In this document: positions 1 through 64,000 of the stretch, in pieces
Numbering within the stretch: position 1 is the first letter of the stretch
Layout of the letters: every line of letters begins with the position of its first letter
Source of the DNA: Squalus acanthias
Taxonomy: Eukaryota
Direction of reading: 5' to 3'
Assembly: GCA_030390025.1 (NCBI GenBank)
Contig: CM059432.1
Location: 77,502,001 to 77,566,000, forward strand
Length of the DNA: 64,000 bases
Translations under genes and position numbers: made by a program
The notes under the pieces: model-generated
The model's input: only the letters and a program-made list of their open reading frames with translations
Told to the model about the DNA's origin: nothing
Databases searched by the model: none

Positions 1-430
1 TGACCTGGCACTCGAGATAATCTATTCTTGTTTTAAGGTGACTGGAGATTTCCTGGCTTTCTTGGTGCAACTCATTTAACTTCTTAATGAGCACTTCCCC
101 TCCAGAAACCTTCTCATCCATTTCTCCCTCTAAATGACTGATTCGAGCTACTAGCGCTGTAATGGTCTGGTTTGAAATCTGAACCTGCCTTTTGTAACAC
201 ATAAGCCAGACTGCTTTCTCAAGTGTCTTTCTATGTTCTTTACTATCTGTCCACCTTTCGGCTGCCTCTAGCGGGCTTTTATCCGCTAACAATTCACTTA
301 TCCATTTCTTAGTTAAATTAACCTTTCCGAACACATAATCTGCTATCTTTTCCTGCATAACATTTCGTACAGTCATTCCAAAGTCTAACACACTACCCTC
401 TCGCTGCCAGTGTCCTGCCGCGGTCGCCAT
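1..430 (-). CDS. gag: 5' part of gag of the next tandem unit (truncated by window edge)
   Basis: Near-identical to 7685-8114; ATG at 430 corresponds to ATG at 8114 (offset 7684). Confidence 0.88.
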   Translation of the reverse strand, partial: MATAAGHWQREGSVLDFGMTVRNVMQEKIADYVFGKVNLTKKWISELLADKSPLEAAERWTDSKEHRKTLEKAVWLMCYKRQVQISNQTITALVARISHLEGEMDEKVSGGEVLIKKLNELHQESQEISSHLKTRIDYLECQV

Positions 431-549
431 TTTCTGTAAGGGATTCTGACCCTGCGTGTCTCGCAGCCTGTGAGATTCACGCGGCTCTGTGCAGCCTGTA
501 TGTCAGTGCGGGTCTAGGCCTTGTTGCCTGTTCTGGTCTCCAGCCAGTC

Positions 550-2090
550 TGGGAACACTAGACACACCTGTGAGTGGTTCGAATCACTCGCCCTTACGGT
601 TCTAGACACTGGACTTAGATGCGAGAGCAGTAATGGAGATGAAACTCATGTAGACTCGGTTGAATGGTACGAAATGGAAAATCTTTATTGCATGATACTT
701 AAGATTATGAAATACATGTCATAAGCACAGATTAATGACAGTACAATCTTACAAGCAGTTATATAGTCGATCTTAGGGAAACGAGGAACGAACGGCACAT
801 AGTAAATAGGGGCACACATTACAAATATCCTTAATCCTTAAACCCTCCCCTATCAATATCTATCCTAACTAGATTCGTAGGATTTCGAGACTCATGCTCA
901 CCACTCGTGATAACTCGGAGAAATTCCGAATAGCTGATCGGATGTTTTTCACCGCAGCACCCACGTGTCGGTCAGGAGATCTCCTGGTCCCACTTGTTTA
1001 CTTGCTTCTGCTGCTCCGGCTAGCAGGCTGGACCGTCTGCTGTGATGAAGACCTGTGTTGGTTGGTTTAACAGGTACTTTCCGAGCACAGTTGTCAATAT
1101 CATCGATGTGATATGTTCTTTGCAAGTTCGAAGAAGTCTTCCTGGCAAGGAAAACTTGGCTATTCGACCTACAGGCGCGGTCGGGATTTACTGACCGTGG
1201 CGATGGATATGGTCTTCCTCTCTTCTCATCTCATCTCATCTCATCTCGGGCCTTTGGTTCCGCTGCCAGTTACCAACATAGGTCTTCGTTACGCGACACG
1301 AGGTAGATCCGAATGGATCAGAAAGTTCAACAGTCTTTTTCAAAAAGGCAACAGGCAAGCAGGAGCCCGACTACGAGTACACAGGAGCAGCCACGAGGTT
1401 ACGAAATAAGATAAGAGCACAGGAGCAGCCACGATGATAAGAGTCGATCGGATAAGAGAAAGATGGACGGTTTGGAGCCTGCAATTATAGTGCAAAATCT
1501 TCCGTTTCCCGCCCAACCTTAATGTCCATTCTTTTGTTTAGGGTCTGGCGCTCAAATGTCTTGTATGGGTGATCTCCGTTCTTAATGGGTTTCGGGGCTA
1601 CTCGTAAATGTCTGAGTACCTGTTAATATTTCTCCCATTGTTAAATCGGTCGGTGTTCTCCCTGGAGGGGTTGTGGGGCTTCCAAGTGTTTTGTATAACT
1701 ACCTGCTAACGGCTCTCTCATCGTAGAGTCGTTGGGATTTTACATATTAATGTCTTTTGGATGGGCCCTTGATTACTCGGTACAATAGCTTTCATTTGTA
1801 CCTGGGAGACCGATTTCAGTATTTATGTGTATACTGCAAACCCATAATGTCTCGTGTATTATCTTCACTGTGCTGAATCTTAATCGATCTTGCACAAATG
1901 TTTATTGGAACGCCATCTTGTCTGCCTGTTGAAAAGTCTAGAATGTTCTGTCACGAGGTGCGGCGGCCATTTTACAGGCTGCTTGTGTCCACTTTAAACC
2001 TGGCAGCATTCTGCTGAAATAAAAGCTGTTTGAACGAAACTCTGTGTTTTCTCCTTATTAATAAAATCGCGATATATTGCGAATTCTACA
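550..2090 (-). repeat. LTR shared between tandem units (~1.5 kb; U5 end uncertain, ~550-569)
   Basis: Starts TGT at 2090 directly after PPT; AATAAA at 684-689 (minus); copy at ~8234-9775. 3' boundary is inferred only. Confidence 0.72.
684..689 (-). promoter_or_regulatory. Polyadenylation signal AATAAA in LTR (also 8368-8373)
   Basis: Plus-strand TTTATT about 120-135 nt from the inferred LTR 3' end. Confidence 0.6.
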
Positions 2091-2102
2091 GTCCCTCCTG
2101 TT
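2091..2102 (-). promoter_or_regulatory. Polypurine tract
   Basis: Minus strand AACAGGAGGGAC immediately precedes the TGT LTR start; absent next to the outer LTR at 9775. Confidence 0.7.
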
Positions 2103-2540
2103 GATGCGAATAACTCCGCTTATCGTATCAAAAATCATAGTGGTGAGCAATATTATCTCGATTTCTCTCCGAATCCAGCAAATTAATCCCATAACTTTAA
2201 CCTAGCTAGGGTCTCTGTGTCGTCCTCATTTCCCAAGAAAATTACATTTTATATCACCGTAGGCATTATTTGCCCTTAAACTTACACCACTTGTTTTCCT
2301 TCCCGGCGTAACCAGGCCGATGCCTCTCGTATCACCTGTATATTCATCTTTTATTCAGGGAAAGGAAAAACAAAACCCAAAACCAAACAATCAATTCTAA
2401 CTGTAACACCATCACCAAAATAATCAACACCAACTCTTAAAACATGTCGAGTTCCAAACGTATGTACAATCTCTGAAAATCATGATCGAGTACAAACTTC
2501 CGCGGCGCACGTGGCGAGCGGGAGTGACGCCATTTTCCGA

Positions 2541-4892
2541 TTACACGGTGCTTTCATCGTGCACGCGCACGTAACGTTCTCGCCACTCTCCCGTGTTTTC
2601 ATGCTTGGTGAGGCGTTTGTCTCTTTTACAATGTACGACCAATAGGTACACTACAATAAACACTTGGCATACGACTAAAATGTGGGAGGCTATTCTGATC
2701 CATGAAGGCACTTCAATATTAGTGAACAGATTCCACCACGGTGGAACTACTATATCCAAAATGTCTGTTCCTATTTCGACAGTTTTCTGCTCTAATGTGT
2801 AAAAATGTTTCTGTGACACCGCGACGGCTTTTAAAAGTTTGGTGAGGTGTTCAGGGAGAGGGGGAATGAGGTATCCAAAATGCGCGACGAATCGCTGCAA
2901 GTCGGTGAAATTCTCTTTTACTGTGAGATGAACAGTGGATGGTTCAGGGATTGGGATAATTCGCTGTTGTGCTACTTGAACTTCCGCCCTGGGTTTAAAA
3001 CAGAAACTGCTGTCACTCACCGGACACCGGCTACGGTTTCCATGCTGGTAGTGTTGCGCTGCAGTGGTAACACAATATGTTCCACCCCCGATGTATGCTA
3101 CCTGCGGAGGCACATGATCTTGTGCCATTGCCTCCATGGTGCAATTCATGGACTTGGCGCCAGTCGTTCTGAACCCGCACTGTGGTGTTAAAAAGGCATT
3201 CAAGTGCTGGGGGCACAGTATTATGTGTGCTCCCCTGCCACGACAACCAGAGAGATCTGTACCTGTCATCGTTTGCTCCCAGCGGATGACGTAAGGTGGA
3301 ACCGCTGCGTAACGAATGTGGGCTCCCCCCTGAATGACACCAATGTTCTCTACCCGATATACCGGGGCGGGCTTTGCTGTGTCGCCCAAAACCGGCATGC
3401 GTAATACTATTCCCATAATAGTATGGTTTGAACGTCCGCAGTCCACGGGGACTGGGTAAGCTTCTGAAGCTAGCCTGAGCTGGCACGGACTTAATGCGTT
3501 CTGAAAAGGGTGGAGCGCCCGCAGGTGTTTGTTACTTATCCAGGACGGAACCAAACCTTGTTTTAAATCCTCCAAATTACTGCGGCCCTCGCCCAGTAAC
3601 CACGCCCCGTAAAGCACGCACACCTCGTTCTGCGCAGCTTGATCGGATGCATTCCGATCTTCCCTAATCAGGGCATTTACCGTCTTTGCATGTTTCTCCA
3701 ACTCTGCTATAATTTCCTTTAAATGGAGAGTCATGGCTTGGTCCTCGTGTAAACCTGACCCTACCACTTTATTCTCATCTGTTAGAATGTCTTTTAATTG
3801 TGTCTTTAAACCATTAATCTGGGTCTGCAGCTCCACACTGTCTAGAGCGTTGACCACAGATGTACCCGTGTTAAAAGCAGTGAACGCATCGTTCACCAAA
3901 CCCCTTCTTTGCCTCCCTGCTTGATTCAGAACTTCCTGTGGTGCGGTGTACAAACTTGTTTTATCAATTTCCGCGAAATCGAATTCGTAAAATTGTCTGA
4001 ACATCTTGGTCAACAGGACCTGATACAACTGTTCCGTCTTTTTGGGGCACCACTCTGGTAACCGCACCTCGGTGAGATTTAAAATCACCGAGGCCACCGC
4101 GTAATGTACTCCCTGAAATAGTATCTGGTCTGTGGGGACCAGTACCAAACCATTCCCGGGTCCCTTACTAGTTTTAGGGCACCCTTCTTCCTCAGCTAGA
4201 ACCACCGGAATCGTGGGCGGGGCTTTGCGTGGGCGCGTAATGAGCTCAGTGGCATTTACTGGGATCGGGGAGAATGGGGCTCCGCACCCCCTGGTGCTCG
4301 CATCCCACCTCATCCCCTGTCCGTTATCCTGCCATTGATTAATGAAAAATATGGAGATGCCTTTGGGGCAAACGTACTTTGACCCCCACATACATACATA
4401 AATTCCCTCGTCCGGTTCCCACCATTTGTCCCAACAGACTTTCACTTGTCCGTTTGTCCCCGTAATTGTCCGATGGGTATTATTACCCAGTCGTTCCCAC
4501 TCGACCGAAGAGTTCCTCATAGTTTTGCTCAGCTTTCGCAGCCACCACCATCGGCTCAATGGGACCTTCCCACTACAAGTCAAACAAATCCGTTTGCCGA
4601 CGGTGACGCTAATCCTGGGTGCGATGATCCTTACTTTGGGGCACATTAAAGAAGTCTCTTTGTAGGCAAACCCCGATGTGCTAGAATACTCCGTTGAGTT
4701 CGTTCCCAGCCATCCTGGCCACCTTCCCTTGTGGAAATAGGTGCTGGTCTCCTCTGCCTCCCGTCTTCCGGTCCCATCCACCGCGATGGGGGCCGTGTCC
4801 CCGGAACATCCAAACACCACGACATCCTTGGTGCGGCCTCGATAGGCCAATCCACATCCGATTGCCACGAGCAATACTAGAATTCGTTCCAT
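2541..4892 (-). CDS. env: Envelope glycoprotein, ~783 aa from ATG 4892: signal peptide, Ig-like domain, furin site, F-like class I fusion subunit, TM anchor
   Basis: MERILVLLVAIGCGLA signal-like segment; LTC..WWW..DEGIYVC Ig motif; RQRR/GLVNDAFTAF at 3903-3914; heptad repeats; Cys-rich region; C-terminal hydrophobic ILVVCQVFIVVYLLVV; many N-x-S/T sites. ORF track opens at GTG 5075. Confidence 0.85.
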   Translation of the reverse strand: MERILVLLVAIGCGLAYRGRTKDVVVFGCSGDTAPIAVDGTGRREAEETSTYFHKGRWPGWLGTNSTEYSSTSGFAYKETSLMCPKVRIIAPRISVTVGKRICLTCSGKVPLSRWWWLRKLSKTMRNSSVEWERLGNNTHRTITGTNGQVKVCWDKWWEPDEGIYVCMWGSKYVCPKGISIFFINQWQDNGQGMRWDASTRGCGAPFSPIPVNATELITRPRKAPPTIPVVLAEEEGCPKTSKGPGNGLVLVPTDQILFQGVHYAVASVILNLTEVRLPEWCPKKTEQLYQVLLTKMFRQFYEFDFAEIDKTSLYTAPQEVLNQAGRQRRGLVNDAFTAFNTGTSVVNALDSVELQTQINGLKTQLKDILTDENKVVGSGLHEDQAMTLHLKEIIAELEKHAKTVNALIREDRNASDQAAQNEVCVLYGAWLLGEGRSNLEDLKQGLVPSWISNKHLRALHPFQNALSPCQLRLASEAYPVPVDCGRSNHTIMGIVLRMPVLGDTAKPAPVYRVENIGVIQGGAHIRYAAVPPYVIRWEQTMTGTDLSGCRGRGAHIILCPQHLNAFLTPQCGFRTTGAKSMNCTMEAMAQDHVPPQVAYIGGGTYCVTTAAQHYQHGNRSRCPVSDSSFCFKPRAEVQVAQQRIIPIPEPSTVHLTVKENFTDLQRFVAHFGYLIPPLPEHLTKLLKAVAVSQKHFYTLEQKTVEIGTDILDIVVPPWWNLFTNIEVPSWIRIASHILVVCQVFIVVYLLVVHCKRDKRLTKHENTGEWRERYVRVHDESTV

Positions 4893-5180
4893 CCTTCCTT
4901 GGTTCCTGTGATCAGATAGAATGAGGTAGCCAGCCTCGCAAGAGTCTCTGGCTTTTGTGAAGGGTGAGCGGGTCCCCTGACCTCGCCTCACGTAAACTTC
5001 AACGTTCGCTGAATAAACTTTAACTAAACCTATCTTTAAAGCTCCCATCATTTTATCGTTTTCTGTTAAAAACACTACAATCTTAACCTTATCAAAAAAC
5101 TATAAACTTAACCTTGAACTATTAACTTAAAACTTAAAACTTATAACTTTACAGTGCCGCCCGTTCTCAGGGCGGCCCCT

Positions 5181-6302
5181 TTAAATTCTGAGAAGGCTGC
5201 TGCGAGCTCTTCCCGACGGTGGGAGGGCACTGACCCTTCCCTCTGATCTGCCGCAGCCTGTTGCTGCTGCGATGTGGCCGGCCTGTATCTGGGTTATCTT
5301 AACCTTAACTCTACGCCTTGGGGCAGTCTGGGGACATGACCACATCCTCCTGGGCTGGGGTTCTCTACTTGACCTACGGGGAGTTGCTATGGGCGGGGGT
5401 TCCGTGACGGACGGACCGGGTTCCGAGACTTCCATCGGGATGACCTGGGGTTCCATCACAGTCGCTGGCTCCGCCTCCGCTGACTCCGCCTCCCTAACCT
5501 CGGGGCTTGCAGTTTGTGGCCCCGCCCTGCTTGGCCCAGCAGGCGGCCCTTCACTCGTGATCTCTGCCTCCCCCGAGGACGGGACGTTCAAAGCGGGCGG
5601 CCACATCTCTGGGAGCCACACCGGTACTCTCTGTGCTCCCATAGCGGCTGGCCCTGCCTCCCCTAGCTCCTCCCTCCTGTCTTCGGGACCTGCAGCTTGT
5701 GTGTCCACCCTGTGTGGATCTCTACCTGCAGCCCCCGTTCCCTCCATATCGTAAATGGGACCGTTCCTGAGAAACCACCCGTCGTCATCACTATTCTCAT
5801 CTGCACTGTCCTCATCTGACCCGGGTACCCTGAATTCTTCCTCATCTAACCCCCAATTCCAGAAAAACGCTGCATGATCTTCCGGGATGTCCCTTCCCCT
5901 GATGCAAGCTGCTATGCCTGCCTGTGTGCCTTGTGGTCCTACCTGGGGCTGTGCTTTCCCACTGGCGGGATTTACCCCTGTAGTTTTCCCTTGCGCACCT
6001 GGCTGGTACAGTTTGCATTGGTTTACATCCTCATACTCCCGGCTTTTGGCTACCCTGTAGGCTGCTTTTATCTCTCTAAGCTGCGCTTCTAGCCTGAGCA
6101 CGTCTAACTTTCCCATTGATCGGGCGTTCTCCTCCCGCAGGGCCTGCTCTCTAAGCTGCCCTTCCAGCCCATCTATTTTCCCTATTAAGCGGGCGTTCTC
6201 CTCCCGCAAGGCCTGCTCTTTTAACCTGGCCTCCTCACCGCAGACCCCCTCCTGTGCGTGTCTTTTAAAAGGACACAGGTAGGCAGGCTGCGTGGGCTCT
6301 AG
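5181..6302 (-). CDS. ORFX: unknown coiled-coil + acidic + Pro-rich protein, in frame with gag (probable readthrough extension)
   Basis: Open from the codon after the gag TGA (6302) to TAA at 5181; the ORF-track start at 6209 is TTG, not ATG. Confidence 0.75.
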   Translation of the reverse strand, partial: LEPTQPAYLCPFKRHAQEGVCGEEARLKEQALREENARLIGKIDGLEGQLREQALREENARSMGKLDVLRLEAQLREIKAAYRVAKSREYEDVNQCKLYQPGAQGKTTGVNPASGKAQPQVGPQGTQAGIAACIRGRDIPEDHAAFFWNWGLDEEEFRVPGSDEDSADENSDDDGWFLRNGPIYDMEGTGAAGRDPHRVDTQAAGPEDRREELGEAGPAAMGAQRVPVWLPEMWPPALNVPSSGEAEITSEGPPAGPSRAGPQTASPEVREAESAEAEPATVMEPQVIPMEVSEPGPSVTEPPPIATPRRSSREPQPRRMWSCPQTAPRRRVKVKITQIQAGHIAAATGCGRSEGRVSALPPSGRARSSLLRI

Positions 6303-8114
6303 TCATTGGGTACTATTAGACGGTCCTGCGGCACCTACGGGGCCGGTTGCGACCGCCACCTGTCCACGCGCATTCAAGATTAGATTGCGCATGGCTCCTA
6401 ACACTACTTCGAGGTCGTCAGGAGGGGTGGGTGCCTTAGCTTCCTTAGCCGGGACAGGCGCCTGGGCTCGGACCGCGGGATTTTTATCCTTGGAATCCTT
6501 CCAAGGGTTCCTGCAATGCTTGCGCCAGTGCCCTGTCTTCCCACACCCGTAACAAGCATTACCTGCCTGTGGGGCGCGATTACCCTCCTGATGCCACTCT
6601 CTTTGATACGGGGCTGCGGGTCGTACCTCATGTACTCTTCCCTTAAGGGGACGTGTTGCCATACCCCTTATATTGCGATATCCTAACGTGAGTCGATTCA
6701 AGACCGACTCTTCCGTAATGTTGGGGTCATTGGGATCAAACCATGCTTTTGCCTGCTCTCTGACGGCTGGTAAACTGTTGGCTATTATGCACCTAAGCCA
6801 ATGAGTTAAAGCGGTGCCTTCCACATCTTCGCGCTCTGGCGCACCTAGGCAGCTGCGCTCATAAACTGGCCACAGCCTGTCGGCAAAAACCTTCGGGGGT
6901 TCTCCCTCCATCTGCACTGTCTGTCCCACTCTAGCAAACGGACCTTCATCGTTCGCCCCCAACACTTCCAGGACCTCATCCCTCAATTCCTCATAAGTCT
7001 TGGTTCCCCTCTTGCTCTCGCCTGAGAGACACTGAAGAACCGAGCTGTCTAGTGAGAACAGCAGCATTTTTGCTGTCTCCCCATCATCGCAGCCGTTAAT
7101 GGCTGCGGCTTGCTCAACTTCTCTGAAATGTACGGAAGGGTCGTCTGACTCGGTCAGCTTCCGTACGTGATTTATCATAGCTCTCAGCTGGTGTGAGCTG
7201 TGAGGCAACACCAGCTGTCCGAGGAGATCCCCCGGTTCTTCCCCACCGTTTCTGTTTGGGCCCCTTTTAATGCCCGTTACTGGATACAACGGTCCCTTTC
7301 CTACTTCTTTTTCAATGGGCTCTTTTGTTTCTTCCATTGCTTCCTCCCTTACCCAGGTTTCCGAATAGCTGGGTGGCGCGGAGGGCGCAGTGGCTACTAC
7401 TTCTTCTGCTTTGCTTGGTGGGGATTTCTTAAACTTCTCACTTACTAGCGGCTGGTGTGCTGACGGACTGATCAGGCACACCATGCCGTTCGCTTTGTTT
7501 ACGGCCTTCTTGAGGTGCTCTATCTCCCTTTGGCAGGCGCTATGGTCGGCTCCCTCAAACTTATCCTCAAGGGCCAACTTATATGCCGCCCTAACCCCCG
7601 TTAAGCTCTCTTCTTGAGTTCTTATCTGGGCAGCTTGGCGGTTACATCTTTCCTTTAACCTGCTCTCATTCAACTTTGCCTCAGTGACCTGGCACTCGAG
7701 ATAATCTATTCTTGTTTTAAGGTGACTGGAGATTTCCTGGCTTTCTTGGTGCAACTCATTTAAATTCTTAATGAGCACTTCCCCTCCAGAAACCTTCTCA
7801 TCCATTTCTCCCTCTAAATGACTGATTCGAGCTACTAGCGCTGTAATGGTCTGGTTTGAAATCTGAACCTGCCTTTTGTAACACATAAGCCAGACTGCTT
7901 TCTCAAGTGTCTTTCTATGTTCTTTACTATCTGTCCACCTTTCGGCTGCCTCTAGCGGGCTTTTATCCGCTAACAATTCACTTATCCATTTCTTAGTTAA
8001 ATTAACCTTTCCGAACACATAATCTGCTATCTTTTCCTGCATAACATTTCGTACAGTCATTCCAAAGTCTAACACACTACCCTCTCGCTGCCAGTGTCCT
8101 GCCGCGGTCGCCAT
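6303..8114 (-). CDS. gag: Gag-like protein, 603 aa
   Basis: N-terminal coiled coil, PPSY late-domain-like motif, capsid-like central region, CCHC knuckle CYGCGKTGHWRKHC at 6513-6554; first ORF after the LTR. Confidence 0.88.
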   Translation of the reverse strand: MATAAGHWQREGSVLDFGMTVRNVMQEKIADYVFGKVNLTKKWISELLADKSPLEAAERWTDSKEHRKTLEKAVWLMCYKRQVQISNQTITALVARISHLEGEMDEKVSGGEVLIKNLNELHQESQEISSHLKTRIDYLECQVTEAKLNESRLKERCNRQAAQIRTQEESLTGVRAAYKLALEDKFEGADHSACQREIEHLKKAVNKANGMVCLISPSAHQPLVSEKFKKSPPSKAEEVVATAPSAPPSYSETWVREEAMEETKEPIEKEVGKGPLYPVTGIKRGPNRNGGEEPGDLLGQLVLPHSSHQLRAMINHVRKLTESDDPSVHFREVEQAAAINGCDDGETAKMLLFSLDSSVLQCLSGESKRGTKTYEELRDEVLEVLGANDEGPFARVGQTVQMEGEPPKVFADRLWPVYERSCLGAPEREDVEGTALTHWLRCIIANSLPAVREQAKAWFDPNDPNITEESVLNRLTLGYRNIRGMATRPLKGRVHEVRPAAPYQREWHQEGNRAPQAGNACYGCGKTGHWRKHCRNPWKDSKDKNPAVRAQAPVPAKEAKAPTPPDDLEVVLGAMRNLILNARGQVAVATGPVGAAGPSNSTQ

Positions 8115-8233
8115 TTTCTGTAAGGGATTCTGACCCTGCGTGTCTCGCAGCCTGTGAGATTCACGCGGCTCTGTGCAGCCTGTATGTCAGTGCGGGTCTA
8201 GGCCTTGTTGCCTGTTCTGGTCTCCAGCCAGTC

Positions 8234-9775
8234 TGGGAACACTAGACACACCTGTGAGTGGTTCGAATCACTCGCCCTTACGGTTCTAGACACTGGACTT
8301 AGATGCGAGAGCAGTAATGGAGATGAAACTCATGTAGACTCGGTTGAATGGTACGAAATGGAAAATCTTTATTGCATGATACTTAAGATTATGAAATACA
8401 TGTCATAAGCACAGATTAATGACAGTACAATCTTACAAGCAGTTATATAGTCGATCTTAGGGAAACGAGGAACGAACGGCACATAGTAAATAGGGGCACA
8501 CATTACAAATATCCTTAATCCTTAAACCCTCCCCTATCAATATCTATCCTAACTAGATTCGTAGGATTTCGAGACTCATGCTCACCACTCGTGATAACTC
8601 GGAGAAATTCCGAATAGCTGATCGGATGTTTTTCACCGCAGCACCCACGTGTCGGTCAGGAGATCTCCTGGTCCCACTTGTTTACTTGCTTCTGCTGCTC
8701 CGGCTAGCAGGCTGGACCGTCTGCTGTGATGAAGACCTGTGTTGGTTGGTTTAACAGGTACTTTCCGAGCACAGTTGTCAATATCATCGATGTGATATGT
8801 TCTTTGCAAGTTCGAAGAAGTCTTCCTGGCAAGGAAAACTTGGCTATTCGACCTACAGGCGCGGTCGGGATTTACTGACCGTGGCGATGGATATGGTCTT
8901 CCTCTCTTCTCATCTCATCTCATCTCATCTCATCTCGGGCCTTTGGTTCCGCTGCCAGTTACCAACATAGGTCTTCGTTACGCGACACGAGGTAGATCCG
9001 AATGGATCAGAAAGTTCAACAGTCTTTTTCAAAAAGGCAACAGGCAAGCAGGAGCCCGACTACGAGTACACAGGAGCAGCCACGAGGTTACGAAATAAGA
9101 TAAGAGCACAGGAGCAGCCACGATGATAAGAGTCGATCGGATAAGAGAAAGATGGACGGTTTGGAGCCTGCAATTATAGTGCAAAATCTTCCGTTTCCCG
9201 CCCAACCTTAATGTCCATTCTTTTGTTTAGGGTCTGGCGCTCAAATGTCTTGTATGGGTGATCTCCGTTCTTAATGGGTTCGGGGCTACTCGTAAATGTC
9301 TGAGTACCTGTTAATATTCTCCCATTGTTAAATCGGTCGGTGTTCTCCCTGGAGGGGTTGTGGGGCTTCCAAGTGTTTTGTATAACTACCTGCTAACGGC
9401 TCTCTCATCGTAGAGTCGTTGGGATTTTACATATTAATGTCTTTTGGATGGGCCCTTGATTACTCGGTACAATGGCTTTCATTTGTACCTGGGAGACCGA
9501 TTTCAGTATTTATGTGTATACTGCAAACCCATAATGTCTCGTGTATTATCTTCACTGTGCTGAATCTTAATCGATCTTGCACAAATGCTTATTGGAACGC
9601 CATCTTGTCTGCCTGTTGAAAAGTCTAGAATGTTCTGTCACGAGGTGCGGCGGCCATTTTACAGGCTGCTTGTGTCCACTTTAAACCTGGCAGCATTCTG
9701 CTGAAATAAAAGCTGTTTGAACGAAACTCTGTTTTCTCCTTATTAATAAAATCGCGATATATTGCGAATTCTACA
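8234..9775 (-). repeat. 5' LTR of the element (U5 end uncertain)
   Basis: Identity to the first copy ends exactly at ...GAATTCTACA (9775), followed by CR1 sequence. Confidence 0.75.
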
Positions 9776-10625
9776 CCTTATATCTGTGTCCTCTGGTTGC
9801 CGACCCTTCTGCCACTAGAAACAGTCTCTCCTTATTTACTTTATCAAACCCATTCATGATTTTGAACACCTCTATCAAATTTCCTATTAACCTTCTCTGC
9901 TCTAAGGAGAACAATCCCAGCTGCTCCAGACCCTCCACATAACTGAAGTCTCTCATCATTGGTACAATTCTAGTAAATCACTTCTGTGCCCTCTTCAAGG
10001 CCTTGAAATCTTTCCTAAAGTGTGGTGCTCAGAATTGAACACAATATTCCAGCTGAGGTCTAACCAGTGTTTTATAAAGGCTTTGCATAACTTCCTTGCT
10101 TTTGTTCTCTATTGCTCTATTAATAAAGCCAAGGATCCCATATTCCTTTTTAACAGGCTTCTCAACTTGTCTTTCCATCTTCAATGATTTGTGTACATAC
10201 ATTCCCAGGTCTCTCTGTTCCTGCACCCCCTTTAATATTATACCATTTATTTTCTATTGCTTCTCCTCATTCTTCTCCCAAAATGTATCACTTCACACTT
10301 CTCTGTGTTAAATTTCATCTGCCATGTGTCTTCCCATTTCACCAGTCTGTCTATGTCCTCCTGAAATCTGGTAGTACCCTACTCATTGTTTACTACATTT
10401 CCGAGTTTCGTGTCATCTGCAAACATTGAAATTATGATCTGTATGCCCAAGTCTAGATCATTAATATATATCAAAAAGAGCAGTGATCCTAATACTGACC
10501 CCTGCGGAACACCACTAGATACCTCCCTCCTGTCTGACAAACAACTGTTCACCACTACTCTGCTTTCAGTCCCTTAGCCAATTTTGTATTTGTGCTGCCA
10601 CTGACCATTTAATCCCATGGGCTTT
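9776..10625 (-). mobile_element. CR1 LINE ORF2 3' fragment, degenerate (insertion target of the LTR element)
   Basis: Peptides LVRPQLEYCVQF, LGLFSLEQRRL, TRGHRYKV. Confidence 0.88.
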
Positions 10626-10667
10626 ATATGAGTGTAATGTCCAATTTAGGTTCCCATGTTTACAACA

Positions 10668-11722
10668 GTAACAACAACCTGCATTTATATAGCACCTTTA
10701 ATGTAGTAAAACATCCCAAGGCACTTCACATGAGCGATTACCAACCAAATTTTGACACTGAACCACATAAGGAGATAGTAGGATAGGTGAGGTAGGTTTT
10801 AAGGCGTGTCTTAAAGGATGAGAGAGAGGTAGAGAGACAAAAATGTTTGGGAATGGAATTCCAGAGCTGAGGGCCTAGGCAGGTGAAGGCACGGCCGCCA
10901 ATGGTGGAGTGAAGAAAATCAGGGCTGCTCAAGGCCAGAATTGGAGGAGCACAGAGTTCTCGGAGGGTTTTAAGGCTGGAGGAGGTTGCAGAGATAGAGA
11001 TATGGGTTTCAGCAGCAGATGAGCTGAGGCAGGGGTGGAGATGGACAACGTTACAGAGGTAGAAGTAGGAGGTCTTGGTGATGGAGAGGATATGGGGTCC
11101 GAAGCTCAACTCAGGGTCAAATAGGACACCACGTTTGCAAACAGTCTGGTTCATCCTCAGACAGCGGCCAGGGAGAGGGATGAAGTTGGTGGCTAGGGAA
11201 CGGAGCTTGTGCTGGGACCAAAGACAATAGCTTCGTAGTTCCCAATATTTAATTGGAGGAGATTTCTACTCATCCTATACTGGAAGTCTGATAAGCTGTG
11301 TGACAAATCAGAAATGAGAAGTCGCACAACACCAGGTTATAGTCCAACAGATTTATTTAAAATTACAAGCTTTCGGAGCTATCGCCCCTTCTTCAGGTAC
11401 AGTTACAATGAGTGAATCTACAAAAGTTCACAGAATATAAACACAGAAAATGCAGAGATACAATCTTTCCTTACACTCTGCATTTTCTGTGTTTATATTC
11501 ACTTGTAGATTCACTTATTGTAACTGTACCTGAAGAAGGGGCGATAGCTCCGAAAGCTTGTAATTTTAAATAAATCTGTTGGACTATAACCTGGTGTTGT
11601 GCGACTTCTCATTTTTGTCCACCCCAGTCCAACGCCGGCATCTCCGCATCATGACAAATCAGAGGCAGTGGAGGGGTCAAGAGAGGTGGGGTTGAGGTGG
11701 AGCTGGGTGTCGTCAGCATACA
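10668..11722 (-). mobile_element. L2-like LINE 3' fragment interrupted at 11313-11651
   Basis: GVLFDPELSF..HI..ITKT and IGGRAF..GPQLWNS peptides; GCTATATAAATGCAGGTTGTTGTT tail. Confidence 0.75.
11313..11651. mobile_element. Palindromic Penelope-derived insertion with 12-bp target duplication
   Basis: Arms 11312-11457 and 11477-11614 are inverted copies; TGACAAATCAGA at 11301-11312 and 11652-11663; hammerhead-like core in each arm. Confidence 0.7.
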
Positions 11723-11771
11723 GCGTATTTACAAAGACCTACAGAGACAATGGCAAAGATTCAAACATAGA

Positions 11772-12660
11772 GGGGGAGAAATTCAGTATCGCCCCATTTG
11801 GGGCGCAATTATCGGCCGGGCGCAAAGATTAGCGCCTGGCACTAATTATCGCCACCGACTGCAAACTTGACTTTTATCGCCCCTGGAGGTGATTGGAGCG
11901 CTAAATCAGGCGCTTCACACCTGTCTTAAGGCGCAAAGGCCGAGGAGCGAGGCGCTACCTCAGAGCGCTGGCGAAGCTCATGTGATGTCAGTCAGCAATG
12001 GAACACACACACAATGGCGCAGGCCAGTTCTTAAAGGGAGGGTTGATCTTGCTTTCCATCCACATCCTGCTCATTGCAGCCTTGATTCTCGGCCTGGAGA
12101 TACCTGCACATCAAATCTGCTGGAAAGAACAATGGAGAGTACCAGGGAAAGAGCTCAGAGTGCAGCCCCCAGAGTCTCTTCTAAATCGATACAAGGAAGG
12201 GCAAATCAAAATGAACCTGCAAAGTGCTGCTCAGTACCCAAAACTCCTTCACACAGCATTGAATCTCTCCAGAAGTCTCTCTCTCTCTCTCAGAATGCGT
12301 GGTTCAAAAATGTCACCAACAATAAAAGGCAGGAAGCGGTCGCCTTTAAATAGCGCTCCCCCAGTCCCTTCCTGACTGCAAAACGCTCCCCTCAACCTGT
12401 CGTTGCTAGTGGCAGGTGGTAAGGCAGGGGGTGCCACTCAATATCCGCTCCGGGGCGATACCGGGGCGTTGCGCACTCGACTGACGTCACGATCTGCCGG
12501 CGCAGGAGATCGTGGCGGTAGTGTTTAGCGCTGCCGCAAAATGTCGTTAATTTCGCGAGCGGCGCAAACATCGCCGCGCCCGGGGCGCTAGTTGCTTTGC
12601 GCCCCATTAGCGCCCTCTTAAGGCGCTAACGGGAGGCGCAACCAACTGAATTTTTCCCAC
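11772..12660. mobile_element. Non-autonomous PIF/Harbinger-type element (MITE), copy 1
   Basis: TIR GGGGGAGAAATTCAG/CTGAATTTTTCCCAC; closely similar copy at 32366-33257. Confidence 0.8.
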
Positions 12661-14243
12661 TGAGAATCTAGGTGGTTTCAGACGTAGAGCATCAAACAAG
12701 AGAGGCTATGGAAATTAGATCTGATCTTATGGAGTGAACAGAAGGATATGAACTACTTTTTTTAAGAAAGCAGGAAATTGATCAACTGGATGCAAAAATT
12801 TCATTTGAGTGAAACTAAGATAGAAGAACATGCACATATGTGCTGTTTTCCATTGTGCTAAACTTACCCTATTTATACCAAGGGATAAGTTCAGCGTCAA
12901 TAGAGCAAATGCGTATGCTCAAGAGTTGTATATTTGCAGTAATTAGAAAATAAGTTGGTTACTTTATCCCTCTGTTGGGACCTACCCAGACAAAGGTCAG
13001 TACAGACCATCAAAGTGAAAAGTGCAGTTGCAGTGGTTGGAGGATGGCAGCCATTAGAGATGGCAACAGGAAGGGGCAGTAAGCCTTCTGCCAGAGGACT
13101 AGTTTTGACAACACTGCCACAGTGTTATTTATCTTGGAGACACAGCTGGGAAGTCTCAGAAGTAAGTAAGCAATGCTGCCACCTACCTTGGAGACTAACG
13201 CCCTGAATTCCCACAGGGTTCTCCTGATAATGGAAAAAGTGTGATGTAAATATGTGTGACTGAAAAATATTACAGGAGTAAGTGCAACACTTACAGGAAG
13301 TGCTCACATATGTGACTTTTAATACATTATAGATGAAATAAAGTTTTGCCCTTTGGTACAATTACATAGCAAGATTCAGTGATCTTTCTCAGTCATATGT
13401 CCTAGTCCGTACCTTCCACTCTCTGACTCCGATTACTGCCCTCAGTTCCTCCATTGGAAGCTGATGTTTCAGCCACTGTGCCCCTTTGGTCTTTGCTGTT
13501 TAGGATTCTGTCCCAAAACAACTGCAACTTGTACCTCTTTCCCTTCAAAATCCTTCTAAAAATCTATCTCTTCAACTGTACCTTCAATCCCCCACCCTTT
13601 AATCCCTCCTGTCTCCTGCTCTGTATTCTCATCTCCACCATTTTTCTGTGAATAAATAAATTCATGTTGTTGTTGAAATTAGTTAATTATAAAGTACTCA
13701 TGTTCAACTGTTACATTCTGTATTTTAAGAGATTAACAATAATGAAAATGCTACAGATGAATCTTTAATGCATTTACTTAAAATAATTTCATTCAAACAT
13801 GAAGAATTAGTGGAGTACCTTGTATGATAATGTGTTTAATTGTGATAATTAGTACTAATTATAAGGGCAGTTTTATGCTGTGAATTGAGACTGATTAACT
13901 AAAAGGCCATCATCCCATCTGCCTGAGCTGAACTTAGACCCATATCCCAGAAGTGAAAGGCCAAAGTTCACACTGTACCAGTCCTTTCTGATGCCATGTA
14001 AACAACTGACCAAGTCTGTCTTTCAGGCCCAGCTCTTGTACGCTGTCAGCAGGAGACACAGAGTGAACACATGTCAGAAATCCAGTCCACCTGTGCCACT
14101 CAATTCTTCAGTCTGAGCTCCAGTACAACTTAATGTGATATTCAGAATTCAGTCACAAGGAGCAACTCCCCATTTGTTTAAATGTGTCTTTTGTGTTCAG
14201 TCGGTGATACAGTAGATTTGGAGCTAGAAGGCATTAGAGTTTA

Positions 14244-15012
14244 TTGGGCCAGAAATTCGGCTTTCCGGCTTCCTGCGGGTGCAAGCATCGTGCGCATACT
14301 TGCCTACCGCGCCTGCAGTTGTGCTTTGGGCCCACGAGGACTTCGGGTCCTGGGCCTCCTGCAGCTGCCGGCGCACAGTGCTTGCGTATCCCAGGGGCGC
14401 AGTTAGTTCGAAGCGTCCCCTGGGATCACGTGGGCCATGGAGAGCCAATCGAGCAGGGCATTTTCATTCATAGATTTGACAGGAAGACCTGTCAAATCTA
14501 TGAATAGAGATCGGCCCCAAAACCACACTTAAACTTCAAATAATTTTTTTAAAAAACATCACATTTTTAAAATAGCTATAAGTTACATAAATTAACTACT
14601 TTAAACAAAAATTTAAATTTTTGAAAAAATTAATTATACTTTTTAACGGTGCTAAAAATAAACTTACCTTTCTTTAAAGTATCTAAAAAAGATAAACCTG
14701 TTGAAAAAATGTTTAAATTGTAATTAATTAACCACTTACCTTGTTAAAAACAGGCCTTGCGCCTCCTTTTTAAAAGTGCAGCTTCTCCATACTTACCTTC
14801 CCGGAGAAACCTGAAAAAAAAAAACGAAGTTCGCTGCGTGCACGCAGCCTCTCCCGCGCACGTGTTCGACTTCTGAACCCCTCCCTTCAGGGGAATGGAA
14901 GTTCCGGTTTCCCGCGCATGCGCAGTGCATGCAGGTAACCGGCACTTCAGGTGGCCTTACGGGTGAGTACACAGCGCGTACTCACCCGACAAGAGCCGAA
15001 TTTCTGGCCCAA
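14244..15012. mobile_element. MITE with AT-rich core
   Basis: TIR TTGGGCCAGAAATTCGGC/GCCGAATTTCTGGCCCAA flanked by TA; related copy at 34135-34879. Confidence 0.78.
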
Positions 15013-16799
15013 TAGATATAGGGGGGGGTTTCACCCAACACTTTCGGTGCTAAAGAGCCTCCGAGGTGGCCAAGTTGGGGTCTTAAACTGCTACGCCGCT
15101 TTAGCCCACCGTTAGCACAAGACGCCATCTTGGTAAAGGAGTTGAAGCACGTGTTAGGAACGGCCACCCTGAGGATCGTTAAGGGGCTGATTGACAATTA
15201 AATTACCTGCTAGCACTCATTAAAGAGGCTGCACACTATTTTGTTGGTTAACGCTTCATTTAAAGACCTCTCCTAACAGCGAGCAGCTGAACAGGAGTAA
15301 ACAAGTCGTTGCTGAGGATTTCAAGTGCTACTTGTAGCCATAGAATCATAGAAACTTACAGCACAGAAGGAGGCCATTCGGCCCATCTTGTCCGTGCCAG
15401 CTGACAAAGAGCTACCCACCCTAATCCCACTTTCCAGCTCTTGGTCCATAGCCTTGTAGGTTACGGCACTTCAAGTGCATATCCAAGTGCTTTTTAAATG
15501 TGATGAGGGTCTCTGCCTCTACCACCCTTTCAGGCAGTGAGTTCCAGACCCCACCACCCTCTGGGTGAAAAAATTTCTCCTCAAATTCCCTCTAAACCTC
15601 CGACCAATTACTTTAAATCTATGCCCCCTGGTTATTGACCCTTCTGCTAAGGGAAATAGGTCCTTCCTATCCACTTTATCTAGGCCCCTCATAATTTTAT
15701 ACACCTCAATTAGGTCTCCCTTCAGCCTCCTCTGTTCCAAAGAAAACAACCCCAACCTATCCAATCTTTCCTTACAGCTAAAATTTCCCAGCCCAGTCAA
15801 CATCATAAATCTCCTCTGCACCCTCTCTAGTGCAATCACATCCTTCTTGTAATGTGGTGACCAGAACTGGACGCAGTATTCTAGCTGTGGCCCAACTAGT
15901 GTTTTATACAGTTCAAGCATAACCTCCCTGCTCTTATATTCTATGCCTCGGCTAATGAAGGCAAGTATGCCTTCTTAACCACCTTATCCACCTGTCCTAC
16001 TACCTTCAGGGATCTGTGGACATGCACTCCAAGGTCCCTCTGATCTTCTGCACTTCTTAGTATCCTACCATTTAGCGTGTATTCCCTTGCCTTGTTAGCC
16101 CCTCCCCAAATGCATTACCTCACACTTCTCCAGGTTGAATTCCATTTGCCACTGTTCTGCCCACCTGACCAGTCCATTGATATCCTCCTGCAGTCTGCAG
16201 CTTTCTTCTTCATTATCAACCACACAGCCAATTTTTGTATCATCTGCAAGCTTCTTAATCATACTTCCTGCATTCAAGTCCAAATCATTGATATATACCA
16301 CAAAAAGCAAAGGACCCAGTATTGAGCCCTGCGGAACCACACTGGAAACAGCCTTCCAGTCACAAAAACACCCTTCGACCATTACCCTTTGCTTCCTGCC
16401 TCTAAGCTAATTTTGGATCCAACTTGCCACTTTGCCTTGGATCCCATGGGCTTTTACTTTCGTGACCAGTCTGCCATGCGGGACCTTATCAAAAGCCTTG
16501 CTAAAATCCATAGACACTACATCAAATGCACTACCTTCATCGACCATCTGGTTACCTCCTCAAAAAATTCAATCAAGTTAGTCAGACACGACCTTCCCAT
16601 AACATATCCATGCTGACTGTCCCTGATTAATCTGTGTCTTTCTAAATGAAGATTTATCCTGTCCCTCAGAACTTTTTCCAATAATTTTCCCACCACCGAG
16701 GTTAGGCTGACTGGCCTGTAATTACTCGGTCTAACCCTTTCTCCCTTTTTAAACAATGGTACCACGTTAGCAGTCCTCTGGCACCACACCTGTACAAAA

Positions 16800-17126
16800 T
16801 TGAGAGGTCGCACAACACCAGGTTATAGTCCAACAGTTTTATTTGAAATCACAAGCTTTCGGAACTATCGCTCCTTCCTCAGGTGAAGTAAATTGGATAC
16901 AGAATCGTCAGAGCATATATAGATGGAAAAAAAAGCATGTGTACTTTACAATTGCAGACCAATAAATTAAATCATCCTGATTATCTGCCGAGGTGTGATA
17001 AAGTTAATTAAGTCAGCCAGGAAGGTACCACATCAAAAGACATAGCAAGATACAACTGAGACAATGAGGAGTCTGCGACTTCACCTCATTGTCTCAGTTG
17101 TATCTTGCTATGTCTTTTGATGTGGT
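16800..17126 (-). mobile_element. Penelope-type terminus with hammerhead motif and 43-bp inverted repeat
   Basis: 16803-16886 is homologous to the arm at 11315-11398; perfect IR 17027-17069/17084-17126. Confidence 0.62.
16849..16886 (-). ncRNA. Minimal type I hammerhead ribozyme
   Basis: TCAC-CTGAGGA-AGGAGC GATA GTTCC-GAAA-GCTT-GTGA: conserved core, helix I TCAC/GTGA, helix II, palindromic helix III. Confidence 0.62.
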
Positions 17127-17266
17127 CATGAAAGGCACTATATAAAATGTAAGTCTTTCTTTCTTTCTTTCTCTCTTGTTGGGCTTGCTATGTACTGGCT
17201 AAAAATGTTCTCCTGAATGCATTTTAAGAATTCTGCTCCCTCTATGGCTTTCACATTAATTTTATC

Positions 17267-19295
17267 TCAATACCATATTCCCGCTCTCTCCCCATACCTC
17301 TTGATGCCTTTTGTGTCTAGAAATCTATCTATCTCCTTCTTAAATATATTCAGTGACTTGGCCTCCACAGCCTTCTGTGGTAGAGAATTCCACAGGTTCA
17401 CCACCCTCTGAGTGAAGAAATTTCTCCTCATCTCAGTCCTAAATGTCCTACCCCGTATCCTCAGACTGTGACCCCTCGTTCCAGACCCCCCAGCCAGGGA
17501 AAACATCCTCCCTGCATCCAGTCTATCTAGCCCTGTCAGAATTTTATACGTTTCAATGAGATCCCCTCTCATTCTTCTAAACTCGAGTGAATACAGGCCT
17601 AGTTGACCCAATCTCTCCTCATACGACAGTCCTGCCATCCCAGGAATCAGTCTGGTGAACCTTCGCTGCACTCCCTTTATGGCAAGTATATCCTTTCTTA
17701 GGTAAGGAGACCAAAACTGCACACAGTACTTCAGGTGTGGTCTCACCAAGGCTCTGTACAACTGTAGTAAGACATCCTTGCTCCTGTACTCAAATCCTCT
17801 TGCAATGAAGGCCAACATACCATTTGCCTTCCTAACTGCTTGCTGCACCTGCATGTTTGCTTTCAGTGACTGGTGTACAAGGACACCCAGGTCCCTTTGT
17901 ACATCAGCATTTCCCAATCTAGCACCATTTAAATAATACTCTACCTTTCTGTTTTTCCTACCGAAGTGGATAACTTCACATTTATCCACGTTATACTGCA
18001 TCTGCCATGTATTTGCCCACTCACTCAACTTGTCTAAATCGCCTTGAAGCCTCTTTGCATCCTCCTCACAACTCACAATCCCACCTAGTTTTGTGTCATC
18101 AGCAAACTTGGAAATATTTCATTTGGTTCCCTCATCCAAATCATTGATATATATATTGTGAATAGCTGGGGCCCAAGCACTGATCCCTGCGTTACCAGAC
18201 TACTCACCGCCTGCCACCCCGAAAAAGACCCATTTATTCCTACTCTCTGTTTCCTGTCTGTTAACCAATTTTCAATCCATGCCAGTATGTTACCCCCAAT
18301 CCCATGTGCTTTAATTTTGCAGACTAACCTCTTATGTGGGACGTTATCAAAGGCCTTCTGAAAATCAAATACACCACATCCACTGGTTCTCCCTTATCTA
18401 TTCTACCAGTTACATCCTCAAAAAACTCCAGTAGGTTTGTCAAACACGATTTCCCTTTCATAAATCCATGTTGACTTTGTCTAATCCCATTGATATTTTC
18501 TAAGTGTCCTGTTATCACATCCTTTATAATAGACTCAAGCATTTTCCCTACTACTGATGTTAGGCTAACCGGTCTGTAGTTCCTTGTTTTCTCTCTCCCT
18601 CCTTTTTTAAATAGTGGGGTTACATTTGCCACCCTCCAATCTGCAGGAACTGTTCCATCAGCTATAGAATTTTGGAAGATGACAACCAATGCATCCATTA
18701 TTTCCATGGCTACCTCTTTTAGTACTCTGGGATGCAGATTATCAGGCCCTGGGGATTTATCAGCTTTCAGTCCCATTAATTTCTCCAGCACTATTTTTTT
18801 ACTAATACTAATTTCCTTTAATTCCTCCTTCTCACTAGACCCTTGGTTCCCTAGCATTTCTGGGAAGTTATTTGTGTCCTCTTCCGTGAAGACAGAACCA
18901 AAGTATTTGTTTAATTGCTCAGCCATTTCCTTGTTCCCCATTATAAATTCTCCCATTTCTGACTGTAAGGGACCTACATTTGCCTTCACTAATCTTTTTC
19001 TTTTTACATACTTGTAGAAGCTTTTACAATCCGCTTTTATGTTCTTTGCAAGTTTACTCTCATACTCTATTTTTCCCTCTTAATCAATCTCTTGGTCCTT
19101 TTTTGCTGAATTCTAAACTGCTCCCAATCCTCAGGCTTGCTACTTTTTCTGGCAACTTTATATGACTCCTCTTTGGATCTACTACTATCCTTAATTTATT
19201 TTTTTAGCCATGGTTGGGCCGCTTTTCCTTTTGTGTTTTTGCGCCAGAAAGGAATGTATAACTGTTGTAATTCATGCATTCGTTCTTTAAATGTT
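17267..19295 (-). mobile_element. CR1 LINE ORF2 (RT region), young subfamily, frameshifted
   Basis: ORFs 18324-18989 (NYRPVSLTSVVGK, QHGF) and 17267-18076; close copy at 38311-39220. Confidence 0.9.
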
Positions 19296-20358
19296 GTTGG
19301 TACCGATGTGGACCACGACCTCTGCCTGTTCACCTTCACCCCTCAGAATGTCCTGCAGCCGTTCAGTGACATCCTTGACCCTGGCACCAGGGAGGCACCA
19401 GGGAGGCAACATACCATCCTCGAGTCACGTCTGCATCCACAGAAACGCCTATCTGTTCCCCTGACCAATGAATCCCCTATCACTATTTCTCTTCCACTCT
19501 TCTTCCTCCCCACCTGTGCAGCTGAGCCATCCATGGTGCCGTGGACTTGGCTCTGGCTGCACTCCCCAGAGGAACCATCGCCCTCACCAGTATCCAGAAC
19601 TGAATACTGGTTAGCGAGTGAGATGCACTCAGGGGACTCCTGCACTACCTGCCTGATCCTCCTCTTCTGTCTGGTGGTCACCCATTCCCTCCCTGCCTGC
19701 ATACTCTTAAGCTGCAGGATGACCACCTCCTGAAACGTGCTATCCACGCAACTCTCAGCTTCGTGAATGCACTGCAGTGACTCCAGCCGCCGCTCAAGCT
19801 CCGAACCCCGGAGCTCAAGCTGCTGTAGCTGGCGACAGTTCCCGCACACGTGGTCGTCCAGGCCACGAGAAGCGTCCAGAATTTCCCACATGGCACAGGA
19901 TGCGCAGTTCACGGGACTGAGCTGCCCTGCCATGCCTCTATATAATATACTATGAACTACCTTAACAGAAATAAACTTAAAAACTTAACAGAAAATATCC
20001 ACCAGCTACTCACCAATCAGCTCCCTTGTGCAGACGTCACTTCTGAATTCTGATGTCACTCCTGTGTTGAGTTCCTCTCGCCGACTCTGCCTCTCGCAGG
20101 TCCGCCGCTCAACTCAGCCATGCTCAGCTTTCACTGTTCACTTGCTGATTGAGATCGACTGACTACACTGTGTTTGAACAGGACTTTTGATACACATCAG
20201 GAGACTTTTTGGGACACTTTGTCAAGACTTCACCAACGCCCTAGCAACATTTTTCCTGGATATTCTCTCAGAACTTCACCTAACAAGAGTGAGTGCGGTC
20301 CTTCCCTACCTTATTGGACACCTTATAGGAGTCACCAGGAGAAAAGGAGTTCTTGGTC

Positions 20359-21580
20359 ATGGGCATCTTGCTAGCAGTCCCCCTTGCTCTGCATGAGGAG
20401 TTGAGACCTGGCAGAGCAGCACTAGCTGCTGAAGGAGAGAGGAACGAGTTGGGCTCTCAGCAGGAGGCCCTATCCACCTAGGGTATTCAGAGAGCAGTAC
20501 TCCTACATTCACATGACCCAAGACCAGTGCATGAGGAGGCTGTGCTTTACCAAGTAGGTCGTCACAGAGAACTGTGGCCTCGTAGAACGAAGACTCAGAT
20601 GTCGCAGTACAGCCAGGGACGGCATTGCCTTTGGCAGTCAAGGTCACAGTAGCACTTAATTTTTATAGAAACATAGAAACATAGAAGATAGGAGCAGGAG
20701 TAGGCCATTCGGCCCCTCGAGCCTGCTCCGCCATTCGATGAGATCATGGCTGTACATCCAAACTCAGTACCCTGTACCTGCCTTCTCCCCATATTTATGC
20801 TACTGGAGCCTTCCAGGCTGCCACGGGTGATATAAGTCACAAATCACAATCCTCTGTGCAGTTCTGAGGAATGACTATATACCATTCCGTATTGCCAGAG
20901 AAGACCAAAGGCAGAGAGCTCTAGAATTCGACAGGATTGCGGGATTCCCCATGATCCAAGGAGCCATTGACTGTGTATATGTGACCATGCAAGCCCCTCA
21001 TTTAAACTCGGAGTTTTTCAGGAACAGGAAGGGGTTCCATTCCCTCAATGTACAGCTTGTCCACGACCACCGGTAGCGCATCATGCAGGTGAATGCCTCC
21101 TATCCAGGGAGCTGCCACGATGCATTTATAATGAGACAGTCATCCATCCCACAGATCTTTGAGGCCCAATGCAATGTGCATGGTTGGCTACGAGGTGACA
21201 AAGGATACCCTCTGATACCATGGCTTATAACTCCCCTGAGAAAGCCCCAGACACCAGCTGAGCACACATGCAATGAGAGCGACTCAGCCACCAGGAATAT
21301 CTTTTAGCAGAACTTTGGGGTCCTGAAACAGAGGTTTAGATGCCTTGACCAGTCAGAAGGTGCCCTGCAGTACTCGGCCAAGAAGGTCTCCAGATTCGTG
21401 GTGATTTGCTGCATGTTCCACAATCAGCAATTGAGCCAGAGGGTCAGGCTGAGGAGGAAGAGGAGGGAGAGGAGACGAGGAAGAGGAGGAAGGGGAACCA
21501 GCGAGAGCACCAGAGGCTTCCAGGTAGACAACCCATACCTGGGAGGGACGTTCGCCGTCATCTAATTGAAGAGCGCTTTT
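20359..21580 (+). pseudogene. Harbinger (HARBI1-like DDE) transposase, disrupted
   Basis: RRPYPPRVFR, LPLAVKVTVALNF, GAIDC, YPGSCHDAFI, GWLRGDKGYPL, LKQRFRCLD motifs across stops; CR1 3' tail inserted at ~20667-20793. Confidence 0.85.
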
Positions 21581-22631
21581 GAGAGACGTGCTCCACCATT
21601 AGTCTCCAGAGCACTGTTACCACATGATGTACCTTCCATGACTTACGATGCATCAGGCAGTCCATCACCTGCACTCAATCCTTTCAACCACTTCCCCCAT
21701 GAAGAACACAATAAAAAAGACCGCCAATTCCACTACTACTCAATTACCATAATCACTGTTTATAAACATCAAAAAGAAACAATGTAAACATGACACAACC
21801 AACAGCACTTACAAATATTAAACTACTCACCCTGGTGCTTACCCTTAGTGGCTATCTATAAGTGCTCTTGCGTAATCTAGTGCTTCTATGAAGTGCAACC
21901 CCAGTGGCAGCAGCAGGCGAGGTGGATGCCTGCTGAGAATCTGAAGAGGGCAGTTCAGATGTCCACCTGGGACTCCCTCGAGAGGCTGTGGGCTGTGATG
22001 GCCCCGCCTCAGACTGCACCATCTCAGCATGGGCTTCAGTAGTCTGGGCCGCCTGGCTGACAGGCAACTGCAAGGGCAATGGTGGAGTGGCAGGGGATGG
22101 AGCAGCAATGCTCGCATCCAGAGAGAGGCCAGTAGGTTTCTGCTCCATGTTTCCCACGCCATTACCTCGGGGCCTCTTTTCAGCCAGCCCAGTGATCTGG
22201 TGAAGGACAGATCTCTGGGCATCGAAGACACTCTACAAGCCCCTTTCAACCGAGCAGCCCAGAGCCACCATGGCAGCTGCCTGAGCTTCCATTGCCGCAG
22301 TTTGCCATTCCATGGAAGCTGCAATGACTGAAGTGGAAGTTGCAACATCAGTCCTCAGATGCTGCATGATATCGGGCTCCACAGGTCGCTGGATGGAATT
22401 GTCCATCCTCTCCACACTGGAGAGGATGGGTTCCAGGCTCTGCATCCAGCCACGGGTCAAGCTGGAGGCGGACTCATCCATCCCCCCAGCCACAACCCGT
22501 AATCTTTCAGGCAGGCTCCCCATTGCACCAAACATTGGGTTTGTCGCTCCCATCAGCCTGCTTCTGAAATAAAAACAGAAAATGCTGGAAATACTCAGCA
22601 GGTCAGGCAACACCTGTGGACAGAGAAACAG

Positions 22632-22668
22632 AGTTAATGTTTCAGGTCGATGACCCTTCGTCAGAACT
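22632..22668 (-). ncRNA. Minimal hammerhead ribozyme in Penelope terminal repeat (helix III mutated)
   Basis: AGTT-CTGACGA-AGGGTC ATC GACCT-GAAA-CATT-AACT; the sister repeat at ~29192-29217 keeps GAAACGTTAACT but has lost the CUGA box. Confidence 0.6.
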
Positions 22669-24123
22669 GTAAAAAATTTGAACTCAATGTTCAGAACAGA
22701 AGGCTGTAAAGTGCCTAATCGAAAGATGAGGTGCTGTTCCTTAAGCTTACGTTGAGCTTTGTTGGAACAGAGTAAGAGGCAGAAGACACAGAGGTCAGAG
22801 TGGGGTTGGGGTGGAGAATTAAAATGACAGACGACCGGAAGCTCAGGGTCACGCTTACGGACTGAACAGAAGTGTTCCGCAAAGCAGTCATCCAATCTGT
22901 GTTTGGTCTCTCCAATGTAGAGGAGACCACATCGTGAGCAGCGCATACAGTATACTAAGTTACACGAAGTACACGTAAATCGCTGTTACACCTGGAAGGA
23001 GTGTTTTGGGCCCTGGAAGGTGGGAAGGGAGGAGGTAAAAGGGCCGGTGTTGCATCTCCTGCGCTTGCACGGGAAGGTGCCGTGGGAAGGGGAAGCGGTG
23101 TTGGGGGTGATTGAGGAGTGGACCAGGGTGTTGCGGAGGGAACAGTCCCTTTGGAATGCTGAAAGGGGAGGTGAGGGGAAGATGTGTTTGGTGGTGGGAT
23201 CATGCTGGAGGTGGCGTAAATGGCGGAGGATGATCCGTTGAATGTGCAGGCTGGTGGGGTGGAAGGTGAGGACAAGGGGAACCCTATCATGGTTCTGGGA
23301 GGGAGGGGAAGGAGTGAGAGCAGAAGTGCGGGAAATGGAAAGGACACGGTCAAGGGCCGTGTCAACCACGGTGGAGGGGAATACTCCAATGAGGACATAT
23401 CGGAAGCACTGGTGTGGAAGGAGGCATCGTCAGATAAAGTGGTGGAGGGCGTCGGAAGAGTTGTAGATGTAGGTGGGAAGAAACTGGACAAGGGGAGAAA
23501 AAAATAGAGTCGAGATAGGACGAAATAAGTTCCATGGGGCAAGAACAGGCTGAAACAATGGGTCTACCATGGCAGTCCTGTTTTTGGATCTTGGGAAGGA
23601 GGTAGAAGTGGGCAGTGTGGGGTTGGGGGACTATGAGGTTGGAGGCAGTGGAGGGAAGATCTCCAGAGGTGATGAGGTCAGTGACAGTCTTGGAAATGAT
23701 GGCTTGATGTTTGGTAGTGGGGTCATGGTCCAGGGGGAGGTAGGAGGAGGTGTCAGAGAGTTGGCGTTCAGCCTTCGCAAGGTAGAGGTCGGTTCGCCAA
23801 ACAACAACACACCACCCTTATCACAGGTTTAATGACAATGTTAGAGTTGGATCGGAGAGAATGGAGTGCTGCAAGTTCAGAGGGAGGTAGGTTAGAGTGA
23901 GTGAGGTGAGCAGAGAAATTGAGACGGCCAATGTCACGCTGGCAGTTCCCAATGAAAAGATCTAGAAAGGATAAGAGGCCAGAGGGAGGTGTCCAGGTAG
24001 AACGAGAGTTCTGAAAACAGGAGAAAGGGTCCACTGTGCGAGGGGAAGACTCCTGGCCAAAGAAGTGGGTGCGGAGGCGAAGGCGACGGAAGAAGAGCTC
24101 AGTGTCATGCCGAGCTTGAAATT

Positions 24124-27100
24124 AGTCATAGAGTCATAGAGTTATACAGCACAGAAAGAGGCCCTTCGGCCCATCGTGTCTGTGCCGGCCATCAAGCCCT
24201 GACTATTCTAATCCCATTTCCCAGCACTTGGTCCGTAGCCTTGTATGCTATGGCGTTTCAAGTGCTCATCTAAATGTTTCTTGAATGTTGTGAGGGTTCC
24301 TGCCTCTACCATCCTTTCGGGCAGTGAGTTCCAGATTCCAACCACCCTCTGGGTGAAAAAGTTTTTCCTCAAATCCCCTCTAAACCTCCTGCCCCTTACC
24401 TTGAAACTATGCCCGCTGGTTATTGACCCCTCTACTAAGGGGAAAAGTTCCTTTCTATCTACCCTATCTATGCCCCTCATAATTTTGTACACCTCAATCA
24501 GGTCCCCCCTCAGCCTTCTCTGCTTTAAGGAAAACAACCCCAGCCTGTCCAGTCTCTCTTCATAGCTGAAGCACTCCAGCCCAGTTAACATTCTGGTGAA
24601 TCTCCTCTGCACCCTCTCCAATGCAATCACAGTATTCCAGCTGTGGCCTAACTAGCGTTTTGTACAGCTCCATCATAACCTCCCTGCTCTTATATTCTAT
24701 GCCTCGGCTAATGAAGGCAAGTATCCCATATGCCTTTTTAACCACCTTATCTACCTGTCCTGCTGCCTTCAGGGATCTATGTACATGCACACCCAGCACC
24801 CTCTGATCCTCTGTCCTTCCTAGGGTCCTACCATTCATTGTGTATTCCCTTGCCTTGTTAGTCCTCCCAAAATGCATCACCTCACACTTTTCAGGGTTAA
24901 ATTCTATTTGCCACTGTTCTGCCCATCTAACCAACCCGTCTATATCGTCTTGTAGCCTGAGGCTTCCCTCCACGCTATTTACCACTCCACCAATTTTCGT
25001 GTCATCTGCGAACTTACTGATCATACCTCCTACATTCATATCTAAATCATTAATGTACACTACAAACAGCAAAGGACCCAGCACCGATCCCTGCGGTACA
25101 CCACTGGACACAGGCTTCCAGTCACAAAAACAACCTTCGACCATCACCCTCTGCCTCCTGCTACTAAGCCAATTTTGGATCCAATGTGCCAAATTGCCCT
25201 GGATCCCATGGGCTCTTACCTTCTTGACCAGTCTCCCAATGCGGGACTTTGTCAAAAGCCTTACTGAAGTCCATGTAGACTTCATCAACTGCACTACCCT
25301 CACCAACACATAGTCACCCCCTCGAAAAATTCAATCACATTGGTTAGACATGATCTCCCCCTGACAAAGCCATGCTGACTATCCTTGATTAATCCTTGCC
25401 TCTCCAAGTGGAGACTAATTCTGTCCCTCAGAATTTTTTCCAATAATTTCCCCACCACTGATGTTAGGCTCACTGGCCTGTAATTCCCTGGTTTATCCCT
25501 ACTACCCTTCTTGAATAGTGGTACTATGTTAGCTGTCCTCCAGTCCTCTGGCACCTCCACTGTGGCCAGAGTGGTTCTAAAAATTTGTGTCAGAGCCCCT
25601 CGAATCTCCTCCCTTGCCTCACACAGCAGCCTGGGATACATCTCATCTGGGCCTGGGGATTTATCCACTTTTAAGCCCGCTAAAACCACTAGTAGCTCCT
25701 CCCTCTCAATACTAATTTGTTCAAGTATATCACAATCCCCCTGCCTGATTTCTATGCCTACATCGTCCTTCTCCATAGTGAACACAGATGCAAAATATTC
25801 ATTTAAAACCTCACCTACATCTTCCTGCTCTACACACAGATTGCCACTTTGGTCCCTAATGGGCCCTACTCTTTCCCTTAATATACTTATAAAACACCTT
25901 GGGATTTTCCTTTATTTTGCCCACCAGTGTTTTTTCATGCCCCCTCTTCGCTCTCCTAATTTCTTTTTTAAGTAACCCCCTGCACTTTCTATACTCCTCT
26001 AGGGCTTCCACTGTTTTTAGTCCTTTGTATCTGCCAAAAGCCTCCCTTTTTTTCCTAATCCATTCTTGTATATCCCTTGACATCCAGGGTTCCCTGGGCT
26101 TGTTGGTCCCGATGCGGGACCTTTACCTTTACGGGAACATGTTGGCGTTGTACTCTCTGTATTTCCTTTCTGAAAGACTCCCACTGCTCTGATGTGGATT
26201 TTCCTACAAGTAGCTGATCCCAGTCCACTTTGGCCAGATCCTGCCTGATTATATTAAAATCGGCCTTCCCCCAATTTACAACCTTTATTTCCGGTCCATC
26301 TTTGTCCTTAAATCTCACTGAATTATGGTCACTGTCTCCAAAATGCTTTCCTACTGACACTTCTACCACTTGCCCGGCTACATTCCCTAGAATTAGGTCC
26401 AGTACCGCCCCCTCTCTTGTAGGACTTTCTACATGCTGGCTCAAAAAGCTCTCCTGGATGCACTTTAAGAATTCGCACCCTCTAAGCCTTTCACACTCTG
26501 ACTATCCCAGTTAATATTGGGGAAGTTGAAATCCCCTACTATTATTACCCTATTATTTCTACACTTCTCTGAGATTTGCCTACATATCTGTTCCTCTATC
26601 TCCCCCTGACTGTTTGGGGGCCTATAGTACACTCCCAGCAAAGTGCTTGCCCCCTTTTTGTTTTTAAGTTCTACCCATATGGCCTCATTAGAGGAACCTG
26701 CTAAGATATCATCCCTCCTTACAGCAGTAATTGACTCCTTGATTAATATTGCGACACCCTCTCCTCTTTTACACCCCCCTCTGTCTCGCCTGAAGATTCC
26801 ATACCCTGGAATATTGAGCTGCCAGTCCTGCCCCTCCCTCAACCACGTCTCTGTGATAGCAACAATATCACACTCCAATGTGTTCATCAACACCTTCAAT
26901 TCATCTGCCTTACTCGCAAGACTCCTTGCATTAAAATAAATGCCATCCAGCCTTGCCATACTCCCTTGTGCCGTTATATATTTGCTCTGCCTTCCAGGCT
27001 GACTTGTTTTTTCCTCTATATTTGGCTGTGCATCACCCCCTACTATAGCTCCACTCCGTATCCCATCCCCCTGCCAAGTTAGTTTAAACCCCCCCCAACA

Positions 27101-28408
27101 GTACTAGCAAACCTCCCCGCAAGGATGTTGGTCCCATTCCGGTTCAGGTGCAACCCGTCTGACTTGTACAGGTCCCACCTTCCCCAGAAGCAGACCCAGT
27201 GATCCAGGAAACTGAAGCCCTCCCTCCTGCACCAACTCTTTAGCCACACATTCATCTGCTCTATCCTCCTATTCCTATACTCACTAGCACGTGGCACCGG
27301 GAGTAATCCAGAGATTACAACCTTTGAGGTCCTGCTTTTTAATCTGCTACCTAGCTCCCTAAATTCTTGTTGCAGGACCTCATCCCTCTTTCTACCCATG
27401 TCGTTGGTACCAATGTGAACCACGACCTCTGACTGTTCGCCCTCCCCCTTCAGAATGCCCTGCAGCCGTTCAGTGACATCCTTGACCCTGGCACCAGGGA
27501 AGCAACATACCATCCTGGAGTCACGTCTGCGGCCACAGAAACGTCTATCTGTTCCCCTTACGATAGAATCCCCTATCACTATTGCTCTCCCACTCTTTTT
27601 CCTCCCCTCCTGTGCAGCTGAGCCACTCGTAGTGCCACAGACTTGGCTCTTGCTGCATTCCCCTGAGAAACCATCTCCCCCAGCAGTATCCAAAATGGAA
27701 AATCTGTTGGAGAGGGAGATGGACCCAGGGGACTCCTGCACTACCTTCCTAGTTCTTTTACTCTGTCTGGCGGTCACCCATTTCCTGTCTGCCTGTGCAC
27801 TCTTTACCTGCGGTGTGACCACCTCGTTAAACGTGCTATCCACGAAGATCTCAGCTTTGCGGATGCTCCACAGTGACTCCAGCCGCAGCTCCAGCTCCGA
27901 AACGCGGATTGCGAGTAGCTGCAGCTGGAGACACTTCCTGCACATGTGTTCGCCCTGGACACCGAAAGTGTCCCTGACTTCCCACATCGCACAGGAGGAG
28001 CACTCCACAGTGCCGAGCTGCCCTACCATGTCCTACCCTTAATTTACTCCCTTTACTTCCTTTAAATTAAAGAATATTAAATACACTAGGGACCTTACTT
28101 CCCTTTAAACACTAGTTTCTCTAAACTAGAGACCTTACTTTCACTTTAACAACTGGACTGTAGAAATACTCACCAGGTCCTACTTACCAATCAGCTCCTT
28201 CCCTGGTTGTGACGTCACTTTAGCGGTTTCGTAGTTGTTGTTGTATGACTGCTTCCGCTCTCGGACTCTTTCCTTGGTGTAAAGTAAGAACCAATTCCTA
28301 CGGGGTGAAAAGTTAGGAAAAACAAAGGCGAAGCAAGGGAGCTCCTCCTTCCACTCCTCACCTAACTCCCTGACTCACCCAACTCGCAGCACTCTGTTCA
28401 AACCGCAC
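24124..28408 (-). mobile_element. Near full-length CR1 LINE (5'UTR, ORF1, frameshifted APE+RT ORF2, repeat tail)
   Basis: YFNARSL, AITETWL, GVYYRPP, VGDFNFP (APE); VPQGSVLGP, KFADDTK (RT); CTCTATGA tail repeats. Confidence 0.92.
27079..28029 (-). CDS. CR1 ORF1 protein (zinc finger + SGNH esterase-like), intact 316 aa
   Basis: CSSCAMW..CRKC; IVIGDSIVR, HIGTND, DGLHLN blocks. Confidence 0.88.
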   Translation of the reverse strand: MVGQLGTVECSSCAMWEVRDTFGVQGEHMCRKCLQLQLLAIRVSELELRLESLWSIRKAEIFVDSTFNEVVTPQVKSAQADRKWVTARQSKRTRKVVQESPGSISLSNRFSILDTAGGDGFSGECSKSQVCGTTSGSAAQEGRKKSGRAIVIGDSIVRGTDRRFCGRRRDSRMVCCFPGARVKDVTERLQGILKGEGEQSEVVVHIGTNDMGRKRDEVLQQEFRELGSRLKSRTSKVVISGLLPVPRASEYRNRRIEQMNVWLKSWCRREGFSFLDHWVCFWGRWDLYKSDGLHLNRNGTNILAGRFASTVGGGLN

Positions 28409-31400
28409 TCATTGAGATGGGGGCGTAAGGGAATGAAGCTGTGGTCTTTGCTGAGGACTGATTACTCGGGGTCAGAAAGGGGAAGGTCAGAGGGGATAGT
28501 GAAAACACAGCAAGAGGCGAGATTGGAATAAGGGATGGGGTAAGAGGAAAGTGAAGGGGAAGAAGGTTCTGGAGGGGCATTGGTATCCAACAAGAGTTGT
28601 TGAAGCTTGCTATCCTTGACACCTGAAAGGAAGAAAAAAGGTTTTCTGTTAAAGCACTGGATGAGACGAAGGATGAAATGGAACAGCTTTGAGATAGAGT
28701 GAGTTGGTGCTGCTGAAGAGAGAGGTCGAGAGCATGCATGTGGTGGCGCATGGCATTGAGCGTGGATCTCAGGATGCGGCGAGAGCAGTGGTTCGAGGAA
28801 CGTTGAATATCTTGGAAATATCTGTAATCATGGGTGGATCCAAAACATGAAGGGTGGAATTTCAGTTGGAATCCACATGGAATAAGTCAGAGCCGGAGAC
28901 AGTTGCTGAGAAAAGAGATGTGGCTGTGAAAATGTGTTTTAGCAGATACCTGATCAAACATGAGAAGGGAAACAGAAAGCAATGAAGATGAACAAGGTAA
29001 AAGAGATGAACAGAAATCTCGTCGGAGAGAGGAGCAGAACTTCTTTAAGGTGGGCATTCCTTGAAGAGAAGTGGCAGTGAATTAAACACTAATACAAAAG
29101 CAAAATAATGCAGATGCTGAAAATCTGAAATAAAAACAGAAAATGCTGGAAATACTCAACAGGTCAGGCAGCATCTGAGGAGAGAGAAACAGAGTTAACG
29201 TTTCAGGTCGATGACCTGAACTGCTTCTTGTGAAACTTGGCCCTATGAGATCCTCATCTGATTTCTCTACAGCAGAACTAGTATGAGACCTTGCCCCCCG
29301 GAAATGTGGCACCTGCGGTGTCCCTTCCACCCTGCGTGGCTGCTGCCCGCTGGTGCCCGCTAGTGCCTGGTGCATCCCAATGTGAGGATCCCTCTTCTAA
29401 GCTAATCTCTAAGTTTCCATGGTGCCGGTCTCTGAGCTGGTGCCTGCGACAGTGGTGGCCATTGACGCAGTGCATTCTTCCTTGCTCTCCCCCTCCTCCT
29501 CCTTCTCTTTCTCTGGGGCACGCAAGGTGGCTGTTGCTCATCTTAAACTTGCTCTACAGGGCGAAGTGCCTCTTGCTCCTGGTCGCCTGCAATGATAAAG
29601 CTGGAAGGGCTAGAGTGCAACGTGTGGGGCCACAACAGGAGGATGTGTGTGATGAGACCATATGGAGCTTGGGAGTGAGGATAGCTTTGTGTGATTATGG
29701 ATCAGGAATAGTTGTGCATCTGTAAGGAAGCTGAAATGGCCACATACCTCAAGGCAATATGTTCCCTGCTCTGCTTGTGGTCACAGCTTCTCCCCAACCC
29801 ATTGCTCAACACACTTCCTTTCCCATCTGTATATATGCTGGTCAAATGAATATGCTGAGCCATTCTGACCACAGACATCCTGATATGGGCAGTAATGTTA
29901 CACCGTCTAGAGCTGGTTCTAAATAAAGCCTTTGTGTAAATGTTTCATGTCATCAGATTCTGGCATTTTATCAATTCATTCAAAACTATACAACTTGGGA
30001 GAAAGGCAGACAAGTATAGAATATTACCAGGGTGAATTTTCATGGGGGTTCTCCCTCTCATCCTCTGTAACTCTGGCAGAAGAGCCACGGAATCACTGGA
30101 AAAACAGTTTTTATGCAGAAGATTTGGTAGATGAATGGGAAAAACCCGGAGGAAATTCACCCTCATGTTACTATCAGCATTTTTCCACATTTTAGCTAGT
30201 AGATGGAAGGCTGTTTGAGGCTACAATTGTATGCCTAGTGTGGCTCATCGGGTCCGAATTTCCACGGAGGTTCTCCCTCTTGCCTGCCATAACTTCAGCA
30301 GGAACCCGCGGAAACTTCGGAAAGTTGGCGTAAACACCACGTTGCTTTGGCTACCGTGGCTGTTCTACCAAAGTTATGGCAGACAAGCGGGAAAACCCCA
30401 GTGGAAATTCACCTCCATGGTTTCATTTTGTATTTGCAAACAAATTAATTCTGTCATCAAAGCCCCTGCCACAGGTTAAATAAATTTGGCCAGACTGTAG
30501 ATATTGATCATTGCTCCATATCTGTGGATAATGATGGTAGGTGTTTTCAATCATATTAAATAATTGATTACTGGACTATTTTTGTACAGCAGACATTCTA
30601 TAAGCAACTAGATTCTATTGTTATACTATGTGAGGATGATTAGACACCAAAAGGACTTGTCAGGGACTAGTGTATTTTGATATTTTCTTATGAACCTGAA
30701 AACATGATTAGTACAGAACTGGATCATTTTTCGCCTATTTATTTAATGAATAAGTGATCTTCCAAAGTTTAGAATTCTAGTAGAATACATGCGTGGTCTG
30801 CTGTCGTTTATATAACATTATTATTTTCCATTGTAAAGCAGAGATTCTCTTTAAATTCACAGTGAGTCTAACAAAAATTGAATGATTTTCCATTGGTGAG
30901 TATATGTGCTAATCACAGCTCAACTAAAATGTAATTTATGTGATATCTATGCCTTGTAGGTTTACAGAGGAAGCATATGGGTTCATGTAACAGCAGGCAT
31001 CGGTGCTGTAAAGTCACTTCAGGAGCAACCTTGATACATTTAAAATAAATTTGTATTGTACTTTTCTTCTTAGATTTGCAAAAGCTCAACTATTAAAGGA
31101 AATTTTTCTGTCATATGATAATAGCACCACATGGAATACCATCAGTCCTTTTTGCTCAAAGAGCCAATCTATTTACTTTATTACCGAATGACATCTGGTC
31201 AGTTCATTTTGCTGCCAAATTCAAAACATCAACAGGTGCACAATAGTTTATTGCTAACAAACAAAGTCCAGGCAGAAAGATGCTTCTCACGATAAAATTG
31301 GAATACTGATGAGGGTCAGTAGCACTTAGGACTGTCATTAGTAATAATTTGACTTAGACTGCACACTTTAAAAGTCACCATTGCACTTCCCACTAGCAAA

Positions 31401-32365
31401 GCAATAAATGCAAAGCAAGTGGTGTTTCTCCTTCCAGTTTTCTCTTCCTCCCTCTCCTGAAGGCCGTGACTCATGCCGGGCATAGTTTGCACAGGCACCA
31501 ACACCTCTTCAGTATCCTCATTTCATATGAGGCCAGACAGTTACACCTGGAATTACCTTAGGGGGTTCTCCTGATCCACTGCATCTCCAGCAGAAGATTG
31601 GCGGATATCCAGGCTAAACTATCTAAACAGGGTTTCTGTTAAGTTATAGCAGCTGATCGAGAGAACACCCCGAGGAAATTCCATGCATTAGCGTTAGTAG
31701 GGTACTTAGCACTGGGGGAAATCACAGCCAAGTCTAATCTGTCCTTACCCAACATATACACTTCCCAGCAGTCACTCTACAGTGACCAGCAGCTTTTCCC
31801 CTCCCAGGGACACTGGGCCAATTATTGTGACTGCCCCACCCTCCATTTGACAAGTTTTCTAATTTCAACCCTCCTTTTCGTGGAGCAGCAGCTGATATCC
31901 ACTCGACAGCTCACAGTGGCAATATGACTGAGATTATAAGCTCATTGTGTGGGGAGATCACAGATATCAAGCCACATCTTACTGCTGCATGGCGCACTGC
32001 AACAACAACAACAACTTGCATTTATATAGCACCTTTAACGTAGTAAAATGTTCCAAGGTGCTTCACAGGAGTGATTATCAAACAAAATTTGCACTGAGCC
32101 ACATAAGGAGATATTGGCCCAGATTTTGCGGTGGATAATGACAGCAAACTGTCAGCATTCGCCATCATTACACCTCTGACACTGACCGCAACTTCAGTAT
32201 TCAGCGCATGTGCATCTAAACATGGAAATCCTAAAGTTGCGGTCAGTCATTCACTGCTCCGACACAGGCTGTGCTGTGGACCTCCTCCCCCATAGACTGC
32301 AATCAGTGGAACTGACCAAAACTTGGGTATTTCCATGGTAATATTGCTGTTAAATACCACATTAA

Positions 32366-33257
32366 GGGGGAGAAATTCATTATCGCCCCATTTGGGGCGC
32401 AATTATCGGCTGGGCGCAAAGATTAGCGCCTGGCGCTAATTATCACCACCAACTGCAAACTTGACTTTTATCGCCCCTGGAGGTGATTGGAGCACTAAAT
32501 CAGGCGCTTCACACCTGTCTTAAGGCGCAAAGGCCGAGGAGCGAGGCGCTACCTCAGAGCACTGGCGAAGCTCATGTAATGTCAGTCAACAATGGAACAC
32601 ACACACAGTGACACGGGCCAGTTCTTAAAGGGGATGGTTAATCTTGCTTTCCATCCACATCCTGCTCATTGCAGCCTTGAATCTCGGCCTGGAGAGACCT
32701 GCACATCAAATCTGCTGGAAAGATCAATGGAGAGTACCAGGCAAAGAGCTCAGAGTGCAGCCCCCACAGTCTCTTCTAAATCGATACAAGGAATGGCAAA
32801 TCAAAATGAACCTGCAAAGTGCTGCTCAGCACCCAAAATTCCTTCACACAACGTTGAATCTCTCAGAATTCTCTCTCTCTCTCGCTCAGAATGCGTAGTT
32901 CAAAAATGGCACCAACAATAAAAGGCAGGAAGCGGTCACCTTTAAATAGCGCTCCCCATTTCCCTTCATGACTGCAGTACGCTCCCCTCAACCTGTCGTT
33001 GCTAGCGTCAGGCGGTAAGGCAGGGGGCGCCACTCAATATCCGCTCCGGGGCGATACCGGGGCGTTGCGCACTCGACTGACGTCACGATCTGCGGGCGCA
33101 GGAGATCGTGGTGGTAGTGTTTAGCGCCGCCGCAAAATGTCTAGTTAATTTCGCGAGCGGCGCAAACTTCGCCGCGCCTTGGCGCTAGATGCTTTGTGCC
33201 CCATTAGCGCCCTCTTAAGGCGCTAACGGGAGGCGCAACCAACTGAATTTTTCCCCC
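32366..33257. mobile_element. Non-autonomous PIF/Harbinger-type element, copy 2
   Basis: TIR GGGGGAGAAATTCA/TGAATTTTTCCCCC with TAA TSD (32363-32365, 33258-33260). Confidence 0.85.
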
Positions 33258-34047
33258 TAAATGTTAAGCCTTGTTGGAATAGGTGTAACTGGGGTTTTAA
33301 CAGCATATTGACTGCTAAACGACCTTTCTGGCCCTGAAAAACTAATATTTATATTTGCGGAGTGTCAAATTTCTCCATTATGATAAAAACTACAATTTAC
33401 TTTAAAAAACATTTTAAAGCTTTTTCCTGATATTTCAGCTTCTACCTTATCCCCATGTGAAAGTCCCAATCTTTATTTTGCTCCCAGTAACATTTTTTAA
33501 AAGTCCAGATAAAAGCTGCTTTTCATTTCCCGGTTTGCTGTCTGTGAGATTTCTTCAATGTGATTGCCTGCTTAGACAGCTTGTTGATGTCACTGTGGCT
33601 CATCGCTATGAATTAGGCCATTTAGCCCCTCGAGCCCTGTTCTGCCATTCAGTGAGATCATGGCTGATCTGTGACCTAACTCCATATACCCGCCTTTGGC
33701 CCATATCCCTTAATACCTTTGGGTAACAAAAATCTATCAATCTCAGATTTAAAATTAACAATTGATCTAGCATCAATTGCCGCTTGCGGAAGAGAGTTCC
33801 AAACTTCTACCATCCTTTGTGTGTAGAAGTGTTTCCTAATTTCACTCCTGAAAGGTCTGGCTCTAATTTTTAGACTATGCCCCCTAGTCCTAGACTCCCC
33901 AACCAGCAGAAATAGTTTCTCTCTATCTACCCTACCTGTCCCCCATAATATCTTGAAAACTTCGATCAAATCACCCCTTAACCTTCTAAACTCTAGGGAA
34001 TACAACTCTAATTTGTGTAATCTCTCCTCGTAATTTAACCCTTGGGT

Positions 34048-35949
34048 TGTTGAGATTAGCCAATTTGTTGATATTAGCTTATCTCTGGTCTTTCAACTAA
34101 TCTGGATCGACTGCAAACCAATATGGTGGGAATATTGGCCCAGAAATTGATCTCACTCTGTTCCCGCGGGAGTAAGGAGCAGGCGCGATCTCTCACTCCG
34201 CGTTGGCTTTTTCAGATCCAGCTCGCACGAACTTGATGTTCTAGACATCAGCTGGGCAGTGCTTGCGTATCCCACCGGCGTAGTGAATTCGTGCGAGCTG
34301 TGGGATCACGTGACTCAGTTAGAGCCAATGGCAGCACACCATCTTCCATTCATAAGTTTCACATACGTGCCGTGAAAGCTATGAATCTTACACACCCCCA
34401 AAATAACAGCTAAACCTCAATTAAATTAAAAAAAAACCATCACATTAATAAAATAAGTATAGTTAAATAAATTAACCATTTTAAATAAAAAATTAAATAT
34501 TTGAAAAAATTTAAAATCTTTTAAAAAGTTATAAAAATAAACTTACCTGTCTTTAAAGTCTCTAAAAAAGATATACCTGTTAAAAAAAATTCAAAATAAT
34601 ACTTAATTCACTACTTACCTTGTTAAAAGTGGGTCTTACTCCTCCTTTTTTCATTTCTAAAATCTTCCGTCCTTACCTGCGCGTCCAAAGCACTAAGTGC
34701 ACAGCGTGCGCGCAGCCTGTAGCGCGCACGCGGTGCACCGAGGAACCGCCCCTTTTCCAAAGACCAAGTGCCGGTTTTCAGCGCATGCGCAGTGCATGCA
34801 GAAAACCGGCAATTGGAGAGAGAATACGCGAGAGTACGCAGTGCGTACTCTCGCGTAGCGGCATCAATTTTTGGCCCAATGTGTTTAATCAGAGTTTAAG
34901 ATGGAATATAACACACTAGTTATACAGCAAAAACATACGACCATGACAAGCAGCTGGTACCGGTCCCGATCGGACAGATGGCTGACATGCGCGAACAGTT
35001 CTTCGGCTTATGGCCTTTCTCCGTCTGGTCTATAACCTCCAGAAATGGTTTGAGTCCGCTCCAGGAAGAGTGTTAGACCAGCCCCACTCTTGTATGGCTC
35101 TCCCCTCCACCGTCTGTGCTGAGAACTTTTAGGGTCTTGCTTGTATTCCATTTTTAGGGGTGGGCCTGATGTACAATATGGACAGGACTATCTGACCTGT
35201 AAGGGTTCTTCCGAAACCAAGGTGCCCAATGGCACGGCGAGTTCTTTATCTCAACTCTCAGAGGAAAACCCTCCTCAAAAAGGGGTCTCATATTCTTTTT
35301 GCCAATTTATCTTTCCTGTTTATACATCCTGAACGCTCTTCCATTGGAATTTGTCTTATCTCTCTCTTGTCCCTATCCTCCCTGGTACAACCAGTACAAG
35401 GCCTGCCTTGCACCCTCTTAATCAGGGGCCCATGTTAGAGCTGTCTGTTCAGCCTGTTGTTATCCAAACTATCTCCTTTTGATCCAAAAGGCTGTTCCAT
35501 CCTGAGATGATACCTTAACTCCCATAAATTCCTTCTATTCTATATCTTTTATACTAATTAACTTTTAATTATCTTTGCAAGCAGTTTTGTGAAGCGAACT
35601 CCAATTTCTAACTTAGCATTATAATATGATTATTAGCAATAATGGAAGAAATGTAAGCGTTGAGCCTTAGTTGGTCAAATTAAAGATACACAAAACAAAT
35701 CCTAACTTACAAACAGCAGATAGCTAGTCTGGAAACAAGGTCATATATGACTGTCACACTGCAGAATGTTATAACATCTGCAGGGAACCAAAACACAAGC
35801 AGCTTCTAAGCATCTATCTAGTTATTCTAATATTAGTCTGAAGAGACTTTTCATCTCAAGTTCTAATACAGTCATGTAAACACAGTCTTATTCGTGTCAC
35901 AGTTTCATTCGCATAGCCCCTTATATTTTGGATACACTAATTTCTAACA
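34048..35949 (-). mobile_element. Probable solo LTR of a second family (contains MITE 34135-34879)
   Basis: Termini TGTTGAGATTAG...CTAATTTCTAACA; interrupts a CR1; minus-strand TATAAA near 35319-35324 and ATTAAA near 34884-34889. Confidence 0.65.
34135..34879. mobile_element. MITE related to 14244-15012
   Basis: TIR TTGGCCCAGAAATTGAT/ATCAATTTTTGGCCCAA; same AT-rich core and GCGCATGCGC motif. Confidence 0.75.
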
Positions 35950-37737
35950 GGTATCATTCTGGTAACCCTACGCTGCACTCCCTCCAAGCCCAATATATCC
36001 TTCCTAAGGTGTGGTGCCCAGAACTGCTCACAGTACTCCAGGTGTGGTCTAACCAGGGCTTTGTATAGCTGCAGCATAACTTCTACCCCTTTGTACTGCT
36101 AGTCCTCTAGATGTAAAGGCCAGCATTCCATTAGCCTTTATGATTATTTTTGGTTTCTGACATTTTTATGATCTATGTACCTGGACCCCCAAGTCTCTTT
36201 GGACATTCACTGTTTTTAGCTTTTCACCATTTAGAAAGTACCCTGCTCTATCCATTTTAGGTCCAAAGTGGATGACCTCACATTTGCCTACATTGAAATC
36301 CATTTGCCACAGTTTTGCCCATTCATTTAATCTATCAATATCTCTTTGTAATTTTATGCTTTCATCTACACTGCTTACAATGCCGTCTATCTTTGTGTCA
36401 TCGGCAAATTTGGATATGTGGCTTTCTATCCCATCATCTAAATTGTTAATAAATACTGTGAATAGTTGAGGCCCCAACACAGATCCCTGCAGGACACCAC
36501 TAGTCACATCCTGCCAATTAGAGTACCTGCACATTATCCCTACTCTCTGTCTCCAGCCGCTCAGCCAATTTCCTAACCAGGTCAATAATTTGCCTTCAAT
36601 TCCATGGGCTTCAACCTTAGTTAACAGTCTCTTATGAGGGACTTTATCAAATGCCTTCTGGAAGTCCATATAAATAACATCCATAGACATTCCCCTGTCC
36701 ACTAATTAGTCACCTCTTCAAAAAATTCAATTAGGTTCATCAGGCATGACCTACCTTTCACAAATCCATGCTGGCTCTCTCTGATCAGCTGAAAATTTTC
36801 AAGGTATTCAGTTATCCTATCCTTAATTATAGACTCTAGTAATTTCCGACAATAGATGTTAGGCTAACTGGTCTATAATTCTTTGGTTTCCCTCTCTTGC
36901 CATTCTTAAATAGCAGACTGACACACGCAATTTTCCAAACTAAAGGGACGTTTCTTGAATCGAGAGAACTTTGGAAGATTATAGTTAGGGCATCTACAAT
37001 GTGCTCACCTACTTCCTTTAAATCCCTGGGATGGAAACCATCTGGCCCTGGGGATTTGTCACTCTTTAGTGCCATTATTTTCTTCTTTACTGCTATTTTG
37101 CTTACGTTAATTTTATTGAGTCCCTGTCCCCGATTCAATATTAGTTTCCTTGGGATTCCCTTCATGCTATCCTCTTCCTCTACTGTAAATACTGATGCAA
37201 AGTAATTATTCAACATATCCGCCATTTCCTTATTATCATTGACAATATCGCCATTATCAGTTTCAGGGGCCAACATTGCTCCTGACCACCCTCTTTTTCC
37301 TAATATAATGGTAAAAATTCTGTGTGTTGATTTTGATATTCCTTGCAAGTTTCTTTTCATACTCCCTTTTTGTAGATCTTACTTTCTGTTTTGTTACCTT
37401 TTACTGTTCATTGTATATTTCCCATTCACTAGGATCTGTGCTATATTTTGTATTTTTGTATGCTTTTTCTTTTAGTTTTATGCTGTCTCTTACCTCTTTA
37501 GTCGTCCATGGCTGGTTTTTTTTGGCAAGTAGAGCTCTTGTCCCTCAGGGGTATAAACTGGTTCTGTATCACATTAAATTCTTTTTTGAACACCTCCCAC
37601 TGATCTTCTGTCATTTTACCCATTAGCAGATTTGCCCAGTTCTCTGTGAACAGTCTCTGTCTCATCACATTGAAGTTGGCCTTACCTAAATCTAGAATCT
37701 TAGTAGCTGTTTCACGTTTCTCCCTTTCAAAAACTAT

Positions 37738-40700
37738 GGCCGGAATTTTCCCGTTGCCGAGCGTGCGGTTTGGGGGTGGGTCGGCAGTAAAAATCACGGA
37801 AATTGCGAGCACATCGGGTACCCGCCTTCATCCCGCCGCCTCGCGCATTTAACTCGGGTGGCTTTGAAGGCGCGACACGGACCCGATCGGCAGATTAACT
37901 GCTTGTTGAGAGACCTTTAAAAGGGTTTTTAAACACCAGCTTTTGACTTTTACTGCAGGAGCACAAGATTCACGCAGCTCGGGTACCTCGCCTGTGAAGG
38001 GGAGGTGGAAGTGCAGTGGCCATTGGCGAGTCCATTCATTGAGAGCTGGGAAAAGCACATAAATACTGCAACATTACCACCTCATTATTTGCCTCATGGA
38101 AAGGCGCTTCCTGACGCCATTTTGTCCACAGATTTAGGTGTCAGCAGTTTGCAGGCCATTTCTGAAACCTCGGAAGCCACTCTCACCACATTGCTACTCA
38201 CTATCAGAACATTAGAAACATAGAAACATGGAAAAATAGGAGCAGGAATAGGCCGTTCGGCCCTTCGAGCCTGCTCTGCCATTCAATATGATCATGGCTG
38301 ATCCTCTATCTCAATACCATATTCCCGCTCTCTCCCCATACCTCTTGATGCCCTTTGTGTCTAGAAATCTATCTATCTCCTTCTTAAATATATTCAGTGA
38401 CTTGGCCTCCACAGCCTTCTGTGGTAGAGAATTCCACAGGTTCACCACCCTCTGAGTGAAGAAATTTCTCCTCATCTCAGTCCTAAATGTCCTACCCCGT
38501 ATCCTGAGACTGTGACCCCTCGTTCTAGACCCCCCAGCCAAGGAAAACATCATCCCTGAATCCAGTCTATCTAGCCCTGTCAGAATTTTATACGTTTCAA
38601 TGAGATCCCCTCTCATTCTTCTAAACTCGAGTGAATACAGGCCTAGTCGACCCAATCTCTCCTCATACGACAGTCCTGCCATCCCAGGAATCAGTCTGGT
38701 GAACCTTCGCTGCACTCCCTCTGTGGCAAGTATATCCTTTCTTAGGTAAGGAGACCAAAACTGCACACAGTACTCCAGGTATGGTCTCACCAAGGCCCTG
38801 TACAACTGTAGTAAGACATCCTTGCTCCTGTACTCAAATCCTCTTGCAATGAAGGCCAACATACCATTTGCCTTCCTAACTGCTTGCTGCACCTGCATGT
38901 TTGCTTTCAGTGACTGGTGTACAAGGACACCCAAGTCCCTCTGTACATCAACATTTCCCAATCTATCACCATTGAAATAATACTCTGCCTTTCTGTTTTT
39001 CCTACCGAAGTGGATAACTTCACATTTATCCATGTTATACTGCATCTGCCATGTATTTGCCCACTCACTCAGCTTGTCTAAATCACCTTGAAGCCTCTTT
39101 GCATCCTCCTCACAACTCACAATCCCACCTAGTTTCGTATCGTCAGCAAACTTGGAAATATTTCATTTGGTTCCCTCATCCAAATCATTGATATATATTG
39201 TGAATAGCTGGGGCCCAAGCTATTGAGAGATTGGCACCCCCCCCCCCCACCCCCAGCCAACAACACCATAAAGCTTCCCTACAATGACCAAGCCATTTCT
39301 CTCACCCAAACCCCCAGTGCTCAAGGTTAAGTAATGTCTCACCATTCACTCCAAGTGACAAAGCTACTTCCCAGGTAGCAGGCAAAAATGGACACGGCCA
39401 GGAAGTGGAACAAAGAGATACATTTATCTGTGTTATCAAAGTAACTGAAACTTAACACTAACATTTTTTCATACACCCATGTGCATACCCTTGTTCATCT
39501 AATTTTATGTCTTTTTACTTTTCTGGGTGCTTCTACAAGATGCAACCCCTGTGGCTTCAGCAGAGGTAGAGGCAGGCTGCTCACTTCCCTGCTGCGACTC
39601 GTTAGATACTGATGGCCCCACCAAAGTCTGCTCCTCCTGCAAATGTGCAGGGGCAGACTCAGCCATCGGGCTCTGAGGAAGCATGTGGGGCTCTGACTGA
39701 GGGGGCGACAACGGAGCAGAAGTGTGAGCGCTTTGAGAAGAGCCCCAGCTACATGTCCCCTCTCACCATCATCCCTTTTGTGGGTCACTTGCACTTCCTT
39801 GCTAGCAAGGAGCTGGAGAGCACTTTGCTGCACAGCAGTGGGGCAATGAACGCCCAAGTCTACGTTTACATCCCTCCTAGAGAGGAGGTCTATGAGTGCC
39901 TGCCATCTGTTGTCCACAGCTAGCATGTGCTCATGTGACTGGCGCATTTGCTGCTCCATACAGGTGGCCCTCCTTTCCATGGAACAGCACATCATCGCCA
40001 TCGCCTGCGAGATGGTGGTGCTCATGTTGGTGACGGACTCTTCCATTCTCTCTACAATCATGCACATCACAGCTGCAAAAGCTGCCAGAGCCTCATGCAA
40101 TTGTTGCTGCCCCTCCAAGATCACCCTCTATCTCAATGGCCGCTGAGGCTCAGCATCTGCATGCAGCTCAGCAGAGCTTGGAGCGTCCTGCGCCCTCCGG
40201 CGAGGAGTCTCCACTGCTGTCCCTGTCAACACTATCTGCTCTTGCTCACTTGTGAATTGTGAGACACCAGGTGACAACTCTACACTATGACGCACAGGAC
40301 CCACTGAGGTGTGCGTATCTGTGCTGGTGCTGGGTGCGCATGGGTCTGCTGATGCTGCACCCTCAGAGGCTGGAGGTTCCGCTGAGGAGTTGTCTTTCTC
40401 CTCTGGCTGGACAGTGGGGGGGTGGGGGGGCGGGGGTGGTCACTTGATGGACCTGTGGGAGAGTAAAGAGATGAATTAGAAGTGTTATAATAAGAATGGG
40501 TAACGTTACCATAATGCACATGTTGACATTTCACTGGCTGCTGACATCAGTCCCCATATGAGTGACTGCTGTATGCCATGTGGCTGGTTGAGATGTAATT
40601 GTGTCACCAGGTTGCTGGGATGGCCCCCTCTCTCCGTCTCCACCGGCAGCAGCTCTGCAACTCCCGATATCTCCAGAGCCCCCTCCTCTGCTGGAGTCAG

Positions 40701-41509
40701 TTTCGTGAATACTGGAGGGCCACCTCCGGTTCTCTGCCTGTTCCGCGTGTTCTGGGCTCTTTTCTCCTTCAAGGAGGGAAAGAAGAGAACTTTGAGTGCA
40801 TGTGATGGAATGAGTGTAAGGAATGGATGGGTTACATCTGTAGAGGGTGACTATGAGGGAATGGGGTGACATTGCCAAATTGCCTCCTTCTGTGGCGTTA
40901 CTTGCTATGATTGCATTAGGATGCGGGTCAGGGTTGACAGGCACATCAGGATGCAGGTGAGTGTGGCCTTGCACTCACCTTTCCGGACCTCATGAGATCA
41001 TTGAATCATTTCCTGCACTGGATCCAGGTCCTTCTCACCACATCCCTGCTGCTGACCTCTGCTATCTCCAACCAAGCCCTTTTGGTGTCTTTGGGCGGTC
41101 TCTTGCACCTATCTGCAGGGAACAGGACCTCCCTGTGTGCTCTCACTGCCTCCATCAGAATATGCAGGGATGCATCAGAAAATCGTGGTGCAGCCCTCTG
41201 CCTTTGAGTATCCATCATTTATAGTTTGGAACAGTACTCAGACCTTTCTATTTCACATTCCACACTCCTCCAGCAACCTTGAAATGAGTTGAGTGCAAGG
41301 CTGCTTTAAATATCGGTGCTGGAAACAAGTCATCAATGACGTCATCAGACCTGCTCCATTTAACTGGGCCGGGAAATGTGCATAACTGCTTTAAGTGGGG
41401 CCATTAAGTTAAAGTCACCCTGAAGAACGCGCTGAGCAGAACATCACGTTCCCGACCCGCTACTCAGCCTGCACGCACCCAACCCGACTCCATGGTAAAA
41501 ATTCTGGCC
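37738..41509 (-). mobile_element. Harbinger element retaining Myb/SANT gene remnants, transposase largely deleted
   Basis: TIR GGCCGGAATTTT/AAAATTCTGGCC at a TA site; RAAPRFSD..EVLFP..W..RRTWIQCRK exon at 41006-41218. Confidence 0.8.
38213..39220 (-). mobile_element. 5'-truncated CR1 with 3'UTR and repeat tail
   Basis: 269-aa ORF nearly the same as 17267-18076; AGAAACAT tail repeats on plus strand. Confidence 0.9.
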
Positions 41510-41615
41510 TACGTTGAACTCGATCATGTTATGATCGCTATTAGATAAATGTTCACAGGCCATTAGGCTGTTAACTAAATTTGGCTCATTACTCATTACT
41601 AAATCTATTGTGGCA

Positions 41616-41724
41616 TGTCCACTACAAACACTGCAATCAATCCTGTCCATTACAAACGCTGCAATCAATCCTGTCCATTACAAACGCTGCAATCAATCCT
41701 GTCCATTACAAACGCTGCAATCAA
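41616..41724. repeat. 28-bp tandem repeat, ~3.9 copies
   Basis: Unit TCCTGTCCATTACAAACGCTGCAATCAA, no spacers. Confidence 0.9.
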
Positions 41725-44700
41725 TTGCACATCGAGAAACCTCAAGTTTTCGCCACAGAGATCTCACTCTGTGGGCAGCTTTCTTCGACATCAGCTGCGA
41801 GCGCCTTTGCTTCGCCGCTGACCGCAAATTACGGGCCTTTAGGACCAAAAGCTTGGTCAAAGAGATAGGTTTTAAGAAACGTTATAAAAGGAGGAGAGAG
41901 AGGTAAAGAGGCGGAGAGGTTTAGAGAGGGAATTCCAGAGCCTAGGGCCCAAGCAGCTGAAAGCACGGCTGCCAATGGTGGAGTGAGGAAAATCGGGGAT
42001 ATGCAAGAGGCCAGAATTGGAGGAACGCAAAGATCTCGGAGGGCTGCAGGGCTGGAGGAGGTTACAGAGATAGGGAGGGGCGTGGCCATGGAAGGATTTG
42101 AAAATGAGGGTGAGAACTTTAAAATCGAGGTTTTTCTGGAGCGGGAGCCAATGTAGGTCAGCGAGCACAGGGGTGATGGGTGAACGGGACTTGGTGAGTT
42201 ATGATACGGGCAGCATGAGGACAAGTTTACAGAGGGTGCAAAGTGGTAGACCGGCCAGGAGTGCGTTGGAATAGTCAAGTCTAGAGGTAATAAAGGCATG
42301 GATGAGCATTTCAGCAGCGGATGAGCTGAGGCAGGGGCGGAGATGGGCAATGTTATGGAGGTAGAAGTAAGCGGTCTTGATGATGGAAAGGATATAGGGT
42401 CGGAAACTCAGCTCAGCATCAAATAGGATGCCAAGGTTGCAAATGATCTGGCTCAGCTTCAGACACTTGCCAGGGATAGGGATGGAATCGGGGGTGGGGC
42501 CCGAAGACAATGGTCATGTCCCCATGAATTGTGTTGCTTTTAAGAGAGAGCAATTTTCACAGCAGAGTATAAGCAGCACATAAGAAAATTACTATTGTAT
42601 ATAGCATAAAAATACTTCCGAAGGATCAGACACCAGACACTTCAATTCAAAATGTGTTTGTGAAAGAGAGAGAGAGTTTTCCGATAGTACACCTGTTGTA
42701 GCTTTTGTTTTGTGTTCTATAAACTTTTCAAAATGCATTAAACTAAGGGAGAGAGTGAGAAAGGCTGTGGTCATAGAGAAACAGTAAAGTGCAAGAGAAT
42801 GGAGTCAAGGAAACTGGCCAAGTGAGCAGTTAAAATGTAGCGGGGAGTATTCACTCTGTTCCCGTCCTGATCTGGCCGACTACAATCTTAAATTGCAGGC
42901 AGCAAGGACACCTGCCGGAAGCTAGGGGTCTGAATAAGGGAGAGGTGGTGTCTTCTCGCCCAGGTCAAAGCTGCTGGGAGCTGCATCGAGGGTCAGAGGA
43001 GCAGGTGTGCTCCTCTGGACCCCACACCAAGTCCTTGGGCCTCTCCTGATCCGAACTTCTTGCCCTCACCTGACCACAATTCTCCTACCGAGCTTCCCTG
43101 ATCCATTTTTCCTTTTGCCGGGGTCCATACCTGCAGGTCCCCGTCAATGGCCTCCAAGCTGCCCGAATTTAATAGACTCTTCCCGCCAACTTGCCGGGTG
43201 TTTCTGCAAGCAGCGAGCTAATGAGGCCCGTCTGTTAAAATCGGCCACACCTCCCTGCTACCACTCCCGGACGGGCCAGACACTTGTTAGGCCACATTCC
43301 TGCCTGGGAGTAAATGTCGACGCCAACATGTCTGTCTTCATTTAATGTTACTTCAATGATCAAAAAAAAATCAGTTGAATCTTGCAGCCATTAGGTATCT
43401 CCACCTGTATTTGATCGACAAATAGAACAGTCAACATGAATGTCTTACACCTGTGTTTCAGAGATTCTGGGAGTGATTTTAAACATTCACTTACAACGGG
43501 TGTGGCCACTGTGCCCACCCAATGGGGGAGGTGGGGGGGGGGGGGGGGGGGAAGAGGCATTGGCACTGCATGCCAATCTTTTGGCCAATATCAATATGAT
43601 ACGCTGCACACTTCCAGCATGTATTGAGCGTGCGATTCTTGCCCACTACATTAGAGACATAGGAAGCCATTTATCATCTAAAATATGGACGCTGTGCAGC
43701 CGAATTTCTGGGCCAATATGTTGTGGTGAGCGTTTATTGTGTATTATTCATTTCATTTCTTTACTGAGAATTCTTCTTCTAAAGCAACCCATGCCAGTGT
43801 CGGCAGATCTCCAGTACATAACTATGAAGGTGATACTCTAGCTTTGAAAGAACAAATCATCAAATTATTGCAAAGCATTAAAGATACATGTCAATATATT
43901 GCATTTTAAAAAGTTACAACTTCTATTTGCAGTCTTGTCTTCTCATTCTATGCTTATTAAATCTACAACCATTCAGTATCAAGACATTTGCAATCTGATT
44001 TTTTTAGCAAAATTGTTAATTCAAATATAAAGAAGAAATTTTGAATATTACTGCAGATAGTGAGCAGAAGAAATCTGTATACTAATTTCAGATATATGCA
44101 ATATTTCACTGGGGTGTTTTTGTTTCAGCCCTCAAACGTGCTAAGATTATTTGAGTACAAAAGTAGAGACGTTATGCTGAACCTTTATAAAGCGCTGGTT
44201 AGGCCACAACTGGAGTATTGCATCCAGTTCTGGTCACCAGACTTTAGGAAGGATGTGAAGGCACTTGAGAGGGTGCAGAGGAGATTTACCAGAGTGGTTC
44301 CAGGGATGGGGGATCTTAGCTACAAGGACAGGTTGGAGAAGCTGGATTTGTTTTCATTAGAGCAAAGGAGGTTGAGGGGTGATTTGATAGAGGTGTACAA
44401 GATTATGACACGTTTGGATAGGCTAGACGGGGAAAGGCTGTTCCCACTAGTTGATGGTACAAGGACTAGGGGACACAGATTTAAGGTTTTGGGCAAGAGA
44501 TACAGGGGGGATGTGAGGAAAAACTTTTTTACGCAGTGAGTGGTGATGACCTGGAATTTGCTGCCGACGGAAGTGGTGGAAGCGGGGACACTCAGGGCTC
44601 AATTTTGCCAGGCCCGAGGAGGCGGGTTTGGAGGCGTGTCAGGTGTTAAAATCGCAAAAAAATAGCGGGCGGATCCGATCCCGCCTCCAGCCCACCTCCG

Positions 44701-45100
44701 AGCAATTTTCCCAAAATCGGGGTTTCAGACCCTGTTTCTACGGGATAGGCCCTTAACAACCAGTTAAGTGCCTCTATAATCCCATTTTGAGAGTCCTTTC
44801 TGAATTTAACACATTTCCCCCGTGCTGCACGTCTCCTCTGGAACATACCAGTTAATCCTGGCGGCCTCACAAGTGGATGGCGTACTAACAGCTGCAGCTC
44901 CACCATTAAAAAAGAGTTTTCAGCAATCATCATTTGCAGGTGGCAGAACTTTGTTGTCTCAGGTCTGGGAGAACTTTTAGCAGGCCTACTCATTGTTGTG
45001 GAAGTTTGGAGCCTGAGACCCATCTCCAGTGTGACCTCCTGGGAAACCCCTCTCTCCACCTTGACTGAGCGCTTCCTCAACTGAGGTATATACCAGAAGC

Positions 45101-46090
45101 ATGGGAACCATTTATTTCCTTTCCTCCTGGACATCAGATTCGGACGAAGACCAGCCGCGGCAGCAGCAGCACCCGGAACAACAGCAGCACCAACAGCAGG
45201 AGCAACAACAGGAGCGCCAAGCTGCTGCTCAGCCACCTGAAGTTGCACAGGCCAGAAGGCGCCAGCGCTTGGAAGTATGTCGCCGCAGGAGATACCCCCA
45301 AAACAGGGTTTACAGACAGAGGATGAGCTACCTCAACATGACTGAGCAGCAGTGCCAAAGGAGGCTGAGACTTTCGCGAGATGTAGTCTCTGACATCTGC
45401 GCAATGCTGCAGCAAGATCTGGAGCCCAGAGGAGCGGGTGGACACCCCTTACCAGTGGCCATCAAAGTCACCACCGCACTCAACTTTTTTGCTTCAGGCT
45501 CATTCCAGGGATCAACAGCAGACATCAGCGGCGTCTTCCAGGCGGCCGCACACACTTGTATCATGCAGGCGCACAATTACATCAACTTCTCCAAGGATCA
45601 AGCAAGTGTAAGCGCGCGTGCGGTTGGATTTGCTAATCTGGCAGGCTTTCCAAATCTGGCAGGCTTTCCAAGGGTGCAGGGCGTCGTTGACTGCACACAT
45701 GTGGCCCTTAAGGCACCCCATCACAATCCAGGTATTTTTGTCAACTGCAAGGGCTTCCACTCCCTCAACCTGCAGCTGGTGTGTGACCACAAGAAGGAAA
45801 TTTTGCATGTTTGCGCCAAGTACCCTGGCAGTTGCCATAACTCCTTCATCCTGCGCCAGTCTAGTGTGCCGTCGGTCTTCAGTCCGCCAGACCAACTTTT
45901 CGGATAGCTACTTGGAGACAAGGGCTATCCCCTGAAGACGTGGCTAATGACGCCGTTGAGGAGCCCATCCAATGAAGCTGAGGAGCACTACAACTCCAGC
46001 CACATTTCCACCAGATCCATAATAGAGCAAACCATCGGCTTGCTGAAGATGCGATTCAGATGCCTTGATAGATCAGGTGCAGTACTCAGC
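45101..46090 (+). pseudogene. Harbinger transposase, premature TAG at 45905-45907
   Basis: [61 protein letters not shown]. Confidence 0.88.
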
Positions 46091-46329
46091 AGCTTCTTAC
46101 CAGAGCATCGACAATGGCCAAGAACCTGCGGATTCCTATCACTCTGACCACCATACTGACAATTGCAAGTCACCCTAAGTCCTCAATGTGGAAGTCCCAT
46201 TTGCAAAATGACACAGCCCACAACTTCAACAGTTTGCCATCAAGTTTTTTTATCACATAAAGTCACAGATGGCTTTTCAAAAATAAACACAACAGAACAC
46301 CCAAGTGACTACCCTTGTGACTACTTGTG

Positions 46330-48264
46330 CTTTATCTTCCTCTTACAGGTGCTCCTACGTGGTGCTTCCCCTGTGGCTTCAGCAGATGAGATGTGGAGGC
46401 CCCTTGCTCACTTTCTTGCTGCTCCTGCCTTGACACCTTTGGCGGGAGTCCTCTAGGGTTACAAGCCTGTGAGGGCTCGGCAACAGTCAGCTGCTCCTGC
46501 GGCTGTGCAGGGCTGAGACGCCGATCTCAGTTGGGTGAGGCCTCTGCAGTGGCATGGTCGTGTGAGCACTTGGAGAGGAGCCCCCATTTCCTTGTTCTCT
46601 GCCACCAACATCCCTCTCATGGGTCAGCCCCACTTCAGAGCTAGCAAGTGGCTTGACAGCACCTTGCTGCACTTCAGGGGGGCCATGAGGACCTGTTTCT
46701 GCACTGGAAGTCCTACTCCAGAGGACTTCCATGAAGGTCTGGTTTCTCTGCTCAATAGCTGACCATCGCTCCTCAAGAGATGTCATTCTATTCTGAACAA
46801 TCACCATGTTTTCAAGACCCTGGCGACTAAGCGCCTCCATGGCCATAGCCATCCTCTCCTCTACGGTAGCCAGCCTTTCCACGGAGGTTGCCATCCTTTC
46901 CGTGATGATGCGTTCATGCGCCACGCCTCCACAAAGGCCCTGCTCATGTTAGCGATGGACTCCTCCATTCGCTCCACACTCACAGCGACCCTGGAGACAA
47001 AACCTGCCAGAGACTCCTGCACCTGTTCCTGGAGTTCCAGCACCACTCTCCTTCTGGATGGACCCGGAGGCACAGGGTCGACATGCAGCGGAGCCGAGCT
47101 GGGAGAGTCCTGCGCCCTCCGACGAGGACTCTCCACTGCTGTCCCTGTCTCCACCATCTGCTGATGCTCACTTGTGAGCTGTGATACACCAGGTGACAAC
47201 TCTACTCTATCTCCCGAAGGTCCCACCGAGGTGTGAGTGTCTGCGCTGGTGCTGGGTGCGCTTAATTCTGCTGACGCTGCGCCCTCAGAGGTTGCAGCTT
47301 CCTTTGAGGTGTCTGGGGGCTCAGGCTGTTCCTCCTGGACAGTGGGGAGGGGAGCAGTCGATGGTCCTGTGGGGGAGTAAAGGAAAGAGTTAGACATGTG
47401 AGATAAACGTTGTATGCACATCGAATTGTGCAGATGATCATAAGTCAATCTGTTAGAGCATCAGAATCAATATCAGTCACTCATACAATGTCAATGAGAG
47501 AGATGAAAAACTATTCTGTCACCAGCTTGCTCTGATGCGCCCGTCTGTCCGTCCCCCACTTGCACATCCTCCTCCACTCCCACGATCTCCAAGGCAGCCT
47601 CCTCTGCAGTGGTGAGCTGGGCTATTGAGGGGGGCCCTCCTCCTGTCCTCGCCCTCTCCCTCTTATTGTGGGCTCTCTTTTCCTGCAATGAGGGATACAA
47701 GTGGAGTTTGAGTGAGAATGAAGGAGTGAGTGTAGAGAATCCATAGCATAGATGCTTAGAAGGACACAAAGATGGAGTGAGGTGCCAAGGCCAAGGGCCC
47801 TCCCTGTGTGTTGTAAGTTGTTGTCATTGCATCACAGTGATAGGGAGTGTGAGGGCTGCATAGTCGAATAGTTAAGTGAATGTTAACATACAGAGAGAAG
47901 GAATGTTTAAGGATACAGGGATGTAAAGGTCAAGTGGGATGTGGAGGAGGAGGTTGACAAACAGCGTGGTGGTGATGAGAGGCAATGGGAATCAGATTGA
48001 GGGTCATGGGGATGGAGTACTCACTTTTCCTGTGCAGAGAAGGTCATGAATCCTCTTTCTGCCCTGCAGCCAGGTTCTGCTGCACATTGAAATGGCATTC
48101 ACCTCCTGTGCCACTTGCAGCCACACAGCTTTGGTCTGTTGTGGAGGCTTTATCAGCCCTGAGGAAGGAAAGAGCACTTCCTTATTCGCTCCTGCTCCCT
48201 CCACAAGAGCTTGGAGGGAGTTCTCATCGAATCGAGGTGTACACTTTGGTCTGGTGCTGGACAT
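46330..48264 (-). pseudogene. Harbinger Myb/SANT-like gene, multi-exon
   Basis: Exon-like peptides PRFD..EVLFP..RTWLQGRKR (48004-48264), EKRAHNKRERARTGGGPP (47491-47769). Confidence 0.75.
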
Positions 48265-48699
48265 GGTTGCAGCAGGAATCCCTCAGAAGTATTATGTTAA
48301 AGTTGAAAGGCTGAAAAAGAACCAAGGCTGCTTGCAGACCTTAAATGCAGCTGCATAGATGACGTCATCGGAGGCGAGTTTCAGCATCAAAAGACTCATT
48401 GGTCCAGGGGATCCCACACGCTGGAAATCAAAAGCCCAATTCGGGCAAAATCGCTCATTTGTCCCACCTCACATCAGAGGCGGGGTCCGGACACGACGAC
48501 CACCTGACACGCCCCCAGCCCGCCCCCATGACAAAATCCAGGCCATTTTCAAGGGGAGACTGGATAGGCACTTGAGGGAAATAAACTTGCAGGGCTACGG
48601 GGATAGAGCGGGAGAATGGGACTGACTGGATTGCTCCACAGAGAGCCGGCACGGACACGATGGGCCGAATGGCCTCCTTCTGTGCCGTTATGACACTAT

Positions 48700-50138
48700 G
48701 GGGACGATTTTCCCAGCCCCGAGGAGGCGGGTTGGAGGCGGGACAGTTGGCAAAATGGCAAAAACTGAGGGCGGGTTCGGAACCCGCCTCCAACCTGCCT
48801 CCGCGCAATTTTGCCGGAGGCGGGTTTGATGGGTGCAATTCGGTCCCGCCTCCATCAGTTGGAATAGGTAGTTAAGACGCTTAAATACTAGTTAAGGGTC
48901 TCTAATCCTATTTTGACAGGCCTTCGTTATTTTACCACAGTTTCTGTGTTGCACGACCCTCCTAAACCATGCTAGCTAATCCTGGTAGGTTATCAAGTGG
49001 GTGGCCTCCTCACAGCTGCAGCTCCACCATTAAAATGGAGCTTTCATCAGGGAGCAGTTGCAGGTGGCAGAACTTTTGTTCCACAGGTCTTTCAGCACTT
49101 TTAGCAGGCCTACCGAAGTCGGAGGTGCTGCAGCTTCTATCTCTCAGATGTGGGACCTCCTTTGAAGACCCTCTCCCCGCTTGGACTGAGTGCTTCCCCA
49201 ACAGAGGTATCTGCCAGCAGCATGGGAACCATTTATTTCCTTTCACCATGGACCTCAGATTCGGATGAAGAGCAGCCACGGCAGCAGCAGAACCAGACAG
49301 CTCAGCAGCAACAGCAGCAGGAGCCCCAACCTCCTGCTCACCCATCTGATGCTGCACAGGGCAGAAGGCGCCAGCGCATGGAAGCACGTCGTGCAAGGAA
49401 TGCACTCATCCTGGCCAGATTTGCATAGGTTACCCATTGTGGCCCATGTGCTTGGCTCCTTCTTAACACATGATAGACAATGGACATGACTCTCTGGCCT
49501 CCTTTCACTCTGACCACCAACCTGACCACGCAAGTGTCGTGGAGCCCACAATGTGGAGCTGCCTAAGCCGAAATAACAGATGCCATCACGCCAACAGTTT
49601 GCCATCACCTAATTTTAATACATTCCCACAGGGATGGCATTTCATCAATAAACAGAAACAATCACCCAATCTGCACACAGATCTGGACGTTATAACTTTT
49701 GCCAGCTGGACCCACACAGCCTTGGTTTCTTTGGGAGGCCTCTAACTCCCAGATGAGGGGAAGAGCACCTCCCTGCTGGCTCTCGCCCCTCAACCAGCAT
49801 ACCCAGCGCCTCATCCGAGAACCTCAGGGAGGCCCTTGCCTTGGAGCTGGCCATTCTTCAAGGAGATAACAGCTTGGAGGTGGTGCAGCATCGACCAAAA
49901 ACCAGTGGAATGAGCCAAGGCAGCAAGCAGCCCTTAAATGAAGCTGGATAAGTGACGTCAGCAGAGGCGAGTTTCAGTCCCAAAACACTAATTGGCCCAG
50001 GGGAACCCACACCTCTGAAATCAACTGGCCAATCAGGGGAAAATCGCAAATTTTTCCCACCTCTCAGTGGAGGCGGGTTTGGAACCCACCCAAACCGAAA
50101 CCCGCCTCCAACCTGCCTCCATTGGGAAAATCGCGCCC
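48700..50138. mobile_element. Internally deleted Harbinger related to 44595-48544
   Basis: TIR GGGGACGATTTTCCCA/TGGGAAAATCGCGCCC; shares [14 protein letters not shown] start. Confidence 0.82.
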
Positions 50139-50679
50139 TTAGACTCTATCGCTGCAGTGCCTTGTACTTAAGACCAAGATGCCACCGTAGCCCTGAAATT
50201 GCGAGTTTCACTTGATCGGAGAGCAATTCGAAGAATCGGCCAATGAAATCAATGCACCAGTTTTGCATCATTCCCAATTTTCTGGCCATTATTATTAATG
50301 GTGCCTCCTCTGTTAGGCAAAGGGTTGGGGGGAATGCCATTTGTGGAATGCAGCAGGTCAGGGCTGAAACTCTGGAGAGGAGAGGATGGGTCAGCATTCT
50401 CGGTGTTCGGAGATCAGGAGGTTATGCAGAACTTGTCTTCATCAATTAAAAAAGAAAAACTTGGAGAGTTGGAAGAGCACGGAATGCTTTTCTACAGGAA
50501 ACGGTTGAGGCCTTTGCAACTTTTAGTGGAAAAATGGATAAATATTTTAAGCAGAGGATGATATAAGGCCATGGGAGAGCACAGGGCAGTGGGATTAGTT
50601 TTGGATTTCTCTAGCAAAGAGCCAGTACACACACAATAAATGGCCTCCTTCTGTGATGTATACTTCTATGATTCCACAT

Positions 50680-51060
50680 AATGCTTTATCACGTTTCAAA
50701 GCATTTCACACAAATTACATCTGAAGTGCAGTTACTGTTAAGTAGACAAACACGGCAGCCAATGTGCACACAGCAGGATCATACAAACAGCAACGTGATA
50801 TCAATCTATTTTGGTGATATTGGTTGAGGGAAGAATGTTGCCAGGACACCGAGGGAATTCCCTGCTCTCCTTCAAATAGTGCCATGGGATCTCTTACATG
50901 ACCAGGCAGACAGCGCTCAGTTTAATATCTCATCTGAAAGACAGCATCTTGGACAATGCAGCAGCACTCACTCAGTACTGCAAGTGTTTAGATAAAGTGC
51001 TCAAGGTATGGAGGAGGATTTGAACCTACTGAGTCAGAAGTGAGAGAGTTCTGAACCAAG
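50680..51060 (-). mobile_element. Degenerate tRNA-derived Deu-type SINE
   Basis: Reverse-complement similarity to 56750-57220. Confidence 0.65.
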
Positions 51061-54024
51061 TCGACACGTAAATTAAGATGAGATTAAATAAGTGAGGTCG
51101 AGCCCATGTTAGGGTTTTTCCCACTGCCTGTCCTTAATGTACATATTGTCACTGAATGATTCCATTATCAGTGCTTTTTTAACAAATGCTGCACATTTTG
51201 ATCATTCATTAGACATTGGAAGGCTGAAGGGAATGTTGTTGGTTACTGTGCAGTTTTCGGAGTTTAGGTCAGGTGACTGGGTGAGAAATGTGCCCTCTCC
51301 ACCCTTAAACTCCGCCCTTAATGCAAGAGGTAACTAACACCCGATTAATCATCAATCCCACTTTGTTTTGTTTTAAATTTTGAAACAGTATCAATTGTAA
51401 CAATATGATTTGATTATTTCAAATATTATTTTTTCCCCCTCATTGTCAAGTGCAATTTCCATGTGGAATTGGTGGGCGGGGGGTGGGGGAGGGAGAATAT
51501 GTTCCTCTCCATCCTGCATTAACATACTCCATTTTTAGATGTAAATGTAAGACAGACTGAGCTGTTTGTACAAACAAATCTCTTTCTCCTACACCACCCC
51601 CCCAAACCAAAGTCACATCTTCAGTTGAGTGCTACATTAAGTGGCTGAAAACTCCACTAGCATGGAACAGTATCAGCAGAACTTGCGAGTACTGCCAAAA
51701 GGTGTTCGGGTGTCTAGGCACCTGCCAGCTGTTTGTACCTTGTATTAAAAGACATCATGTTCCCAATTTTCTTCAATAAAACAAGGAATCTGGCAATTTG
51801 TGTTGTCTGCTTCTGGAGAAGGATCACAGTTCAGGTTCAGTCAGTTGGAAAAGAATTGGAGAGAACAGGCCACTGTTCCCTGTGCAGCTTGCTGTCACAG
51901 TTTGACTGACAAACTGACTTTTGAGGTGTTCTTGCCCATTCCAGTCACAGTTTATTGAAGGTGATTTTGATCTTCTCTGTGAGGCCGCAGCAGTGGCCAT
52001 GCCATCTGTCACCTTGATTGCATCTGAGATTCTCTGGAGAGAGCACGATGGCTCCTGATCGTTTACAGATTGTGCTGCTTTCGCCTCCATAAGGACCACA
52101 TGCACAGAGCCAGATGGTGAACATACACGCTTATTATGAGTCTTTATCTCTGTGCAGGAAGGATAGGAACCATTAGATCTCCCTCAGGAGCCCAGCTCTT
52201 TTCTAACATCATGCTGTTTCTCAGCAAATACAGACTTATTCAGCTGTCATCACCCTACCTCCAGATTATTTGCAAAAGGGAGAGAAAGAGAAAGGAAACA
52301 AGCATTTTATCAGCTGTGTAAAGTCAGACTCAGGTATTTCTGACTGCACCCCACCATGAAGAATTATTGGCAATGTGAGACTTGTAGTTTCAATGCTTGC
52401 TGTGTATAATAAACCAGACTTTGGGGATGTTGCCAGCACTCCTCACCTTACAAAGAATAACAGCCACTCATTTAGGCCCAGCTGCAAAAAGTGAAAAATG
52501 TTCTGCTGTTTAAATTCTGTCAGCACCTGCAATTATCCCTGTTCCAAAACCAGCAGAGAGAAAAACACACCATTGTGCTTCTGCTTTATACAGTGTACAG
52601 GGTATTATGCAATCTCATATTGATTTCTTATAATAATGACTACATAATAATCCAGCTATTGAAATGGGCACTGAGCAATGATAGTATGCAATCCTTTTTT
52701 TAATGTATTTTCATATGCAAGATCGAAATTAAAAGAGGACTCTATTCACCATGATAGGCTGTGTATTTTATAATGCAATCGAATATACAAATTCTTTCCC
52801 CTCCCCGGTGCACTTGCTTAAAATTATATCCTTTTAAACTGCACTGTTGTTGTCTTATTATTTTCTCTCTCCCCCCTTCCCCAGTGTGGACATTAATTAA
52901 TATATTATGCGTACCAAGTAAAGCGGCTGTGTTGGGTGCAGCATCACACCATGCCGCTGACATCACACCGATTGTCCTTCATCACATGCTATCTATTTAT
53001 TTGTGTCATAAACTCTCGGTGTCATGAAGATGAGCCTCCTTTGTGCACGGAGGCAAGAAAAAAAAGACCTTGTGTATATATTATACAAAATAACAGATGG
53101 TTCGGGATGAATTGTAGGCTTGTATGGGGTCCCTCGTTAGTCTGGGGCTTATGTGTGCAAGAATGGTTGCACCACTTGCATGTATATTGAATTAACACCA
53201 GCTTGGGAATGCCCACACATCACTCCTGAACACCTCTTATTCTATATGTAATAGAGAAATATCTTACATTATAGTTACTGCTGTTATGTGACTGTTAACA
53301 ATTTAAAACACTCTGGTTAATTTATACTACCACGATTTGTAACTGTTATTGAAACGTAGCTAATTTTTCGCTGCTCCACCCTAGGGAAGCTGAAGCAAAC
53401 TGTTTTCCCCAGATGCCGCCCTGGCTGAGATCAGCTCACTCAGCACAGACCAGGGCTCAAATCTAGGACCTTTGTCGTCTGTGCAGTTGAACACCACACA
53501 AGGCAGTGAACCCACTAACTAAACCACCAGCAGGAGTTCTTTCAGCCTATCGTAATCCATGTTCTACAATTTTTCATTGCACATTGACTTGATTGGATAT
53601 ATTTTATTAAATAGAAACGGGCTGTTCCATTTTATCCCTCACATTGATGCTTTTACTCATGGAAGAAAGTAATCTCCATGGTGTTGCTAAATCTGATGTT
53701 CTATCTGTAATGTACAGACTATTCTGGTAAAGAATGATATATGAACAAAGGAGCTGTGGTGTCAGTGGGGGGCACTGGACATGACTGAAGCACTTTCCCA
53801 GAGTACAGATGGGAATTTAAAGGATAACTCGACTCAGTGCTTTCATGTCCCTCCTGGAATCTCATAGACCAAGGCCTTGAGCATGTTGACTGCATGTACT
53901 GTTGGTTAGGTGATGGTGAATGTCAGTGAAGGACCCAACAAGGAAGTGAAAATAACTTAGAAAAGACAGATCATTCATTTTATCTGGTTCTTCAGCGGTT
54001 AATAACCTTTTAGAAATAAAACTA

Positions 54025-54615
54025 AAGCTTGGATTTTAACACCCAGCGGGAGCCATGCGGATGGGGGCGAGGTGAATTGGAAACTGTCCGGTGCTCCGCA
54101 GCACCAGGCCCAGATTTTAACACCCAAGCCTCATTTGCATAGGCGCCGTCGGTCTCCCAGCCAAACGTGGCGGGAAGCACTACCTGATCGGAAGGATAAT
54201 GCGGCATTTCAGGTGGCAGAAGGCCAGTACCGCTCCGAAAGGAGCGTTCCCCGGCAGTCAGATTAATGCTTAGGAGCGGGGTTAGGAGTGTCTCCGGTTG
54301 GGGAAGGGAGAGTCAAGAGAGGCCCACAAAGAAACAAACATTTTTTTTAAAATAACTTACTTTTCTGGGCCTCTTCCGTTCTCGGCTCTGTTTGTCACCA
54401 GGTTGGCCTGGAGGAGAGGCTACGACGGCGTCCCCACTCAAGCTTCAGGTTAAAATTGCAGTTGGGCCCTGATGCCTGGTGTCCCATACACCTGCTTAAA
54501 CGACCAGGTTAAAATTGCAACCCGTAGGAAGGTAGTGGGGTCGGAGAGGGTAAGTCACTCTCGCCATTTTAACTGCCCACCCGTTCAGTTTCTGCCGGGC
54601 GGACAGGGTCAAAAT
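54025..54615. mobile_element. MITE-like element
   Basis: GC-rich island with recurring GATTTTAAC/GTTAAAAT inverted motifs; boundaries approximate. Confidence 0.45.
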
Positions 54616-56129
54616 TAGGTAATACGGGGAGATTCAAAAACAAAAAAAATGCAAAAAATAAATAACTTGGCCCTGTAATTCCTCAAATGGTGATCTTGGT
54701 AGTTATGCTTAGGGAATTCCCACCCCAGCTCCACCCCTCGCCATCATTTGCCATGTAAGAGGCAGACCAAAGTTCCACTTCTTATAAGGAAAGAAGTCAA
54801 GTCTCCATTATTCTCCCAGGAATTCCGCTGGTGTCTCACTGGGGTTACAATGGGAGGCCCGTGGAATCCCCACAGAGTTTCAGCTCCTAGAAAAAAAGTT
54901 ACCTGGATGAGAGTTACATGACTGTAAATTAATCAAAGGGGTAAAATGAAATTAAGATGTCACCTAACCCCCAGGTTAGATTACAGCCTTGTAACTCGCT
55001 CTGAGGAATCTATTATTCTGTGTTATTGTAAAACGGATGGTGATCATACCATGGGTATGGCCGAGAAATTGGACATACGCTCAAAATGGGTGGCAAGTTT
55101 GCAAAGGAGTTGGTTTGTGCGCCTTGAAATTGGGCCTCGGATCTGATTTGCATTAAACAAGTGAGCTGCGGGCACCAATGGAGTTTGCCAGTTGGGTCCT
55201 GACCAATTCCGACCGGATCCAATGCAAAGCTCGCCTGCGGGCAGGTCCTGAGAGCAGGATGGAGGCAAAGTGGAGGGGGGAAGGTCTAGGTTGGCAGCGG
55301 TCTGCAGTATTTTTGTGGCGCTCTCCTGCTTCTCCTGGCTGCACAGAAATGCAACTATGACCTTTTTTGAGTGGCCTTCAGCGGTCCCTTTAAGGACAGC
55401 TAGTTAGGTTGCTCAAGACCCGGAACAAATGAGCAGAACATGTTGTTCGCCCATCTGTAAACAAATTTTAATTGGGATCCTATAACCGGCGTTAGGACCA
55501 TGATTCACATATTTAGTTCACCTAGCGCCTGTTTGAGGTGGGCACTCTGCAGACCGAGAAACAATTTTAGAATTGCACAATATTTTGTTGCCTATTCTTG
55601 GAGTTAAAAAATGACCTCAAAGGAAATCTACATTGCAATCTGCAGTCTACCCCTTTTAATCCAAAGTTGCTTAATTTGAATGATCTATTAATTCCATTTT
55701 TTATTCCAGCAAAATAAAAGACTTCATATACTCAACTGTTCAAATACTAGACAATAGCCAAGAAATTAATTGACACCATGCCAATTTTACAGGATTAAAA
55801 TGACACCTAAGCACCCAAAAAGGCAGGCGGCGTGCAGGTGCTCATTCCGCGCCGGAGGTGCACCATCTGCCATATTGGTAAAGGCTCCAGCATAGGTGTC
55901 CAGGGCCCAGGCCTGAAACAGGCGATCGGCCCCTTGCTTATGCTTGTTGGAGGCCTCCTTTGCAAAATTTGTTAGGGTCATTATTCTCGGTCGCTTGGCA
56001 GCCAAACTTGCAGTACTGAAAGGTAATTCTTAATTTTTTTTAATTTATCTTATTGTGGAGCTGCTCTCAGCTCGAAATTAAATTTTAGTGTCACTGCCAG
56101 CCACCGCTCGACCCCCACCCCCTGATTTT

Positions 56130-56450
56130 TTTTCATTTGTTCCTGGGATGTGGGCGTCGCTGGCAAAGCCAGCATTTATTGTCCATCCCTAATTGTCCTT
56201 GAGAAGGTGGTGGTGAGCCGCCTTCTTGAACCGCTGCAGTCCGTGTGGTGATGGTACTCCCACAGTGCTGTTAGGGAGGGAGTTCCAGGATTTTGACCCA
56301 GCGACGATGAAGGATCAGCGATATACTTCCAAGTCAGGATGGTGTGTAACTTGGAGGGGAACTTGGAGGTGATGGTGTTCCCATGCGCCTGCTACCCTTG
56401 TCCTTATAGGTGGTAGAGGTCGCGGGTTTGGGAGGTGCTGTCGAAGAAGA
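56130..56450 (-). mobile_element. LINE ORF2 C-terminus and 3'UTR (clade not assigned)
   Basis: Translates to ..RQHLPNPRPLPP..DLEVYR*SFIVAGSKSWNSLP... Confidence 0.65.
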
Positions 56451-56749
56451 TTGTCTCCCACTCCCTGGACTCCAATTGCAACCTTGACCGGTGTTCGAAC
56501 TAGCCAATCTTGGTGCATCCCAGGAGCGGCGAGGTGCTTCTGGGGCCAGTTTATTACTGGCACCTGCAGCTCACCAGTAATAAACGAATGAGGTCGGCAG
56601 ACCAACTTCCTGTGGTCCTGCCACTGGCCTGATCCAATCTCTAGGCCTGTATATCTCAACTGAAATCTTTGAAGGTTGATATGTTCAAATTTTGATGCAT
56701 TCCCCTTGACTGAGTTATACACAAATCACTGAAGTAAATGGCATCGTCT

Positions 56750-57220
56750 GTCAGCTGTGGCTCAGTTGGTAGCGCACTTGCCTTCTGAGTCAGAAGGTTA
56801 TGGGTTCAAGTCCCAGTCCAGCGACTTGAGCACATAAAGCTAGGCTGACACTCCAGTGCAGTGCTGAGGAATTGCTGCACTGTCGGAGGTGCCGTCTTTT
56901 GGATGAGACGTTAAACCGAGGCCCCATCTGCTTTCTCAGGTGGACGTAAAAGATCCCGTGGCACTATTTCAAAGAAGAGCAGGGGAGTTAACCCCGGTGT
57001 CCTGGCCAATATTTATCCCTCAACCAACATAACAAAAACAGATTTTCTGGTCATTATCACATTGCTGTTTGTGGGAGCTTGCTGTGCGCAAATTGGCTGC
57101 CGCGTTTCCCACATTACAACAAGTGACTCCACTTCAAAAAGTACTTCATTGGCTGTTAAGTGCTTTGAGACGTCCGGTGGTCGTGAAAGGCGCTATATAA
57201 ATGCAAGTCTTTCTTTCTTT
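56750..57220 (+). mobile_element. Full-length tRNA-derived SINE (SacSINE1/DeuSINE-like)
   Basis: A box TGGCTCAGTTGG, B box GGTTCAAGTCC, central domain, L2-like tail GCTATATAAATGCAAGTCTTTCTTTCTT. Confidence 0.82.
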
Positions 57221-57814
57221 AATTTCGAGTGAATTATCCTCGAAACAACAATTACAGCCAGAATAATGGCAATTAATAATTAGATAGGACAGGTCACTAT
57301 TGCTATATGAAGTACTGAGTCAAGTTAAGTATAGTCCTAGTATTAATTAGTTACCCATATCAAATGATCAAGTTAAATCCTTTTGCCAGTTGACTGGACT
57401 GTACAGGAAGTATTCCATGTACTCTGAGTTGAGCATATCCTTCTAGCAACTGAACTATTACATATAAATAAGAATACAATGAATGGTATTAATGGAAATA
57501 AATATTTGGGATTTGGTTTCAGAGCCTATTAAATCTGGGTATGAAGGGTAATGCCAAATTGTGATCCCAAAGGCCATTGAAGAAGTTTCCTTCCATAATA
57601 GAACACAGATTAACCATCACTAGTACCATTACAAACTTTGGAGTCAATCCCACCTCTACTCAATGAGTATCAGATAAAGACATCATCCAGCAAGACTGAT
57701 CAACCCAGTCCACCAACAGCAACAGGAAAAATGGACACATCTCCTTACTAGCGCAACAGTGAAAACTAGTACATTAATTACAACTGAACTGCTAAGGGCA
57801 GGCCATAACAATAT

Positions 57815-57875
57815 TATACATATATATTATATATATATGTGTGTGTGTGCGTGTTTGTATATATGTGTGTGTGTA
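57815..57875. repeat. (TA)n/(TG)n microsatellite
   Basis: Direct reading. Confidence 0.8.
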
Positions 57876-58234
57876 TTGCATATCTGAGCATATATAAAAT
57901 CTTACATCTGCGGTCACTTTCTATCTGCACAACTCGACTTACTGTCTTCACATTTTTGTGTCAGCTTTTGCCCATTATAAATTCATTTGTCCACATTTAC
58001 AATGGATTATGTCTATGCAAAATCATCACTAAGATTGTGCAATATGGCCACCAGACAAATTGCTCAAAATGCTTTCTCCAAATTTTGTCAACCATCATTT
58101 TTCTCAGTGCTTGATATTTCTAAAGTCCAAAATAAGGGTTTAAACAAAATTTAAAAATCAAAAATTGCATTTGTCATAATAACACGATTAAATGTATCCA
58201 TTGAATTGTCTCTGGTGTCTTTTACGCCTTCATT

Positions 58235-58695
58235 AAAAAGAAAGATAGCGGTTTTCACAACCTCTGGACATCCTGATCTGCTCTACAGCCAACTTTACTT
58301 TACTTTTTAAAGTGTAGTCACTGTTATAATGTAGGATTCGCAGCAGCCAGTGTGTGCACAGCAAGATCCCACTAACAGCAATGTGATAATAACCAGATAA
58401 TCTGTTTTAGTGATGTTAGTTGAGTGATAAATGTTGGCCAGGACACCAGGAAGAACTCCCTTGCTCTTCTTCAAAAAGTGCCAGGAGATTTTTTTCATCC
58501 ACCTGAGAGAGCAGATAGGGCCTCAGTTTAATGTTTCATCCAAAAGACGACACTTCCAACAGTGCAGTACTTCGTCAGTACTGCACTGGAGTGTCAGCCT
58601 AGATTATGTGCTCAAGTCTGTGGAGTGGTGCTTGAACCCACCACCTTCTAACTGAGAGGTGAGAGTGCTACCATTGAGTCACATCTGACACCAGC
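58235..58695 (-). mobile_element. Same SINE family, reverse orientation
   Basis: Reverse-complement similarity to 56750-57220. Confidence 0.78.
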
Positions 58696-60464
58696 TGTGT
58701 TTGAAGGCCCAAGCTTATCCCAAAAGCTTCAGTTTATACTTGATATTGACTCTAAACTGCATTTCGATTGTGTATTCTGAGCAGGAGCATTGTTCCTAAT
58801 TTCAGCTTGCGTCAGTTCTGTTCTGTCAACAGAACTGATGGATTTTTTTCCAGTTTCTGCTTAAATGTTTTTCAAAATTATTTGAAGAAAAGCTAGAGGA
58901 CAAATTTTAACATCTTTATTCAAGTAATATTTATTTTGCGTGCTTTTTAAAAAAAAGAGCTGCATGAGTTTTTTTTAAACAGTGTGAGTGTGAGTATGAA
59001 TATGAGTATGACTACAAGTGATTGAAAAGAAGACTACTGATTCCACACCTAATGTAGTTCTTGTTTTGTATTCTATACACTTCGGATAGTGTGCTAAGCT
59101 CAGATGGACAAGGTGCGGGGGGGGAGTGAATTTCTGAGGGGGTTCTCAATTGTGTGCCATAACGTCAAAGGAAGTGCTGCAGAAAGCTTGGAATATGACA
59201 TAATCACCACTTAAGCTGTTTTTCTGGTGGATCTGTAGCTCTTCCACTGAAGTGAGTGAGAGAATCCCTGTGGAAATTCACCTCCAAGGTTTGTAACATA
59301 ATAATGACATTAAAAATGACAGCTCGGAAATCCAAGAGTGCTGAGATGTGGTATAATCTCAGCAAGGGGGCTTCAATTTTGGGCGGAACTTGGATCTAAC
59401 AGGTTTACATTTCAGGAACCACTCGCTGGAAATTGAACATCAAGGGTGGGGGGCAGGTAGTTGCTTCGAAAGCTTGTTCCATTTATATCCTGCACTGACT
59501 ACTGAGTGGGGGAGGGCAATATCCACAAGGTATTCTGCCCAACTGGCTCTTGTTAGGCCCAGTGGATCCCAAGCATGACAAGAACAGGAATGGCTTCCGT
59601 TCTGATCCTCCTGAAGGCCCCAAAGACATAAAGGACCAAGCATGCGCTCCCCCAGTTCACTGCAGGGACATAATTTTTTTTCATTATTCAACTTCAGCCC
59701 ATTAAGGTCTTGGGCCTCCTCCCTCAGAGTTTCTGGCAGCAGAAGGACGAGCTCCTTTGCTGCTCCTCTGTAGCTTCAGCGGGTCTATTCCAAATATTTA
59801 AATGACTCCATCCCAGGGATATGAGATGGGGGGTCAACATCCTTACAAACCGATGGGTGGAGGTCCTGCCCACCAAACACCTGCCCCATTAAAAGGCTCA
59901 GAGGGATTTCGGGCCCCACATATTCACAGTAACATCACTAAACTCACCCATAAAATTGTCTTTTATTTCTTTGAGTACTTACATTACCATTTTCACTCAG
60001 AGACCTCAACCTCTCTGATAATCCTAGTGTTGGAGTTGATAGGGCTGAATAGAGGTAACAGCTGTACCTGTGACTGGAGTTCCCAGATACATACGTAATG
60101 TCACACTGATGGACTACTCGCAGAGTACATCAGTGTCAATGTGTGTGTCACTCTGTTGGAGTACACCTCCGAGAACACACTTAACACCACCACTGTCTCC
60201 TCAGTTTAATACAGAACTTAACTGGAAGGGTGAAGCTTACAAAAAGAAAGTCCTTTCTCATTCTGTTATAGGCCAGTTTTGCTTTCAATTCTAAAAAATT
60301 CTGATGCTTTAAAGACAGATTTTGATTTTCGAATTGAACAATCAAAAAATCTCTGTCCCACATATAACTCTGATTGTTTTTCTCTGGATATGATTTCCAA
60401 TCTCAGCAGAGCCACTATCATGTTATATTCCAGGCAATATTAAACAAGTACAAATACACAAATC

Positions 60465-61920
60465 ACTATAAGTATCGACATAGGTTAACAAGGCCATAAA
60501 AAAGCAAACCAAACACTAGGGGGGTGATTTTGCCAATGGGGACGTGATGGAGGCGGGACTGCTGCTTGTCGGGTTTTAGTCCCGCCTCCATCGACGTCCG
60601 GCCAACCCACGCTATTTTCCCTTGATTGACCTCGTTAGCAGGCCAATTAAGGGAAAGCCGGTTACTGGTGACGTCAGCAAGTGACGATTCATCTGTCAAG
60701 AGCTTTTGACAGATGAATTGTCATCGTTTGACAGCTCTGTGAAGCTGTCAAACACTGACAATCTGTCTTCTAAGTTGAGTCCTGGGACACAGGCTTACTT
60801 AGAGATCTGTCCTGAGCAGGAAGCAGAAGGCTGATGCATTTGAGAATGCAGCGGCCATTCTGCTTTCTTTGCCGGTAAGATGAAGGACTCCCGAGACCTG
60901 AAGGGATGAAGCCTGGAGGAAGAAGCAAAGGTGAGTAAAGCTTTCAAAACACTTAGGACTCACCTCACACACTTACCTCTGGACACATGCACCCATCACT
61001 CGCCTGCACACCGGACATCTCGGCCCCTCCAACCCCCGCAGACCCACGGCTCGCCTCGCTGACCCTGACGAGGTTCGGAGCCATCGGGAAGCCTGCACTT
61101 TAGGGCTTTAATAGGGATTATCAAAAAAAATTGCCTGTTAACTACCTGCCTCCTGGGAAGATGGCAAGGAGGCGGGTTGGGGGCGGGATGGGTACCCGCC
61201 CCCAGATTCTGCCATTTTTCCGGCAGTCCCGCCTCCATAACTGCCTCCCCAGGGCTGGCAAGATCGCCCCCTAGGGTTTATTTCTAGAGGGATAGAATTG
61301 AAAAGTAGTGAAGTTATGCTAAACTTGTATCGAACCTTGGTTAGACCACACTTGGAGTACTGCGTGCAGTTCTGGTCACCATATTATAAAAAGGATATAG
61401 AGGCACTGGAGAGGGTGCAGCGAAGATTTACAAGAATGATACCAGAAATGCGAGGGTATACCTATCAGGAAAGAATGAACAGGCTGGATCTCTTTTCTCT
61501 TTAAAAGAGAAGGCTGAGGGGTGACCTAATAGAGGTTTTTAAAATCATGAAAGGTTTTGATAGAGTGGATACAGAGAGAGGGTTTCCACTTGTGGGGAAG
61601 AGCAAAACTAGAGGCCATCAATATAAGATAGTCACCAAGAAATCCAATAGGGAATTCAGAAGAAACTTCTTTACCCAGAGAGTGGTGAGAATGTGGAACT
61701 CGCTACCACAGGGAATGGTTGAAGCAAATAGTATAGATGCATTTAAGGGGCGGTTAGATAAGCCATTGAGGGAGAAGGGAATAGAGGGTTATGCTGATAG
61801 ATTTAGATGAGGAAAGACGGGAGGAGACTCGAGTGGAGCATAAACACCGGCATGGACTGGTTGGGCCGAATGGCCTGTTTCTGTGCCGTATATCCTGTGT
61901 AATCCTATGTAATCCTATGC
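60465..61920 (+). mobile_element. CR1 3' fragment split by a MITE
   Basis: [37 protein letters not shown] tail. Confidence 0.85.
60520..61271. mobile_element. Harbinger-type MITE
   Basis: TIR GGGGGTGATTTTGCCA/TGGCAAGATCGCCCCC; TAG TSD at 60517-60519 and 61272-61274. Confidence 0.85.
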
Positions 61921-64000
61921 ATTTCTCAAGGTCCAGTAATTTTGATTTTTAAACTTCTGTACTCCATTTCCTTCCCTGCCCCAACTTGCTCCCCTGCTGA
62001 CCTGTGCTCCTTGCCCTCTCTACCTCCTAATAGATTCAACTCCCTAACACGCCCACCAGCTGTGCTCCACTCCTCAACCACTCCACTCTTCACTGCTCCT
62101 CAGCAACTTCCCCCCCCCCCCCCCACCCCCACCCGATGCAATGTGCTCCCAGCTCCTCCCCAGTTCCCCACTGTGTGCTGTTCTCTGGCTCAGAATGAGA
62201 GCATGCTAAACATCATAACTGTGCTCTAGATCCCAATGCACCAACAAGGAACACTACAGATTAGTATATTTTTAAATACATCTACCTTTGTTGATGTGGT
62301 TTCATTCATAAACAGACAGCCTCATCTGCAACAGTACAAAATATCCCTTTGAACAACTGCTTTAACACCAAAAAGTCAGCTACATGTACAGAGGAATGAA
62401 TTTTCCCACTATTCATACCCACTGCTAGGTTTTCTCATCTGAATTGAATCTGAAACGGAACCCGAATTGAAGCATTAAGTCACCCAAACTGGGTTAACTT
62501 CAGATATTTTTGAATTGACCTGAAGTGGCCCAATCCATGTAAAACAGATCTAAAATTCAGGTTAGCACTGAACGCCGCTTATGTTTAAAATCTGGAACTC
62601 TGACTGCACCAGCATGCATTTCATCACCATCTCTACCAGTTCCTTGCTGATTGAAGAAAACGTCTGTGTGGCATTTGATCACATTCTTCTTCGGAAATGC
62701 TGTCGTCGGTGATTTGTATATTTAACCCCAGTAAGTTCTAACCACTGTATCATATAAAAATATAGCAACAAGCATGAGACATACTAGTGTTTCATGAGTA
62801 GTTACATAGTGGAGACAAATTCCTACAGTTTGTCCTTTTTATCTATTTATACTCAGCTACAATGGGGTAAACAGTGGGGAGCCCTGTCTGCACTGTGTCT
62901 CTTTGTATGTTCAGGACTTCATATCCTGGGGCAGTGGATTGCTTTTTAGGGCAACAGACGGCTATCTGTAAACATTTGACCACTCGTCAAGCTTCATTGC
63001 TGCAAACAGAATGACACAAATGAGCCTGTGGTCGCTGTTGTGCTTATGGCACAGAGAAAATCCATTACATCTCTTTGCAAAATACCAAGTGCAGCAGCAC
63101 TGAAACTGAGCAACTCCATAAATAACCTTAACAATAACAACCTCACGTCTTTACATTTATACAATTTCACAACCCGACAGTTGCTGAATATTGTTACTGA
63201 CGCTAACATTATTATGATTTGATCACTAATGCATGAGGTTATATACACATTGCATTAAAAAGATCGTAAGACTGGATGGCACCTTAATGCTAAGGCTTTG
63301 TAGCTTTGTTGAAAACGACAGCAAAAAAAACACATTTTTATGTTGTGCTTCACAATCATTCAGAACTGAAAGAAGAGATCTGTGCAGTTCGAAAAAGTCA
63401 TGTGCAATGTTTTATTCTTTCACAGGCACAACTTCTGTTTAAACCAGGTGCCCCTGGCCGGCACTAACCAATCTATCAGTTTATTTGGTGACTTTGCTAT
63501 TTCCATGTTTTAAAACAATTCTTATTGAAGTGTAAAACAATTGACCTTTGTTCTTATGAATAAATAGCAATTTAGATAAAACACACAATATTTGTAGAAT
63601 AACAGATATCAGAGCGAGATACAAAACTATGATCTAATCTTGGAATATATCATAAACTGCAAGATTAAATAAGGATGAGAGTAGTACTTGTTAGTCTATG
63701 CAGCCAAATTTTAAAACAATGTTTCGGTTAATAGAGGAGATAAATATAATGACCTTGGTGCAGTGGTAGGATACTGCGATATTGTGTGAAAATATCAAAG
63801 ACATGCTCAATAACTTTAAAAAACAATCTTGGTTTATTTTATTAAACCTCTCACAATGGGACAGTTCAGCCACAATAATAAAAGGTTGGGGCTGAGCAGC
63901 TGGAGCATCCTTCTGCTTTGCTAAATGAGTCTGGAGCTTGGAAATATAATTTGCAACTGTAACATCAGACAGATGAGCACTGCTGTAGCATCAGTCCATG

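Follow-up and report, generated by a model that had tools for sequence, protein, structure and literature searches.

A young, lokiretrovirus-like family of endogenous retroviruses in Squalus acanthias includes a pol-less and likely helper-dependent morph

Introduction

Lokiretroviruses are distinguished by a dual RNase H and an F-like Env, as set out in the portions of PMC7947760 and PMC9040795 drawn on here. In those portions of PMC7947760, the layout is gag-pol-env between LTRs, with a tether and a new RNase H, and the Env resembles the F protein of Mononegavirales and has an RXKR-type site. The five host classes listed there exclude cartilaginous fish, sharks go unmentioned in the text, and a pol-less morph with gag and env is not among the forms described. 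Young pol-less relatives of lokiretroviruses are found in zebrafish BHIKHARI (Bik-1 and Bik-2), which have an intact coiled-coil Gag and depend on another element for Pol; Bik-1 carries a single long ORF, no helper for it having been found in the reference, and Bik-2 lacks both pol and env (bioRxiv 10.1101/2024.03.25.586437, in the part used). In the section of PMC6466679 used here, the mouse IAP 1Delta1 element is described as having lost pol internally while carrying one open gag-pol-derived frame, as being mobilised in trans, and as having a fusion that is reported to help in cis; part of its gag is deleted, and it lacks env and any foreign insert. In ERVK[2-1-LTR] D-type elements of cattle, ETn/MusD and RecKoRV, the centre has been exchanged for part of a different retroelement, with trans-complementation and recombination between morphs, and only portions of gag and env are retained, the D-type being without an intact ORF (PMC10924933, consulted in part). 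On these partial sources, ERV morphs that depend on a helper and have had their centre exchanged (D-type, ETn, RecKoRV, IAP 1Delta1, and Bhikhari among the lokiretroviruses) are already known.

Here we describe an element at the start of a 64,000-nt stretch of the Squalus acanthias genome (the window), together with its pol-bearing relatives, which we refer to as helpers. Set against the published portions above, the helpers share the lokiretroviral gag-pol-env layout between LTRs, tether and new RNase H, the family shares the Mononegavirales-F-like Env with its RXKR-type site, and a possible further likeness is that the nearest named Pol relatives of the helpers are annotated 'NYNRIN-like'; in contrast to lokiretroviruses, no smc gene was seen between pol and env in the present family. 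Unlike BHIKHARI, the element keeps env and a readthrough frame, and its helpers are abundant. Compared with IAP 1Delta1, its gag is whole and a fusion would depend on readthrough, and compared with the D-type, ETn/MusD and RecKoRV, it retains complete gag and env, and the segment swapped in lies in frame. As far as these sources extend, the unusual points here are that neither gag nor env has lost any part and that the frame to which gag readthrough would lead is kept open. Among the open-access papers listed on the subject we found neither such an element nor a shark lokiretrovirus, and the portions of PMC12440569, PMC10089650, PMC10435555 and PMC5512871 that were covered contain neither.

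Results

Layout of the locus

All parts of the element lie on the minus strand in the order LTR-gag-ORFX-env-LTR (Table 1). The reading frames are open, and gag, ORFX and env contain no frameshift or internal stop, in agreement with the first-pass annotation. That annotation had also found no enzyme core by eye, which was borne out by Pfam searches of the Gag, ORFX and Env proteins: none of the domains PR, RT, RNase H and IN was recovered, and the only match among them was a weak zinc knuckle in Gag. The interval 2091–8230 is wholly accounted for by full-length alignment to pol-bearing copies, and searches with Rfam (positions 1–12000) and ARAGORN gave no matches. The locus is a head-to-tail tandem of two units with one LTR in common, and the overlap between the units shows 3 differences over 2086 aligned bases. 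The span first proposed for the unit, 9775 to about 550, was right at its start, while its end had to be moved to 434. In the second unit, ORFX is open and env is broken at nt 1529, beyond the window. The primer-binding-site context after the 5' LTR is identical in all eight full-length loci compared (L001–L008).

Table 1. Coordinates of the element and of the adjoining tandem unit within the window
Feature	Position	Strand	Remarks
5' LTR, 1657 nt, TGTA...TACA	8119..9775	-	sits within a LINE fragment; identical ends flank 4-bp target duplications at other loci
Putative primer-binding site, begins TGG	8097..8113	-	5 nt past the LTR, overlaps first gag ATG; from sequence
gag, 603 aa	6303..8114	-	
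TGA-CTAG gag stop	6299..6305	-	known readthrough context; same in pol-bearing copies
ORFX	5181..6302	-	directly behind the gag stop, in gag frame
ORFX part 1, first 11 pol codons	6270..6302	-	27/33 bases equal to helper
ORFX part 2, 244-nt insert	6026..6269	-	in place of ~3.6 kb of pol
ORFX part 3, last 281 pol codons	5181..6025	-	end of integrase SH3-like domain plus acidic, proline-rich tail
env, 836 aa from first ATG	2541..5051	-	783 aa from signal-peptide ATG at 4892
Short polypurine tract	2092..2099	-	from sequence; conserved in other copies
Second LTR, common to both tandem units	434..2090	-	2 substitutions/1652 bases relative to first LTR
Start of the tandem's second unit, with primer-binding site and gag	1..433	-	runs on beyond the window via ORFX into env

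Pol-less copies and their helpers

A 19-mer spanning the junction between the pol start and the insert had 979 exact matches in the genome (reversed control, 0). For pol-bearing copies, the 3' junction gave 1482 matches when both subfamilies were allowed, and the 5' junction of one subfamily gave 613. These are tallies of exact matches rather than curated copy numbers, and the assembly may contain both haplotypes of some regions. An excess of pol-less copies over helpers (979 against 613) was considered and discarded, as the 613 pattern misses further helper subfamilies.

Searching the genome with the whole unit returned eight loci with the gag-ORFX-env layout at 97–99% identity. As these are the best BLAST matches, they are biased toward similar copies; gag is open in seven of them, ORFX in six, env in five and all three in three. 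A further 11 loci aligned only from ORFX nt 278 onward, and in 10 of these integrase lies upstream of the match, either in frame with ORFX or frameshifted; at the remaining locus (L019) an LTR occupies that place. The pol-bearing copies are about 99% identical to the pol-less form. In a 4.1-kb stretch of one helper, gag and TGA-CTAG precede a pol whose open frame encodes protease, RT, a degenerate and a further RNase H, integrase and an SH3-like domain. The two relatives that the first-pass annotation had proposed to look for, independent insertions of the same layout and a pol-bearing form with the same LTR and gag, were thus both present.

Distinct 4-bp target duplications were observed in 5/5 pol-less copies for which both ends were obtained, and all four LTR pairs compared differ at 1–5 positions over about 1640 bases (divergence below 0.4%), so these insertions are independent and very recent. 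The pol-less form has no RT or integrase of its own, has integrated many times, and has an autonomous partner with the same LTRs and cis signals, as expected of a non-autonomous morph. The earlier idea of a defective retrovirus with its own Gag and Env that depends on borrowed Pol is supported by the many independent insertions and by the presence of near-identical helpers. Contigs from two public runs, which may be RNA or DNA, cover all 30 bins, and no splice joint leading to env was seen; this speaks neither for nor against expression.

ORFX consists mostly of pol

ORFX had been put forward as a novel gene, a reading that we discarded as it is mostly the start and end of pol. Of its 373 codons, 292 are pol-derived (11 from the start and 281 from the end), so that the C-terminal Pol tail, 97–99% identical to the pol end of L009–L018, makes up three quarters of it; the frame is continuous with gag behind the TGA, and no ATG occurs ahead of codon 63. 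The insert codes for 81 codons of Gag-like coiled coil with an internal repeat. Its DNA matched nothing else in the element, while its protein aligned to the coiled coil of this element's Gag with a score of 65, which none of 1000 shuffles reached; for a longer variant of the insert, the score was reached by 1/2000 shuffles and by 8/2000 shuffles of seven-residue blocks. Judged from this similarity to the N-terminal coiled coil of Gag, and with coiled coils aligning easily, the insert probably originated in the gag of a related family. No donor was found in the window, the fetched loci or the collected proteins, and none of 556 candidate proteins of 205–653 aa scored against ORFX residues 1–130. 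The best explanation, which we hold to be reasonably probable as a whole, is that one recombination event exchanged PR, RT, the two RNase H domains and the core of integrase for a short stretch of a related gag, in frame.

Gag and its stop codon

Gag comprises an N-terminal coiled coil, a capsid region and one CCHC knuckle, and is 99–100% identical to the ORF preceding PR-RT in pol-bearing copies. In those copies, pol lies in the gag frame behind an identical TGA-CTAG stop. Considering that the UGA-CUAG context gives readthrough of at least about 1.3% in human genes (PMC13517186, from the part used), ORFX would be expected to yield a minor Gag-X fusion through stop readthrough. A hairpin 3' of the gag stop was tried as a stimulator of readthrough and rejected (z -1.46, 17/200 shuffles equally good, absent in the helper).

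Env and family placement

Env has an RQRR cleavage site, heptad helices and a transmembrane helix. The best Foldseek match to its structural model (mean pLDDT 58.5, higher in the core) was the F protein of hPIV3 (E 1.4e-10), with RSV F also recovered and E-values ranging from 1e-10 to 1e-9, and the top match in the atlas was fusion glycoprotein F0 (Fusion_gly 0.94). At the sequence level, Pfam PF00523 did not match Env, Ig_3 reached only E 0.41 over aa 141–220, and a PDB sequence search with Env alone gave no match; a profile built from the Env alignment weakly matched foamy virus Env (E 6e-4). Among named relatives of Env, the closest come from a skate (76% identity) and a sawshark (53–59%). 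In the helper pol, RT_RNaseH covers aa 470–602 and RNase_H aa 649–793, a dual RNase H. Among named proteins, the RT-RH region is most similar to frog 'NYNRIN-like' ones (44–45% identity, E ~1e-154), compared with 1e-51 for gypsy-type matches. CGIN1, to which lokiretroviral integrase is close, is another name for NYNRIN. Between its LTRs, the pol-bearing morph has the lokiretrovirus arrangement gag-pol(PR, RT, RH, IN)-env, and the window copy has it without the pol core. Because of the dual RNase H and the paramyxovirus-F-like Env, the family looks lokiretroviral, and we call it lokiretrovirus-like.

Frame retention and selection

As an unselected set, we took the first 20 junction matches on one contig (C1). 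In 18 of these, ORFX runs uninterrupted as far as its native stop (368–397 aa), with at least three junction variants among the copies, all in frame. One of the two others enters unrelated DNA and the other stops after 98 codons. TGA-CTAG is likewise kept in 18/20, and 13/20 extend to the 5' region of env within the 1.4 kb fetched. Young copies are expected to be mostly open regardless. The net change in ORFX length is divisible by three in 26/29 copies compared with 3/13 LTRs; net length was used because event-level indels (12/21 shared events in frame) were inflated by split alignments in diverged stretches. Most indels in the tail are common to helpers, where Pol requires the frame, and about three in-frame events are specific to pol-less copies. 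No stop falls within codons 1–82 across 30 copies. L057 was left out of the alignment, tree and indel counts, L062 out of the alignment and insert tally, and L019 out of the helper sets.

Shared variants in nine pol-less copies gave a dN/dS of 0.12 for gag (34 synonymous, 14 non-synonymous) and 0.09 for env (21 and 6), and env gave 0.06 in 10 pol-bearing copies. Gag and env bear the mark of purifying selection (dN/dS ~0.1), which may have come over from helpers through recombination and need not act on the pol-less genomes themselves. For the ORFX tail, dN/dS was 0.92 between subfamilies and 0.94 between helpers, and variants in the insert (11 synonymous, 26 non-synonymous) gave a ratio of 0.71, not clearly below 1. 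By these sequence comparisons, ORFX keeps its frame while its residues drift (dN/dS 0.7–0.9).

Exchange between the two morphs

The copies fall into two subfamilies (gag 89% and tail 83–85% identical), and both contain both morphs; of six loci fetched from the second, three are pol-less and three pol-bearing. Comparison of the insert across subfamilies gave about 96% identity, and it is 94–100% conserved across diverged tails. On a tree of the tails from 31 pol-less and 13 pol-bearing copies, 12 label changes were required, and a single clade for the 13 pol-bearing tails was rejected (p-AU 1e-10). Judged from these trees, pol-less and pol-bearing copies recombine, and the simplest reading would be one origin of the cassette followed by repeated template switching in particles containing both RNAs. 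This recombination weakens the argument from selection, as helpers can supply undamaged gag and env afresh.

Discussion

The reading that we favour, and consider somewhat better than an even bet, is that the window copy belongs to a non-autonomous, helper-dependent morph of a young lokiretrovirus-like ERV that works as follows. An RNA transcribed from a pol-less copy would retain both LTRs, the primer site and the polypurine tract, all of which the DNA contains, and could be translated into the whole Gag and Env that the element encodes. Occasional readthrough of TGA-CTAG would produce Gag-X, as the helper must do for Gag-Pol. In cells that co-express a pol-bearing copy, helper Gag-Pol would co-package, reverse-transcribe and integrate the pol-less RNA, a step to which the target duplications, the shared LTRs and the absence of own enzymes all point. 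The mixed trees show that the pol/X cassette moves among gag, tail and env backgrounds through recombination. Having its own Gag and Env might give the element a cis advantage in packaging and in spread from cell to cell, although pol-less copies are no more numerous than helpers (979 against 1482), so any such advantage is not large. X would most likely be kept open as its translation aids the RNA, either through escape from nonsense-mediated decay or through a cis effect like that of 1Delta1. We favour such a role at the RNA level since what is preserved is the frame and not the residues; nonsense-mediated decay can be blocked by readthrough at a low rate (PMC5360307, as far as covered here).

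With about 1000 pol-less and about 1500 pol-bearing young copies, the cis effect of translating a defective frame becomes testable by population genetics; such an effect of a translated defective retroviral frame is known mainly from mouse IAP 1Delta1. The family also represents a very recent expansion of lokiretrovirus-like elements in a cartilaginous fish, and it supplies a helper of the kind missing for zebrafish Bhikhari. If pol-less genomes do contribute Gag and Env, the relationship would be nearer to a division of labour than to pure parasitism. An extended form of this idea, a two-component population in which pol-less copies provide capsid and envelope and pol-bearing copies the enzymes, with the pol/X cassette balanced across subfamilies and host species and Gag-X, which has a second Gag-type coiled coil where the enzymes were, capturing helper Gag-Pol into the particle with the pol-less RNA, seems to us improbable.

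The element might instead be carried along passively, its own proteins being irrelevant, its genes intact from youth and re-supply by helpers, and its in-frame insert an accident of the founder. The intermingled tail tree, an env dN/dS that is the same in both morphs, the neutral-like ORFX and the low LTR divergence would all fit such an element. Against this, the three length events specific to pol-less copies each occur in several copies and are all in frame, TGA-CTAG is retained in nearly all unselected copies, and gag and env are complete over 4.3 kb, as against a bovine D-type without any intact ORF (PMC10924933, in the portion cited); we regard passive carriage as unlikely, if deserving of some weight. 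It is less likely still that Gag-X itself is functional, its Gag-like coiled coil and Pol tail co-assembling with helper Gag-Pol or recruiting it and thereby drawing pol-less RNA into enzyme-bearing particles. The alignment of the insert to the element's own Gag, its stop-free codons and its high identity despite diverged tails speak for such a protein, but a single recent origin would also produce that identity, the insert ratio is not clearly below 1, and the tail is neutral-like even among helpers.

Selection by the host on a particle-forming gag/env module, which the first-pass annotation had offered as an alternative and which has been proposed for zebrafish Bhikhari Gag, we consider very improbable. 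The sampled part of the Bhikhari report describes a young pol-less family as needed in development, so that youth and copy number are no bar (bioRxiv 10.1101/2024.03.25.586437). The present locus, however, is unremarkable, lying within a LINE fragment as a tandem whose neighbouring unit is broken; replication explains the selection signals, and the same Gag and Env come from complete helpers. Where a domesticated gene is a single conserved locus with decayed mobility signals, we found about 1000 dispersed, very young copies with intact LTRs, intermingled with helpers. Least credible of all, to the point of being practically dismissed, is a one-off deletion of an ordinary provirus or an artefact of assembly. 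A near-perfect tandem is a form that assemblers can mis-build, but the 979 junction matches lie on many contigs and the copies have distinct target duplications, which refutes such an origin for the family. Contigs from two independent public sequencing runs also bridge the insert junctions, one the 3' and the other the 5'.

Genomic arrangement of family copies

Matches to the morph-specific junctions are regularly spaced in places. Those of the pol-less morph (LTR-gag-ORFX-env-LTR) lie ~7.7 kb apart near positions 143657930, 143665653 and 143673371 of contig C1 in the searched genome (G000), and those of the pol-bearing morph lie ~11 kb apart near 117795033, 117806108 and 117817131 of contig C3. 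This spacing suggests that both morphs commonly form head-to-tail tandem arrays. Nested insertion also seems frequent in the family, with copies lying inside or against other family copies (loci L007/L022, L010/L020 and L019); copies in such arrangements include an older relative, whose env is 83–91% identical.

Variants of the insert and pol tail

The start of a long variant of the insert, the piece replacing part of pol within ORFX, was found in 7/20 sampled copies, the first junction matches on C1. This variant (L050, L051, L054, L061, L065 and L066, and also L057) has 11 additional codons and joins further down the pol tail, with the frame still kept. The tails of L052 and L062 belong to a third type that is more distant, on a branch of length 0.18 in the tail tree. 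In L062 the insert's internal repeat is reduced to a single unit in number, and this copy may be nearer the original cassette.

Other features of the window

A weak Ig-like signal was observed in the surface part of Env (aa 141–220, window 4409–4631; Pfam Ig_3, E 0.41), a region modeled as beta strands with low to moderate confidence. The LTR at 8119–9775 is long (1657 nt) and contains stop-to-stop frames of 93–100 aa, for which coding is otherwise unsupported.

Other repeats in the window
Feature	Position	Description
Near-perfect inverted repeat	11309–11617	arms 115 nt, 98%
Near-perfect inverted repeat	17027–17126	arms 43 nt, 100%
~780-nt element, two copies	11765–12545 and 32359–33141	94–95% identity

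What the first reader, a model, noticed from the sequence alone, without database searches (positions are those of the whole stretch)
4380..4640. Immunoglobulin-like domain at the Env N-terminus
Seen: ISVTVGKRICLTCSG..WWWLR..DEGIYVC, with Cys-Cys spacing of 61 aa and a D-x-G-x-Y-x-C motif. Known: this is the V/I-set Ig signature; paramyxovirus F proteins have no such N-terminal domain. Inference: a captured host Ig domain used for receptor binding or immune mimicry, giving a one-chain attachment-plus-fusion protein.
Basis: partly seen in the sequence, partly recalled or inferred. Interest (0 to 1): 0.75.

Follow-up and report, generated by a model that had tools for sequence, protein, structure and literature searches.

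The report
Ig domain on paramyxovirus-like retroviral Env
A young, high-copy retrovirus in what is likely a shark or ray genome carries an envelope gene in which a predicted antibody-like (Ig) domain sits in front of a predicted paramyxovirus-type fusion machine; the domain likely serves to attach the virus to cells and was probably taken from a host gene long ago, a new pairing of two separately known tricks.

Summary
Env residues 84-185 (window 4338-4643, minus strand) carry Cys106, Trp117 and D-E-G-I-Y-V-C167. The full motif arose in 3 of 20,000 shuffles. Cys, Trp, Gly, Tyr and Cys are kept in 7 of 7 spanning homologues, under purifying selection. Pfam, ESM Atlas, AlphaFold2/Foldseek and PDB profile searches all point to an Ig sandwich, each weakly (pLDDT 61, Z up to 6.6). 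Residues 245-700 fold like paramyxo/pneumovirus F. The gene is env of an approximately 11-kb LTR retrovirus with at least 150 near-identical copies. It has a tRNA-Arg primer site and a class III-like RT, probably snakehead-retrovirus-like rather than lokiretrovirus. Related Envs put other Ig-like, non-Ig or no modules in the same slot, as expected of an exchangeable receptor-binding domain. No host donor gene could be identified, and binding is untested. Both halves have precedent: a SIRP-derived IgV domain on an alpha-like Env, and F scaffolds with added binding domains (foamy Env, coronavirus spike). The combination was not found in my literature searches. Verdict: real, new variant of a known kind, interest 0.5.

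The parts
4338..4643 (-). Ig-like beta-sandwich domain of Env (residues 84-185), with B-strand Cys106, C-strand Trp117 and F-strand D-x-G-x-Y-x-C167, plus extra Cys84, 103, 153 and 175
   Evidence: Pfam Ig_3 E=0.021; Atlas top hits Ig at 0.90-0.91; AF2 8-strand model; Foldseek/VIA Ig hits
2541..4892 (-). env ORF, 783 aa, open
4845..4892 (-). Likely signal peptide (residues 1-16)
   Evidence: hydrophobic N-terminus in the sequence; helix 2-17 in the model; no signal-peptide predictor run
4644..4844 (-). Conserved N-terminal segment (residues 17-83) of unknown fold, with Cys29
   Evidence: 74-79% identical to skate relatives; pLDDT under 50
4182..4337 (-). Linker (residues 186-237) with Cys203 and a proline-rich stretch at about 206-229
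   Evidence: sequence; disordered in the model
2718..4181 (-). Paramyxo/pneumovirus-F-like fusion core (residues 238 to about 725)
   Evidence: Foldseek E=5.6e-11 to hPIV3 F; VIA Z 11.6, rmsd 5.1, 292 aligned, model 245-683 vs Nipah F 34-444
3843..3914 (-). Furin-type site RQRR (327-330) followed by the putative fusion peptide (331-350)
   Evidence: position before the long helix in the model
2622..2705 (-). Transmembrane helix (about residues 730-757)
   Evidence: hydropathy peak; helix 730-766
8119..9775 (-). 5' LTR, about 1.66 kb, TG...CA
435..2090 (-). 3' LTR, shared with the next unit of a tandem pair; 99.3% identical to the 5' LTR; purine-rich tract just upstream
8096..8113 (-). Primer-binding site complementary to the 3' end of host tRNA-Arg(TCG)
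6303..8114 (-). gag ORF with a coiled-coil-like N-terminal part and one CCHC knuckle; ends in TGA in frame with pol
5181..6302 (-). pol remnant: most of pol (about 3.6 kb) is missing and about 245 bp of other sequence stands in its place

Best explanation
The segment is a predicted Ig-superfamily (V-like) domain placed in front of a predicted paramyxovirus-F-type fusion core in the Env of a young, high-copy endogenous retrovirus, and it likely acts as the cell-attachment module, probably captured from a host gene long ago. Shown: one ORF with the order signal peptide, N-terminal segment, Ig motif domain, proline-rich linker, F-like core with RQRR, and TM; conservation and purifying selection of the domain; different or absent modules at the same place in related Envs. 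Inferred: after furin cleavage the Ig domain would stay on the F2-equivalent surface subunit, point outward on a flexible linker and bind a cell-surface partner (about 55%). The F-like core would then fuse membranes, triggered by that binding or by endosomal pH. Origin by an ancient IgSF gene capture is about 65% likely; the donor is no longer recognisable.
For: Motif chance 3 of 20,000. Cys106, Trp117, Gly163, Tyr165 and Cys167 are kept in 7 of 7 spanning sequences; D161 is D in 4 and E in 3. Against an older subfamily in the same genome pN is 0.25-0.26 with pS saturated at 0.75-0.78 (2 of 2 copies tested). Pfam Ig_3 scored E=0.0075-0.031 in 3 of 3 window-type genomic segments and 0.0085 in P0010. 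In the Atlas, 9 of the 10 best family-bearing hits share the Ig clan, while the N-terminal module of P0012 gave no hit. All Foldseek rows shown are Ig domains (21 matches at E of 0.001 or better). The VIA wide search is led by TREM2, Z 6.6, rmsd 3.1, 96 aligned. The profile aligns over the whole domain with the CRTAM V domain, E=0.15. Independent relatives match antibody VH: frog P0019 E=0.005 including a WGxG-like G strand, shark P0013 E=0.054; P0034 matches V-set at E=0.045. The F core starts only at residue ~245. The module varies across the Env tree; P0034 (V-like) and P0036 (none) are sisters at 98/95 support. Precedent for this slot being a receptor-binding domain.
Against: Every Ig score is below curated or significance cut-offs: Pfam 15-17 bits against a cut-off of 30; pLDDT 61 for the best model and 41-48 for the other four; Z under 8 with sequence identities of 1-16%, and non-IgSF beta-sandwiches (phage baseplate proteins) tie at Z 6.0-6.2. 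No host IgSF protein appeared among the 51 hits at E of 0.001 or better in 1.84 billion representatives or in a search with the N-terminal region (1 hit of 27 candidates). The N-terminal modules of different clades show no detectable homology to each other (10 of 10 pairs at hhalign probability 3.1% or lower), and a cross-clade profile lost the Ig signal. P0036 and P0045 lack any module, so the core may bind cells by itself. No binding, expression or fusion data.
Confidence: 0.55

Rival explanations
1. The Ig domain is real but acts as an immune decoy or shield. It would engage or mimic a host IgSF receptor (CD200-, SIRP- or nectin-like) or cover the fusion core, while attachment is done by the F core or the unassigned segment 17-83.
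For: Relatives without a module exist (P0036, P0045). The best fold and profile matches are immune receptors (TREM, CD300, CRTAM, pIgR). The domain carries two N-glycan sites (N127, N137).
Against: Those matches are weak ties and such receptors are common in PDB. The position and proline-rich linker copy the RBD layout of gamma-type Env. The domain is as conserved as the F2 core against skate relatives (74-76% vs 76-85%).
Confidence: 0.2
2. The domain is an Ig-like fold inherited within viruses, for example an old viral RBD related to the IgV-like RBD-C of gamma-type Env and moved between Env lineages, and was not taken from a host gene in this lineage.
For: No host donor found. RBD transfer between Env groups is reported. 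F-like Env sits beside at least two different integrase types in this genome.
Against: It keeps the canonical B-F cysteine pair and D-x-G-x-Y-x-C; the paper says RBD-C lacks the B-F disulfide. No viral RBD appeared among the listed fold hits, though such a list does not exclude one.
Confidence: 0.17
3. The segment is a generic disulfide-bonded beta-rich structural domain that resembles Ig by chance or convergence and only helps folding or trimer stability.
For: All scores are sub-threshold; non-IgSF sandwiches tie in the VIA search; only 1 of 5 AF2 models exceeded pLDDT 50.
Against: Several methods and three separate clades point to Ig; motif chance is 1.5e-4.
Confidence: 0.08

Closest known systems
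Env-Dbi / RBD-C SIRP-like (alpharetrovirus-like Env with a SIRP-derived IgV domain; bioRxiv 10.1101/2024.03.17.585361)
   Same: Canonical IgV-type domain with the B-F cysteine pair at the front of a retroviral Env, proposed as a captured receptor-binding domain (abstract, passages and part 1 of the Discussion read).
   Different: There the donor is clear from sequence and the Env is orthoretroviral; here no donor is recognisable and the core is F-like (class Ib).
RBD-C of gamma-type Env (MLV, FeLV, EnvP(b)1, ZFERV)
   Same: Independently folding N-terminal IgV-like domain ahead of the rest of SU, exchanged between Env lineages.
   Different: RBD-C lacks the B-F disulfide and sits on a gamma-type SU/TM; this domain keeps the canonical motif and sits on an F scaffold.
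Class Ib fusogens with built-in receptor binding: foamy virus Env and coronavirus spike (PMC11468914)
   Same: F scaffold plus an added binding module in one precursor; in spike the module is N-terminal, as here (passages).
   Different: The foamy RBD is inserted before the furin site and has its own fold. The passages read do not describe an IgSF-motif domain as the added module. F's own domain II has an Ig-type fold, but it lies inside the core, not at 84-185.
Lokiretrovirus Env (PMC7947760)
   Same: gag-pol-env element with tether plus RNase H and an Env similar to paramyxo/pneumovirus F, with signal peptide, RxKR-type site, fusion peptide and TM.
   Different: The main text has 0 occurrences of 'immunoglobulin'. 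Published RTs differ in motif from this RT. None of the six cartilaginous-fish genome rows found is marked positive.
Snakehead retrovirus (SnRV)-like ERVs, clade Huo / class III
   Same: Coiled-coil Gag, one zinc knuckle, in-frame gag-pol stop (SnRV traits from PMC2717909); reported in elephant shark, coelacanth and amphibians, the hosts of this element's closest Pol relatives. The Arg-tRNA primer site and ~11 kb size of SnRV are recalled, not read.
   Different: No labelled SnRV sequence could be compared. The gag stop here is TGA, not amber. The Env fold of SnRV itself was not checked.

Membership tests
Ig superfamily V/I-set domain | B- and F-strand cysteines about 55-75 residues apart | tested here: met
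   Cys106 and Cys167, 61 apart; kept in 7 of 7
Ig superfamily V/I-set domain | C-strand Trp 10-15 residues after the first Cys | tested here: met
   Trp117, invariant in alignment A4
Ig superfamily V/I-set domain | D-x-G-x-Y-x-C tyrosine corner | tested here: met
   DEGIYVC; G, Y and C in 7 of 7, D or E at the first position
Ig superfamily V/I-set domain | Two-sheet Ig beta-sandwich topology | tested here: met
   8-strand model, moderate confidence (pLDDT 61); Foldseek hits all Ig; Z up to 6.6
Ig superfamily V/I-set domain | Score above the curated Pfam cut-off, and set assignment (V vs I) | tested here: inconclusive
   Ig_3 15-17 bits against 30; no V-set or I-set hit for the window domain
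Host-captured IgSF domain | Identifiable host donor gene with significant similarity | tested here: inconclusive
   No significant host hit; the own-genome search was filled by 150 viral copies
Receptor-binding domain of Env | Binds a cell-surface receptor and is needed for entry | not testable with these tools
   Inferred from position and module variation only
Class Ib (paramyxo/pneumovirus F-like) fusogen | F-type domain I-III fold | tested here: met
Class Ib (paramyxo/pneumovirus F-like) fusogen | Furin site, fusion peptide, heptad helices, C-terminal TM | tested here: met
Lokiretrovirus | gag-pol-env between LTRs with tether plus RNase H | tested here: met
   Pfam architecture of the 89%-identical Pol P0069
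Lokiretrovirus | Env similar to Mononegavirales F | tested here: met
   by fold; no PF00523 hit by sequence
Lokiretrovirus | RT falls in the lokiretrovirus clade | tested here: inconclusive
   No labelled reference in the tree. The motif argues against: P-F-G in 21 of 21 YVDD places of the supplement vs P-Q-G-F here. Not filed as a member.
SnRV-like / clade Huo class III ERV | Arg-tRNA primer-binding site (SnRV trait recalled) | tested here: met
   18-nt site matching host tRNA-Arg(TCG) plus CCA
SnRV-like / clade Huo class III ERV | Coiled-coil Gag, single zinc knuckle, in-frame gag-pol stop | tested here: met
   weak coiled-coil family hits and one zf-CCHC at E=0.29; in-frame TGA in 3 of 3 copies
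SnRV-like / clade Huo class III ERV | RT groups with SnRV | tested here: inconclusive
   RT forms a clade with frog and coelacanth elements outside the gamma/epsilon-like rows; best PDB match foamy RT 168 bits, then MLV-type 141, Ty3 110; no SnRV reference available

The most novel reading that the evidence does not exclude
A whole lineage of class III fish and amphibian retroviruses uses a paramyxovirus-type fusion core with an open N-terminal socket, and has repeatedly and independently filled it with host Ig-superfamily domains. In at least one frog lineage the domain is an antibody-like V domain complete with a J-type strand, which would mean capture from a rearranged antigen-receptor mRNA and use as the viral attachment protein.
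Probability: 0.2. Interest if true: 0.8.

Novelty: new variant of a known kind. Interest (0 to 1): 0.5.

Why it matters
It shows the modular rule proposed for class Ib fusogens (a minimal F core plus an add-on binding module) at work inside one retroviral Env family, with natural variants carrying Ig, non-Ig or no module on the same core. That makes the family a natural series for asking how a fusion protein gains a receptor-binding domain. It would also extend host-Ig capture by Env from one mammalian case to an old aquatic lineage. As a side result, it suggests that F-like Env is not confined to lokiretroviruses and foamy viruses but also occurs in probable SnRV-like class III ERVs of cartilaginous fishes.

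Tried and rejected
Host donor search: phmmer on PDB gave best E=1.3 (antibody VL) and 1.4 (JAM-A); the 1.84-billion-protein search gave only Env relatives; the N-terminal region search gave 1 hit, an Env fragment; own-genome searches returned only viral copies. Alignment A3 was spoiled by a zinc-finger overhang from P0004, so its PDB search was discarded; the hhalign runs with A4 were dominated by core overhang and are not used for the Ig question. The cross-clade profile A6 misaligned the modules and found no Ig. The full-length AF2 model left most of residues 1-234 at low confidence, so the domain was folded alone. The first working label 'lokiretrovirus' was dropped after the RT motif comparison and the primer-site result. 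Expression: no RNA holder was listed; the one true RNA run laid 0 reads, which is no test, and three contig sets of unrecorded type covered 30 of 30 bins, which shows presence only. No viral RBD or foamy Env was listed among the fold hits, which excludes nothing. No earlier finding of this scan matched. Two relevant papers were not held (PMC9972966; PMC190236). No complex prediction was run because no candidate partner exists.

Full report
Observation. The window's minus strand holds an open frame at 2541-5099 whose first ATG (4892) gives a 783-residue protein, P0001. The quoted motifs are all there: Cys106, Trp115-117 and DEGIYVC ending at Cys167, 61 residues after Cys106. The full Ig pattern occurs at this one site in six frames of the window and in 3 of 20,000 shuffles of the protein.

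Is it an Ig domain? Each test is weak, and they agree. Pfam gives Ig_3 at E=0.021 for the segment, E=0.0075-0.031 for 3 of 3 window-type genomic segments and 0.0085 for P0010, all under the 30-bit cut-off; P0002 and P0006, scanned whole, gave no Ig hit. The ESM Atlas returns Ig clusters at 0.90-0.91, with 9 of the 10 best family-bearing hits in one clan; the tool warns that shuffled proteins reach 0.9 in 4-10 of 100 cases. AlphaFold2 on an 8-sequence alignment gives eight strands at mean pLDDT 61, with the other four models at 41-48. Foldseek's listed PDB matches are all Ig domains, best E=3.8e-4. The unbiased VIA search of 48,161 chains is led by TREM2 (Z 6.6, rmsd 3.1, 96 aligned), with TREM1, CD300lf and pIgR close behind, but phage baseplate sandwiches tie at Z 6.0-6.2 and nothing reaches Z 8. 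A profile of seven homologous segments aligns end to end with the CRTAM V domain at E=0.15. I put the Ig fold at about 90%, V-like more than I-like.

Conservation. In 7 of 7 sequences that span the domain (the window, two older copies from the same genome, two skate proteins, one sawshark protein and one unnamed protein) Cys106, Trp117, Gly163, Tyr165 and Cys167 are kept. Against the older subfamily, synonymous sites are saturated (pS 0.75-0.78) while pN is 0.25-0.26, so the domain was under purifying selection.

The rest of the protein. The full-length model is confident in much of residues 240-650. It matches paramyxo- and pneumovirus F: Foldseek E=5.6e-11; VIA Z 11.6, with model residue 245 aligned to F residues 25-38. 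So everything before residue ~240 is an addition to F. Among viral models the best matches are lispivirus-type, fish filovirus, baculovirus F and walleye retrovirus glycoproteins. RQRR at 327-330, a hydrophobic peptide after it, long helices and a TM at about 730-757 complete the class I layout. A proline-rich stretch separates the Ig domain from the core.

The element. LTRs of about 1.66 kb lie at 8119-9775 and 435-2090 and are 99.3% identical. The second is shared with another unit 7.7 kb on. This copy lacks most of pol; longer copies (about 11 kb spacing) carry PR, RT, tether, RNase H and IN, with no further gene-like ORF of 150 aa or more besides gag and env. The own-genome search scored 150 of 5,508 candidates; all 150 were 98-100% identical over the domain and 148 had no stop in it. 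The primer-binding site matches host tRNA-Arg(TCG). The closest named Env relatives are from a skate (76%) and sharks, so the host is likely a cartilaginous fish. RT is closest to foamy RT in PDB and groups with frog and coelacanth elements at 51-54% identity, outside the gamma/epsilon-like rows (34 of 120 listed hits were used and no labelled reference was available). Published lokiretrovirus RTs show P-F-G at 21 of 21 YVDD places of the supplement, against P-Q-G-F here (300 of 318 pages were readable). None of six cartilaginous-fish rows found there is marked positive. Coiled-coil Gag, one knuckle and an in-frame gag-pol stop fit SnRV (PMC2717909 passages), and SnRV's Arg primer site is recalled. 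I read the element as probably SnRV-like class III, not proven.

The slot is modular. A tree of the F core used 21 rows: 20 chosen by length from the window protein and its 51 hits, plus P0068. The N-terminal region differs by clade. The window's clade has this Ig domain. P0013 (bamboo shark; its source names it Ig-like) matches VH at E=0.054. P0019 (frog) matches VH at E=0.005 through a WGxG-like last strand. P0034 matches V-set at E=0.045 and lacks the cysteines. P0048 resembles P0019 by alignment only. P0012 and P0023 have a cysteine-rich module with no Ig signal. Two further modules in this genome (L022/L027 and L026) gave no Pfam hit in 3 of 3 scans. P0036 and P0045 go from signal peptide straight into the core, and P0036 is sister to P0034 (98/95). 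None of 10 pairwise module comparisons shows homology (probability 3.1% or lower), though a short 'V-x-x-x-x-x-x-x-C-x-T-C'-like stretch recurs. One ancient capture with decay and repeated captures cannot be told apart.

Mechanism. The most likely reading is an attachment domain on a flexible linker feeding an F-type fusion core. The architecture, conservation and modularity are shown. Outward display, receptor binding and triggering are inferred from the analogy to gamma-type RBDs and coronavirus S1. Host capture is plausible from the canonical motif and the antibody-like relatives, but no donor was found.

Against what is known. PMC11468914 (passages) states that F is a minimal scaffold that takes receptor-binding modules at its N-terminus (coronavirus spike) or internally (foamy Env). 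bioRxiv 2024.03.17.585361 (abstract, passages and part 1 of 2 of the Discussion; supplements not seen) reports IgV-like RBDs exchanged among gamma-type Envs and one SIRP-derived IgV capture; it has 0 occurrences of 'paramyxo' or 'shark'. PMC7947760 (passages, section 5, supplement searches) describes F-like Env without mention of Ig. Searches for the combination found nothing relevant: searches gave 0 papers; one search gave 1 unrelated paper; some searches gave listings from which the papers above were picked. Also seen as passages only: PMC13524379, PMC9040795, PMC12440569, PMC6001957, PMC4422223, PMC13709493, PMC4977317, PMC11089739; and part 1 of 6 of bioRxiv 2021.11.23.469661 (73). The library lacks most subscription journals, including the SnRV and cartilaginous-fish foamy virus papers, so prior description cannot be excluded.

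Verdict. The feature is real. It is a new variant of a known kind: an Ig-superfamily module on a class Ib fusion core in a probable class III ERV family of cartilaginous fishes and amphibians. Interest 0.5, rising to about 0.8 if repeated capture, including an antibody-type V-J domain, is confirmed.

Noticed in passing
P0019 residues 85-186 (frog Env relative): The N-terminal module aligns with antibody heavy-chain V domains through a WGxG-like J-type strand (E=0.005); possible capture of a rearranged or VJ-type Ig domain.
   Followed up: partly
window 4740-4844 (-), Env residues about 17-50: In the family profile this segment resembles the last two strands of a V domain with a GxGT-like motif (nanobody, domain E=0.12), and residues about 184-197 weakly resemble V framework 2; possibly a remnant of a second Ig domain, possibly chance.
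   Followed up: no
window 6026-6270 (-): About 245 bp replaces most of pol and encodes coiled-coil repeats in frame. L031 matches across the same junction and contigs of other runs cover it, suggesting a pol-less subfamily that keeps gag and env open.
   Followed up: partly
window 1-9775 and L014: Tandem proviral units share one LTR; tandem spacings of about 7.6 kb and 11.0 kb recur elsewhere in the genome.
   Followed up: partly
window 8096-8114 (-): The first ATG of the gag frame overlaps the primer-binding site, and the frame stays open upstream into the LTR.
   Followed up: no
L022:757-2961, L027:2859-3872, L026:1427-3247: Older ERV families in the same genome carry the same F-like core with different N-terminal modules, next to an integrase unlike that of the window's family.
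   Followed up: partly
BFVD hits of the full Env model: Walleye epsilonretrovirus Env (WEHV1, WDSV), a fish filovirus glycoprotein and aquatic herpesvirus proteins match the F-like model.
   Followed up: no
G000:C26 about 39.0-42.2 Mb (L033, L034): Long tandem arrays with a 1.62-kb period carrying the tRNA-Arg(TCG) 3' motif; 422 exact matches genome-wide; L033 also holds a tRNA-Ser gene.
   Followed up: no
window 11309-11617: Inverted-repeat element (115-nt arms, 98% complementary), found also in L014 and L031; likely a MITE.
   Followed up: no

Follow-up and report, generated by a model that had tools for sequence, protein, structure and literature searches.

On the minus strand of the window, by which the whole analysed stretch of 64,000 nucleotides is meant, a retroviral gag is closed by a TGA codon past which a long frame, hereafter ORFX, continues in the same phase in a copy that carries no pol. 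The question raised by this locus is whether the stop is a recoding site at which ribosomes would pass from Gag into a downstream product, what this downstream frame is made of, and why a copy devoid of enzymes should keep it.

The gag stop codon and the element that carries it

The first-pass annotation had read CAA TGA CTA GAG CCC ACG at the junction, which is what stands at 6308-6291, and had described 8114-5181 (-) as a single frame with one internal TGA giving a fusion of 977 residues. This count is correct (603 codons, the stop, written X, and 373 codons), and the frame of 373 codons (6302-5181) adjoins the stop-to-stop gag frame, 6303-8186 (-), in the same phase. The 31 sense codons placed after the stop are also as it wrote them; the 342-aa ORF into which they were said to run, on the other hand, starts at TTG (6209), and its first in-frame ATG, at 6116, is codon 63 and leaves 311 aa. 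Since the gag ATG at 8114 sits directly after the LTR end, on a PBS-like TGG, the true start, and with it the figure of 977, is uncertain by a few codons.

The surrounding element has the order LTR-gag-ORFX-env-LTR and forms one unit of a head-to-tail tandem (unit 7684 bp; Table 1). Its LTR regions are 99.4% identical between the 5' and 3' copies (2095 columns, adjacent sequence included), and the element belongs to a family of young endogenous retroviruses, presumably in a cartilaginous fish. The window Gag itself gives no Pfam match; its homologue P0002, which bears PF00098, shares 51% identity. Weak nucleocapsid matches were also obtained, and the best named Gag homologue comes from a skate. 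Sequence searches with the env-position ORF gave no Pfam or PDB match, and thus none to a paramyxovirus F-like Env of the lokiretrovirus kind. The joint of the env mRNA is read from one contig of run X2, with 21 letters on its short side, and the run type (RNA) is a guess. Entry from this donor into ORFX is seen in none of the 11 joints listed for the contigs of four runs, guessed to be RNA, that include this env joint, and such contigs show presence only. One contig of these runs covers 6135-6341 unchanged.

Table 1. Features of the element within the window
Feature	Position	Strand	Basis or remark
5' LTR, ~1.66 kb	8119..9775	-	matches LTR pair of solo copy L069, which has a 4-bp target duplication
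splice donor of env mRNA	8584..8585	-	joint 8585 -> 4904, GT..AG ends
gag, 603 codons: N-terminal coiled coil, capsid region, one CCHC knuckle	6303..8114	-	ORF and homologue P0002
TGA-CTAG, putative Gag-Pol readthrough site	6299..6305	-	sequence, family conservation; TGA itself at 6305-6303
predicted hairpin, +11 to +64 past the stop	6239..6292	-	pair probabilities near 1
pol stub, 11 codons, start of the protease-bearing frame	6270..6302	-	27/33 nt identical to pol-bearing L062
insert, 81 codons, including an internal repeat of 69 nt; derived from the end of a gag coiled coil	6027..6269	-	Gag profile, family C
first in-frame ATG of ORFX, codon 63, weak context	6114..6116	-	kept in 41/42 family A copies
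post-integrase tail of the pol ORF, 281 codons, low complexity	5181..6026	-	same frame as pol; PR, RT, two RNase H-type domains and IN (Pfam) precede
splice acceptor of env	4906..4907	-	270 nt downstream of the ORFX stop
env-position ORF	2541..4892	-	ORF position
3' LTR, common to the next tandem copy	435..2090	-	

The gag-pol junction in enzyme-bearing and pol-less copies

With uniform base frequencies, about 0.3% of stops would show TGA-CT(A/G)-G, and this motif was found in all 30 of the closest copies; its presence at the gag end is not due to chance. A junction pattern in which the stop was left open, and which misses copies with changed flanks, gave 1163 matches in the family of the window copy (family A) and none in the control. 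Among the 100 junctions listed of these 1163, 97 read TGA-CTA, with one TAA-CTA, one TGA-CTG and one sense codon; by hand count the same 100 divide into 55 with an ORFX-type and 45 with a pol-type stub, and of the pol-type junctions that were checked 13/14 carried pol.

The nature of the site is readily apparent from the enzyme-bearing siblings. The capsid region, used as query, gave 149 matches, and among the 30 of these loci that were retrieved and read, 21 run after TGA-CTAG into protease and nine into ORFX. In every one of the 21 an in-frame pol start of the type LEPAQPVYLCP follows, similar to the one foreseen by the first-pass annotation, with the protease DTG at codon 36, and a single in-frame stop separates the Gag knuckle from this DTG. 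The same arrangement is present in two divergent families, B and C, and the earlier view of the site as the ancestral Gag-Pol recoding junction is thereby upheld. One family A pol frame comprises 1507 codons and contains PR, RT, two RNase H-type domains and IN (Pfam). Its residues 16-48 align with residues 5-37 of HIV-1 protease, and its first Met is codon 24, inside the aligned protease and after HIV-1 residues 5-12; consequently, this Met cannot serve as the start of the enzyme, since a Met-started Pol would be without the N-terminal strand, which in retroviral proteases has a role in dimer formation. Termination followed by reinitiation at the overlapping ATGA was ruled out, that frame having only 13 codons. 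The TGA marks the point at which gag gives way to pol in this family of LTR retroviruses, the two sharing one frame in the enzyme-bearing copies, and these sequence relations make it very probable that such copies produce Gag-Pol by reading through UGA-CUR.

Family B, represented by 56 loci with a Gag about 45% identical to that of family A, reads TGACTG in 12/12 pol-bearing and TGACTAG in 42/42 pol-less junctions, two of the 56 not being placed. In family C (20 loci, Gag 64-69% identical), eight pol-bearing junctions read TGACTAA and ten pol-less ones TGACTGG, the remaining two of the 20 being one sense codon and one garbled junction. The conservation of motif and frame in other copies, on which the annotation's reading depended, thus extends to TGA-CTR in six lineages, three with pol and three without. 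CUR is followed by G in all of them except pol-bearing C, which has A. The first codon past the stop is always CTA or CTG in the six lineages, with CTR making up only 35-47% of the Leu codons in these pol frames; this retention is suggestive, bearing in mind that the lineages are related and do not represent six independent draws. Furthermore, the stubs of pol-less A and C differ at four of ten synonymous codons, yet both keep TGA-CTR-G, and the context of pol-less C differs from that of pol-bearing C, so that it was not simply copied from pol-bearing helpers.

UGACUAG by itself gives at least ~1.3% readthrough, as reported in PMC13517186. The primary context at this site is the same as that of the UGA-CUA(G) signals of alphaviruses, plant viruses and cellular genes in the accounts of PMC3159437 and PMC13517186; the stem-loops given there follow after spacers of 8-12 nt, and the hairpin predicted in the window starts 11 nt past the stop, with no stem conserved over the six lineages. 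This hairpin has a p value of 0.014 against synonymous shuffles and z values of -2.09 and -1.63, and 0/278 other windows are as strong; its 3' strand is supplied by the insert. A stem common to all six lineages was not found, the folds of the pol-bearing copies differing or varying with window length.

Composition and conservation of the frame past the stop

The annotation had treated ORFX as an unrelated ORF put in place of Pol, and this part of its reading does not hold: about three quarters of ORFX is Pol's own C-terminal tail, and the rest consists of a pol stub and a duplicated piece of gag. At the DNA level, the match between the window and the pol-bearing copies holds up to 6271, breaks off there and resumes at 6025. 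The 11-codon stub is closer to a second pol subfamily than to L062, and the tail is 93-98% identical in DNA sequence to the last part of the pol ORF of pol-bearing copies. The insert between them is open in the readthrough frame only, the other two frames containing eight and five stops, and its Gag profile score is equalled by 1/2000 and 2/2000 shuffles. Family C possesses a longer insert that matches Gag P0003 at 39% over 83 aa and includes a piece of a capsid helix; as judged from these alignments, it is the older, longer form, continuing into more of the coiled coil, and this match settles the origin of the insert as duplicated and deleted gag. No homologue of ORFX was found among 8000 scored candidates, with no Atlas match above 0.82, and none of the insert among 1.84 billion representatives. 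A foreign gene was ruled out by the DNA match to pol ends and by the gag-derived insert. The copy in the window derives from the family by loss of pol, and past the stop its frame consists of pol stub, gag piece and Pol tail.

The eight relatives with placeable ends that stop at integrase, from frogs, coelacanth, turtle, bony fish and others, end 2-11 residues after it, and the long tail therefore looks lineage-specific. Short motifs within it are kept between families at ~40% identity. The tail also has a conserved basic motif of the PRRSxR type, which may point to nucleic-acid or chromatin binding. Retention of the tail for the sake of the env splice acceptor was ruled out by the position of the latter beyond the ORFX stop. 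The pol-less ORF of family B combines a protease piece, an RNase H end with linker and its own tail, all in the pol frame. On this composition, pol-less family B arrived independently at the same plan as family A, namely TGA-CTAG followed by an in-frame scrap ORF ending in a tail.

Taking into account this arrangement, it is probable, to a moderate degree, that the pol-less copies still read through into ORFX. The first-pass annotation had claimed as much, and its claim is partly supported by the conservation of frame and context in the pol-less lineages. An open frame of at least 368 codons is present in 129 of 150 scored ORFX copies. The indels shared within lineages in pol-less-specific sequence are all multiples of three (-69, +6, -138, -24, -3), for which the chance is 0.4% at one third each; this count is made without the rows of 37/42 family A copies at nt 280-480, where the pol tail forms a non-homologous replacement that leaves the net frame open. 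Single-copy indels are mostly frameshifts (28/38 in family B), and the founder junctions are in frame in both deletion families. The in-frame tail indels of pol-less A occur in pol-bearing copies too and are consequently not independent support for a selected frame; six family B copies have in common a +1 slip within a run of C. The copies were chosen as best matches and are young, which biases the sample towards intact frames.

The same observations bear on the possibility that the site is inert, that is, that stop context and open frame are left over from pol, are refreshed by recombination with helpers and bring no gain. Such recombination is indeed frequent, as seen from the pol-type stub on the ORFX copy L087, from the shared tail indels and from L075, a pol-bearing copy with the deletion-type tail junction; the weak dN/dS signal and the youth of the copies point the same way. 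This reading is nevertheless unlikely in our estimation. The five in-frame indels lie in sequence found only in pol-less copies, the founder junctions are in frame, the insert is open in this frame only, and the context of pol-less C is unlike that of its helper; moreover, UGACUAG alone is expected to leak, so that even a relic would show low-level translation.

Constraint on the amino acids is less evident than constraint on the frame. Codon models (27 rows) give an omega of 0.64-0.65 for the insert, with p of 0.10-0.11; pairwise values of 0.28-0.42 ignore transition bias. Codons 12-39, upstream of any Met, show no constraint (omega 1.6-1.9), and the constraint is located beyond the ATG, in codons 63-92 (omega 0.41, p 0.052). 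For the longer insert of family C omega is 0.43, with p 0.019 (9 rows). In the tail, shared variants of pol-less A give a pN/pS of 0.93 versus 0.30 for gag in a tally that leaves aside 4 of 42 copies with a second junction type, and between two pol-bearing copies the tail value is 0.56 versus 0.03 for RT. The part specific to family B has a pN/pS of ~1.0, in a test whose gag control also failed to separate. Collectively, on these sequence comparisons, conservation of the frame is better supported than amino-acid function.

The location of the constraint accords with translation of ORFX from its own ATG at 6116 as a 311-aa protein, from a spliced or separate mRNA, the frame being selected for that protein and not for a Gag fusion: amino-acid constraint is found only from codon 63 on, and the Met of Table 1, kept in nearly all family A copies, has an equivalent in three family C copies checked. 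We consider this unlikely and rank it last among the readings. The start context is weak (T at -3 in the window), an out-of-frame ATG lies 56 nt upstream, and a scan covering CAG/TAG, not AAG, showed no pyrimidine-rich acceptor between stop and ATG. In addition, the first conserved Met is preceded by three in-frame events, namely the stub-insert junction of families A and C and the 18-nt and 3-nt deletions ahead of the conserved Met of the family B scrap ORF, a coincidence with a chance of ~4%, and the retention of TGA-CTR would be left unexplained.

A near-neutral drift of amino acids within a conserved frame is also what would be seen if only translation past the gag stop mattered, the unspliced RNA being spared nonsense-mediated decay and the protein being incidental. 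That two families fill the slot with unrelated scraps is in line with this, and readthrough elements inhibit nonsense-mediated decay in reporters according to PMC5360307. The gain would be small, however, since 3.1 kb still separate the ORFX stop from the beginning of the 3' LTR, versus 4.2 kb for the gag stop; both families end in a Pol tail with its short conserved motifs, and the omega of the family C insert likewise speaks against an incidental protein. Protection from decay is thus quite unlikely to be the whole use of the site.

Possible function and relation to known systems

The explanation ranked first, which we hold only tentatively and by analogy, is that a minor Gag-ORFX fusion, made from the kept leaky stop, benefits its own RNA in cis. 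It is placed first because of the analogy with the mouse IAP 1-delta-1 elements and because two families converge on the tail. Helper copies would produce Gag together with a Gag-Pol that arises by leakage at UGA-CUR and ends in the tail; pol-less copies would retain the leaky stop, at which a few percent of ribosomes would make Gag-ORFX, and this fusion would favour its own RNA in cis while enzymes are borrowed from the helpers. The Pol tail would be the likeliest useful part, both independent deletion families keeping it in frame, and it would enter particles via the Gag moiety at Gag-Pol stoichiometry. A wider proposal appears rather doubtful: the post-integrase tail would be an unrecognised accessory module of this cartilaginous-fish retrovirus lineage, needed in cis at Gag-Pol stoichiometry, and enzyme-less parasites would hence repeatedly take the form gag - leaky stop - in-frame spacer - tail - env, making a non-enzymatic minor extension of Gag; UGA-CUR would then be an overlooked Gag-Pol recoding signal, also in part of the lokiretroviruses.

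The likeness to IAP 1-delta-1, as described in PMC6466679, comprises an in-frame internal deletion, helper dependence, a new fusion derived from Gag-Pol and high copy success, and the gag-pol fusion of those elements is reported there to act in cis. Deletion of the enzymes in frame, with a helper family present, holds here as in elements of the IAP 1-delta-1 type. Unlike in IAP 1-delta-1, gag is intact here, and the fusion, being placed after a leaky stop, would be a minor product; furthermore, it includes duplicated gag coiled coil, env is kept, and the arrangement arose at least twice. Zebrafish Bhikhari, as presented in 10.1101/2024.03.25.586437, has gag only. If the site is still used in pol-less copies, it would represent a recoding signal outliving the gene that it served, repeatedly and in independent lineages, and it would open two questions to testing, namely the reason for which deletions in non-autonomous retroelements stay in frame and the role of this lineage's long Pol tail.

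In gamma- and epsilonretroviruses and fish retroviruses (MoMLV, WDSV, SnRV, SSSV, ZFERV and RMEV), too, one in-frame stop separates the Gag knuckle from the protease DTG, as described in PMC13517186, where the contexts given are UAG, or UGAAGA, UGACGA and UGAAGU, in contrast to UGA-CUR here; unlike in those retroviruses, the readthrough site of the present family persists in enzyme-less copies. Taken one by one, readthrough of Gag-Pol, a UGA-CUAG context and non-autonomous deletions that stay in frame are all known. No account of the three together, recurring in independent lineages, was found in the literature searched, which did not extend to subscription papers or Repbase.

At least four published lokiretrovirus sequences (Ofa, Cne, Pyo and Sau, in the supplement of PMC7947760) carry TGA-CTAG at the gag end, by eye in frame with pol, and several lokiretroviruses have an unbroken gag-pol ORF according to the same source. 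Its main text mentions neither readthrough nor the stop codon, and the literature search returned no paper linking lokiretroviruses with readthrough, which goes unmentioned in PMC9040795, PMC10435555 and 10.1101/2021.11.23.469661 and has one unrelated mention in PMC12440569. The present junction adds the UGA-CUR context to retroviral Gag-Pol recoding and draws attention to the same, unremarked signal in the published lokiretrovirus sequences.

The family shares with the lokiretroviruses of PMC7947760 a Gag with an N-terminal coiled coil and dual RNase H-type domains; that source found none of these elements in the three Orectolobiformes genomes that it lists. The tether and RNase H of Pol (PF17919/PF17917, PF00075) are common to all retroviruses and are not diagnostic of lokiretroviruses. 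In a quick tree of 120 RT rows, the RT falls inside a clade of 46 retrovirus rows (SH-aLRT 96), beside frog and coelacanth Pols, and the single loki-like row, P0026, which is recognised by its protease motif only, stands outside on a long branch. The lokiretrovirus label, which calls for an RT sister to all sampled retroviruses, was rejected on this placement, and the RT tentatively appears to group with those of vertebrate retroviruses and not with the loki-like row. Its best PDB matches are gammaretroviral and foamy RT.

Gag ends of lokiretroviruses

In the accessible part of the PMC7947760 supplement, TGA-CTAG lies in frame with pol in the published lokiretrovirus sequences Ofa, Cne, Pyo and Sau, which make up 4 of the 17 motif matches, with frames judged by eye. 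TGA is also the terminal codon in all four of the lokiretrovirus gag genes listed separately there. The motif apparently passes without comment in that paper's main text.

Junction variants and mosaic copies

At the gag junction of two other copies, L069 and L166, the stop is replaced by a sense codon, giving unbroken frames of 949 and 730 codons, respectively. Both variants are singletons, and no subfamilies were seen. The mosaic copies L075 and L087 display sequence exchange between pol-bearing and pol-less lineages, in both directions.

Copy structure and neighboring elements

The window copy and L063 each belong to a head-to-tail tandem in which adjacent copies share an LTR and the unit is 7684 bp; the unit in tandems of pol-bearing copies is about 11.05 kb. 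Partial tandem duplication is found at L088, where three pol-type junctions recur at 2926-bp spacing. In L105, ORFX is interrupted by ~850 nt of unrelated sequence. Across families A (that of the window copy), B and C, the tail is divergent except for short conserved motifs. One reads PRRSxRxPQPRxxW; another is a repeat that contains Cys and differs in the number of its 39-nt units.

Coordinates of features in the window and in other copies
Feature	Location	Remark
Tandem copies	window 1-9775	
Conserved tail motifs	window 5181-5420	
PBS-like sequence	window 8098-8116	immediately past LTR end; overlapped by gag ATG
CR1/L2-type LINE remnants	window 15500-39200	numerous
Harbinger-type transposase-like ORF	window 45065-45907	
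Inverted second env, tail and integrase piece	L083:7132-9927	immediately downstream of family-B copy
Repeated pol-type junctions (L088)	G000:C2:19916858-19922742	
Copy with sense-codon junction (L069)	G000:C2:83660500-83670499	

The LINE remnants and the transposase-like ORF were recognized by eye.
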